Below, one piece after another: positions 1 to 64,000 of a stretch of 64,000 nt of DNA. Origin of the DNA: Podarcis vaucheri (taxonomy: Eukaryota); the NCBI GenBank assembly GCA_965113315.1, contig OZ220369.1; one strand, written 5' to 3'. The position numbers were made by a program, and so were the translations under genes. The notes under the pieces were generated by a model. The model had not been told where the DNA came from and searched no databases. It worked only from the letters and a program-made list of their open reading frames with translations. How positions within the stretch are numbered: position 1 is the first letter of the stretch; each line of letters begins with the position of its first letter.

Positions 1-3000
1 AAAGGGCCAGGTGGAGGGTTGCATTTGGCCTTGAGGCCTGAGCTTCCCCACTTCTGATGTAGATGCTGGCCTCTATTCAGAGGGGATATGGTTCTACAGG
101 AAGGGGGCTACCCCAGAGAAGTTCCTCCTTCTAACCACCTCTGCAAATCACCGCATGACCAGGAGGGTCTTATCCAACAATCCTAGTGAGTGGGCAGGAA
201 ACCCTCCCTGGCGTGTGGGAGGAGCATATTGCACTAGCCTTGTGCAAGCAATTCCAGTCAGTGGGGAAGAGAGGAGGCCAAAGGCCCCAGTGTGGCTCAT
301 TTACTGCCTGCTTTTATATTGACTGGTGCTTCTGTTGCCACTTAAGGATTTTACTGTATGCTTTCCATGTCAGAACCAGGAACCAGGAAACCAGAACTAG
401 GGGTGTAAAAAGCAGTAAATGAGATCTTTAAAAGACTGTTGCTGCTGGTGGTGGTGGTAGGGACCCGTCTTTATGGTATTACAAAACTTTTAAAGGCCAG
501 CTTCAATAAAACACTGTTTAAAGGCAGCTGATAACGCTGTCGTAAGGAGAATATTGCCCTTGGTTATGAAAATGGTATGCATTTCCACAGCTACTGTATA
601 ATGGACTGAGGCCAGCTGAAATAAATATACGGGGGGGGGGCAGAGGTGATGGGATGGTGGCAGCTCTGGAGCATTACCTAGATGCGCTGGAACATCAGAG
701 AAAAGTCCCAGGGATATAGAATTAGAGAGAGCAAGAAAATGCAGCTATTTGAGGGGTTTATAAGCCACAGACAGGCTACAGAGCAAGGAAAGTGAAACTA
801 GGGAAGAATTACCGTAGTTGGGTTATAAGCAGATATAAAGGTTAGTAATCCCAGTGGCAAGCCAGGAGAGCAAAAAGGAGAAGACAAAGTGTAGGCAAGG
901 AAACCACTACCTTTGAGAAAATCTTCGGAGCTATAGGCAGGAAAGGCTATGCTAAGAAAAGCAGGCTAGCACACAAGTCCTGATATAATATTGGTGCCTA
1001 AGCTCAACTGGTGAAAGTCCCACCAGGTGGTCCCTAACAAAAAGAGACAACCTGCAGCTCCAAGGCTCCTGGGGACCTTAAGGAATACAATTATGACAGC
1101 AGTCTTTCTAAATATGATACCCTCCACATGTTTTGGACTACAACTCCCATGCTGGCTGGAACTTAGTAGTCCAAAGCATTGGGAGGGCACAAGTTTTGGG
1201 AAAGCTGGTCCTAGCTGTTCTAGGAAAATAGGGAAGGGAAATAGGGACTTTGGGGAAATAAAGGATAAGTGGGTGGCAAGACAGAAGGAGGGGGAGAGAG
1301 TGAGAGAGAAGCACTTCTGGACACCTGAAAGGTATAGCACTAGCATCGGTTTTTGTACTTGACCAATTCAAAATTTAATTGCATAAATTATTTCCTGGCT
1401 AGTGTGACACACCAACGGTAAAGGCACTTCCACATGTTGCACCTCAAAGTTAGAACACTAGCAGGGCTTTCAGTGTGGGTGCCACTGTTCTGTGGAACAG
1501 CATTTTTGTTGAGAGGCAACAGGGGCTCACTATCTGCACTTTTCCAGAAACTGGTGATATTTTTATTCTGACAAGCCTTCCCACCTGGATGAATACATCT
1601 CTGCCACAAGTGTCCATTTTGTATTTTTTAAAAAAAATATATTTGTTTTATTCTGTATATTACCAAGATATATGTTTCATATATACCATTTACAGATATG
1701 GAAGGCAATACAATAATAATAATAATGACAAATGGGAATAGTGCTGGTAGGCTGAATTTGGATTCCCTTGGTCTGAGGGTCCCCACACCTGCTTTAATTC
1801 CTCCCTCAGTGAAGGTTAAAAGACTGCTAAGGATCGTAAAATGGAAGCAGCATTTTGTGTAAACGCATCTCTATTCCTGGAAGGCTCTTGACCGTTCATC
1901 ACAAAAGAACTGACACCCCACTCTTCGCGTCAAGTTCTAGCAATAGAGAACACACAGTACTGTAGTAGGTGATCTCCATAGATGTAGCGTTTTTATAAAA
2001 AAGAAAAAAAACACTGTACACAGAACTATAGCAGCAGCTCTTTGGGTTCTGCACAAAGGCATTGTTAGCTTTGTCTCACAAGTCCACCACTGTCCTTCCT
2101 CTAAGGATGCCACGAGGGGAAAAGGCGGCAACACAACAAAGGCCCTGCCAAGCTTAGCAACAAGTCAGGAAGTGCCAGCATGGCCTGGGGTCACCGGAGC
2201 AGTTGACAGATGCACATTATTTTCCAGTTACTATTGGAAAATAATCAACTGCCTCGCTCCAGCTAGTGGTATATTAAGGAAACACCTGCTTATTCTCTCC
2301 CCCCCCTCACAATTTGATTAAAATAACGACTGGCTTAAATTGTTAATTGGCTCATCCCAATTAATTTCCTGCCTTTTGTATGACATGCATGCACTGTTTC
2401 CATCATAAGGCAAACATTCAAGTTGCTCTTGGTTTTATCTTATATGTACTTGCTAATAATTATACAAATAGGATTGTAATGTTTTTGAAAAGCAATTAAA
2501 ATGGAAGAGAGGAAACTTTTCCTATTCTGAATCAGGTCATTGGTCCATCTAGTTTAGTACTGTTTACACTAGGTGTGGGGGACCTTTGGCCCTCCAAATG
2601 TTGCTGAACTATCAGCCTCAGTGAGTATGGCACATTTCCCTTACCTGCTTAACAATTTAGAATAATTTGAGGTTTTTAATGATAAAAAGTGATGTCTAAC
2701 AGTCCAGTCCTGATCCTCATCAGCATGTTGAATTGAAATGGGTGTGTGGAGCAGGGTTAGAAACATACAAGACTGGCATCCCTCATGGGAATGTCACTAA
2801 TCTAAGACATTGTAAAATATTCCACAACAAAGATTAAAATGGCATTAAAAATGGACTCTCTAAACAGCTTTCAGGAGAAAGTAACGTCAGCAGTGTTAGA
2901 ATGGCATCAAGTTGTTTTATTGTGCGTGCTGTAGCATTTGTTTCTTTCTCTCAGTTACACAGTTTTTGTGTGTATGTCTAAGCTTAAGAACAAGCGATCG

Positions 3001-4169
3001 AGGACGAAGAGGAAAGCTGGGGAAAAATGCAGCCTCCCAAAGTGCGGAGGAGGCTGAGAAAAAGGGCAACAAAAATGAAAAGCCTTCTGAATGAAGGCAG
3101 ATTGGAAAGATTGGATTTGTTTCTTTTAGAAAGAACAAGTGGGGTGGAGAGAAGAATGGCATGAAGAAAACTGATTATCTCCTACAATCATGGGAACATT
3201 TTCAGAAAATGAATAATGGCAAAATTCACAACTGATAAGAAGAAATATTTTCCCTGTGGTACTTAACTGGAATGCAGTAGATTCATGGCTGTGTTGGGTG
3301 TAATTGAGGCCAAGGATTTGGTGAGGAAAAAGTAGATTCCAGAATGGCAAGAATCAAGACAGCTAGGAGACTTAACACATTCACATTTTGGATGGTTTGC
3401 ATACCCACACGAACTTTTTCTGTACTCTGGAACTGAACTAGAAGTGCAGGAAATTAGGCAAAGGAGGTGCCTCTTGTCACACACAGAAAGTATGTGTGTG
3501 CACATGTGACTCAACCATACAGAGTATGTGGTCTGTAGTCATCTCCTGTCTGCGGTTTAAACAGACGAGGGCTGGCATAGCTGATGTCCTGGGGGAAGTT
3601 GGAATGCACATCCCCCTCACTTTCTCCAAAAGCCACTTCCTTCACCTGACAAGTGGTGGTGCTCATGATAGGAAACCTGTCTATATCCCTATTCTTGGCC
3701 AGACCCAATAGGATGGTTTGGACCTGATTTAATAATACTTGCATACCAAAGTAAACAATAGTATACAGTTGTTTTTCAGTGTTTGCACTACTCTTATTTC
3801 TTTAAAAATAATTTACATACTGCTTGTCATTTCAAAAATCTTTGAGCAGTTTACTGTGAAAAACAAGCAATATATTAAAACAAAACCACAACCTGAAACC
3901 AGTTAATCTGAAATATAAAAATACAGAAAGCATATAAAGAGAAAATAAAACAGAAATCCAGAAGATTCAGCCATGTAGAACAGGGTCAAAAACATAAAAC
4001 AATCACTGGTGATGGTGGAAGAGAAGTGACTCTCTGAAAGAGTGTTTCAGAATATGGAGTCAACAACCGTCATGTTGTTTACCTGCATGAAGTATTACTC
4101 AAACCCAGTATGACAACTTCCACCTTCTTGATAGCTTGCCTGCATTTTTCAAAGTATCACCTGTCTCCA

Positions 4170-4530
4170 GTTAGGCCTCTCTATACATAAAGATCTTTAG
4201 TGAAGGGCCATTCTCCAGGTTCTCTCTGCTGCGGTGTGATGGGTGGCTCTTGAGGAAAGGGCCTTCTCAGTGGTGGAGCCTTAGTTGCTGAAGGTCTCTC
4301 CAGAGAGGCTCACCTGTGAGTCATCTGGATGTCAGTTTAGCACCAAATACCTTTTTGTTTTCCATGACCTTTTAATGTTAGGCTATCTTATGTCTACTGA
4401 TGGTTTTATGCTTTTGTTTTATTGCTTTTGCTGCCTTCTCTAAGTTATTTTAGGTTATAGGTTCACGTGTTTTATTGTACAGTACAGTATTCTGATATTT
4501 GACTGTAGTCCACTCAAGGGCAGGGTAAGC
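4170..4530 (+). mobile_element. Old L2-type LINE 3' fragment
   Basis: AGGGCCTTCTCAGTGGTGGAGCC motif shared with the younger L2 copies, followed by a T-rich 3'UTR-like tract; degraded, ends approximate. Confidence 0.5.
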
Positions 4531-5439
4531 TAATATGTAATCAATATGTTACTATTACTCCTTTACGTAGGCAACACACTGAGGAGATACACCTGGCTTT
4601 CCCCACTGTGAACTAATTGGGAGAGCCCCCCTTAATTATCCTATGGCTTCCGTGGTACAAGAGGGAACAGAAAACTCATAATTGTACATTCTCATTCTCA
4701 AGAACTTGCCTACTGAGAGTGGCGCCTCTGCACCTATTCCCTCTAGTGCTTGCACTTCACCTCCTATCATTTTATAGTCTCCATGTTTCCTTATAGGGTA
4801 CACCTTTGCATACACAATGGCAGAGGCTGAAGCCCCAGGGGGTTTTTTTTGTTTTGTTTTTAAAATTATAAGGACCTGAGATTCAGAAGGCAGGGGCAAG
4901 CAGAAGCCATTCTATGAACACATTGCACTATAAGGCCTTTTAAGCCCAGTGCAGCAACAGATCTCCGTGGTTTCCAACGGGAGTGGACTTTCCCAGTAAC
5001 TTGCTACTTATGATTTTTTAACTGGGACTTCAGCCTCTGTCCTTGTGCATGCCTGCCACGGAGCAACCTTCCTTCACCGAAAACAGCCTTGTGGCACCTT
5101 AAAGATTGATGGACTAGTGGAGCACAAATGGTCAGACAGCACAGCCTGCAAAAGCTTCTGCCATAATAAATGTGATATAGAACCATTCAAGGCAAGGGTG
5201 CTCAAAATCAAAGGGAACTCAAGACATTCGGTGTTCGGCGGTGGCGTAGCTGTTTTCCCCCTGTAGCCTGGAAAAGGGCAATAGTACCCTTCTGAAAACT
5301 GACGCAGAAGTTGACCTCTTAATTCTTCCTCTCCTTAAATATTTCTGCCCCCATCTTTTGGTCAGTAGATGCGAAATAAATACAACGCACCAGTGATCAA
5401 GCACGTCAGTTAAAACAAAAGTAGCAATTACAAAAAAAA

Positions 5440-6620
5440 GGCCGGCGACGACGGCACAGCCTACAGCTCCTCACTCTTCCTAAGAGATTGCTTTGGCTCT
5501 TTGCTCTTCCCCCGAGCTGAAAAGGAAGCTGTACAGCCACCTCCCTCCACTCTGACAAAGAGGCCTCTCTCTCGCGAATATCCCCTGTAGCGCAGGCGCA
5601 GAAACCACCCTCGAATCGACTGCGCGAGGCCCCTGTCCATACAAGAACTGGCACATGCGCATTAAAGCCGCCTCTGGTTCGTTTACGCGAGAGGCTCGCA
5701 TGCGTCGACGGCTTGAGGGCACTTGTTTGCCGAGCACGGCGCAAACGCTCACAACGTCCATTTTGCGTCGCCTGTTGCCGCTGCCCCGCCGTCCCCCCTC
5801 CCGCCCGCGGTCTGAGGCCTTGCGCATGCGCCTCCTTTTCCCGTTGGTTTTTGTGTTTTCCTCTCTTTTTCACCGTCGCCGTGGCTCGAGAGCCGGGCGA
5901 CGCATGCGCAATGTCAACGGAGAGGGGGCGGTCCTGCTGGGCGACAGGCACCGAATTCCTGTCAGGAGCGGCGGTGGCTGAATAAGAGCCCGGCCCGCGC
6001 CTCCTCTGTCCCTGGTCCCGCCTCTCGCCGCCGCAGCACAGCCCCCTCCGCTCCCCTTGCCTGTGGTCAGCAGCCGCTGCGGCGTCCATCCGTCCGTGCC
6101 CCCCCACCGCCGCCCCCCCGTCCCGCCCCCCCACCGCCGCCACCTCCCCCCGGCCGGGCCGCGGAGCTGCGATGCCCTCGGACTTCATCTCTCTCCTCAG
6201 CGCCGACCTCGACCTCGAGTCCCCTAAGTCCCTCTACTCCAAGGGTGAGTCTCTGGTGGGCCTCGGGGGGGGGGGCCGGGGGAGGAAAAGAGCGCCGCCG
6301 CGTTGCATCGACGACTCTGGACTCCGGAGCGGCCTCCTCGCTCGCTCGCTCACCGTTGTTTCTCAGGAATTTGTCCCGGCCCTGTGGGGCGTGTGCGAGA
6401 AGGAGGCCGCTCGGGAGGGACGGGGAGGGGCTGCTGCCCCCCCCCCGCTCGACCAAGGTGAGGAAGGGGCGCAGTCGCCGTTAATAAGGTCACTTTTCGG
6501 GTGGGGGCGGAGCTGCGCTCTACACGTGCTCAGAGGCAGTGCCCCCTACTTTCATTCGCTGTCTATCAATTACCAGATTAGCATCCTTTTTGGCGGCGGT
6601 GGCGGTTCACAAGTAAGGTC
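5440..6620. promoter_or_regulatory. NFAT5: CpG island / TATA-less NFAT5 promoter with NRF1-like sites (5589, 5650, 5695, 5821, 5899), TCGCGA-type sites (5570, 5683), a YY1-like CCATTTTG (5758) and GC boxes
   Basis: Abrupt rise in GC and CpG density around the first exon; repeated GCGCATGCGC-like palindromes are visible directly. The TSS is probably near 5950 (inference). Confidence 0.9.
6172..6244 (+). CDS. NFAT5: NFAT5 coding exon 1 (73 nt), [24 protein letters not shown], includes the N-terminal leucine-rich NES
   Basis: ATG at 6172; donor AAGG|GTGAGT at 6245; phase 1. Confidence 0.96.
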
Positions 6621-9600
6621 CAAAACCCTCATGTTTCGTTGAACCGAGAGAGTGTTTCTAAATAGGGCCCCGTTCTGAAAGTGTCGCTTTTATTCTTCTG
6701 AATTTCCCATCTTCTTCCGTTCCTTCCTGCCATCAGTAGGTCTGTTTACCAGCCTGTTAGGTTTCTATCCTACCTTTCTTTTAAGGAGCTCAAGGCACCC
6801 TACATGGCCTTCCCCTCTCCATTTTATCCTTTCAACTGCCCCAAAGATGCTTGAAGAGTTCCATGGCTGAATGTAGGTTGATGCTGCCTCTCCTTGTTCC
6901 TACTTCTGTAGATGAACAAATTGTGAAAAACAAATGATCATGTGTCTGTCGCAGCCAGCTATGGTATTGGGCCCAGTGTAGAATGCCACAGAGAGTTGGC
7001 CTGAAAATGCAGGAGTTAAGTGGGGAAGTCGTGTATGTTGGCCTCCTAGGAGGAAAGAGATAGAAATGGTAGATTTTTTCTTTTCCCTCACCTTGATCCT
7101 GGTAACCCCTTGGTTCATCTTCTGAAGGAGCTCCAACAGGGAGAAAACGTGAAGCAAACATTGAAGCAAGGGTAGCAACCCTGTAAAATATTTTGCCCTC
7201 AAAATAATGGCCAGGGTCAATTAGCTTGCCACACTGCCCTCCCTCCTTTACACCTATCACACAAGAGACACAAAGAGAGAATTCAAAGGAAAACAGCAGT
7301 GTACTTATGGAAGTCCAGCAGGTTGTTTTAACATGGTATGAGAAAAATATATTATGTTAAAGTTCAGCTTGTACAACTAGATCATGACTTTTTAAAAATG
7401 TAAAAATATTGCAGTTGCCTCAAAGCAAGCATTATAAACTCCTGAAACAGAGGGTTGATTCAACTCAATTTCTCATTTTCTGCACAAAATGCAGGAGTTA
7501 TTTCCATTCATGCCCCCAAGGAAAATTGGTCAGACTCTCCAATGGTCTTGTGAAATCTAGAGCGACAAAATAGGTTTGTTGGGTATTCAGACCAATGTTT
7601 CAGGTTTACTCAGTATATTTCTTCACAGCATTTCTTGCACTGTTAGACTAATATCTGAATGGGCCCCCAAGGCTAAAATAAATCAGTGTAATGAAAATAT
7701 GGAGCCAGGGCAGCCAATTGCCCACTTGTATTCCTATAGGCATTACTGTTATATTTATATGATGGGTTTTTGTCCACTTAAATGTTCACTTAAACTGTGG
7801 GTTTTCAACATGTGATTTGACACTTTTTTGTTCCGTTTTCGCAAAAGGGCAGGTCTGTGGTTCTTAAAATATGTGCAAGGGTATGGGCAGTTGCTGAGGT
7901 TGTCTGAGTGGGATTACAAAAGTTCTAATAATCCCTGCTTTCAGAGAAATGCAGCAGCTGTGTGAGTTATTGATTGACTTTTGCATTGAAGGGAAAAGAA
8001 GCATGACAAGTCTTTGAATGAACTTTTTATTAAGCTTTCCTTGGCTTCCTCAGCAGGATGGGATTTCTCCTGTTTTCTAGTATGAGAAGTAGGAACTATA
8101 GTTGGGCTTCCCTTGGCCTTGTCAATATTTGGAGCTTGTAGCGTGTTGGATGTGTCAACTGCTCCTTTAGCCAGGGCTGGCCTTGAAGATTCATTTCTGT
8201 GTGGATGACAGTGAACACAGTGATTGTTAGATTGTGGAAGAACACTGGGGCCCAGGGACAGCAGATGCAGTTCTTGTTTGTGCTCTCCCGCTTTTTGGTA
8301 ATAAACTAGAGGCATATGATTGAGGGGGATAGAAGAAAATTACTGAAAATATGGCCTAGTTAGTAATACTGACTTTTGTTGTCAAAATATGTCAAAAGTC
8401 TGTGTAAAATTTAGATTAGGAAAAGTATCTAAAGCCTTTGATTATAACCAGTGCTTATTTTGTTTTCAATTTTCGTTCAATGTATAAACAAAAAAATTAG
8501 TCATGGCTAGAAAAGAAAGGATTGAACATTCTGAAAGTGCTCAGATGAGAATGATTTCTTATGAAAAACTAGTTTTGGACAGGACAGTGGTAAATACTAA
8601 TCCTGTCTCTCCTCTTCCCAGACCCAGCAGTATAATACAGTATAATACAATCATATACATTTCCCATTGAAAGTCACATCATGTTCAATTGAGCTTACTC
8701 CCAAGAAAGTAGGTATAGAACTGCAGCTCAAAGTAGTGAAATTGGCAGTGGAATAGTGTACACTATCTAACTCTAGCTAATATGTTAACATTTTTATATA
8801 CCTATTCAGAAACTAAAGAATAGGTTTGTTCTTTACTATGACAAAATAGGTATTTATTTATTTCAGAGTTTTAATATCCACCTTCTTCCAGAGCAGAGCT
8901 CAGGGCAGCTTGCAACACAAAATAAAGTATAAACATGAATATAGGAAAATTATGCAAGACAAAACCATTCTAAAAACAACACTAAACTTCAAGTACAACT
9001 CACACAAATATCAAGTTCCAAAGACTTGGACAAATGGGTTTTTACCTGCTGTTTCAAAGTAGCTGATGTGAAAGATTGTTGTATCTCTGCAATTCTATTA
9101 TCTCAATTGAGAGGGGTTCCATAAATCATAGAATGTAGAGTTGGAAGGGACCCTGAGGGTCATCTAGTCTAACCTCCTGCAATACAGGAATCTTTTGTTC
9201 AGCATGGGGCTCTATCCCACAACCCACCAGGGCTTTTTTTCCAGGGGGAACTCACAGGAAGTCAGTTCCGGCAGCTCTCTGGTGGGCACCATTGTCATTC
9301 CAAGATAAAAGGAGAGGTGTTCATGGTGAGTTTTGGCACCTCTTTTTCTAGGAAAATAGCACTGGTTGGGATCATGATCAGAGACTCTACACCAGACCTT
9401 AATGCTTGGTGCTACTTAGCACTACTGTCCCAATGTTATTGGTTTTACCAAAGAGTAGAAGTAACATTGGATACAACCTACTGTGGCTCAAAACTGCAGA
9501 GCAGTCACTCAAAATAAAAGTGAACTTTGTCATCAAAGATAACTTAGCAACACTGGAAGCATATGAATCTATTATCTCAAACTATTTAGAAGGAGAAACT

Positions 9601-10433
9601 TTAAATCCTATTTGCAGACTGTAAAGTGATGGAAATTGTTTATGAATCAGATGACTGATTTTCAGTGACTTAAATTTACATATTACCAACCCTTCATAAA
9701 GAGCCTTGTTATTTACTTTCATTTTTTATCCTTGCTGTTTTTATAGTAACACATCAGAAAAGTTGCTTTAAGTAATGAACAAATTAAAATAACCTCCTAC
9801 CAATTAATCATGTAATGCTTTAGCTAATTGATCTACCCATTAAAGATGACTTCCTAAACTAAACTAAGATAAAACATTTTACGCTACAGTCACCGATTCT
9901 GTCATATCTGAATCTTCACCAAGGAAAGGTTTCCTTGAGTTATCTGAGAGTTGTGAACATCACTTAATCTAAAATTGTGTGATATTTGTGGGTTTTTCCT
10001 TTGCGTATTTATATTTCACCCTTGCTGTGGCAAATTGAGTGCAGTTTCTAAAAGATCTTGGCAATTCAGTTGTTGTTTTTGTGGAGTCAAATCTTTGTAC
10101 TTATTATAGCAGGAGGGTTGCAGGCTCCTGATAAGGGTCAAAAGAGATGTGGCAGTAAGCCAAGACAAGAAATTGCTTTGATTGGAATGTGTTTGCCTTG
10201 TCTGTAATAGTAGAAAGTAAACTAAACTATGTGTATAGTGCTATGTTTTACGCTTGGTGTTATTAGATGGATATACTGTAATTATTATTATTATTTATTA
10301 TTTAATGCTATATGCCTGCAGTGTATTAATTTACTGTACCCAGGAAACTTAGTGTGATCTTCTGCATGCTTACTCCGCAGTAAGTCCCACCGTGTCTCAT
10401 AGAATTGCTGCCTTGGTATATGTGTCAGCTGTT

Positions 10434-10467
<34 letters not shown>

Positions 10468-13400
10468 ACTCTTATGCAGTGGCAACAGTTCCTAGTAACT
10501 TCATTGGTTCTTGCTGTTTCAGTCATGGTTATTGTAGTTGTGGTTTGAAATCTACCATTGTCATTCTAGAGTAATTGCTTTCGTTGGTCTTTTGCATAGG
10601 TCTTAGAATCATAGAATTGTAGAGTTGGAAGTGACCCTGAGGGTCATCTAGTCAAACCCCCTGCAGTGCAGGAATCTCAACTAAAGCATCCATGACAGAT
10701 GACCACCCAACCACTGCTTAAAAGCCTCCAATGAAGGAGAGTCCACCTCCTTTTGAAGGAGTCCTTTCCACTGTCAAACAGCTCTTCCTGATGTTTAGTT
10801 CAGATCTCCTTTCTTGTAACTTGAATCCATTGGACTGGGTCCTAGCCTCTGGAACAGGAGAAAACAAGCTTGCTCCATCTTCCATGTGACAGCCCATTAG
10901 ATACTTGAAAATGGCTATCATATCTCCTCAGTCTCTTCTTTTCTGGTGAATAACTATTTGCTTATTTTGAGGCATTTTAGAATGTTCTCTTACTTTTTTC
11001 TTTTTAAAAGTGTGCTGATTTATAATGATTATAAATGTCAGCGGTCTTTATTTTATTTTAAACCTGTTGTAGTCTAAGCAGTTATTTTTCAGTTCTTGTT
11101 GGCTAGACCAGCATTTTCCAAATGAGGTCCCCTTCCAACCTTGTTTCCTTCCTGTGCCCCCACAATAAGTTTTTTTTTAAAAAAAATCACTACAAATATG
11201 ATGTTCTGCCCCCCCCCGACAAATCCTAGAAAGGTAGCTATTTAAATGTTTTGTTTGTGAATAGAACATGTTTTATTTATATTTTTTTACAAAATACAAT
11301 TACATAAAATGATAGGAACATAATGAAATATTGTTGAAGGAGAAAAACATAGAATCATAGAGCTGGAAGGGACCCCAGGGTCATCTTTCTAGTGCAACTC
11401 CATGCAATATAGGAATCGCCTCTAAAGCATCCATGACAGATGGCCATGCATCCTCTGCTTAGAAACCTCCAAGGAAGGAGAGTCCAGAACATCCCAAGGG
11501 AGATCCATCTTCCATGTATTACAAAAATAAGCAACACTTATTTGACCCCAGTTATTTGACACAGAGGGGGAAACCTATAGATACAGTTCAAAAGGAACAC
11601 AAGGAGTGCTGTATATACAGTAAGGCCCACTGAACTCAGTATGGCTTTCTTCTGAGTAGACGCTTAGTTATTTACTAGATGCAAGTCAGTAGCACCAGAT
11701 GACCCCGCTGGGCTAGGCATTGGGGTGGATTTCACCCTGCACCTTGCAGAGCCATGCCAACGCTGCCGACAGGCCCTGTACCCCTCAACAGCATCTAAAG
11801 GCCCTGATCCACTAGGCGCTGGGGTGGATTGCACCCTGCACCTTGCAGAGTCAGGCCCAAGCTGCCACTGGGCCCAGCACTGGCAGCAGCAACAGTCAGC
11901 TCCGGGCTCGCCCAGTCTTACCCATTGCCACTCCACCACTGCAGTTATCTGACCTGGGGGTTCTGGATCACGGGCTCTACTGGTGTAAATGGGAGCCTCA
12001 GCGATCGTCCTCTCCTGCTGGAAACAAACCAGGACATGCACGTGGCAAAAAGGAGTGTTAGGTCCTGGTGGGGCACCCACATACCCGCTTGTGATTGGCC
12101 AAGCAGATAGCCAGCCAATCAGATTTTTAAAAATGACCCCCCCTCACTTCTCACTTTCCTCTGTGGCCCCCTAGCCTCATGGTGTGGCCCCCTTTATGTG
12201 ATTTTCACCTGTGGCCCCCCAAAATATCCTGGGGAGTCCCAGTGGGCCATGTAGCCCCCAGTTAGAAAAAACTGGGCTAGACTGTTTTCAATTAGCAAAC
12301 ATTATAATATTCTTACACTTTACTGTTTCTTCATTGTACTGTCTTCATTAACAGCCATTTCACCTGCACCCAGCAAGTGAAAAGTGACACAGCCAACTGG
12401 CTGGGGCCAAGTATAACTTGGCTCCCCCTGTCTTAGAACTGTCTCCTGTAGGGAACATTCCACCTAATCTTTATGACAATTCTAAAACTGTATGTAAGAA
12501 TTGTTTCTAAATTTGCTTATTTTTCTCCTCTCTTCCAATGATTTTTGTTATCATGTCTGTTAATTATAAACCTATAGGCAGAGCCTATGCTTTTTGATTT
12601 TTGTACAGTGTCTAGAATTTTAGGTGCTTTTAAATAAGAATTGTAATAAAACACAGGATTCTGAATATACATGAATTATTATTTTCAACGATCAATCATT
12701 TAACTAAACGGTTTTCTGAGTCCATGCTGCAGCTTTTGTATTAGTCAAGTCTTGAGATAATAAAACTTACTGATTTCAAATCTGCTAAGGAGTATGACAG
12801 CTGCATCACAAGGTGGATGACAGGCTTCATTCTCCCCTGCAGTAACACTAGAAATCAGAGTAATCTCTTCTTACTTGTAAAGTTTAAACTCTTAAAATTT
12901 TAGAAGAGTTGTAACATCTTCATTACTTTTATACAGAATATTTATGTTCATTAGCAGGGGTGATGGGTACTTGCAAATACCCATAGAAACAAAGATCTGT
13001 ATATGTACGTATATGTATACTGTTATATACAGTATGTACAGGGATACAAGTTTTCATAATGTATTTTTGGGGGTCTCCGGGGAAATTTTAAGAAGAAAAC
13101 TTAATAGAAGAAGAAAAAAAAAGATCTGTTCATTCTTGTAATTGCTTATAAATTGTAGCTCCCAGGCAAGTACTTCACGAATTTTCCTTAATTATAATAG
13201 TTGAAGTAAAGAGAGAGTGAGTGCTAACATTGCCTTGATCTTGTTTATCCTCTTAGTCAACTTTGACATATTTGGTATATTGAAGTGAATTCATTGCAGG
13301 CTGTAGCTAGCATATTGTAGCTCTCCTATATTCTAAATTGCTTACAGGGTGTGTTAAGAATGATTACATTTGAGAGGTCTATAGATCTTGCCTCTGCTGT

Positions 13401-16293
13401 TTTGGTTGAATCTAGTTTGTAACTGAGTTGTATTGTCCTGGATTTCTCTGGGGTGAAGAAATACTTAAGGACAGTTGGGATCAGTTTTCTATCCCACATA
13501 GATTCCTTACTTTCTATTTGAAGTAGACTCATTGAAATTAATGGAACTAATATCAATTAATTTGAGTAGGTCTCTTCTGAGTAGAACTAGCATTGCCTGC
13601 AACCCCTTGTTTCTTTAAAAAGTAAAAAGCCTAGCTGATGGAAATAGATAAAGAAACTTTCTTGTAAATATTGCAGGAAGTTCAGGTGACCAAGAAACTT
13701 CTAAAACTCATCAGCCAAAAAAACCAACAACTGTTTTGGGAGATGCATGGTATAAGGTTCACTGACTGAAGTGCTAACCAACATCTTGTATCAGGATAAA
13801 CTCCATCCAGAGTGTTAACTTCAGATTATGAGCTGTTATTCTGTTGCAGCAAAAACAGACTCCCATAGTACCTTAAAGATTTAGCAGATTTATTTATGAA
13901 AGCTTATGCAATAATAAATTTATTAGTCTTAAAGTGCTACAGGTCTATTCTTTTTCTGACCTGTTCCTGCAATTCCTCCAAGCTTGCTGGTGCTTTTATT
14001 TCTTTGCATACTATTGCTTTTCACAAACAACAGTCAAAAATTAATTCCACAGCAAATAGTAGTTCTTGTAACACTATGGTTGATTTTTTAAAAAAAATAA
14101 TAGTTTTAAAGATAAATACTAAAGCTACACCACTGTATCCATGGTCATCATTAGCCAGCTAAAAGTCTTGACATAACAGGAAAGTTACATTGATAGACTT
14201 GTTAACGTAGGCTGTGTTTACTACAGAACAGGAGACTGTAACCTGGCAAGGACTGAGCAGTAGTAAATGCTATTAATAGGCATCTGTGCTGAGAAGCACA
14301 AATTGCAGAATCTGGTGAGGACCTATGGTTGTATCCAACTAAATCCTACTCAGGAGCACACCCATTGAAATTAATGAACCTAAGTTTGTTGTGCCAATTA
14401 ACTTCAAGGATCTACTCTGAGTAGCATTGGATACCTGTCCTGGTCTTTATGAGAATTTTCGCCTCTCTTCTGTTCCAGCATCCATAGTGGTGAAGGAAAA
14501 ACTGGTGTGCTGGAATTGCTAGAGAGCAAAAGGGTCTTGGGTAGGGTTCTAGTGGTTGCTTAATAGATGCTTTCAAGTGGTGCTGGGCTTCTTGTTCTCT
14601 CAAGTTTAAAACTGGCAAATGAAATCCCTCTGAGAGTTGCTGTCTGGCTGTTCCGTTATTAGCCCAACCCAAAGGCAAAACAGTGGTTTGGAGAAAAGCA
14701 TTTGTGGCTTTGTAGGGGCCAAATATGAACATATTTGTTGTTCATAGGGGGAGCAGACTTGGGCTTTTAGTGGCCTCGCTTCACTGAACAGGGCTCTAGC
14801 ATATAACTAGAGACCATATAACGAGACCGTATAACCCCAGTCCTGAAAGATCTACAGTATGCCTGAAGGAGCGTCTCTGCCCCCATCGTTCAGCCCAGAC
14901 ACTGAGGTCCAGTGGGCCTTCTGGTGATTCCCTCGCTGAACGAAGTGAGGTTACAGGGAACCAGACAGAGGGCCTTCTCAGTAGTGGTGCCCGCCCTGTG
15001 GAACGCCCTCCTATCAGATGTCAAAGAAACAAACACTATCTGACTTTTAGAAGACATCTGAAGGCAGCCTTGTTTAGGGAAGCTTTTAATGTTTGATGTT
15101 TTATTGTGTTTTTAATATTCTGTTGGGAGCTGCCCAGAGTGGCTGGGGAAACCCAGCCAGATGGGTGGTGTATAAATTATTATTATTATATTATTATTAT
15201 TGCACCTAAGCCATGCTGCTTCTCCATTTCCCTCTTACTTTGTTTCCATTTTTTATCCCAGCTGTTATTGCTAGATTTTTTTTTTTACAGAATTTAAAAT
15301 GATTTTTCAAACAATTGGCTTCTATACACAGTAGCAGTGAAGCCTCAGTTGTAATATTAGGTAGGGTACTTCCAATATTCACAGCTGAGTAAAAATAATT
15401 GTGCATGGTGCAGAGAAGAACTATAAAAATGTGTCAAGGGCTAGGAATTTCTAGAATGAAAATTTTGAGGTTGTTAGTCTGTTCAGCATATCATAAGATG
15501 GGGTAAAGGTTAATCCCCTTAGGTTTTAAAAGCTTCCATTGATGTACTGCTTTTCTTCTGCGCCTTTTCATGTGCCTAGTATGTATTTGGTTGGAACAGT
15601 ATAGCACATTCCAGTGTTAGCTTTGTTTGTTCCAACTAACACTCTTGAGTAAACATTCAAGTATCTGTAAAAACCTTATACATACTAGGGTGTGTTAATA
15701 GTAAACCATGTCTTCCTACATAAGCACAGTAAGAAAGTTAAGTTTCTGCATGATAACTTGGGTTTGTTGGCTTGAAAATAATGGATTCAATGCTTTCAAA
15801 TTACTAATGAATTCAAGATATAAGAATGGAGATCCTGACTTTTTGGCAGTAAGAGCTGTTTGATAGTGGAACAGACTCATATGAGAGGTGGTGGACTCCC
15901 TTTGGATGGCCATCTGTTATATACAATATGATACAAAACTGCCTCGGTCCTGTATACCTGAAGGAGCGTCTCCACCCCCATCGTTCAGCCTGGACATTGA
16001 GGTGCAGCGCCGAGGGCCTTCTGGCAGTTCCCTCATTGTGAGAAGTGAGGTTACAGAGAACCAGACAGAGAGCCTTCTCGGTAGTGGCGCCCACCCTGTG
16101 GAACACCCTCCCTTCAGATGTGAAGGAAATAAGCAGCTATCCTATCTTTAAAAGACATCTGAAGGCAGCCCTGTTTAGGGAAGTTTTTAAGATTTAATGC
16201 TGTACTGTTTTTAACATTTGATAGGGAGCCACCCAGAGTGGCTGGGGAGACTCAGCCAGGTGGGCGGGGTATAAATAATTTATTATTATTATT

Positions 16294-16335
<42 letters not shown>

Positions 16336-19300
16336 TAATTGAGATTCCTGCACTGCAGAGGGTTGGACTAGATGGCCCTCGGAGACCCTTCTAGCTCTAC
16401 AATTCTGTGATTCTAAAATTGGTTTAACATCTACTTACATCAAAGCTCTCATAGTTGGTGTGATGGGCATTCATGCAGGCAGCAATTTGTCATTAGTTTT
16501 GAGCCAGCTGTATTGCTTTCCATTAATACAGAGGAAGGAAATTACCTCCTGAATACCTTAATCTTGTTCAGAATGGTTTGCTTACTTTTGAACTTAGGCC
16601 TTGTTTTTCTACAGTATGGCCTTCATAGAAATCAAAATTACAGATGAAGTTCATAATAAGAATGAGAGAAGGTATATTTCAGGTGTGGGGAACCTTTGGC
16701 CCTCCAAATGTTGCTGAACTTGATGGGGCTGATGGGAGTTGTAGTTCAGTAATATTTGGAGGACCAAAGGCTCCCCATTCCTGGAATTGGTGAATCAGAT
16801 GAGAGTATGCTTGTACGAACAGCATGCATTTCTTGGCTCTGAAGTTCTGCTTCTGTTTCCAAACCAAGTAGAGGGGTCAAGTTCAGAAGGAGAATTTACA
16901 TGTAATTCAATAATGGCAAAAGGAAGAAAGGGATAGTGCTAGAAACTCATATATTAACTGGGCACCAAATGGCACCTTAAATGTAGGTTGCAGTCACCAC
17001 AACGGAATGTCTGCTTGACGGGGTTGGACTAGATGACCCTTGGTGTCCCTTCCAGCGCTACAAATCTACGATTCTATGATCTCAACTACATTGCTTGCTC
17101 TTACAACAATTCATTTATCCCAGTATGCGAGAAGGAGAAACTCACTGTGGAAATGGAAATGGTATTAACAATGCACTAAGGCAGAGGTTTTTAACTGTGG
17201 TTTATGAGTTCCATTTGGGTGGAATGGCTGTAGCATAGTCAAATACATCTGTACTCAGAACTGTACTTATTTCGCTTGATGTGATGATGGAGGACTGTGT
17301 GCGAGTCAGCTGGCTCGATGGATATGTCAATCACCAACCTGGCACCCAGAAATCTCCATGTAGTCGCAATTGGACCCGCACCAATAGCAAAACACACATT
17401 AAGGGAGACCTCTGTGGTATGTTCCAAAAGAAATGAATAGGAAAACAGACATTTTGGTAGCGGTGATAGGAGGAAGAAAGCTGCCTAGTTATCAAGATGA
17501 TAAAAGCAGCAAAAGTTGGTCAACAAGATACTACATTGCTATATTGTATATAATTAGTTCAAAACATGTTTTTATAATTACTTTTAAAATGTTGAAATAA
17601 TGTTTAAGAAAATCAGCATATTTTATTCAAGTATACAAAAAAATATATGTAAAGTTGTATTTTAGGGACGATTATGTTATTAGGGGAAATATTTAAACAA
17701 TATTGATTAGAATCCAGAGAATATTTTAACCATGAAAAATGCCTAGAAGGCATTTTGACTACTTTCGACATTTTCCTCCATTTCAAAAGAGTGGTTTGCT
17801 CTATAGCATGGTAGCCTTCTGACAGAGAAGCAGGAGCCCACAGCCATATTGGTTGCATGTGCTCAGTTGTGCAATTCTTTGCATTCTGACTGTTGTGTGT
17901 TGCTCTGATGCATATCTGACTTAGAATCATAGAATCATAGAGTTGGAAGAGACCACAAGGGCCATCGAGTCCAACCCCCTGTTCTCAGAAAAAGAGATGT
18001 GTACAGATTATGTTGACCAGATGGTAGATATTTGGCTTTTACTTAAAGGGATGGAATCCTTCTAAACCCTTTCAGCAACTGAATATATGTATGATGTGAA
18101 AAATATGATTTAAGGAGGAAAAAGTGCTCCTCTAGTTTCAGATATAACAAAGGTGGATAACAAAGCCCATTTGGAAAGTATGCTAGCTAAGGTGACAATA
18201 CAATTCAGATTCACTGGTATTGCTTGATAGTTGGAAGTTCTGATATTCTCTCTCCTTAGAACAAGGTCCTATACCTAGAAGCTGATGTGCTTATTTCAGC
18301 AAGCAGTACAGTAGTAAGATGCTAGAATGATTATGTGTAGAATGCTGGCAGTTATTCTTGGCTGTCATAATCTTTTAGAAAGCTAATGCGCATCAGGCAT
18401 GCAACTGGTATGTTTTCCAGTGCAGTTGCCAGTCATGTTGAGACCCAAGCTTGAAGTGGACAAGAATGTTGTATCTTTGCAGGGCAGAAACTGTTGGCAG
18501 AATAAATGTTCCAAAACAATTGCCGTCAGCATTCCGAAGCAAAAATCAGCAAAGATTCCTGGGCAAAAAGATGTGACGATTCTGCCAATTTTATATATTT
18601 ATTTAACAAAATTTCTATACTGCTTGATTGTAATTAGAACCTCTAAGTGATTTACAAACAACAACAACAACAAACATTAAAATTGGCAATAAAATATTTA
18701 TTTAGAACTAAACACCTGAACTATTGGCTGTTGACATACACCTTGTGGCACGAAGTACTTTCTTAACATTAATCTTGGAATTAGGTAATTATTGTCCACA
18801 AGGGATCCACAAATCGTGACTTGGCTAAGGAGCCAGCCATTATTTGTAGCTACTTCTACACCCCTCCCTTGAGTACTCCAGTATGTGCTGAGGGCATGGG
18901 ACAGAGGCATGGTCATACCTAATTTGTGTGGAGTTCAGGAAATATAAGAAACAGCTTCTCATCCTGCTTTTGCAAGAGGCTCCTTCTGTTTCTTACCCTG
19001 TTCAGAAACTGCAGTAGAAATGAGATCTCCATGATAGGGATCTGTGTCATACCAGATGCTTTATTTGTCAGAGTGTTGGGTGCCCTTAGCTCTGTCGAAC
19101 TGCTGAGTTTTACTCCTGTTACTGGAATGCCTTCGCTAAGGAGGTACACTAACATCATAACTACTGCCTGGTTTTATTGTATATTTTGGTGTGCTACAAT
19201 ATAAATACATCATTATTTATAGTTTTTTCTTCAATGGAATCATTTGGGTGAGTTGTGCATATAATGCTCTACATAAACTAAATAAATTAGGGCAGTATCT

Positions 19301-22300
19301 GATGAAGTAACTTAATTAAGACAATATCTTCTGGCTGTGCCAAAGAACTCCCCTCTCCTTTCCATGCACCTAAATCGGTTCTGGGAGGAGGGCGATTTGA
19401 GGAGAGTAGTGGGAAGTTCTGTTGAGCAACCAGATGTCATTGTGCTAATGGAACTACTTTGTTTGATACTGCCTTCAGTGACCCAAATAAGGTAGAGATT
19501 TTTTTCTAAAGGGTAATCTGCAGTTATATATAATTGCATGTATATATAAAGTGGGTGTTGAATGCCCCGTATTGCCTGTACAATCACTAAAAGTAAGCTC
19601 TCATTGAGACTACTTCCCTAGATGAGCTGTAGTGGCTTTTAATTAGGGATAAAAGCACTGTCCACTGATCCAGGGGTGAAAGTAGGCTTTACTTCTCTTG
19701 GGTCGAAGACCCAGTTTGGCAACTCCCCATACAAACACACACAGGCTGGGAGCCTCAATGATGCCCCTCTGGAAACTTCACCTGAGGCAAAAAACCTGAC
19801 TAGCACCCCCCCCCCCCGCTAGGCTCTGCACTGATCTACCCCCTTTCTTCCTCTGCTCACAGCCCTCCTTCCCAGCTGCACCAGGTTTATTCTCTGTGCT
19901 GACAAGAACATTTGGACACCGGGTGTAAGCTGTGGTTGGTATGTAAGGCTGGGCAAAGTAGCCACAATTGTATTGCTGTGCCCTTTAAGGCAGGCCTTCT
20001 TTCCAACAGTGCCTGGCCATTTTCCTTGTTTGCGCGCTTGAGCTACTTTGAATTGTAAAGTCTGCTTGGAACCCTATCTTTGCCTTCTGCAAGCAAAGTG
20101 TTAACTTGTAACAACAAACGTACAGTATTGAAGTAAGCTATTCAACTTTGGGGGGCCCAAGCTGAAAGGTGGATTAGTTTTAAAGAGGTTGTTATATCAC
20201 TGTTTAAAAAAGAGATCTAAGTGGAGTTATTTTCTCTTAAGTCACACACATTTTAATGGGGAAGATTTCTGTGCCTACACAAGGGCAGATTTGAGAATAT
20301 TCTAGGGGGCTTTGGCAAGGAGATAATGCTCACATTCATTCCCCTGCAAGGAGTAACATTTCACCTTGTTTGCATGCCTCAAGAGTTAGGGTTAGCAGAG
20401 TATCTTCTCACTCTGTACTACTAGTCATAGTGCCAACTGCAGTTCAAAGGCTACAGCTGGATCTGTTGCCCATTGTTGCCTTGTGTGGGCTGCATTCCAT
20501 TGCTTCCCTCCTGGATTTTAAAACCTGAATAAAGGGCCTGTCCTTGTATGGAAAGATATTATTAATGCTAAATGAGACTCCTTGGAGAAGGTAATGAAAA
20601 CTAAATTGATGATTCATTCCAAATTTTAATCCAAGCCAGGAATGTGTTCAGGGGTTTGTAGCGTTCTTTCTCCTTTTGAGGTTGGATTTTACAATTCTGT
20701 TGAGTTACTCTGTGAACCCAGCTCAGGAGAACTTCATTGGTATTTTGATTTGGGAGGCAGGCAGCATGGAATACCCTCCTCTTGGTCTCATGCAAATCTC
20801 CTCTCCTTGTGGTTGGTGTTTAGGAGCATTATTATCCAGGGTTGTTGGAGGCTAAAAACTTGCCATTTGTACAATAATACAAAATCATGTAACAGATGAT
20901 AAATGGACGTCTTTGGGTATCTGTTTTTTGTGATAGTTTATAATGTATAGTTGAGCAAAATGAATGAAAATTGCCAGAACTTAGTGATCTATGTAATAAA
21001 AAAAATGTTACAGTGCATTATCTGAATCAGAAAAGTGGATTGTCTGGATCAGAAACATATATTATCTCTGTTAAAGTAAATAAGTTGCTGTTTGGCATGA
21101 ATATTGAAGACTGCTTTTATGAAAAAAACATGGATTTATATGAAACAGAACATAGTAAAAAGGAAAATTGAGTCAGTTATAAGAGTTGAGTTGATTGTTA
21201 AGGGTCAAATTCTAACCGTTCCGTAGAAATGAAACTCATTGTGCTTCTTACTGGAAAAATCTGAACAGGAACCAGCAAGGAGCTTGTGTCCTGCTTATAT
21301 TTCCTTCCTAGACAATCTTTGTAATACTTTCCATATAGGTTTTGTTCCATTACTCTTGCACTACCCAATATTAGTCTTTAGTGTCTCAGAAATTTTATAT
21401 AGTTTGGAGCAGGGATGCAAAGGGAGATGTGTGATAGTGCTCATGTACACACCAAAAGCTGGTTTGTGATTTGGCAGGGCACAGTTGGTGCTCTTCAGAT
21501 GCTTGTCCAAAGCCTTAAAAACCATGTAAAATTTGGTGAATGCAATTGGTTGGCATACATTGCCATAATTGTGATGGAAAGTTAGTATCTATGGAATTTC
21601 TTACAAATGCCAAAGTTTTGATTTAGTCTTTTACTGATATCCTGTGTAATTGCTAGACTCTTTCAGTGCTTTTGGACTCTTATCTCTGGTACTGAGGTAA
21701 TACAACCTTTTCTTTCTATCATAGATTTGAGGCATACCAACATCATTTTTAGCATTCCTGGTATTTTGGTAGCAAAATATAGGGACATTTGTTTGTTTTC
21801 TTAAGACATCTTTTTTCTTTCTTTTTAGAATCTGTCTATGACCTTCTCCCAAAGGAGCTGCAGTTACCACCTTCCAGAGAACTCTCTGTAGCATCCATGA
21901 GTCAAACAAGTGGTGGTGAGGCAGGTTCGCCCCCTCCGGGTGTAGTTGCTGCTGGTAAGTACTCCACTTGAGTAAAATTAAGGACCTAATGCATATTAAT
22001 ATTGTTGTCAGCATGAGCAGTGCTGGAAAAGTTTGCAGTCTTAAAAAAAACCCACAAGACTAACTTAGACTTAGAAGTAGGGGAAATTTTATTGCACATT
22101 TCCTCTTTTGCCACTATGGTGGTGCTGGACTCCTCAGATATATTATATTTTGATGTAGTAGTTGCCAGTTTAGAACTAAATGGGAGTGTTTGAATGGGCC
22201 AGAGAATCCTGCCTTGCAAACCAGGACAGAAATGAAATCTGCAGCAGTGTTCTGGGTTTGTGGCTTCTACTTTCATTTCCCCACCACCACATGCCTTGAT

Positions 22301-25300
22301 GAAACCATGAATGATTCAGCTACATGACTTTCTGTTTGGTCCTGAAAGTGTTTAGATGATGTGTGAAGGGATAGTTGATACCTGCTAAACGTAGGTATGT
22401 TTGAATCCAGTTACCAAAATATCTTTTAAACTTAAGTTATCACCCACTCAGCCTTATACAGTTTGTTCTTTTAAAATAAAAGTCCTTGTGCTGGATCATT
22501 TTCTTCTGTTTAGGGGAATGACGACTGTTTTTGTTATGAAGGGGCAAACCTGAATTGGCAGTTGGCATTCAAATTCTTGTTCATCTGGAATGCCTCCAAC
22601 TTTATAATACCCTAATGGGTGTGCTGCTCCACGGTTTTCCTCTCATGGGCCGAGATTGCTTGACTGACCATGTAATATTTGTAATAGAACATCATGTGTC
22701 TGTCCTAGTCTAGCCTTCTCCATAAGGCTATTTTTTGTCAGAGCATAGCTGGACTAAGCAATGTGTTCAGTGCATTATTCAGTTTTAGATAGGAGTGCCT
22801 TCTCTAGTATGTTCAACACTGAAAATGAGCCTCTTGGTTTGGTAGTACAAGGCTTAAGTCTAGGGTAAAACTTTACAGCACTGCTCAATGCTGATATATT
22901 TGAATACTTTCCCTAATGAAATCTGTGGATTTAATTGTGTATTGGGGAGATTGGTAATTAGATCCAAGACTACTTTAGTTAACAAATCATCCAGTGTAGC
23001 TTCATTCTGCACTTCAGAAGCTAATTCAGTCAAAAGAGAACAACAGTTGCAAGATATTTTGAAAACTGCTAGCACTTTAAATCCACAGAAATACTTTACT
23101 GTTGATTTTCATATTTTGAGATCATTTTCAAGCATCTGATATAGTTGATGAGAAGAACTATGTGTCTGTTACTTCTAGGCATTAGTTGTCTGACAGTCAA
23201 TCCACTTCCTTTCAAAAACTGAACCTATGGGAGTTCATATTAACAAAAACTAAAGAAAACTAGCATATTCCACAATATGGTATTTATATAGGGGACCATA
23301 TTAATTGAATAAGAATACTTTTTCAATATTCTTTCTATCTCTTTGCTAATAGTATTAAATGTTTAATTGATTAAATGTTCCTCTGACTTAAAAAACTTAA
23401 AAACTTAAATCCAAATAATTACAATTACTGTGGTCAGCATCCTACAGTTTGTTCCGAAGGGGTGGTTCACACTTAAGTTTTCATCATAGAGACTGCCCCT
23501 AGATTTGTAGTTTTAAAGTTTTAAGTGAGTGCACTTAGACCAAAATTTTAAAAAACAGTTATTTATATTGCAGCAGTGCTGAATGTAGATACAGTAGGCT
23601 CCAAATCCAGATAATTTATAGAGAGGACAATCAAATTGCTGTAAAGGCTAACTCAGAAATTGCAGCCTTAACATGCTGGGAAGAGAATCAGTCAAGATAA
23701 GCAGAGATGGATACTGAAGAGAGACAGAGACAAAATAGCGGTGATAACAATATGAAGTTTGCCAAGATTTGAATTCACATGGTGCATACCCTCTTAACAT
23801 TTCTCCTGTGAAAATAGGAATGCTCCATTCCATAATGATAATTTTACTATTTATACCCCACACATCTTACTGGGTTGCCCCAGCCACTCCAGGCAGCTTT
23901 CAATATATATATAATTATAATAAAACATAAAACATTTAAAAAAATCTTCCCTGTACAGGATTGCCTTCAGATGGCTCAGGAGTCAAGCAACTCCATACCC
24001 TACAACATTTCTCCAATGAAAATAGGGGTGTCCTAAGGAAAAGTGGGACATTTTGGGATCAAATCAGAAACCGGGACAGCTTCTTTAAATCAGGGACGTC
24101 CCTGGAAAATAGGGACACTTGGAAGGTCTGCATGGTGGGTTTGCAGTTCGGCCACCCCCAATCATTAAAAATATATTGAAGGAAACTACCTTGTGTGCAG
24201 GTAGGAGCAATATTAATCAAGCATGTCTGGAATATTGGAAGTGAGAGTTCTGCTACTTCGGGATATTGAAGAAACTGAGGAGAAAGCCCTTAGAGGAGTA
24301 AAACCTTCAGCAAATACATGAACGCTTACAAGAAATCTTGTTGAATAGGTCACTCAGCTTAAAGCCCACAGACCCTGCTGGTATGATAGTGTATCTCTTC
24401 TTTCTCAGTGTGGGAAAAGCAGCATGTATCTGCCATTTGGGATTGACGCAGTACCATAGACCCAAAGAGGATCCTTCTCCTCCGACATGGATAAGCTGAA
24501 GTCCCAGCTGAAACTTTGGGCCAGAGCATTCATGTGACTCTGCTCCTTTTCTACAGGCAAGGCAAAAGGAACAAAAAGAATATATTGTAGTCATTGGCTA
24601 GTAGTTGAGTTTTAGGAAGACCTAGCATTGGGAAATTCTGGAATTCTAGAAAGCATTTATCATGGAGGGGCTAATTCTTCCCAGGAGTTCTTCCCATATC
24701 AGAGTGTGGGCCACACACTCCTTCTTTGAAGATGCAGGTTGACTTGGCTTTTACAGCTGAGTGTACTAAGCTTCCCCAAAACTGGATGCAGAGGTCATTC
24801 TGCTTGACCCTGAACCATGCCAGAGTTCTTTAAGATGTTACTTGTAGATGAAAAGGGGGACATAAATCAGCCACCACATTAACATTCAGGGTATTGTGCT
24901 CTCTGTACAGAACTGTTGTGCCTGGCCTTCTCTTCTGTAGAAATAATCATAGAATTGTAGAGTTGGAAGGGACCACAAGGGTCACCTAATCCAATCTCCT
25001 GCAGTGGAGGAATCTTTTGCCCAACGTGGAGCTTGAACCCACAACCCTAAGATTAGGAGTCTCGTGCTCTACCGACTGAACCATCCCAATTTTCAAAGAG
25101 CAATCTAGCTAGGGACTTTGGGAAGATGGGAGTTATGGCTGTGGGATTGTGGAGGGTTTTATGAGATTGAAATCACTTATAAAATGGGACAAAGCATCAC
25201 TTTCACTCATTCTAGTCCTTCCATCAGGCAGACAAGGATAGCTTCCAATCGGCCACATTGTCAAGTGGCTGGAAGGGGAAGGTGACCTTGGACAATCTAG

Positions 25301-28300
25301 AACTGCAGGAGCCCATTTTATGTCCGAAAAACAAAACTCCTTATTGTTTTGTGCAAATCTGTTGTATCTACTCTTATTTATCCTGAAGGGGCAGTTTTGT
25401 GCTTTTTTATAATCAGTAAGAATCCAAAAGCAACTCTTTTTAAAGCTGGTTGCAGTTTCTTCATGAAGACCGAAGCAAATATTCTGTGTTTGGGCTACAT
25501 GTAGAGCTCCCTCTCCTTTATTTAAGCTTTCTGACACAGTTGCCATTACTGGTGCCAATGACTAGATTAAGAGGAGAGAGCTGGTAAAAAATATTTTCCT
25601 CATTTAAGACTTTACTTCATTTGTTCTCTGCTTCCCTAGCCACAGGGTGACACAGTATCTGGCTGCAAATCAGATTGCCCCAGGTTTTTCTTTCAGTGCT
25701 TTGATCTGAGGTTCTGGGACACATAAGCAGGTTACATAAAGATTTTCTGCAGTTAACTTCAGATTTCTGGAGGAACAGGATTGGCTGATTTAAGGTATGA
25801 GGGCCTGCAGGAACAGACTGCTAGTTCTGCTATTAGTGTTTGGCTTCCAATTTTTAAATCAGTCTAAACCATTTTAAAACTGAGTCTTGCTAATTGGTCT
25901 TTTAAGAGCACATTTGATTATTTTAACATAAAAGGTGTGTTTCATATTCATCAATCCAAACATGAGGTGGTTTCTTTGTAAATTAACCAGCTATGAATTC
26001 TTAATTTTAACATAGTTCTCAGCTTATTTCTGAACTTTCATGATGAACTATATATAGTTAAGCTGGGAAGAGTTGTCTATCTTTTGAAGGCAGATACATC
26101 TTGATAAAAACTATGTGTGTGTGGAGAGAGAGTGAGAGAGAGCTTATCCTTTCTGTGCAGCCAGTTTATTTCTAAGTGTCTCTTGCCAGAAGGTGCAAAC
26201 AGGTGTTTCTTAGCAGGATACAAGCATTTAATGTGAAATGCTGTGTTTGCTAAGTAGGAAGAAGCAGTGCTTCAGGAATGGGTCTGAGAAATGACCTGTC
26301 TCAAATCTGTCGCTTTTTCACTCCAACACATATCTGCCAACCTCCCTTTCACAGTTTGATATTAAACTTTATAGCATCACAACAAATGTCTTAAAACAGG
26401 GGTAAGCAGGGGGCTAGTCCACTGTCCCTCAGCCCTCGTGGGGGGCCAGACTGTATTTTGAAAAAAATATATGAATGAATTCCTGTGCCCCACAAATAAC
26501 CTAGAGATGCATTTTAAATAAAGGTACACAGTCTATTCACGTAAAAACACGCTGATTCCTGGACTGTCCACTGGTTGGATTTAGAAGGTGGGATCCGGAT
26601 CCGGCCCTTGGGTCTTAGTTTGCCTACCTCTGTCTTAAAAACACCATGCAAATCTCTCTTCAATGAGGGGCCATGACTTTCAGAAGGTGGAGAAAGGTCA
26701 AGTGCCTTGTTTTTAATCATTTTGATTTGCTTGAAGGCAAAAAAAAAGTGCAACAATAAGTGCTCCTTTAGTTTATTTTTACCATTGGTGTAGCCTAAGT
26801 CGGTACCATTCCCCCCCCCCCCCGCAAGGAACGCACTTTTAAACTAGCAATATTAGCTCCTGTCATATTAGGAGCAAGTAGTTGCTCAGAAACTTGAGTA
26901 TAAAAACACATCTTAGGTCATTTTGACTATATTTGTCCATAATAGCAAAGGGTTCATTTGTCTTCTGTAGCTTCTCTTTATAAAGCCTTGATTTTATACT
27001 TTCTCTTTTGACATGGTTAATGTGACATGAGGCTTAATTTGCATGATAATGTGCATTATACCTCAGAGTACAATATAATTCTGACAAAGTTTCAAATTCA
27101 CATAGTTTAAAAACTGGCAAGATTCTACATGTCAATGGAAAGAGGAGGAGATAAATCACATTTTTTTAAGATAGTGATTTATGTTGTGTGTGTATTTGGC
27201 AAAAAGGGGACTAGAAGGGATTCTTATCTGTCTTCTAAAGGCAGGTTATGTTGTTTGACATTGTGCTGCTTGATCAATAGTTTTAGACACACACTGGCAC
27301 ACATATGGCTCCAGAGAGGCATAGCAGAGTTCATTGTCCAGTTAGCTTTATGAGACTTCGGTGGCTGCTTTAGGGATGGTTTCCTCATCTGCCTGAATTG
27401 CTGTGCAATTTAAGCTTAGCAATGTTCTTCACAATACACTGCACAAGGACCCTTGCTACATACATTATACCTGCTTTCTTCTTTGCACTAAATCCAGTAA
27501 AAGTAAATAGGTTGTTTGCCAGTGCCTACCTCTTTTTATCCTGTTAAAACTCTCTTCTCTTCTTCTCATAGAATTTCAGAATTGTAGAGTTGGAAGGGAC
27601 CACAAGGGTCATCTGGTCCAACCTGCTGCAATGCTGGAATCTTTTGCCTAACGTGGGGCTCAAACCCATGACCCTGAGATCAAGAGTCTCACGCTTTACT
27701 GAGGTTTTTTCTTGACCGATCAGTTATATTTGCTCTTGAACAAAACACATTTGTTTTAGTAGGTTAGATTTGGGGTGAGTTTGTTAGCTGTCAGTCTATG
27801 TTTCCACTGAGCAGTAGTTGTAGGGTTTTGCTTATGCTTATGGTAAGAACACTTGTGAGATTATCACGTGCCTCTTACCAGCTTCATAGATTGATGACTA
27901 GTGTGAAAAATTTACCCAACTAATTATCGCATATTGTAAAGATTGGACCAGAAAGGACAGTCATTTCCTTTTTGGAGAAATGTTAAGTTTATTGATCAAG
28001 ACAATGCAGCATTTCCTTGTTCTGGAGAGGAATACCGGGCAGGGACAAATAGGTATGAGGGCTCTGAATTCATGCTTGCTGGTTGATTGCATCTGATTGT
28101 CGCTCTTGAGTGGCAGACCACCTAGTCTGAATTGGTGAACATGAATCACCCAACAAAAGTTCCAGGTAAGAAATAACCACTTGTGCATCTGTAAATATGA
28201 GTGTCAAATTATGGATTTCCCGTCTGTCAAAGCAGACTGAATCCTGTTTTTAATTGTGTTAAATAATACTTGTTTTGGCATGTGAATGTAATGGGGAATT

Positions 28301-31300
28301 TAAAATTGTTTGGGGGTTTAATGTAAGTAACCAACCTACTTTGAATCTGCCTTGAACTTTTAAAGTAAATTGGATTGCTTTTATGATATTTGCTGGGATG
28401 CTAGCNNNNNNNNNNNNNNNNNNNNNNNNNNNNNNNNNNNNNNNNNNNNNNNNNNNNNNNNNNNNNNNNNNNNNNNNNNNNNNNNNNNNNNNNNNNNNNN
28501 NNNNNNNNNNNNNNNNNNNNNNNNNNNNNNNNNNNNNNNNNNNNNNNNNNNNNNNNNNNNNNNNNNNNNAGACTTCTTCATAAGTCTTTCCTTTCTTTTT
28601 CTTTTTGTTTTGTTATAAATAGTGGATTGACTGAAGTTAAACTCTTAATAAAGTTTTTGATTTTACATCAATAAATGAAGCTGAAGAAAAGTAAGCAGCC
28701 AAAGTTGACACAGAAGGTGTCGGAAGCAGGTTTGCAGCCACTTTGTCCCGGTTCATACTTCTGCCTTTGACAACACAAGGGCTCGTGTCCTTCTGTCTTT
28801 ACTCCAAAACTGTCGCTCTGAATTCACTGGTCCTGCAAAATTAACCCACAGAAAGATTTGAGCAATATTGGAAGTGGAGACTGCCAAGAATAGAAAATGC
28901 AAGGTTCATAAATGACACTTGTGTAGGGATAGGCTCTGGGGATTGAGTCTATCAAAATGCCAAGGGTTCACCCTGTGTTGTTGAATGCTTATTGTTTTCA
29001 TTCTGTTTTCTGAACAGCAAATAGCATGGCAAGTGTGCCAATTTCTGGAAAGCTGTGAGTTCTTCCACCAGCTGCTTGTGCATAATAGTGGTTCATATAC
29101 AGGTGGCATCCCAAGCCTTAGCTTTTGATCTCTCATGTTCTCCACTTTGGAAGGTGACTTTGCCTTGCAGGGTAGCTTGCCTGTTAGTTTTCTCATCACT
29201 TGAACTGATGTTTGGTCTTCTTGAAAAGCCTTGTAGCCCTGAAGGGCTTATGTTAAGAGAAATAACTTAGGGCAAGAAATGGCTTCCTTTAAGCTCTGCC
29301 TAAAGATAGCAAATCTCTCTGAAACTAGCAGTGAGCTGATGGAGGACAGAGAATTTTTAAAGGGCTTAAAATCTTAGAGTCTTAGTCTCCCAAGGTTGTA
29401 TAAAGCTATTGTAGCTTTAGCTAATAACCCAAGCTGCCCATAACCTCTTTGATTCTCATCTCCTAAATCTTATTCTGAGGAGAGGAGAGGCTTTAAAAAA
29501 CTGCCTCACTGCCATAAAAACAAAATGCTTATTTAGGTTAAAAGCTACTAGTACCTGGAAAGCAAAGGGTCTTTGCAAACTGACATGAGCTGTCACTTGT
29601 AGCACAGAGCAGGGGTGGCCATTACTTTGCAATGCACTGCACAGGCTTGCTTTGAGTCCTTTTGTTTCTAAGACAGAACTGAAGCAGATGCCAATAAGGG
29701 TGCAGGAGCTTGTTGTTCTTTCTTGAACTACATATTTTATTTCATCTTTGACTATTGATGGTATTGGAGCTCAAAGGGCTTTTAACTTCCAGTGTGATCT
29801 CTCCTGTTTGGATCTTGGATGAGCTAATTATAAAATGACTTGCACAGATAACTGTGTATTGTAGTTTTTGTTGCCATGCCTCTGGAGACTGTCATAAAAC
29901 ATTCTTGGCATGTGATTGTAATTCTAAAATGGCTTTAAAATGTAACTGAAACTGAACCTTGTTAGACTGTAATCTTGTATTTAACAAAATGCAGTAAAAA
30001 TATCCAACCCTCCCCAAACATTGAGTTTGTGCTTATTGAGCTGTGTCTCTTGGGTCCTAGTGAGTAAATTCTATTCAAGAAGTAAGAGGAAAATGCTTAA
30101 AGTGGGAGGATTGTGTTTCTGGGTTAAGGTTGCAAAGTGGGAATATGAGGGGTTACTTTCTGGTGACCACCTTCCTAGAGAAAGCCAATCTCCTTATGTC
30201 TTGGACTTGGCTAACTCCTAATGGCTGGCACTCTTATTGCCATGATTTGGGCTCAGTTGAAAGGACATTTTGTTAATAATAAAAAGGGTTTGAGACTGCT
30301 TTAGTATGGAGTGATCAGTCAAGGGATTGCCATTACTTTTTCAGATTGAATTTAACACTGCATCCAAATTATGTATACACTACCTGAAAAAATAGCATTT
30401 ATCTCACTGATGTGTAATGCATCAATCATTTCCTGAGCCTTTTCAGCTACAAAAGTAAAGAGGTCCGCCTGCCTAACTTCAAATGCAATAGTAGGATGTT
30501 GGGCCTGGGTTATATTATTAATATTGGTATAAGGACATATAATTAGTTCTTTTTCATTGGTGTGACTAAACTTGCCTATTTTTTAAGCTTTAAAGCTTCA
30601 CGTTTATAACTTGGCACAGCTGTGATTAAGTAAACCAAACAATTATTTGGTTGCAGTCCACATGACTGATTCACAGGGGTAGCAAAAAAATAGGGTCCTG
30701 GTAGTCTGTGTTTTTCAAATTATCTGCAAAACTATACTAATTGGAGAATTTCCTTTTAAGGAAGTTACTATTTATTTAACACAGGTTTCAAGCTTTAACT
30801 TGGTGCTAATATTTTGCTTGATAAAATTAGCATACCTTGGCTTTCTTGGTAGGATTTTATTTTATGTGAATTCCCTCTTCAGTCTGCTAATCCTGCCTGG
30901 CATAACTACCCCAGTGTGGACTGATGTGAAAGTTCCAAACTCTTCCATTTTAGATAGGAACATGGTTACTTTTCTATCCACACTATTCACAGATCAGCAT
31001 AATGGGCTGGTGCCAAACACACAGCTTAAGTGTGTAAACTCTCTGCACCTTAAATCAAAGATGAAGCAGCCTCTGTACTAACGCCTGACCCTTGTATGAT
31101 CATCTTTGTTTGGGGAAGAATCCAGAGATGGTCATATTCTGCATGGAGTTTCCTTTCGGGGTGGGGTGCTACTAGAGAGGGGGAAAGGATTGTCTGCAGC
31201 AATGCAAGTTTAGAGCATTCTTCCTGCATGTTTTACAGTGCATGCAGTATGCTAGCCGCATTTTTGCATTTCTAGGTGGGTGACTATTTAAAAGCAAATG

Positions 31301-34273
31301 GAAGTTAGTGCTATTTTAACAAAAGCTAGGTAAAAAAATAATGTCCCATAGCAAACTTTTCAACTCAAAGTGGCTGCAAATCAGCAATTATATATAGTCA
31401 CTGAAATTAGCAAACTTTACATCTTTCTAAGGAAAGCATTGCATTAATGCATGATACAAAAAGGACTTGGAAAATGTTTTGGTTTTTTTTAAAAAATTAA
31501 AATGCAGTTCTGAGTGACTGAAACTTCCAATTTCAGCCACTGCATTTGCCAAGGAACAAGCTGGAAAATGGAACTGGTATCTGTCAGTGGCTCCAGATTA
31601 TTCCAGAGACTGGCTAGAGATGGGATGGGGGTAGTTCTAAGGGAAGAGTGCACTGTTACCTGACTGATAGGTTCACATTTGAAACCTTCATAACTAAAAC
31701 TAAACAGATTGATCTGTTTTGCTTTTAGTCTATATTTCTTGGGCTTCTTAATGCAATACTAACATTTTCACTAGGTCAGTATGTCAGTTTATGTTTTTTC
31801 TGTACCTTAAGTATATTATTGCATATTGAATGCATTTAAAAGAAAAGGAACCTGCAACAATCTTAATTCCTTTTTCTGACCCTTTCAGTTTAAACACAGA
31901 AATTCTGTTCATTGAGTCATCAGAAGCCACCTTCCTTTTTATAGTTAACATAAGTTTTACCAATCTTATTTGCTCCCTTCAGCAGGTAGTGCTATCAACT
32001 TAATACAGCTATTTTTTAAGCTAATTATTCTGGAATAGGGAGATGTCTTAAGCTGGTGGGTAATTTTTTTATTTAGTAGCATTCTCAGATATATGCAGAG
32101 AGTTGCAGCCCACAATCTCCTTAGCTCAGAGCAATCACTTTGACTTCAGGACACTGTTGAGGAGTGAAGGCTTTGTGGGCAGTTAAATATATTTTATCTA
32201 TGCATTCTTCTTGCCTAACCTGCTTTTAAGAAGCCCTAGTCGCAAACAGATATCTAATTCTTAGGCCAGCACCTACCCTGGTAGTTATTTAGCCATCGAC
32301 CCTAATAATGTTCCTTTTGCTGAGACATGGGCTGCTACTTATGCCATCAGTAATGCTGGGTGGCTTTAATTCGTTTTATATTTTTATGGACTTGAAGTAA
32401 CACATAAGGAGGTGACTTGATCATGCCTCTTCCATTTTCTTACCAGCATGCTCTGATTTCAAATCTCAGCTGAATAATTTTTTTAAAGCCATAAATGGTG
32501 ATTGGTACCAGTTCCATTTTGTTGCGGTTAAGTTATTTTTGTCTTTCATTTCTCATTTAATAGTTAATATCTGGAATAATGANNNNNNNNNNNNNNNNNN
32601 NNNNNNNNNNNNNNNNNNNNNNNNNNNNNNNNNNNNNNNNNNNNNNNNNNNNNNNNNNNNNNNNNNNNNNNNNNNNNNNNNNNNNNNNNNNNNNNNNNNN
32701 NNNNNNNNNNNNNNTAAGCACAGTCCCACCTTTTTCAAAAATTTCAGATGCTGGTTGATTGGCATGAAATGTGGCCTAAAAGCACTGACACATGTCTTGC
32801 ATTGGGGTTCCTATCATTTTAGATAAAATGGCTTAAACTCAAAGTCCAGCTGAGGCAATAAAAGCGCCCTTGTTTGCTTACAGCCTTTTTATGACTTAAA
32901 GAAAATTTAAAGAAAAAAGTCTGATTGCCACATGCACAAAAATGGAAGTATCATTTGGACACTTTTCAGAATACTTCTGTGTTGCTTAAGCCTTATATCA
33001 CTTGAAGTGTTTAAATTCAAAAACAAGCCAAATTCCAAAACATTCATTTGGGGGAAAAATCAGTTCACTAATCACATTACTTCAAAGGGACTGCTATAGC
33101 CAGCACAGTTGGGATCATGTACCCTGTATTTACTTCTGAATTGTACACCGCAGATGCTTCTTCAGCTCCCTCCTCTTCCTCCATGGGCGGTGCTTGCAGC
33201 TCCTTTACCACCTCTTCCAGTCCCACCATTTACTCTACCTCAGTCACTGACAGCAAAGCTATGCAAGTGGAGAGCTGCTCCTCAGCCATGGGGGTAAGTA
33301 ACCGAGGGGTAAGTGACAAGCAGTTAACCAATAACACAGCCCAGCAGCAGCAACAACAGTCCACACCGAAGAGGCACACAGTCCTGTACATCACACCACC
33401 ACCGGAGGACTTGCTGGACAACAGCCGGATGTCCTGCCAGGATGAGGGGTGCGGATTGGAATCTGAGCAGAGCTGCAGTATGTGGATGGAGGATTCCCCC
33501 TCCAACTTCAGTAACATGAGCACCAGTTCCTACAATGATAACACTGAGGTGCCACGTAAATCACGTAAACGAAATCCAAAGCAGAGACCGGGGATCAAAC
33601 GGCGAGATTGTGAAGAGTCAACCATGGATATCTTTGATGCTGACAGTGCCAAAGCGCCTCATTATGTCCTTTCTCAGCTCAGCACGGACAGCAAAAGCAA
33701 CTCGAAAGCAGGAAATGGGTTGGTATCTGCCTTTAAGTTCTATCAACATATGTTTAAAAAACAAGCTAAAAGCATTACCTTAACTTTTCCCTAGTGTTCA
33801 GCTCAGGTTCACACTGAGAAATACAGGAGAGGTGATAATCTGGAACTAAGTTCAATGGTTTCTTATGCTAAAATGCAAGGTTTACATATGAATATATATT
33901 CTAGTCTGATTTAGCAACTATTGAACTAATCTGTCCTGGAATTGTTGTCTAGCTCTTCCCTGTGGAAACTGATTAGTGAATAGGAAGCTTTTCAATAAAA
34001 GCATGTTAAAAATGTAGTCCCTGAAGCTGAGATCGGCTCCTCCATGTCTTCCTCAACAGTACCATACAAAGCTATTTATAAGGGATCTGCACTTCGCCTA
34101 CTTCTGTTTCACTCTCTCCATCAATTAAAGACAGCTGATTTTGATCTTATTATATTAACACTTACTAAAATGTTAAAATATGCTGAACCAAATTTGTGTT
34201 CCATGTCACTTCAGTTATGTATTTGATTTTTCAGAAATAAATCTCTAATCCTGTTTTGCTGTGTGCTTCTCGG

Positions 34274-34308
<35 letters not shown>

Positions 34309-34565
34309 GCTATTGTTGTCTGTAGTCATGCCTGGGTGGTGGTTTCTCATCTTTTCCACTTCACACTTTTCACTTAACTGCATCTCGATTTAGAAATAGT
34401 GGCTTGGATCCAAAGGTCTTGCTGCATGAGCAGAATACAATTCCACTCATAAGGTTGTATGTGTCACTGTTTCTCTCCATCTGCAACCTCAGTGTCAGTT
34501 TAAAACAGGCTACAGAAGGATAGGGTATCTTCAGAGTAGAGAGGTGAGTGCGGTTGCCTGAAGAA

Positions 34566-34642
<77 letters not shown>

Positions 34643-35965
34643 TCATACAGGGGAATATTGGGATCCAAGTGATTGCCCACTGGTTTCCAGTAATGTTTAT
34701 TTTTGTAGCTCATAATAAAACAGTGGGCTTATTTTATTTTCTGTATGTGTTTGTGGTATGTTCACAAAACTATCCTTAGGTTGGTGAATATTGTGCAGAT
34801 AGGAAATACCTTCCCATCTGTAGGAAAATCACCTTCAATTTGTGTACACTTTGTTGTTCCAGTTCCATACTTAAAATATAACTTTGTAAAGGTAGATCAT
34901 AATAAACTCTACAGAGTATATTTTATGTTGCCACTGCAGCATTGTTATAATTTGGTATCCTTTGCAACAAAGCAGAGAGTTTTCCTCGGACAAAGGTGAT
35001 TAAAAACTCAGAGGACAGACATAAAGTAAAATGTTTTATGCTTGTCTTGCAAATTTCAAAATTGGCAAGCATTGCCAGAATTTCTTCAAACTAAAATAGA
35101 TACAGGGAAGGTTTTATTAAAGTGGTGAGTTCTTCAAATAAGTAAGTTCGGTTTCTTGAGATTAAAAGTGTAATCCTATGTGTGTCTACTTGGAAGTAAG
35201 CCCTATTGGGTTTGTTTTTGGCTTACTGATTGTGGCTTGTTGGAGTGAAACAAACCATGCTCCCTGCTTTGGAAGCAGTGCAAAGTGAGGAGGAATTGGT
35301 GTTTGTTTCCTTGGCCCATAAGCAGAGAGAAGCTAAACAGGCCTTTTTAGGTGTGATCATGGTCAACCATTAACCATGGTTTACTCTGTTGCACAAGCAG
35401 GGCTGGTGACTTACTCAAGTATTACTCATTGAGCTTCATGGCTAAGCAGAGGTTTGAACCTAGACAGGTTTGAACCTCAGTATAGTTTTCTTTCAATAGG
35501 GTGGTACATGGAAGAGTAGTGCAGCTAGCCAGTAGCATTTATAGTAGTAATGATAATATAACAGAAATTATTGTTGTTAATTTATTATTATTCAAGACAC
35601 ATCCTGAAGGTCCCAGGCCTAAGAGAGGTTAGGCTGGCCTCAACTAGAGCCAGGGCTTTCTCGGCTGCGGCTCCAATCTGGTGGAACGCTCTGTCACAAG
35701 AGACTAGGGCCCTGCGGGACCTGACATCTTTCCGCAGGGCCTGCAAGACAGAGTTGTTCCACCAGGCCTTTGGTCAGGGCGCAGCCTGACTCCCTCCTCT
35801 GGCAACCTGCACAGAATTTGCTTAACGGTTGCCATTAATTTGATTTTAATTAATTTTTATAATGAAATGTTTTTAGAATGTTGGATTATTTGATTGTTTG
35901 ATTATTTGATTGTTGTTAGCCGCCCTGAGCCCGGCTTCGGCTGGAGAGGGCGGGATATAAATAAA

Positions 35966-36015
<50 letters not shown>

Positions 36016-39000
36016 CTGGAGTCATCCTGAATAGCTCAGTGCAAATGTTGCCATCACAAAAGGCAAAGTACTACGATGAAAACAACTGTGTTTGACTACT
36101 AGAGGCATGGTTCTGGTTTTCATAAAACACCTGTCTAACCTACTGGACTTTATATTAACCAGTAGCACCTAAGTAAAGTGTGTATTCACATTTTAGATCC
36201 CTGGACATTGATGAGAAACGGGAAGAGAAGGAGTATTTAGCAGAGTGACACTGTGATGACCCCTTCAGCATATAGAATTTTGGAGAATTCATAGAAGGAT
36301 CTTAAAATGCCACTGTCAGTTTCTCAAGGATGAGAAGGAGAAGTTCTAGTTGTGCAGTTGATTTATGAATACTGCTTATGAACGAGCAGATTTAGGTAGA
36401 AATTGTGAACACAGATTCTTGTTTACTGTGTTATAGGCCTGCCGTCATGTACTTGAAACTCTCATGAGATTTAAAATATTTATTTTATCCAGACCTGTCC
36501 TCAAATGCAAAAACCGATTAAACATCTTTTTAAAAATAGGTTTTCGTACAGCTGCTACTTTTGCTAGACCAGGGGTGGGCAACCTTTTTATACCTACCAC
36601 TCACTAATGCATCTTTCTTGATGGTAAAATTTCCTTACTGCCCACCAGTGCTCGATGGAAGGAGGATTCAGCGTGTGCCGTAGAACCCCCTACCGCTCAC
36701 CTAGTGGGCGGTAGGGACCAGGTTGACAACCCCTTAGCTAGACCATAGCTAAACATAGAATATATCTTACCTGCCAAGTGCCACTGAGAGAGTTTTTTCA
36801 TGCTTAGATTCTATTTCATTTGTACATAAAGTTTGTTACGTAGCAGTCTTCCACACTGTGTGTGAAGCCTGGAGAGAAGTCCTAAAATAGGGTTGCCAGG
36901 ATACCCCGAAAGTTGTTGAGTTGTGGGGTTTTTTTGGACAAACCCCAAAGTTGTTGAGCTTTTCTTTTTCACGAAAACACAAAAGAACCCATGATTTTTT
37001 GATTGAAGTAGAACACTTATCAGCATTAAACACATTTTTTTTCAGGGCCTTTTGGTAGCAGGAGCACAGTGGTGGATGCAGGTTTTATGGCATTCCAGAC
37101 TAGTACAGCAGACATTTCAAGCAGTGTTTTCTATGAAGCTTTACTAACAAAGCTTAAAGTGCTAAAGTACTAAGTACTAAAAGATCCGTAGTGCTGGAAA
37201 TAGCCATGAAACTCCTGTGTTGATTATGGCTGTTCTTGAATGATTTTCCATACTTTGTGGGCTGAGATACTGAGGTCCTGATGTAGACCTGTTCTACCTT
37301 TCACAATGCTGTATTGTGAGAACTGGCTTAGGGCTGCCCATGCCCCTGGTTTGATGTTATAGTGCACATGCTGGTGTTCCAGAAAGAAGACAAGTACTTT
37401 TTAGTTCACAGAGGACAAGCTTAAAATATACGTAGGCACTCAGATCTGCAGAGCACACAATTCATTCCCATTCTCCCTATGAGCCAGTGAGGACTTGTAC
37501 AAACAGAAGCCCACATCAGGGATAGGACATGTTGAAACTGCATTCCTAAAAATCTTGAAGCTAGGGATGTCCGAAAGACAGTGCCCTTTGGGGGCCTTCT
37601 TCAAATTGGTTTCATTTATGGAACTGACCATTCAATGCAGTTTCTAAACAATGTTGCTGGTTAGAGGCTGAGCCGTGTTGCATGTATTACTTCATTAGAG
37701 CAGACTCAGCAGCTTAAAGAGATGGTTCTAAAAGAAATAAATCAGACTGATCCGTCACTATATAGTGTCTGTAAACTTGAACTGCTGCAAGGTCAGGAGC
37801 AAAGCAAGCCTTTCCTTTTACCACTGAAATATTTCTCTTCACCTTGGATGCTGTTCAAAATGGTTATAATTAGTGACGAAAACATGATGAACAGTTTTAA
37901 GATGCCTGCCATCTCATTCCATCTGACTAGATTTATACAGGTATTTTTGCCTAAATAGCAGTGTGCCTTTTTCTTACATTCTTACATAAAACAAAGATTA
38001 AAAGGGCTTAAGTTTCAGGCTATATGGTTTAGTTACTGAATTTCTGTTGTGAGTTCGGTACATGAAACCACACACCCCCTTCTACATTTCTTCCCAGTTT
38101 GCAGTCTTGCGTTGTGATTTTATATTGGTAGATTTAAGTACGGCCCAGATCTGTGTTCTTTTCTCTTCCCCCTCACCACCCCAGTTGTGCTTGTTTTTTA
38201 AAGAAAGCCTCTGGTAACTGAAACCACTGGTCTGCTTTAACTCTTTAGAACATCAGAAACCCCAAAAACAACTGGAGGCAAGAAGAGTCCTATGTTATGT
38301 GGTCAGTACCCTGGTAAAAGTGAAGGCAAGGAGCTGAAGATAATGGTGCAGCCAGAGACACAGCACAGAGCTCGCTACCTAACTGAGGGCAGTCGGGGCT
38401 CGGTGAAAGACAGAACACAACAAGGATTCCCCACCGTAAAGGTAGGCCAATTCAATTTTGGGGGTGGGCCAATTCAGGAGTGTGCTGCCATTTATGGTAA
38501 GCGAAAATCCAGTTCTTCACCTCCAGCCAAACCTGACTCTGGCCAAAAGACAAACATACTAGGTCCTCCATGGCATCATGGGTTTCCCTTCAGTGGCAAA
38601 CTGTTGCCAGTGCCACGGTGTGTTTTTCAGTATTGATGTTGTCATTCTAAGTTGTAAATTGCACTAGTTTAGAATCTGTGTATATAGTTCCATATTTCTC
38701 AGGGATGTGGCTTTTGTGTTGTTTGGAGAGTAGAGGTCTGGATTTTTCTTAGTTTAGAACAGAGCAGCCTTTCTTGTTGAGTGGAGGATGTGTAAATATA
38801 GACCAATAGCTGCTCTCAGCAATTAACAGTTAAATGAATGCACAGAGCACTGTCTGTGGGGCTGTTCATCAGAAACTAGGCAAGCTGTGATGTAGTGCAT
38901 CAGAAAAAAGGTGTGAGGAAGCCCTCAAAGACTGTGCTAAACTGAATGGGGCTCTGTACCTACAATGGCTTTCTAACTTTTAGCCTGGAGTATGGACAGA

Positions 39001-42000
39001 CTTTTAGGACATCAGTGTTTAGCCCCACAGTGCACCAAGGAATTACAAAATGCTACTAATCCAGCTGGTGGGGAAATCATTGCTCTCTGTTTTGCTCATG
39101 TTGCCCTTGAATATTTGTGGGTGTTAAACTCTTAATAGAACAAAAAATAGCATGGATTATTTGGGGAGAGATATTTCAATCACTTAACTACATCACTTTC
39201 TGAGCAAATATAAAGTTTGAAAGATGTATCTTAATAGTGTACAGACTGAATTGCTTTTATATGTTTTTGTGCATGTACAGTTTCTGAAGAATTTATAATC
39301 TAGAAGTGTTTAGGACTGTTTTGTGATGGTGTTTCTGTATTTTATAACTACATGTTTAGAAAGTCTATTAATTTCTAATAGGTTTTTGAAAATGCCACTG
39401 TTTCTGAATGGATACATAATTAAATACAATAAACACACTGGAATAAAGATGAAAGGATTTCAGTTTGGGACTAAATTGCAGATTTGCTATTTATAAGCAA
39501 GGATTCTGATTCCTGCTTGATGGACTCAGGGAAGTATAACTGAGATATTGCATAATTAACTGGAATTAAATTGGTTTAACATAGCCTGCAACAACTGAAG
39601 AGTTGAGCTGTTATTTTGGAAAAGAGACGACTTTCAGTGCACCACTGGGTTTTAACACTAACTAGTGTTCTGATGTTCAAAATACCTTTACATTGTAATA
39701 TTTGCAAATTATTTGCATTGCCTGTTGTAGTGTATTAACGCTTTCCTGCCTGTTTTATGGTTGTAGCTGGAAGGTCACAATGAGGCTGTGACGCTGCAGG
39801 TCTTTGTGGGGAATGACTCTGGTCGGGTGAAACCTCATGGATTCTATCAGGCCTGCAGGGTTACAGGACGAAACACCACACCCTGCAAAGAAGTTGACAT
39901 AGAGGGTACCACCGTCATTGAGGTGGGCTTGGATCCAAACAACAACATGACCCTGGCGTAAGTCACTGTTTTTCATTGTACTATTTCTGGGTCTCTCAGT
40001 GATTCTGTAGCAGCATATTTCCTGCTTTGGATTACCTGACAATTTAAGGTCCCTTTCAGCTCTTTATGATTCTGTATCTACTCAGATCAGGCATTTTGAA
40101 TTGCAATAAAAGGCAGTAAATCTGGGAACTACTTGAATACACTTAAATTATTTCCTATACATTGGTCCCAATCTAGAGCTCTTGGGATTCTGGTCTGCAC
40201 AAAATGCATGTAAGCAGACACTTTTGTGTCAGAACGCTAATATGTACAGCATTTCAGTGCTTGTAACATCTCCTACTGCTGAAGTTAATGGGGCAGCCCC
40301 AGCTTGCCTAGAAATCTGTGAATGTGGAGGAGCCTTTCATGTACCAATACAGTGGTACCTCTGGTTACGAACTTAATTCATTCCGGAGGTCCATTCTTAA
40401 CCTGAGGCACCACTTTAGCTAATGGAGCCTCCTGTTGCTGCTGCGCCGGTGGCGTGCAATTTCTGTTCTCATCCTGAGGTAAAGTTCTTAACCCGAGGTA
40501 CTAATTCCAGGTTAGTGGAGTCTGTAACCCAAAGTGTTTGTAACCCAAGGTACCACTGTACATCTTAACAGTTGAATTGGACTACTTACCAGCATGTTGG
40601 ATGCTAAAAGATAGGCAGTCTGCTCCCTCCTTTGCTTAGGCTGACACATTGTATACAATGAAAACTTTTAAGACGATGTATATAAATATAATGTTTATAA
40701 AGCATTTTAGATACGTGGAAATAAGATGAAGAGAATACAAGGCATATTATTCTGAACTCTTAGATCCTTCTTTTTAAAAACGACAACAAATAACTGATTG
40801 GCAAAAGTGACATTGTAGAGACTCTTCTGGAAAATGCAGCTCTCCCCACTTTTCAATGTCTTGTGGGGTGTTTTTCTTTTGACAGCTGTAAGACAAGGTA
40901 GGTGGAAGGCAGAACTAAAGTATGCCTCTCCAGTTAACACTGTGAAAGCTGCCAGTGAACTGGTGGCAAGGCTAGGTGAATGCATCAGCTGTGCTCTTGT
41001 CAAAATGCTCTTAACTGGGCTGCTATCTGAAACTAGCAGAGTTTTGTAAGATGAAGTGCTCTCACAGTGCTGGCTCAGTAGCGGTGACTCTGCTGATGAA
41101 ATAAACAATGCTGTCTTTCAGTGAGCACAAAGCTCTTATAAACTATCTGCCATGTGGAGCTTTATGTGTGTGCACTAGGAAGTTTTGTATTGCTTGTGAC
41201 TTGGCCAATCTCAGCTTCCATAATGGGATCTGTATTTTGACTCCCTCCTTAAAATGGATCAACTTTTTAATTTAAAAGCTATTGTGGTCTATTGATGGGA
41301 TATAATAGTGTACTAAGATGAGACCAGATCATTCCTCACCTGTTGGTCCATGTAGCTGGTTTTGAGCTAGGCCTCATCTGTTGAATTGTCTGAAGTGGGA
41401 AGAATTGAGACCTATATTACATGATCCTTTTTGTGAAGACCAGTTAGTTAAAGATTTGCCATTTCCTGCTTTGATCATGGGTAGGGCTGAATGGGGGGGC
41501 AGTATCAATGAATAAACCTGCAGTTTAAACTCCATGTTTATTTTGACATAGCTGCTGTGGCCCATAGACTAGAGGCAGGTGACACAAAATTTTTGTCCAA
41601 TTCGATTCACATGTCAGTGCAAAGCATTTTCCCCCTTTTTGCTTGGGCTTTTGGCCCTTAGTTTGAAGGATTTCTGGCCTCTTGTGGATGGGGGGCAGGA
41701 TCTGGACCTGTCTTTTATTTGTATAGATGTGAGTTTTTTTATTGATGTGATTATTTTTATTGGTTTAGTATTTCTGTTCATGTTCACTTTGAGCCATTTT
41801 AATGAGTAAAGTGACTAATAAATATTATTAATAATAATGTCGGCGTCATAGTGTAGCTTGAATTTTTTCAAGTATCTGGTGAATAAGAAGTACAGCAGCT
41901 TTGTACTTCCCTCTACAGCATTTGAAATAAATTTTCTGTGGCCATCTTTCTCCTTACTGGGTGGGGGAGTTGGGTGGGGAAAATGCAGAATGGATATTCT

Positions 42001-45000
42001 GGGAACCAGAGAGAATAATTTGAATTGAAAAACTTTTTCGCTTCAATGATGAACTGATTTCTTAGTTCATTGTTTTCTCTGTTTGCTTTATGCAAGCGAG
42101 AGATGCAAAAGAGTCTCAGAATAGTGACTGGTTGCTCTAGTGATGAGCACTCAGCCAGCCAGCATAATTGGGTTGTCCAGATTCATTGCTCTTCCTTGTC
42201 TGCCACCAAATCTGATCTGTGAGCTACTGATGCCTCAGCTGAATCTGAAGTGCTACTGCCATCTTTTGCTTTTCTGTAAAGATGCTATTTTCCCCTCTGG
42301 TATATTTGAATGCATTAGCCAACTCTCTCTGAATATTTAGGATGAATGCATTTTATAACAAATGTTATGGGGAGGTAGCATTTAGGTGGTTATTTTAGTT
42401 TCTGAAAAAAGATATTTTGGAAGTATTTGGCCATAATACAAATTGCTTATTTTGGCCATTGCTGAGGATTCTTGGGTCATGGCTCTTGTTTTTATTTGTG
42501 CCAGTTGCATGACAAAGCTTAAAATTATTTCTATTTTCAAACTATTGTACCAAAGAAATTTGTGTATAGGTTTAAGAACCGACCTGCAGCTGTTCTTTGT
42601 TAGAGGCACATTGCATGGAAGCCAAATAAACTTTGCCTAAAGCAGCCTCTTTTGGATTTCACACTTCCGTAGTTAAGATTATTTTTTTAAAAAAATAAAA
42701 ATGTATATCACCCTTCAGCCAAAGATTACAGGGCAGTTCGCAGCATAAAAATAGAAATTGAAAACACAAAATACATAATAAAAACAAAAACAAAAAACCA
42801 ATATCCCCCTTCTCAGAAACACATTTAAAAGAACATTTTAGCTACATTGAATAATATGCAAAGTGATTGCTTGCCATCCTCTCAACACACCTAGTAGGCA
42901 AGCTGCTGTGCCCCCTTTTTATGGGAGAGGTGGAGAGAGACTGAAAATGAATTTCCCAAGGCCAGCACGTGACTGTTTGCCTTAGCAGAGGTATTAGCAC
43001 ACACCCCTCTCCAATTTAAGGATTGCTCTTTTGACAGTAGCTGTTGCTGCAGAGCTTGGAGGTGAGGGAGCTTTTTGTGGCTGCTTCCATCATCTTTGCA
43101 GCTGTAGAGGCACATGCATCTGTAGTGTTTATATGGGCAACTCTCGCTTGGGTTAAATACCCATGTGCCTGGAGACCTAGGAAGCTTGCAGTTTTACATA
43201 CCTTGGCAAAACTTAAGTGGCCTCTTTGAAAGCAAGTTGGGTAGGTAACTTTAATCTTGTGTTGCTAGGGTGGACTGTGTTGGAATACTGAAACTGAGAA
43301 ATGCAGATGTTGAAGCTCGAATAGGCATCGCTGGCTCCAAGAAAAAAAGCACTCGGGCCAGGCTGGTGTTCCGTGTTAACATCACTCGGAAGGATGGTTC
43401 CATTCTGACCCTGCAGACGCCGTCCTCACCAATTCTGTGCAGTAAGTTGTAAAGTCAAACTCTGAGTCCCATCTTGCTGGGGCTTTGGGTCTCCTGTTAA
43501 TTCAGTTGCCCTGCATTTCATTTTCTGCTTTAATAACAAAATAGAATGAACAACCTAAATAAACCAAATAAATTGCCTAGACCTTAGCTTTCATGTGTGT
43601 CTGTGTTGCTAGGAGTCCTCATGCTGCTTTAAATGAAATTACTTTTTCTGTGTAGGGTTATAGCATATCTAATTGGTTCCCTCATTGATCTATTTTCAGT
43701 GTTAACCAAAACTTGGGTGTAGGGGATCTGGCCTACATCCAAATTAACAGTGTGCCCTGTCAATCCACCAAGCAGTGCACATAGTTGGAATAGGAGTGTG
43801 GCATGTATCATAGGACTTTGGCAAAGGAAAATTACTGTTTCTAGCCTGAGATAGCCTGCTTCTGTGGTTTGAATTATTTGTTGCTGGCTTGAGGCTTAAA
43901 ACTACAGTTGTGTTTAAAATGCCAACTTTTTGCATCTGGGCAAAATGACTAACTTTTGTGTAATATTGATATAAAGCTTATTTGTATTTGGAAACTTGCT
44001 GAAGACTGTATGTACATGTCCAGCCAATTGTTACGGACCTTGTTGTGAGACAAATTTTAAAGGCCTCTAAGATGTTGTATATGACAGTTGGTTGATTTTT
44101 GAAACTCCTTGCACTAGCCCATTTATAAAAGAGAGAACTAGTGTTATTTTACTTCAGTATTACCTAGGGGGGGAATGCTATGATGAACACATTCTAGTAG
44201 ACTACAGTCATGTGCCAATTCCTAGGAGAGTTGCGCTGTGCTTTTCTCTGATGAATTAAAGGATGGGCATGCTTTGCTACACCCAAGCAGAATTGCTGTA
44301 AGTTCTGCTTTCCTATATGCCAGGCAAGCCAAATGACCAGTTCCAGAATGAGACCTTGGGAGATGATGCCAACTTTTCACATGTTGTCAGTTAAACCACT
44401 TAGAAGCCCATTTTGGCATTAAGTTGCAGGTGTGGGGGTGTATATAATAAATATCCCTTCTCTTTTTCAATTTGTAGCTCAGCCAGCTGGTGTACCAGAG
44501 ATTCTAAAGAAAAGCCTGCACAGTTGTTCTGTGAAGGGAGAAGAGGAAGTCTTTTTAATTGGCAAGAACTTTCTGAAGGGAACAAAAGTGATCTTTCAAG
44601 AGAATATGTCTGGTGAGAACTATACATACATACTCAGGCTGAGAATGGAGGTGAGGGGTGGGGAGACCATTGTGGGTGGAGTTGGGCTAATGACTGCCTC
44701 TGCAGGTAGCCAAGGAGGTAGGTGGTTCCTGTGACCAGCTTCCCTGACAATGAATAAACTTAGCTGAGCTTGTGCAGTAATTCTACTCTCTTTTGCTTTC
44801 AAACAGATGAAAACTCTTGGAAAGCGGAAGCAGAAATTGACATGGAGCTGTTTCATCAGGTACATGCTTTTTAAAAATGCACAGAAATCCAGATATAAAA
44901 TCTTCCTTGTTCATAGTTGGGATACAGTTGTTCATTTATGTCTGAGGAATTGCTAAAGAATTTTTCCTCTTATCATATATTTGGAAGGGAGGATTTAGAA

Positions 45001-48000
45001 AGCATATATGAAGTTGAAATACGAGTTCCAAGCACTTTATGCCCAAGTTTAAAAAGGTAAATTTGCTACAAAAGCTGCCTTCATGTGGCTTATTTTTTTG
45101 TCAAACAATCATATGACCAACAAACTGGATCAATCTTTGACATAAATAGTATCTGGCTGGGTCACCTTTTTGTGTGTGTACAAATAGTTTGCACAAAGTT
45201 GTCATTTCTTCTCTTACTCCCTACTCCTTAAACCCGAGATGCAAGACTGTGGTACATTTCACATTTTTTCACAACCTAAGCAGTCTCTCCTCTTTTGTGT
45301 AGTGGTAGCCATTGCAGCCTTTAAGCATAGAGATTATGTGAGTGAGCACTATACAGTGGTGCCTCGCAAGACGAAAAGAATTCGTTCCGCGAGTCTTTTC
45401 GTCTTGCGATGTTTTTCGTCTTGCGAAGCACGGTCCGTCTCAACTGCGCCTCTTCAAGCAGCTTTAAAAAAAAAGCGCAAGACTTTTTCGTCTTGCGAAG
45501 CAAGCCCATAGGGAAATTTGTCTAGCGAAGCAACGCAAAACCGAAAAACCCTTTCATCTAGCGAGTTTTTCGTCTTGCGGGACACCACTGTACTTGTTCT
45601 GTTTATCAGGGCAATTTCTTTCTTCAATTCACGCCTCTGCCCTGCTTGTGAGATACAGAACAGCAAAGGTTCCTGTGCAAGCAGCAATCAGTCATTCCTC
45701 TTCTAGGTGTGCTGACCCTCATTTTGGAAGTAGGATGATCAAAAATTGGCTTTTGTGCAGCTGCTACCATAAGGACTGCCATAAATAATGGTTAACTCTC
45801 TTCTAGTCTTCTAATGATGGGAATCCAAACCCAAATCCATTGTTGCACTAGGGTTAAATATGCATTAATTATCTCTTCCTTCAAGACATCTTACTGTCAC
45901 CAAAACATTTTGAATCTGTAAAGTTAGAATCTTAATATCTTCTCTCCTTTTACAATGCTACTTTATGGATTCAAAATGATTTGGTGATGATCATTTCTTG
46001 AATTAATGGAGGATAAGCCTATCAATGGGTACCACCTATGATGGGTGTTTACTTCTTTCACTATCAGAGGCAGTATGCCTCTTGACTACCAGTTGTTGGA
46101 GAAGGTGGTTGGTGAAAGTACTGTTTCTTTTATTTAGTTAGAAAATTTACAAATTGCTTGATCAAAGTTTTTTCCAGGTGGTATACAAATAAAATTATAT
46201 ATAAAGTATGGTTAATATCCACAAACCAATAAAAACAAATATACATAATACCATCATTAATTAAAAACAAAGATAAAATTGTTGAAACTTTTTTTTTTAA
46301 AAAAAGGTAACCATATAACATGTTTTTTGTGCTCATGCCCTGCTTCCCATGGAGGCATCTGATTGGCCACTGTGAGAACAGGCTGCTGGACTAGTTGAGT
46401 CAATGTCTGATCCAGCAAGGTGGTGATTATGTTTTTAAGAATCTAGGGTAAATACAGTTGAGAGTAGAAAAATATCTAGAGCAACCTTTCTCAACCTTGG
46501 GTCCCCAGATGTTGTTTGACTACAACTCCCATCATCCCTAGCTACCAGGACCAAACAGACCAAGTTACTATTAATTATTTCTATAAGATTCTGTGATGAT
46601 AAAGTACCCAAATAAAGATATCATTACTTTTCTATTTTGCATATATGTCATATGCTATTTACTACTTAAAAACAGAATATTTCTGTTTTCCCAATATTTC
46701 TGGCTATGATTTAATTTTATAACCTGCTGTTATCATGGATCATAAATTGAGCTTAGGTTTTTGTTGGGTGAGGAAATTATTTCAGATTTAGTCACAAATA
46801 ATGCAGATAAACTGCTGGGTATTATGTCTCCCTCCCCATCCCCAGCAAAGTTATCTATAGAATTTCATATCACAATATGTGGTAATGGCTGTCAACTTTG
46901 ACAGCTTTAAAAGGAGGCTAGACAAATTAATGGAGAATAAGGTTATTTGTGGCTACATACTACCTCTGGTTTGCTTCTGAATACTACTAGTTGCTGCTGA
47001 ACCTCAAGATCATCTCTGCCACTGCACAACCTAAGTCCCTGACTGGCATTTTGGTGGATGAGCAGTGGAAGCTATAGCAAAGCAAAACAAGGAAACAGTG
47101 ACTTGCTGTTTATGTGCAGGTTTTCTGAAATTAAGAAGCCTGTAATAGCAGAGATAGGAAGATTATGTTGAGTAAAGACTTTTCTCCTGTGTGCTCTCGC
47201 TACTGATAGGTATGTTCAAGAGATTCAGCTTTACAATTTGTAGCTGGGTAGATTTCCCAGCAGATCCTTGGTACCTCCAATGCAATCTTTACTTCTTATG
47301 ATTAGGTCTTGTAGTGTTAGTCTGTGAAGATATAAGTTGGTAAGGTGTCTGCTCTAACAAACTTCTTTTTTTTGGATTTAGAATCATCTAATTGTGAAGG
47401 TGCCGCCATATCACGACCAGCAAATAACTGCCCCGGTTTCTGTGGGGATCTATGTGGTGACCAATGCTGGAAGATCACATGACATACAGCCATTTACTTA
47501 CACTCCTGATACATGTATGTTGAAAATGATGAAGCTGTAGAGATGGCCCTTGGCAAATACTTCTGCACAGTTTTTCTTGTATTTAATTGTTATATCTTTG
47601 GAAGAGGCTGAGGAAGAAAGCAAGACTGTTGGGTGGGCAACACCTCTTGCACTGCTTGACCTGATAGCTGCACACCAGGGACTTGCTCTCATTCTTTGAA
47701 GAGAGCCTGTCTCTCTGAAGCTTGAAGGGTTTATGGGAGGAAGATGAGTTTGGGGCTACACCGTATTACAAAGATCTGAGTTAAGGTCTCCCCCACCACT
47801 GCGCACATGAAAATAGAGATAAACTTTTAAAATGTACCTTTCACCTTACGGGGGAACACTTTGCTTTACATCTGTTCTGAAAGTCAGCAGTGTCTTTTGC
47901 ATTTGCAGCTGGTACTCTGAATGTGAACGTGAAGCAGGAAATACCCAGTCCAACCCAGCCTTGCTCTTTTGATGATGCTATCAAAGGTATCTAATTCTTA

Positions 48001-51000
48001 GCAGTGGTATTAATCTCTTTGAGTTCTAACTTACAACAATTTTCTGCAGACCTTTCAGAGAGATTTTCGTAAGAGCTTTATTGTGATCACAAATTAAGAG
48101 TGTAGTCCTTTGCATGTCAATTCAGAAGTAAGTCGCTTTGAGCTCAGAGGGGCTTACTCTTAAGTAAGTGTGCATATGATTGCAGCCTAAGACTCCTGGT
48201 CGCAGAGACAGTGTGGTGTAGTGGTTAAGAGCGGTAGTCACGTAATCTGGGAAACCGGGTTCGTGTCTCCGCTCCTCCACATGCAGCTGCTGGGTGACCT
48301 TGGGCCAGTCACACTTCTGTGAAGTCTCTCAGCCCCACTCACCTCACAGAGTGTTTGTTGTAGGGGAGGAAGGGAAAGGAGAATGTTAGCCGCTTTGAGA
48401 CTCCTGAAGGGGAGTGAAAGGCGGGATATCAAATCCAAACTCTTCTTCTTCTTCTTCAGTGGTATATGCTGGGGCTTTAATCTTGCAATTACTCTAGTGT
48501 TGCTGTTTCTAATACATATTAATTCCACAAGTGGTTAAAAGTCCTGACTAAACATGAAGTTAGTGCAGATAACTTGCTAAACTGTTTCATGAAAATGTTG
48601 ACATAAGAGTTGTATTGCTAGTGCAAAGCTCACCACTCAAATAAAAATAGAGACTAAATTATTCATAGTACTTGCTTTGCAGTTGTCTTTACTACTCTGT
48701 GTGTACTATAGTGGCAGGCCCTATTGGTTTGTGTGCTCTTACTAAGTGAATTGTTTGCTGAAGCTAATTAAGTTTCAGAAGCTGCTCAAGAGCATGTGTT
48801 TTTGAAGCAAAGCAGCATAAATAGTAAGGTCATGAGTTTGTCAGGCTTCCAGGGCTGCAGCTGGAAAAGATTCAGCATAGCTGTTCTGGAATGTTTCCAA
48901 CTCACTAGGAACAGGAGATGTTCTCATACATTCACTGATTATTTGTCGATTTAGCTCAGCAGTTTCTACATTGATGGGCAGCAGTTCTTCAGAGTCACAG
49001 ACGGGATTCTTTCCCAGTCCTACCTAGAAATGGTGGGGATTAGACCTGGGACCTTCTGCATGCAGAGCAGCTACCATTGAATTTATGACACTTCTCTAAT
49101 CTTGGCTTCAATTTTGCATTTGAGTGTTTCCCATTCGGCTTGTTGTATGTGTAGGGCATATTCGTTCTTTCTCCAGAACTAATTTATGTGTTGACCAGTA
49201 TAATTGTGTGACTTGGCCTACATGAAGTGTGTGATGATAAATGTGGCAGTGTTGTACTTAGTTTGTTCTTCATTATGCTTTGAGTCAAATATTTCACCCA
49301 CTTTTCTGTGTGCAGGATTATGTTTTTGATCCCAATTCATCCCTTCTCCTTTCCTTGTATCAGCCTGGAATTCTTGCAGTTAATTACATATGCTTCATCA
49401 GTCACAGTGAAATGCTGATGCCATTTGGCTCAAACAACTGGTGCTCATCACTTGCAGGCTTGTACAAGTTGTTTGTTGGATTATTTCCATAGAAAACTAT
49501 TCTTCAGCTGATAAAAGACACTTGCAAATTACTGCTATTTCCTTCATGCCCTTATTTTACTACTTTCACCTTTACTTAAAACCCTTAAAATAAGCAAGAA
49601 GTTGAACATTTGATGTGTTCTGGCAAAAGCTGATGCAATTTGAAAGAACAGAATGGGGAAACTTGGTGGCTTGCAAATGGATGGACATCAGAGATCAGGG
49701 TGATTTTTCCTGTAATAACAACTTTATGGCTCTTCAGAAGATGAGCTGTCGTTCAGTGGTAGACCATCTGATTTGTATACAGAAGGTCCCAGTTTCAATC
49801 CTTGTCACCTCTAGGTAGCGCTTGGAAAGTTTACTGTCTGAAACCCTGGAAAACCATTAGTAAAGCTAAAGTACTGTAGATGGACTAATGGTCTCACTCT
49901 GTATAAGGCAACTTCCTAGATCCCTGTTTGGTAAGGAGAGCTGAAAGCATCAAGATTACTCTTTCCATCAAATTGCTCACAAAACAATCTTGTAGCATCT
50001 TAAAGATGAACACACTTACTGTGGAATAATGGGCTTGAGATCACTTTGTCAAATGTGAGTTGCCACATGGCCTTGTATTTGTTGTAGCATACTAGTATAG
50101 TCCTTGCCATATAGGGACTTATTTTACCAGATAGATTACCCTCTCTGTGGCAGTGCTATGTATTCAGATGCTTGTTGCTGTTTACAACCTAATTTCTGGA
50201 GAGTGGAGGGGTAGCCCTAGCAACCAGTCCTCTTATTCTCAGCCCCTGTGGCTATCCTTCAGGACACCAGTTAAGACTGTGTTTGTTCTCTGCTGCAGTG
50301 AACACCAGTGGCTGTAACATGGACAAGGTAAATATTCTTCCCAGTGCCTTGATAACGCCACTCAGGCCAAACAGTGTGATCAAGAGTGAAGAGGCTGCTC
50401 CCATGGCACTTACAGCTGAAAAAAGGGCTCCTCCAGTCTTTAAGGTAAGTGGTGGCATAGAGAGCTGGTGATTGGGGGGGGGTTCTGTAAAACTTTTATT
50501 TGACAAAACTTTTATTAAAAGATCAACTCTACCCCTCAAGTTAATGATCTTTCAGACACGAGCTTTCCTCTTCCCACTGCTCTCTGAGCCCAAGAGTGTC
50601 TGGATTATCATTTTGCTAAATGCATACCATGCTGAGTGCTGAATGGTTGGTAAAACAGCATCCACCACAGCCTTCTTTTGCAGCCTAACTTGTTGCAGCT
50701 GAAACAAGATGTGGTGTGGGTCTTCCATTGAGTGCTTTGCTTTGATGTTGAACCAGTCAATTTCAACCTTTCTGACAAAGATAATCAGATTCCTGATTCA
50801 GGGATTTGATATCTTTTTCTTGGGCTCTCTTGATTTTATTGTGATCAACTACAAATCTGTGGTGAGCTGTGGTGAGCTGGTCAACAGCATATCTAATGCC
50901 CTGCATAGCAAAATTATTTATTTCTAATATGTTGTACTCTGTCTTTTTATTCAAAGTGGAAGGTGTACTTGATTTTTCTATTGCCAGTTCATAATTTCCA

Positions 51001-52287
51001 TCATTTCCACCTTGGCTATTATTCATTTCTATCAGCCCAAAAAATTATTTCATTTGATGGTATTGAAGCATCCTGCTTACTTCTCTGCTTATATTTAGTA
51101 AGCCGCCTTCTTGCTGCTTGTGCTTTTTAAATTGTCCATTATGTGGGGTCATATATAACTGCAAGTACTTGGCAATCATTTTTTATGATATTCAATTTTA
51201 CACACATTTTTACATATTTTTATAAGAAGCTAAAAATTATTGGAAGTTGTACAAAAACAAAAGGTCAATATTTTATGTAGTTAGTTGCCAAGTAAAACTA
51301 AATCATATTAATTTAATCAAAATATCTTTTGAATTTCCAAGTCATTTTACAACTTTTTAGCACCCCTCATTTTTGGAATTTGTAAGTTGAAAAATTCAAC
51401 ATGCCTTAATGGGATAGGGATCCAATGTTGCAGTTGGTGTGGTTTAAATGTTAAACAGTTTTCAGAGTGTTGTTTCATTGAGGCACCATGCAAGCTTATG
51501 ATTGTTCTGTCTTATTACTGTGTGCTTTTCCCCTCAGGCAACAAGTGTAGTTGGACCACCCCAAGCCACATTGGAAACCAACATGTCCAGTATATTGGGC
51601 AATGGCACTTTCTCCTCTTCTGCTTCTCACTTAGCACCAGAGAGTGAAAATCAGCAGCTGCAGCCAAAGGTATATACTCCAGAGGCAATGCCCTCCCTCC
51701 AGGCACAGGACCTTGCCCAGCCTGGCAGCTTCCCTGCAGGTTCTGGTCCCAATCAGCTGCAAAACAGTGACACCTTGTTGCAGCAGGCATCCCAGTTCCC
51801 CACCAGGGAGTCCCAGCCGAGAGAGGTGTTGCAGCCAGACAGTGCAGTCATGACTTTGTCTCAGTTGACAGAGGTGTCCCAGCAGCAGTCACCACTCCAG
51901 GAATCAGCACAAGTGTTGCAGCAGCAGATGTCGTCAAACCTTTTCTCATCGGCCAGCAGTGTGAGTCAGCTGCAGAACACAATTCAACAACTGCAAGCAG
52001 GGAACTTTCAGTCTAGCACTGCCAGCAGCAACCATGGAAGTGTAGATTTGGTCCAGCAGGTCCTGGAAGCCCAGCAGCAGCTGTCCTCTGTCTTGTTCTC
52101 TGGGTCTGACAATGAGGATGTTCAAGAGCAAATCAATGTAGAGATTTTTCAGCAGGTTAGCCAGATCCAAAATGGAGTCAGCCAAGGGATGTTTTCCTCC
52201 TCTGACACTGTCCATTCAAGGGCTGAGGACCTTCTCTCTGGGAGAAGTGAGAATGTCCATCCACAACCTGAAAGTTCTTTGTCCAGC

Positions 52288-52328
<41 letters not shown>

Positions 52329-52571
52329 AGCAATGGAGACTTCTGCAGCTATGGTGATTGAGATTCAGCAAGGCCTCTGCCAGGCAGCAAGTCAGATGCA
52401 GTCTGACATGTTCTCAACCTCCTCTTCGGGAAATAGAAACATCCAGCAGTCCCCAGTGTACCAACAAACTTCTCACCTGATGGGTGCACTGACAACAAAT
52501 GAAGACATACAGATGCAGTGTGAGCTATTCTCACCCACCAGTGTTTCTGGTAATGAAGCTGGTACTCCATC

Positions 52572-52605
<34 letters not shown>

Positions 52606-54941
52606 GTGGTGTCTGCCAACGGCCCTTCCATGTTTCAATCTTCTGGCTCTGCCGAAGGTGAAGAAGCTCCAGGTCAGACCAAACAGATGCAGAACAATGT
52701 ATTTCAAGCTATGGTTCAAATGCAGCACAGCGGGGAGAACCAGGCGCAGGTCAGCCTCTTCTCCTCCTCAGAAAGCATGATGGCCGTTCAGGACAACGGA
52801 ACACAGCAGCAACAGCAGCAAACCGGGAGCCTCTTTCAGCAGAGTGGGGAGTTGATGTCTCTCCAGTCTGGAAGCTTCTTGCAGCAGGCTCCCCATTCAC
52901 AGGCTCAGCTTTTTCACTCACAGAGCCCTATTGGGGATGCTCAGAACATCTCACAGGAGACCCAAAGTGCTCTCTTCCACAGCCAGAGCTCTGCCTCTTC
53001 CTCAGAGCAGCTGCAGCCTCCAATGTTCCACTCCCAGAGTCCCATGGGTGTGGTTCAGGACCAGCAGGCAAGCAACCTATTCCTTCCCCAGAGCTCAGTT
53101 GCACAGGAGGAACAGATGCCCTTCTTTGCCACACAGAATTCCATTTCTCCACTGCAGACATCTGCCAATGCTGAGCAGCAGTCGACATTCCAGCAGCAGC
53201 AGGCTCAGCTCTCACATCTCCAGAGCCCTATGCTTGCCCAAGAGCAGTCCCAGCAACAGCAGCAGAGCATGTTCCAATCACAGGTGCCCCAAAACCAGCA
53301 AGGAGCCATGTTCCAACCACAGCATTCTATGGTGGCTCTTCAGAACAGCACACCCTCCCAAGAGCAGCAGCAGCAGAATTTGAGGTTCAGCAATCAAAAT
53401 TCCATGGGTCCTATGACATCTCAGAAGCAGAACATGATGTACAACCCAAACCCTAACCCAATGGCCAGCCAGGAGCAGCAGCAGCAGCAGCATCAACAAC
53501 AACAACAACAACAAAGCCAGTCTCTCTTCCACCCACAAAGCAGCATGGCACCAATGAATCAGGATCAGCAACCCATGCAGTTTCAGAACCAGAGCCCAGG
53601 CTCTAATCAAGCTGAGTCACAGCAGCAGCCTGCCTTATTCCACAACTCACCCCAGATCCAGCTAGTCCAAGGATCCTCCAGCTCTCAGGAGCAACCTGTC
53701 ACCCTCTTCATATCATCGACTTCCATGTCTGCCTTGCAAAACAGCATGAACCAGCAAGAGTTGCAGCAGCCCCCCCTCTACTCTTCACCAAACAATATGG
53801 CTGGCATCCAGGGAGCTTCTTCACCCCCGCAGCAGCAGCAGCAGCAGGCGGCTGCTTTGTTCCATAACACACCTGGAAGTGGTTCCATGAACCAGCTGCA
53901 GAACTCCTCCGCTTCATCTCGGCAGACCTCTGGAATATTCCTGTTTGGCATCCAAGATAGTAAGTACAGAGTATCCAGAATTGTCATTGGCTAAATTTTA
54001 GTGCTTTCTTCCCTTTGTGAAGCTTGTGTTGGAGGCCACATCTGTGCAGCTGTGAAAAACTATCTAAAATTGTGTTGAATTATGACTTTCTTTGTAAAGC
54101 CCATATAATCTGGGAACACACTACAGTGTTAACAGCAATTTTGACATAGACTGCTTACAGTCTAAAGCAAGGATGGGGAACTTGTGGTCCTCCAGATGGA
54201 GTTGGACTCCAACTCCCCCCATCAGGCCCAGCCAGTATAAAAGTCAGTGATCAGTCCATTCTAAGTGTATAAATGTGTACAAAAGCATCCAAATTTAATT
54301 TGTTCACTCAGTGGCATTTATGTAGCGTTTTCGCAGAAGTAGAGATTCTGTAACTGTGGCAGAGCTGCTGTAAACCTATCTGCATGCTTTCAGAGCATAG
54401 CACAGCACATAATATGGTGGGGGAAAGCTCTCTAGCTATGCAGTAGATTTTATATATAGACAAAGAACAATGAGCCAAAGGGCCTGTTAACTTCGTATGA
54501 GATGCTTTGTGCATCTGTCGGTGTCTGACTTCTTTCTACTGGCTTCTTGGGATACCAGCAGCCTGATCCTAAATGCCTTCGGGGGAAATGCTCTGTGGGG
54601 ACACTCTAGATGTTTATGAGGCCAGTACAATGTGAAATGCAATAGGCTTCCTTTCACTGCTCAATAAATTTGCATGGTGCTCTGAATGAATCTTGTCTTT
54701 CTCAACAGACTGTGGCCAGCTCTTAACATCTGGACCCACTTCAATGTCAGATCAGATGATCACAATAAGCCAGCCACAGGGTGAAGCACAGTCATCAGTC
54801 ACAACTCTACTATCCCAGCAGATGTCTGAAAGCCCCCAGCTGCCTTCTGCTATGACCACCAATCAGAATATGAAAAAGATTGATGACCTGCTAGTGTCTC
54901 TACAAAACCAGGGGAACAACAACATGGCTGGCTCCTTCTAA
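6172..54941 (+). CDS. NFAT5: NFAT5/TonEBP (tonicity-responsive Rel-family transcription factor); spliced CDS join(6172..6244,21829..21954,33154..33718,38249..38441,39767..39957,43269..43441,44478..44612,44807..44859,47382..47514,47909..47986,50299..50444,51538..53959,54709..54941) = 4521 nt, 1506 aa + TAA
   Basis: Exon translations match the known NFAT5 protein ([23 protein letters not shown]..., Rel homology domain [15 protein letters not shown] domain, Q/S-rich C-terminus ending [13 protein letters not shown]). All introns are GT-AG, phases join without frameshift, and NQO1 is the convergent neighbour as in other amniotes. Confidence 0.97.
9125..9395 (-). mobile_element. tRNA-Lys-headed, CR1-tailed SINE split by a 137-bp TIR element (9228-9364)
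   Basis: Tail matches the copies at 24946 and 27566; the insert has TIRs CAGGGCTTTTTT / AAAATAGCACTG. Confidence 0.7.
10437..10464. repeat. (GT)14 microsatellite
   Basis: Seen directly. Confidence 0.95.
10604..10954 (-). mobile_element. CR1 LINE 3' fragment (ORF2 C-terminus + 3'UTR + ATTCTATG tail)
   Basis: Minus-strand [24 protein letters not shown]...[15 protein letters not shown] is a typical CR1 ORF2 end; octamer tail present. Confidence 0.9.
11109..12274. mobile_element. Non-autonomous hAT-type DNA transposon (1166 bp) with a perfect 8-bp TSD GGCTAGAC and a nested CR1 fragment
   Basis: GGCTAGAC at 11101-11108 and 12275-12282; termini CAGCATTTTCCAAA / TTAGAAAAAACTG. Confidence 0.8.
11348..11515 (-). 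mobile_element. CR1 3' fragment nested in the hAT element
   Basis: CATAGAATCATAGAG..GGAAGGGACC tail; similar to the copy at 10604. Confidence 0.85.
13825..13945. mobile_element. Penelope-like terminal inverted fragment
   Basis: TAGTACCTTAAAGATT...AGTCTTAAAGTGCTAC inverted arrangement resembling reptile Penelope ends; degraded. Confidence 0.4.
14327..14435. mobile_element. Palindromic MITE-like repeat (GGTTGTATCCAA...TTGGATAC); related copies at ~13500-13605, 9454-9480 and 61753-61868
   Basis: Imperfect hairpin with CTACTC/GAGTAG and ATTGAA/TTCAA arms; recurs in the window. Confidence 0.65.
14834..15201 (+). mobile_element. L2-type LINE 3' fragment with (TTA)n tail
   Basis: CCTGAAGGAGCGTCTC...AGGGCCTTCTCAGTAGTGG...TGTGGAACGCCCTCC...AGACATCTGAAGGCAGCC; same family as the copy at 15943. 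Confidence 0.85.
15943..16293 (+). mobile_element. L2-type LINE 3' fragment, second copy
   Basis: Colinear with 14834-15201; ends ATAAATAATTTATTATTATT. Confidence 0.85.
16294..16335. repeat. (ATC)14 microsatellite extending the L2 tail
   Basis: Seen directly. Confidence 0.95.
16341..16415 (+). mobile_element. CR1/SINE 3' tail; similar tails at 17007-17080 (+) and 17922-17981 (-)
   Basis: GGGTTGGACTAGATG...CCCTTC...ATTCTGTGATTCTA. Confidence 0.8.
16680..16783. mobile_element. Short hairpin hAT-type MITE; partial relatives at ~1-56, 2570-2610, 46478-46550, 54168-54235 and 62165-62290
   Basis: CAGGTGTGGGGAACCTTTGGCCCTCCAAATGTTGCTGAACT is the reverse complement (with mismatches) of AGTTCAGTAATATTTGGAGGACCAAAGGCTCCCCATTCCTG. 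Confidence 0.8.
21829..21954 (+). CDS. NFAT5: NFAT5 exon (126 nt), [42 protein letters not shown]
   Basis: Long pyrimidine tract + TAG acceptor (AG 21827-28); donor CTG|GTAAGT; phase 1-1. Confidence 0.96.
23847..24130 (-). mobile_element. L2 3' end (minus, ~23847-23973) abutting a short TIR element (23994-24130) with GGGAC subterminal repeats
   Basis: Reverse complement of the L2 tail seen at 15100-15200; termini CATACCCTACAA / TTGGAAGGTCTG. Confidence 0.7.
24946..25087 (-). mobile_element. SINE with a tRNA-Lys(CTT)-derived head and a CR1 3' tail
   Basis: Reverse complement GGATGGTTCAGTCGGTAGAGCACGAGACTCCTAATCTTAGGGTTGTGGGTTCAAGCTCCACGTTGGGC resembles vertebrate tRNA-Lys-CTT and is followed by the CR1 tail. 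Confidence 0.88.
26397..26632. mobile_element. hAT (Charlie-like) MITE with perfect 8-bp TSD TCTTAAAA
   Basis: TSD at 26389-96 and 26633-40; termini CAGGGGTAAGCA / TGCCTACCTCTG. Confidence 0.88.
27566..27703 (-). mobile_element. SINE, tRNA-Lys head + CR1 tail (another copy)
   Basis: Colinear with 24946-25087. Confidence 0.88.
28406..28569. other. Run of 164 N (gap or masked sequence)
   Basis: Seen directly. Confidence 0.99.
28623..28690 (+). other. NFAT5: Candidate 68-nt NFAT5 cassette (poison / alternative-start) exon
   Basis: ~30-nt pyrimidine tract + ATAG acceptor, AAA|GTAAGC donor; in-frame TGA after 2 codons; no transcript evidence available. Confidence 0.5.
32564..32713 (+). other. 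NFAT5: Candidate 150-nt NFAT5 cassette exon, largely hidden by an N-run
   Basis: Acceptor TTATTTTTGTCTTTCATTTCTCATTTAATAG; reads V-N-I-W-N-N in frame; the N-run ends in N-TAAGC (=GTAAGC donor if the last N is G). Confidence 0.55.
32583..32714. other. Run of 132 N (gap or masked sequence)
   Basis: Seen directly. Confidence 0.99.
33154..33718 (+). CDS. NFAT5: NFAT5 large N-terminal exon (565 nt): [17 protein letters not shown]..., auxiliary export domain ([26 protein letters not shown]), NLS (RKSRKRNPK)
   Basis: CCGCAG acceptor; donor TGG|GTTGGT at 33719; phase 1-2; translation matches the ORF track 33117..33794. Confidence 0.96.
34275..34306. repeat. (TG)16 microsatellite
   Basis: Seen directly. 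Confidence 0.95.
34568..34638. repeat. Compound (TC)n(CA)n microsatellite
   Basis: Seen directly. Confidence 0.95.
35599..36012 (+). mobile_element. Young-looking L2 LINE 3' fragment with an open ORF2 C-terminus and a long (TTA)n tail
   Basis: Translation [16 protein letters not shown]...[15 protein letters not shown] is the L2 ORF2 end motif; CpGs retained; tail at 35968-36012. Confidence 0.88.
36570..36735. mobile_element. hAT (Charlie-like) MITE, TSD TGCTAGAC/AGCTAGAC
   Basis: Termini CAGGGGTGGGCAACCT / AGGTTGACAACCCCTT; 7 of 8 TSD bases match. Confidence 0.85.
38249..38441 (+). CDS. NFAT5: NFAT5 exon (193 nt), start of the Rel homology domain ([31 protein letters not shown])
   Basis: CTCTTTAG acceptor; AAG|GTAGGC donor; phase 2-0. 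Confidence 0.96.
39767..39957 (+). CDS. NFAT5: NFAT5 exon (191 nt), RHD ([64 protein letters not shown])
   Basis: TTGTAG acceptor; GGC|GTAAGT donor; phase 0-2. Not in the ORF track; translated by hand. Confidence 0.96.
40350..40558. mobile_element. Tc1/mariner (Tigger-like) MITE, TA TSD
   Basis: TA-CAGTGGTACCTCTGGTTAC ... GTAACCCAAGGTACCACTG-TA. Confidence 0.9.
43269..43441 (+). CDS. NFAT5: NFAT5 exon (173 nt), RHD ([36 protein letters not shown]...SSPILC)
   Basis: TTGCTAG acceptor; GCA|GTAAGT donor; phase 2-1. Confidence 0.96.
44478..44612 (+). CDS. NFAT5: NFAT5 exon (135 nt), IPT domain ([44 protein letters not shown])
   Basis: TTTGTAG acceptor; CTG|GTGAGA donor; phase 1-1. Confidence 0.96.
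44807..44859 (+). CDS. NFAT5: NFAT5 exon (53 nt), [18 protein letters not shown]
   Basis: Pyrimidine tract + AAACAG acceptor; CAG|GTACAT donor; phase 1-0. Confidence 0.95.
45354..45590. mobile_element. Young Tc1/mariner (Tigger-like) MITE, TA TSD, CpG-rich
   Basis: TA-CAGTGGTGCCTCGCAAGACGAAAA ... TTTTCGTCTTGCGGGACACCACTG-TA; internal repeats of TTTTCGTCTTGCG. Confidence 0.92.
46003..46440 (+). mobile_element. Old CR1-type 3' fragment interrupted by an AT-rich antisense insert (~46128-46320); a related fragment lies at ~46880-47000
   Basis: ATGGAGGATAAGCCTATCAATGG...ACCAGTTG...TTGGCCACTGTGAGAACAGG.TGCTGGACTAG...CTGATCCAGCA; same family as 57010-57170. Confidence 0.7.
47382..47514 (+). CDS. 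NFAT5: NFAT5 exon (133 nt), [44 protein letters not shown]
   Basis: T-rich tract + TTTAG acceptor; CAT|GTATGT donor; phase 0-1. Confidence 0.95.
47909..47986 (+). CDS. NFAT5: NFAT5 exon (78 nt), [26 protein letters not shown]
   Basis: TTTGCAG acceptor; AAG|GTATCT donor; phase 1-1; resembles the NFAT5 post-IPT linker. Confidence 0.92.
48204..48457 (+). mobile_element. Full-length tRNA/CORE (MIR-like, Squam3-type) SINE with an L2-like 3' end and (TTC)n tail
   Basis: A box TGGTGTAGTGG, B box GGTTCGTGTCTCC, CORE GGGTGACCTTGGGCCAGTCAC, tail GGCGGGATAT...(TTC)n. The family name is an inference. Confidence 0.85.
48960..49085 (-). mobile_element. Old tRNA-derived SINE fragment; an oppositely oriented relative lies at 49740-49920 (+)
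   Basis: GGGATTAGACCTGGGACCTTCTGCATGCA is the reverse complement of TGTATACAGAAGGTCCCAGTTTCAATCC at ~49773. Confidence 0.65.
50299..50444 (+). CDS. NFAT5: NFAT5 exon (146 nt), [49 protein letters not shown]
   Basis: TGCTGCAG acceptor; AAG|GTAAGT donor; phase 1-0. Confidence 0.92.
51538..53959 (+). CDS. NFAT5: NFAT5 giant exon (2422 nt), Q/S-rich disordered transactivation region with several polyQ tracts
   Basis: CCCTCAG acceptor; ATA|GTAAGT donor; lies within the 830-aa ORF 51502..53994; phase 0-1. Confidence 0.96.
54709..54941 (+). CDS. NFAT5: NFAT5 last coding exon ([10 protein letters not shown]...[21 protein letters not shown]); exon continues 8 nt past TAA to a donor at 54950
   Basis: CTCAACAG acceptor; TAA at 54939-41; CAG|GTGAGT donor. 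Confidence 0.95.
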
Positions 54942-57009
54942 CTGTCCAGGTGAGTTGGAGATGGGAGTCAAAGACTGTAGCCAAGCCAGCATGTTCTCTT
55001 CTTATTTCTTGCAGCTAATAAAAGTCTGTCTTTTCTGCTGCTTCCCCAGAATGATAATAGAATTAGTGCCTGTCTTGAGAGTAAATAGATCTTCACAGCC
55101 CTCATTCTCCTGGCCCTTAGGACACTTGCAGTGGCCTCACTGAACTTGATTACATGGCTCAGAAATCCCAGGGTGGATATGGGGTCGTTTGCCTTGACTT
55201 CAGCTCAAGGCTGAAATATGCAGTTCCAAGGCAGCATGGTCAGCTGTGTTTACTCCACACAGAAATAAAGCCTTATTTTTCTGGCCTGAATAAATTCTAC
55301 AAAGGAAACAGGGGCTTTTACATAATCCTTTTTCTACTGGCAGTGATTGGAATCCTTGCTCTGCCTCTTGAGACATAAAAGTGTCATCCACTTGTCTGCA
55401 ACAATGCTTTCAGCCATTAGCGTCTAGGAGCTTTCTTTACAACAGCATTAAATCTTATTATTTTAGGATGTTAAATCCTACCAGGTTCTGTGCTGCTGGT
55501 GCAGTTACAAGAGAGAGCTCAGCAGCACATGGCCCTCCCCAAGCCATAATGCTAGGAGGGGCTCTCTCACACTCCAACTCCATAGTATACATCCCCTCTT
55601 CAAGTCCCAGTCAGATTTCACTGATGGGTGGCAGTAATATTACATTCAAAGAAGCCATCATTGGTAACTTCAGCATAGAGGGAAATAACCAGCTGTTGGA
55701 TGCTGTTTAATTAGAGTGCTTTAGGGGGAAAGAATGAGGCTCTTACTACGCTTAACTTTTGTCTTTGTGTGTTCTTTTAGCTTGTAACTTCAGAAATCCT
55801 GTAATGGACAAGCAGATTTGCAAGACTTTCGTTCTTGTGACTCTGGAATTTAGGATGTTTGGAGTTAAATTTCCTGTGTCAAAGTGCGGCCTTGGACCCA
55901 AGGGGAAATGTAGCCTTCACCATCACTTTGGAAGAGTACCCATGCTAAGCCTGATGAGAAACGGCTGCTGAGTGAGAGCATCAGAGAGAGACTTCTTGAA
56001 GCTGGAAGAGGCGAAAGAGGCTCTACTTTGGACAGTTGCCCCCATCTCTAGTCCAGCTGTGGGGATGCAGAGTGCAGCTGCTCATTTATCATTGCAGCTT
56101 GGGACTGAAAGAACCTGAGACTGTGTCTGCTCCTCTCTTTCAGCTCTTCTTCACAGCTCTTGGAACAGGCTGCAAAGCACACAGGGATATGTGTCCTAAA
56201 ATAACTGGGATATACAAATGGTTGATTCACACATTTATGCTCATCACTTGAAGACTCAATCACTTGATTTGCAGGTGTAAATGGTTTCCAGTGAAAAATG
56301 TTGCTTGGGGGAGGTGAAGGTGATTCAAGTGTTCAGTCCTCAATTATGCATTTCACTCATGCCAGTCATTGCTTAATGGTGCAGTTACCAAGTGTTGAAC
56401 ATACCAGTGTGAATTAGTGACTCTTTGTTAAATGGAAGCTGCTGTCAGCTTCATAGCAGTATGGAGAAAGCTGTGAATTAGCACCTAGGAAGGTGGCATA
56501 TACTGGCAGAGAGTCCCCTAAAGCCACGAGGGGCGGGGAGTGGGTGATACCCAAGAATGTGACTACAGCTTCCTGGGAGGCTGGAAGATTGGCTGCTCAA
56601 ACAGGGACTTTTCTGAGCCTCTGGTGCTCTGCCCATCTCCCCTTTCACAAGGGGGCAGTTTGCTATGCTGAGCAATAGACCCCCTCTTGAGTCCTGCCTT
56701 GATAGGCCATAAGCTGAATTTTGTTCCTCTTAATCCCTTTTCTGTCTCTTTCCTCTTGTGTGAAATATGCTGCCACCAGTACAAATCTGAATTAGGTTTT
56801 TTGGAGACCAGAAGGTCCATTGTAGTGGGGCTGTAATGACCAAGCTGGCTGATACCTCCTTGGTCTGTAGAGGAGGGGTGAGAGAATATTTTTGGGCATG
56901 CTGGTTTCTGCTCCTCCACCCCTTTTCTAATTGGTGCAGGTTTGAAGTCTTAAATTTAAACTCACATGTGGGGAGGGGGATTTGGCAGCTTCCCCTCGGG
57001 GCTTGAAGG

Positions 57010-57170
57010 GGTGCCTCTGTATACCAGTTGCTGAGAATTGCAGGTGGGCAGAGTACTATTGCACCTAGGTCCTGCTTGTGGACTAGGTATCTGGTTGGCC
57101 ACTGTAAGAACATGACGCTGGACTAGATGGGCCATTGAACTGATCCAGTAGGCTTTACTTATGTTCTTAC
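57010..57170 (+). mobile_element. CR1-type 3' end within the NFAT5 3'UTR
   Basis: TTGGCCACTGTAAGAACATGACGCTGGACTAGATGGGCCATTG..CTGATCCAG...CTTATGTTCTTA tail. Confidence 0.75.
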
Positions 57171-57907
57171 ATAGCTCCTTTAGCTCATACGAGACAAGTA
57201 ACGTCACTCTTTCAAAATGCAAATGCTGGTGATGAATTTGCATCCATTTTGGCTTAAAAGGCAGATGCTCTTGTGTGCTGTCAGCACCAAGGGGCAAACT
57301 CAATTTCAGGTGCTCTCCAGGGATAGCTACAGTTTCCCTCTTCTGGATTTTTATTTCCCTCTCCTCCTTTCCTGCACATCAAATGCTGTGTGTGGTGTCT
57401 GTCACCCAACAGCTGTTGTGTGTGACTCTTGTTGGCATTGGGGAGTTGTGTTTTTTAGTAAGCATTGGTGTTCATTTTTGTTACTTTTGTGTAGAGAAGA
57501 ATTTAGCTTGTACCTGGTTTTTTAGGCTACCCCTTGTGTGTTTTTTTCTAACTTGTGCTCCACCTTGAGCTATGTAGAGTTGTGCTTGTTTTTTGTTATT
57601 GTTGTTGTCCTGTTAAATGCCAGTCCGTCTCTGATGTTTGCAGTCAGTGATTCGTTCTGTTTGTCCGTCTCTCTTTGAGAGGCTTGAGTTATGTTTTCAG
57701 TAGTACAGGCTATTTTGCCGATATGAAGAGAACTTTTCAGAAAGAGACCTGCTCTAGGTCATTTAATTTTGAATACAGTTTTCAATCGTTCAGGTTTTGG
57801 ATGGTTTATATCTAATGTGTGTTTCATTTTTTTGGAAAGCTCTATTTTGTATTTAGAAAATGATAAACTATTTTGCTATTTGTACTGAGTGAGTACATTG
57901 GCATAAA

Positions 57908-57962
57908 TAATATATATATATATAAATATATATATACATATACATATATTCACACACATATA
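57908..57962. repeat. Imperfect (TA)n/(CA)n tract in the NFAT5 3'UTR
   Basis: Seen directly. Confidence 0.9.
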
Positions 57963-59489
57963 TTCTTTTTGCCACAGATTTTTGTGGTAAATGTGTGAGT
58001 TTTGTTGTCTGTTTTCCCACAACATGGCATCTAGGAACCAGGGGAAGGGGGGTTGTTGTTAAGTCTTCACAAAGTATTTGAGTACTTCTTGCAGCAGATG
58101 TGATTGGTTCATCTCTGGCCGTTCATATAATCAGGCAGCCTCTGTGCTGACTGGCTGTGAGGGCAGCTTCACTGCGGAGGTGACACATGTGCATCTTCCT
58201 TTGCATGGGAGTCCCTTGACATGAGCCATTCAGCTGTTCACTCATGGTTAATGTCTAATATTTTATTGCTAGCTTTTTAATTTATAACAACACTACAAAT
58301 TCACAATTGGAACCTTCTTTCCTCATTTCATGATGTCTGTAGCTGCATTGAGCTTGCTTCTCTTACAATGTTATGTTTCTTTTATTTGCTGAAAGAGTAT
58401 TGAGGATGGGAAGGAGCAGCCATGTGCCTAACTATGAATGGGGAGGCAGAAAGGGATGTACCAAGCCAGCGGCTTTTGCTTTCACTTCTGGGGATCCTGC
58501 AGTTGGGCCTGGGGCTGCCTATGTCTTCTGGAAGAGGCACTTAGTCCTAGGCCATGGCAGGAGCTTTATGGGGAAGAAGTGTGTGGAGAGGGTTGAGTAG
58601 GAGCAGGTTGACTTGTACGCTGCTGTGTCTTGTTCATTTCGGTGGCATCAGGACCGTCCTCAGAGGACAGTACTAAGTCACCAGGGACCAATCCTCTATT
58701 GAACCAAGTTTCCTGCTCAGAGCTGCCTCTTGTCACTTCTCCCCACATTACTCCAGCCATACAACGCAGGCATCTGCGTTCTGTTTGTTAAAAGGGCTCC
58801 TGCTGCTGCTCTGTTCAAAATGGTGATGTACATGGGTTTTTGGGTTGGTTTATTTCTATTTTTTCTTGGTCCATTTTAGGTCAATATTTAAATGTGCAGC
58901 ATTTTTAACGTGATTTGGTTACAAAAAAGTATGTCTTTGGAACAAAGGTCTGCTCAGTGGCTGGCTGGTGCTGCACTTTCCTACACCCTTTTTGTTTGTT
59001 TTGCGGGGCCTGCATTCTAGAGTTTCATGGAGATGGGACCTCAGGAGCCTTGCAAGGTGCATCTTGTTTCCTGTGTGTTCTTGATCCCCACATGGCATTT
59101 GGATCTCATGTTGTCCCCATTCATTTTACCCTCTGCATCAGTCCACAAGAATCCAACTGAGCCTTTCCACCACAAAGGGCTTCAAACTACAGGAAGCAAT
59201 CATTTTTATGGTCAACTCCCTCCTCAAACACTCTGGATAAAGCCACATTGGGAATCAGATTTTGTAGAACTATAAAAGCCCTTGTGGTTTCAGGTCCCTC
59301 CCTGCATATTAATGGTCAAGAGAGAGCTGTCCTTTCAGGCATCCCTGACTTGCTTTCCTTCCTCCTCTTGTGCACCACTCCAAACATGCCTAGGAAAGTG
59401 TTTGTGTCTTATCCTGAGTAATCCTCTAGCACACTGCATCAGAGCAGAGCCTGAAAGGCCAGGAAGTACCTCATTTGGTCTTGCCCACC

Positions 59490-59750
59490 CTGGCAATGAG
59501 CAACTTGGTCATAGCCACGTCCCATTTGAAAAGGTTGAAAGGACTAGGTATATTTAGGCTGCACAAGAAACAACGAAGAGGAGATTTGATAACCATCACT
59601 AAGTATTTGAGAGGCTGTCACTCTTGATCATGGGAGCAATTTTTTTTTTCTTCTCCAGGGCTTCAGTGTTAACCAATAGGTCCATTTTGCAAGAAAAAGG
59701 ATTTAAACTAAATGTTAGGAAGAACGAACTTCTTGACAGTCCAGGCTGCT
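59490..59750 (+). mobile_element. Degraded CR1 ORF2 3' fragment within the NFAT5 3'UTR
   Basis: TTTAGGCTG..AAGAAACAACGAAGAGGAGATTTGATAACCATC..TAAGTATTTGAGAGGCTGTCAC...AATGTTAGGAAGAAC parallels the CR1 at 10604. Confidence 0.7.
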
Positions 59751-60524
59751 TGTGACTGCTTCAGAAAATGGTGGTCTCTTGTTTGAGCTCATAGCAGAGG
59801 ATTTCCTGCGTTGAAATAACTTTTGAGTGTAACCCTGACCTCTGCACCAGACATGGCCCATGTGGATGCTGCTGCTGCCACCACTGCAGTTTTCTTTCAG
59901 TCCCTGCCACCACTGCCGCTTTGATCCTTAAGCCCTTAGGTAGCTTGGCTGTCATCGGGTCCATTGTTTCCTCTTTTCAGCAGCTTTTGTATTGGGGCTG
60001 TGGCCCATGGAGTCCAGCTTGTTTGGAATGAAGTCCCATTTGGACAGGGCAAGGTTTTGTTCTGAACAGTGTGGGCTTGGACCTGCTGAGACCAAGAATC
60101 TTGTTGCACCCATCTGTCCCAACAGCAATTTGTGTGCAACTAATGAAGGTTTTCTCCCAGAGCTAGGCCTGTTAATATCGCTGCAGTCCTAACACACTCC
60201 CTCCCCCTCCCCTTTCTTGCCATGCTTGCTTAGAACAGCATTCAAGACCAGCCAGCCACCAAGCAGCCTTTTCCAATATCCTGCAATGTGAATGTAGCCT
60301 CAGATGGCCCCTTGTGCATTTTGTGTCCCTGGCTTGTGTAGGTGGGTTTCTCAGAGCACTGATAATGGTTTTGTTTATTCTATTGGAGGGGGTGGGGGGG
60401 ACTCATTTGCATTTGTTTTTAGCTATCCTGTGATAACTTGTTGAATATTAAGAGAGAGATATTTTGCTTCTATTGGGACATTTGTATACTTGCAACTATA
60501 TTTCTGTACACAGCTGCAGTCAAG

Positions 60525-60530
60525 AATAAA
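60525..60530 (+). terminator. NFAT5: NFAT5 polyadenylation signal AATAAA
   Basis: AATAAA with upstream TGTA elements (60483, 60505) and a downstream U/GU-rich tract. Confidence 0.8.
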
Positions 60531-60666
60531 ACTTTGAAAGTTTTCATTTTGCAGTGTATTGCTACTGTGCTCCATTCTTTTCAGTATCTTGGAGTCACTT
60601 GGTCCTGAAGTGCAAGGCTAGTGTGTTGTCTGCTGAGCCCTGCGCACACTGGCTACAAGTTTACTA

Positions 60667-60811
60667 ATGATAGCTCAGTTGGTTAGGGCATGATGCTGGT
60701 AACACCAGGGTTGCAGGTTTGATCCCCATATGAGGCAGCTGCATATTCCAGCATTGCAGGGGGTTTGGACTAGATGATCCTCAGGGTCCCTTCCAACCCT
60801 GCAATTCTATA
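60667..60811 (+). mobile_element. SINE with a tRNA-Ile-derived head and a CR1 3' tail, between the NFAT5 and NQO1 3' ends
   Basis: TAGCTCAGTTGGTTAGGGCATGATGCTGGTAACACCAGGGTTGCAGGTTTGATCCCC resembles vertebrate tRNA-Ile; followed by GGACTAGATGATCCTCAGGGTCCCTTCCAAC. Confidence 0.85.
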
Positions 60812-61171
60812 CATCCCTTTTTGCTCTATGGCCAATAAGCAAGCCACCACCAGCGGATATGGATCAGGTGGAGAGGGGTGTCCCTTCACTGGACTGATGG
60901 GAAGGTAGAACCTTCTTTGTGTAAATACCTCCTTTGCAGAACCCACCATGTCTGGGCTGGCTTGTCCCATATTACTGTGTACAGTAGAGCAGCAGACTTA
61001 GGCTTCTCCCTTCACCACCTCTCATGGAGACACAAACAGGCACCGTTCCCCTCTGAGCAGTGCTGTCATGAGAGAATCCAACAGGTGTAATAGGTTCAAA
61101 CTGTATAAATGCCTAGCACAAAATGTGGCCCTTGACTCAATAGACGGCTGCAGGAGAAGGGTTTAAAGTAT

Positions 61172-61177
61172 TTTATT
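61172..61177 (-). terminator. NQO1: Candidate NQO1 poly(A) signal (AATAAA on - strand); a second candidate lies at 61418-61423
   Basis: TTTATT on the + strand 1.0-1.2 kb past the NQO1 stop. Confidence 0.55.
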
Positions 61178-62396
61178 CTAAATTTCTCTGCTGGCGCAAG
61201 AGAGACTTGTATAAATCTACATGACATTCTAACAAACCTGACTAATAGAGGCAACACCTGGCTTTGTTGTTAGTACATGTGAAAGTTATTACCAAAGTAC
61301 AAAAATCTCAAGTAGTATTAATCCCTACTACCAGCAAGTAAACTAAGAGGATTTAAAGCAACCCTTCACCTTCCACGCCAGTTAATTACACTTTTCCCCC
61401 CACCCCCTGGAGCACCATTTATTGCCAGGGAACTCTGCCCCTGCCTTCCTGTGCTGTGGCTGATTCCAGCTGGGGAAGGTGGGAGCCCAGTTGTCTTTTT
61501 AACCACTCTTCCCAGCTGCATCTGTGGCTTGTTTTGTCTTCAGACAGATTGCCTCTGCACCTCTCCTCTGGCAGCTCAAGTCTGGTGCAAGTGGTATTGA
61601 CTGCCAAGTACCTTGTTTTATCCATTTTGGATTGGCGGTTGCTAATGAAGTAAAGGCAATGTACTCCACCCATCCACCCACCCCCACTACCTTGAGGCTA
61701 CTATGACAAGAAATGGAAGAGCTGACAAAAAGCAGCCAGGTAGACCCATACAGTTCTATACAACTACATTCTACTCTGTGTAGATGCATTGAAATTAGTG
61801 TGCCTAAGTTAGATATGCCTTTTACTTTCAATGGGTCTGCTCCAAGTAGCACTAACATTGGATACAACCTATGATGCTCCCCAGGCATATGCACTTGGAG
61901 AAGTGCAAGACCCAAGCTCTAAGTACTTTGCTCTAGGGTTGGACCTTCCTGCCAACTCTTCTGTTGCTCAAGGCAGTATGGTGGTACTCTTTGCTGAGAT
62001 GGGGGCTGCAAAGAGGAATGTGAAAGGCTGTGGTGGTTGCCCACCTGTGGATTATAAGCTAGGATCTTAAGGCTGCAAAGAGTAGAACAGTAATAATGCA
62101 GGCTCCATTGTGGAGTATATGCCTTGCATTACATACACAAGGTATAACTGTTTTTAATGGTAGAGTGCCCAACCAGCTTTCCCATCTGGTGTGCTTCCAG
62201 GTAGTTTGGGTTTCAACTCCCATCATCCTTGTTGGGCTGATGGGACTGGAATCAAACACAGCAGAAGGACGCCGGTTTGGGGAAGGTCTGCCCTACAGGG
62301 ACCCTATGAACCCAGAGAAAGTGAAAGTAGGAAACTTTTACTGCTAGCATTACTACAGAAAGGCCTTTTTTTGTCCCAATTTACCAACAAAATTTG

Positions 62397-62705
62397 CTAT
62401 TTCTGCTGGGCTTTGACTTGATTATCAGGCAGGAGTGGCTTTCCCAGATGCTGGCCAGTTGTCAGCCCATATTTTTTATCTTCTTGCTGTTCCTGGACCT
62501 CTTTCTTCAGAAGAAAGCCCCCAGCAAAGCTCAAATCAAAGTTGTTGCTTGGGGCAAAGCTGAGGGGCGTCTCCTCCCAGATAGTGGCCAATCTCTTCTT
62601 CCACATCTCCAGGATTTGGGAGCGGGCCTCTGGTGGTGTATGGCCAATACTGAAAGCGATCTGGGGTGCCAAGACTTGGAAACCACAGAAATGGAGAGTG
62701 CCACT
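62397..62705 (-). CDS. NQO1: NQO1 last coding exon, [15 protein letters not shown]...[23 protein letters not shown], including the NQO1-specific C-terminal domain
   Basis: Acceptor CTCCCCAG; TAG at 62397-99; the C-terminal extension absent from NQO2 is present. Upstream exons lie beyond the window. Confidence 0.95.
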
Positions 62706-63170
62706 CTGGGGAGTAGGAAGAAAGAACATTTGCAAATCAAATACATATTCAAATAGTGCAGGAGGAATGTAATTAGAACAAGTTCAGGACCAACAAAGAG
62801 ATCTATAGTGACATTTCCAGTACAGTATATGTTTTTGTTACCATACTAAATGTCTGCTATGACATTTTTACTCATTTTAAAAACCTAAAATTTGTCTACA
62901 ACTTTGCACACAAGGGATGTGGGCTTTCTGCTAGGATTCAGTAAACTGCAGCTCTTGAAAAAACAGTCATCTCGCCAAGTGGTTGGTATGCAGGATTGTA
63001 AACCTCTGGATTACACAAAGGTTCTCAAACCAGACAAGTACAGGAACCTGTAAGAATTCTGTGTAAGGCAGAAGCTTGCACCATCTACTTAAGTATTACA
63101 CCTTTTAATAATAATTTTTAAACTCTCTTAGAAATAGCTATGGGTTTGACAATAAATGTTGCCTTGTTAC

Positions 63171-63272
63171 CTGTATTGGCCAAAGAAGGATGTTGATGTC
63201 CCCATTGATGCCTTCAGGGGTGTACATGGAGCCCATCCCACCAGTGGTGAAGGAAAGTAGAGTCTTCTTATT
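63171..63272 (-). CDS. NQO1: NQO1 internal exon (102 nt), [34 protein letters not shown]
   Basis: TTGG motif; acceptor TTACAG and donor CAG|GTAAC on the - strand; translated by hand. Confidence 0.95.
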
Positions 63273-63673
63273 CTGTAAGTAACCAAGTATGAGTTATGCT
63301 TTACACAGCAGCTGAGACACTGTCATGCAGAGAGCAACTAGTGAACAAGGGTCATTTTGCAGAGTATTGTGAAAGCCCAGCTGATCATCATCTTGCCACA
63401 ATATGGAGGAAAGGAACTGCACCTTCTCTGTCCCACAGAACACCCTTCTCTAAAATACCAAGAGGCAGGGTCATTGTCAGAATCCTCTGTCTTTTCCCAC
63501 TACCACCAGAGTCTGCCATATTGTTTCATGCAGAGCACCAAAAAGGCTGACTGCAGGGCTCAAATGCACAACAGACAGGCTGCAGCTACTGGCCAGTTGG
63601 AGAGAATGAAAGGTGGTGGCGGCTACAGCAGCAGCAAGACTTCACTCCCACCAAATCCCCACTGCATACCTAC

Positions 63674-63787
63674 CTTGAAGGGCCCCTGGTCATACATGGC
63701 ACTGTAGGAGTAGGCAAATCCACCAGTGAGGACACGCTCATACCACCCTTTCAAGATGGCCGGGACACCAAACCACTGGAGAGGGAA
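63674..63787 (-). CDS. NQO1: NQO1 internal exon (114 nt), [38 protein letters not shown]
   Basis: Flavodoxin-like FAD-binding motif FPLQWF; acceptor TGTTGCAG and donor AAG|GTAGGT on the - strand. Confidence 0.95.
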
Positions 63788-63929
63788 CTGCAACAGAAGC
63801 AGAGCCATAGGATAAGGGTTGAGGCCCTTGTTGCACATTCATTTCATGGTACTTTAGAGTCCAGGTACCATTCCCAAAAAGCTCTTCAGTGCCCATGGCA
63901 TTCCCTTAGAACCACTAGTTCCAGAACTT

Positions 63930-64000
63930 TGTTCCAATGTCAAGCTCTAGCAGGTGGAGTCTCCTTCTTTGGAGGTCTTTAAGCAGAGGCTTGACAACCA
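63930..64000 (+). mobile_element. CR1 fragment in an NQO1 intron (runs off the window)
   Basis: GGTGGAGTCTCCTTCTTTGGAGGTCTTTAAGCAGAGGCTTGAC. Confidence 0.7.

What the first reader, a model, noticed from the sequence alone, without database searches (positions are those of the whole stretch)
33154..33314. Dual-frame exon: an overlapping ORF plus an internal consensus donor would splice a different N-terminus in-frame onto the NFAT5 DNA-binding domain
Seen: the first three bases of the 565-nt exon are an out-of-frame ATG opening a 47-codon Pro-rich ORF ([20 protein letters not shown]...PQPWG, TAA at 33295-97). That stop lies inside a consensus-type donor GGG|GTAAGT (GT at 33294). Cutting there removes the stop and leaves GG at phase 2, the same phase and the same bases as the normal donor, so it joins exon 38249 as GGA-ACA-TCA (G-T-S...) in the RHD frame. 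A second GGG|GTAAGT lies 15 nt later (33309), while the donor used by the full-length exon is the weaker GG|GTTGGT. Inference: an NFAT5 form could exist that keeps the RHD/IPT/TAD but lacks the NES, the MGGAC lipidation motif, the auxiliary export domain and the NLS, and so has different tonicity-controlled localisation. In the AUG1 frame the same splice gives a premature stop. Alternatively, the two sites are U1 decoys that modulate exon definition.
Basis: partly seen in the sequence, partly recalled or inferred. Interest (0 to 1): 0.72.

Follow-up and report, generated by a model that had tools for sequence, protein, structure and literature searches.

The report
Conserved frame-shifting splice donor in NFAT5
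A splice donor inside one exon of this lizard's salt-stress regulator gene NFAT5 matches a shortened form that automatic gene models list in 25 reptile, bird and mammal species; the cut likely sends most such messages to decay, and is predicted to let a second reading frame make an NFAT5 lacking its nuclear import signal, a protein not yet shown to exist.

Summary
Observation confirmed: an out-of-frame ATG (33154) opens 47 codons whose stop lies in a GGG|GTAAGT donor (33294); splicing there to exon 38249 keeps that frame open into the Rel domain. The predicted junction protein already stands in NCBI gene models: 27 of 296 proteins held, 25 species (12 birds, 7 turtles, 5 squamates, 1 seal), and a human 140-nt interval of the same size is in a published table. 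The second frame is 41-45 of 46 identical across amniotes, i.e. strong synonymous constraint. No reads were obtained for this lizard, and no evidence of translation: gene models simply take the longest ORF, the ATG context is poor, and from the normal start the splice gives a stop 124 nt before the next junction. Most likely a conserved unproductive (NMD) splice in an exon region under RNA-level control, with an NLS-less protein as a possible minor product when the known upstream poison exon is included. Not described in the papers searched; this scan's notes held no earlier NFAT5 case. A new member of a known kind (dual-frame exon by alternative 5' splice site), annotated but unstudied.

The parts
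6172..6244 (+). NFAT5 exon 1 coding part with AUG1 (carries the NES by homology)
   Evidence: translation and donor; NES position from PMC3655004
21829..21954 (+). 126-nt coding exon upstream, ends in phase 1; supplies the -3 context (C) of ATG 33154 when joined directly
33154..33718 (+). full 565-nt exon (human exon 5 equivalent)
   Evidence: tblastn of Lacerta agilis model 100% over it
33154..33293 (+). 140-nt short form of the exon; dual-frame stretch (46 codons + 2 nt)
   Evidence: human 140-nt interval in PMC12026817 supplement file 4
33154..33297 (+). alternative-frame ORF, 47 codons, stop TAA inside the donor; an overlapping out-of-frame ORF on the full exon
33183..33185 (+). main-frame AUG of isoform a (MGGAC), 29 nt downstream of the alternative ATG
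33294..33299 (+). internal donor 1 (GGG|GTAAGT), used by gene models in 25 other species
33309..33314 (+). internal donor-like site 2 (GGG|GTAAGT); closed in both frames tested; no model held uses it
33294..33718 (+). 425 nt removed by the splice; encodes the AED-like stretch (TPKRH at 33363) and the NLS (RKSRKR at 33555)
   Evidence: domain positions from PMC3655004
33719..33724 (+). normal donor GG|GTTGGT
38249..38441 (+). acceptor exon leading into the Rel homology domain; premature stop of the AUG1 frame at 38315-38317 after the short splice

Best explanation
The GGG|GTAAGT at 33294 is likely a real alternative 5' splice site kept across amniotes, which would cut 425 nt from the exon and shift the frame, so that messages read from the normal start would hit a premature stop and likely be degraded by NMD, lowering NFAT5 dose. 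Shown: the sites, frames and stop positions; the same junction in gene models of 25 species; strong synonymous constraint. Inferred: use of the donor in this lizard, NMD, regulation. On messages that also include the known upstream poison exon, translation from AUG1 ends before this exon; the ATG at 33154 would then be the first start met, acting as an overlapping upstream ORF on full-exon messages and giving a minor NLS-less NFAT5 (about 1,290 aa) on short-exon messages. I take the RNA-level role as the main reason for conservation and the protein as a possible by-product.
For: 27 of 296 proteins held carry the alt-frame N-terminus joined to the next exon, from 25 species (accessions). Human table row: interval chr16:69647028-69647167 (140 nt) beside a 62-nt unproductive cassette exon and a 126-nt exon, the sizes of this window's short exon and upstream exon. 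AUG1 frame stops 124 nt before the next junction, beyond the 50-nt rule. NFAT5 is already regulated by a conserved poison exon and NMD. Constraint is graded toward the 3' splice site: 2 of 22 variable columns in the first part against 9 of 24 in the rest, Fisher p=0.038, as expected of splicing elements more than of a peptide. Observed alt-frame changes include L/P, P/L, T/I, the pattern of main-frame synonymous transitions, and the main frame differs less from the window (0-2 of 46) than the alt frame (1-5 of 46) in 6 species pairs. ATG context is poor when joined to the 126-nt exon (-3 C, +4 C). The same exon shows a second frameshifting event in three mammal models, and a model with an exon-1 alternative frame (P0151) shows that the pipeline gives the longest ORF to frameshifted transcripts.
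Against: No read-level evidence for this species was obtained, and the 2 Lacerta agilis models in the cluster looked up do not include the short form. No NMD-inhibition data for this junction were seen. The second frame is far better kept than free synonymous drift would allow (41 of 46 lizard vs seal; simulation mean 32.5 at 0.5 and 25.9 at 1.0 attempted changes per third position; 13 of 4000 and 0 of 4000 runs reached 41, but 7.5% did at 0.3), which dual coding would also explain. No unusual local RNA structure was found to account for it (z 0.3-0.7 in the four windows over the stretch). Six snake models have V in place of the isoform-a Met while snake models keep the alt ATG, which favours some role for that ATG. 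The Fisher split at codon 22 was chosen after seeing the data.
Confidence: 0.5

Rival explanations
1. Functional dual coding: the alternative frame is translated and the NLS-, NES- and AED-less NFAT5 is a selected isoform that would stay cytoplasmic or enter the nucleus only as a dimer partner, damping or rerouting the tonicity response.
For: ATG, frame, phase and donor all line up and are kept in 25 species; 35 of 46 columns invariant; snakes lost the isoform-a Met but kept this ATG; a preprint reports ribosome footprints beyond the NFAT5 poison-exon stop and NMD escape in some cells, which it ascribes to possible readthrough but re-initiation downstream could also give; NLS mutation blocks import (PMC3655004) and nuclear location is necessary for activity (PMC11838016).
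Against: No peptide or ribosome evidence seen; only species with an intact ORF can appear as such models (ascertainment); only 3 of 101 single synonymous changes would make a stop, so an open frame is weak evidence; radical L/P swaps are tolerated; NFAT5 absent from the main text of a 2026 survey of selected dual-coding regions and from the supplements of two others; 0 of 4 shorter hits spanned the junction.
Confidence: 0.27
2. Splicing noise: a latent donor fixed by Gly-Val-Ser codons inside a region conserved for other reasons, used at a low level and picked up by deep RNA-seq annotation; no role of its own.
For: Main-frame GVS motifs are kept in amniotes and partly in amphibians; many species' clusters lack the model (e.g. 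Rhineura, Eublepharis, Heteronotia, Alligator, Sorex, Ochotona clusters); only 1 mammal model seen.
Against: Recurrent use of the same site, and never of the identical site 15 nt away, in four amniote lineages; Val-Ser need not be GTA AGT (p about 0.022); synonymous constraint extends to the donor.
Confidence: 0.18
3. The two sites are U1 decoys or exon-definition elements that are not cut.
For: Both match U1 better than the normal donor (7 vs 5 of 9); site 33294 is mostly paired in a local fold (mean unpaired 0.16); site 2 is unused in all models held.
Against: Site 1 is used as a donor in models of 25 species.
Confidence: 0.05

Closest known systems
NCBI predicted NFAT5 isoforms with this N-terminus, e.g. 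XP_053126515.1 (Hemicordylus X5), XP_025029266.1 (Python X2), XP_030138404.3 (zebra finch X4), XP_048726655.1 (sea turtles), XP_032280370.1 (Phoca vitulina X9)
   Same: Same start, same 47-residue alternative frame (41-45 of 46 identical where ungapped), same junction into the next exon
   Different: They are automatic predictions without a study behind them that I could find; none seen for a lacertid lizard
Human NFAT5 isoforms a-d and the poison exon 4 (PMC3655004 passages; PMC4632709 passages; PMC12105643 passages; preprints 10.1101/2025.04.06.646893 and 10.64898/2026.06.30.735642)
   Same: Same gene region; N-terminal diversity and NMD control by alternative splicing just upstream
   Different: Those are cassette-exon events and in-frame starts that keep the AED and NLS; this is an internal donor with a frame change that removes them
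Dual-coding regions made by alternative splicing (10.64898/2026.05.28.727796, abstract and passages; 10.64898/2026.02.24.707805, listing and supplements searched)
   Same: One exon stretch read in two frames depending on splice choice; conserved second frame
   Different: The surveyed cases change the C-terminus; here the second frame needs its own AUG and replaces the N-terminus; selection on the second frame and peptides are not shown
Nested out-of-frame ORFs expressed from alternative transcripts (PMC11526972, listing, start of abstract and supplements searched)
   Same: An internal out-of-frame AUG becomes usable when the main start is bypassed
   Different: Here the ORF would be spliced back into the main frame and give a long protein, not a microprotein

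Membership tests
Alternative 5' splice site (conserved) | Consensus donor inside the exon | tested here: met
   GGG|GTAAGT, 7 of 9 consensus matches
Alternative 5' splice site (conserved) | Junction used in transcripts of this species | not tested
   No reads were laid on the junction; remains open
Alternative 5' splice site (conserved) | Same junction in orthologues | tested here: met
   Gene models of 25 species; that such models rest on transcript evidence is recalled knowledge of the NCBI pipeline, not checked (one search found no paper)
AS-NMD (unproductive splicing) | Premature stop more than 50 nt before a downstream junction | tested here: met
   124 nt in the AUG1 frame
AS-NMD (unproductive splicing) | Isoform rises on NMD inhibition; event is regulated | not testable with these tools
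   No data for this junction in the papers read
Functional dual-coding exon | Second frame open and conserved in orthologues | tested here: met
   35 of 46 columns invariant over 25 sequences, with ascertainment toward intact ORFs
Functional dual-coding exon | Purifying selection on the second frame's amino acids, beyond nucleotide constraint | tested here: inconclusive
   Excess identity over simulation but graded constraint and radical swaps; no orthologous DNA for dN/dS
Functional dual-coding exon | Translation shown by ribosome profiling or peptides | not testable with these tools
   None seen; ATG context poor with the 126-nt exon; context with the cassette exon cannot be read in this window
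NFAT5 (Rel family) gene | Rel homology and IPT domains, collinear exons | tested here: met
   All best hits are NFAT5 with PF00554/PF16179; exons mapped by tblastn

The most novel reading that the evidence does not exclude
Amniotes make a fifth NFAT5 protein: two coupled splices (poison-exon inclusion plus the internal donor) turn a doomed message into one translated from an out-of-frame AUG, giving a 47-residue proline-rich N-terminus on the intact DNA-binding, dimerisation and stress-sensing parts but no NLS, NES or AED, a built-in cytoplasmic modulator of the salt-stress response that also explains why the NFAT5 poison isoform escapes NMD in some cells.
Probability: 0.25. Interest if true: 0.75.

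Novelty: new member of a known kind. Interest (0 to 1): 0.5.

Why it matters
NFAT5 is the vertebrate tonicity-response factor and its location is set by the NLS, NES and AED. Reviews list four isoforms, all keeping the NLS, and the published isoform PCRs use primers in exons 1 and 5, which cannot see a change at the 3' end of exon 5. A conserved donor that removes the NLS and AED is either a second dose-control switch or an unrecognised protein, and gives a direct, testable alternative (re-initiation) to the readthrough proposed for the NFAT5 poison isoform. It is already in automatic annotations, so the gain is in recognising and testing it, not in finding a new kind of mechanism.

Tried and rejected
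Sequencing runs: no RNA holder listed on record among the indexed holders; no read or contig table was obtained, so nothing is concluded on expression. Search for shorter proteins with the alt N-terminus: 4 hits among 922 candidates, none spanning the junction; P0297 is an unspliced genomic ORF call ending at the same stop. Search with residues 1-50 of a turtle model returned only the 9 cluster representatives already seen. Local RNA structure or long-range pairing as the cause of constraint: no support (z 0.3-0.7; no reverse-complement match of 11 nt or more in the flanking introns, N stretches unreadable). Amphibians: none of the 17 members of 4 fully listed clusters carries the form; crocodilian cluster 0 of 7; absence from models is not absence of the splice. 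One search joined one exon a base off; corrected. The main-frame column count failed and was redone; the Macrochelys pair there gave no main-frame segment and was dropped (6 of 7 pairs used). The dN/dS values in the published table row (1.30 and 8.95) were not used: column order and frame are unclear. A recalled link to named ultraconserved elements found no support in the search listing and is dropped. Literature: 10 full-text searches showed no paper on this donor or isoform; most subscription papers are not held, two papers were not available, and bioRxiv supplements (including the tables of 10.64898/2026.05.28.727796 and Table S5 of 10.64898/2026.06.30.735642) were not seen and could list it. 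Scan notes: nothing near this place, no finding with all the words.

Full report
Setting. The window holds the NFAT5 gene of a lacertid-like lizard on the + strand: a Lacerta agilis model matches the exon in question at 100% and the large 3' exon at 95%, and the stretch occurs once in the genome. Exons mapped: 6172-6244 (AUG1), 21829-21954, 33154-33718, 38249-38441 and onward.

The observation. The exon opens with an ATG in the frame one base ahead of the main frame; it runs 47 codons to a TAA that lies in GGG|GTAAGT at 33294. Cutting there gives a 140-nt exon that joins 38249 in the Rel-domain frame. From AUG1 the same splice stops after 135 codons, 124 nt before the next junction; from the isoform-a AUG after 59 codons. 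The second GGG|GTAAGT (33309) is closed in both frames tested. The internal sites match the donor consensus at 7 of 9 places, the normal donor at 5. Two GTAAGT in 565 nt compare with 0.13 expected from the window. The 425 nt removed encode the stretches that correspond to the AED and NLS as placed in PMC3655004 (passages read).

Is the donor used? I obtained no read-level data for this species. An independent route gave a clear answer for relatives. A search with the downstream exon's peptide found 568 proteins, 120 listed; 30 of these representatives were expanded (at most 15 members listed per cluster, the largest has 434). Of the 296 proteins then held, 27 begin with the alternative-frame peptide joined exactly to the next exon: 12 bird, 7 turtle, 5 squamate species (Hemicordylus, Python, Liasis, Candoia, Protobothrops) and the harbour seal. 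None uses the second site. None was seen among 17 amphibian or 7 crocodilian-cluster members, nor in the 2 Lacerta agilis models. That NCBI's alternative models rest on aligned transcripts is my recollection, not checked here, and propagation by protein homology cannot be excluded. For human, supplement file 4 of PMC12026817 (one row seen) lists chr16:69647028-69647167, 140 nt, next to a 62-nt unproductive cassette and a 126-nt exon; the sizes equal this window's short exon and upstream exon, so I read it as the human short form, though the passages read do not say how flanking intervals were chosen. By the human spacing the cassette exon would lie about 450 nt upstream of 33154, where this window reads N, so its presence and the ATG context it would supply cannot be checked.

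Constraint. The third base of each main-frame codon is the second base of an alternative-frame codon, so alternative-frame identity measures synonymous conservation. Identity to the window is 45 of 46 (Hemicordylus), 41-43 (turtles), 41-42 (birds) and 41 (seal). A simulation of free synonymous change gave means of 36.7, 32.5, 28.6, 25.9 and 22.4 at 0.3, 0.5, 0.75, 1.0 and 1.5 attempted changes per third position; the share reaching 41 was 7.5%, 0.3%, 0, 0 and 0 of 4000. The true lizard-mammal neutral distance was not measured here; from recall it exceeds 1. So the stretch is strongly constrained at the nucleotide level. Whether for a peptide or for RNA elements is open. For RNA: variable columns are 2 of 22 near the acceptor and 9 of 24 after (p=0.038, split chosen afterwards); the swaps seen are those of main-frame synonymous transitions, some radical; the main frame varies less; only 3 of 101 single synonymous changes would create a stop; and only intact ORFs can appear as models. 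For a peptide: no local structure explains it, the constraint reaches the donor, and six snake models have lost the isoform-a Met while the alternative ATG persists.

Annotation is not translation. A Rhineura model (P0151) reads exon 1 in another frame into the same acceptor, and three mammal models start at yet another out-of-frame ATG of this exon: the pipeline gives the longest ORF to frameshifted transcripts. The ATG context after the 126-nt exon is poor. No junction-spanning protein from unnamed contigs was found (0 of 4 hits).

Mechanism. Most likely the donor is a conserved unproductive splice beside the known poison exon, which reviews and preprints describe as an NMD switch (passages of PMC12105643; 10.1101/2025.04.06.646893). 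When that poison exon is included, AUG1 translation ends upstream and the ATG at 33154 would be the first start met, 29 nt before the isoform-a AUG: a repressive overlapping ORF on full-exon messages and a rescue start on short-exon messages, giving about 1,290 residues without NES, lipidation motif, AED or NLS. A 2026 preprint (10.64898/2026.06.30.735642, passages and section 17 read) finds footprints beyond the poison-exon stop and NMD escape in some cells and suggests readthrough; re-initiation is my alternative, untested. NLS loss blocks import and nuclear location is necessary for activity (PMC11838016 passages), so such a protein would be predicted to stay cytoplasmic unless carried by a dimer partner.

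Novelty. The kind is known (dual-frame exons through alternative splice sites; AS-NMD). This case is in automatic annotations but in none of the papers found by 10 searches; NFAT5 is absent from the main text of a 2026 dual-coding survey (abstract, outline and passages) and from the supplements of two related studies; bioRxiv supplements and most subscription papers were not seen. PMC6115610 and PMC4632709 (passages) describe only exon 2 and exon 4 variants or isoforms a-d. Verdict: real, conserved, annotated, unstudied; protein unproven. Interest 0.5.

Noticed in passing
P0008, P0011, P0013, P0025, P0160, P0161 (snake NFAT5 models); window 33183-33185: Six snake models read Val where other amniotes have the isoform-a start Met of the lipidated MGGAC N-terminus, so snakes may lack that isoform.
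   Followed up: partly
window 33535-33646: Three mammal models (P0203, P0215, P0219) start MITLSAK, implying a 98-nt frameshifting exitron in the same exon that removes the NLS; the window has the matching ATG (33535), GT (33549) and AG (33645-33646).
   Followed up: partly
P0133, P0200, P0222, P0225, P0288, P0294; window 38249-38441: Six models (Anolis, pangolin, two pikas, tinamou, caecilian) start at a Met inside the next exon, suggesting further transcripts that lose this exon's main frame; their junctions cannot be told from protein alone.
   Followed up: no
P0151 (Rhineura floridana X7); window 6172-6244 to 38249: A model joins exon 1 straight to the 38249 exon with an upstream alternative frame; in this window that frame has a stop.
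   Followed up: partly
P0007, P0010 (two pigeons): The otherwise near-invariant main-frame stretch carries a cluster of substitutions in pigeons; a natural test of whether the second frame is dispensable.
   Followed up: no
window 33117-33153: An in-frame intronic ATG upstream of the acceptor is used as a start by Lacerta and other models (P0001, P0105, P0140), implying intron-retaining or alternative-start transcripts.
   Followed up: no
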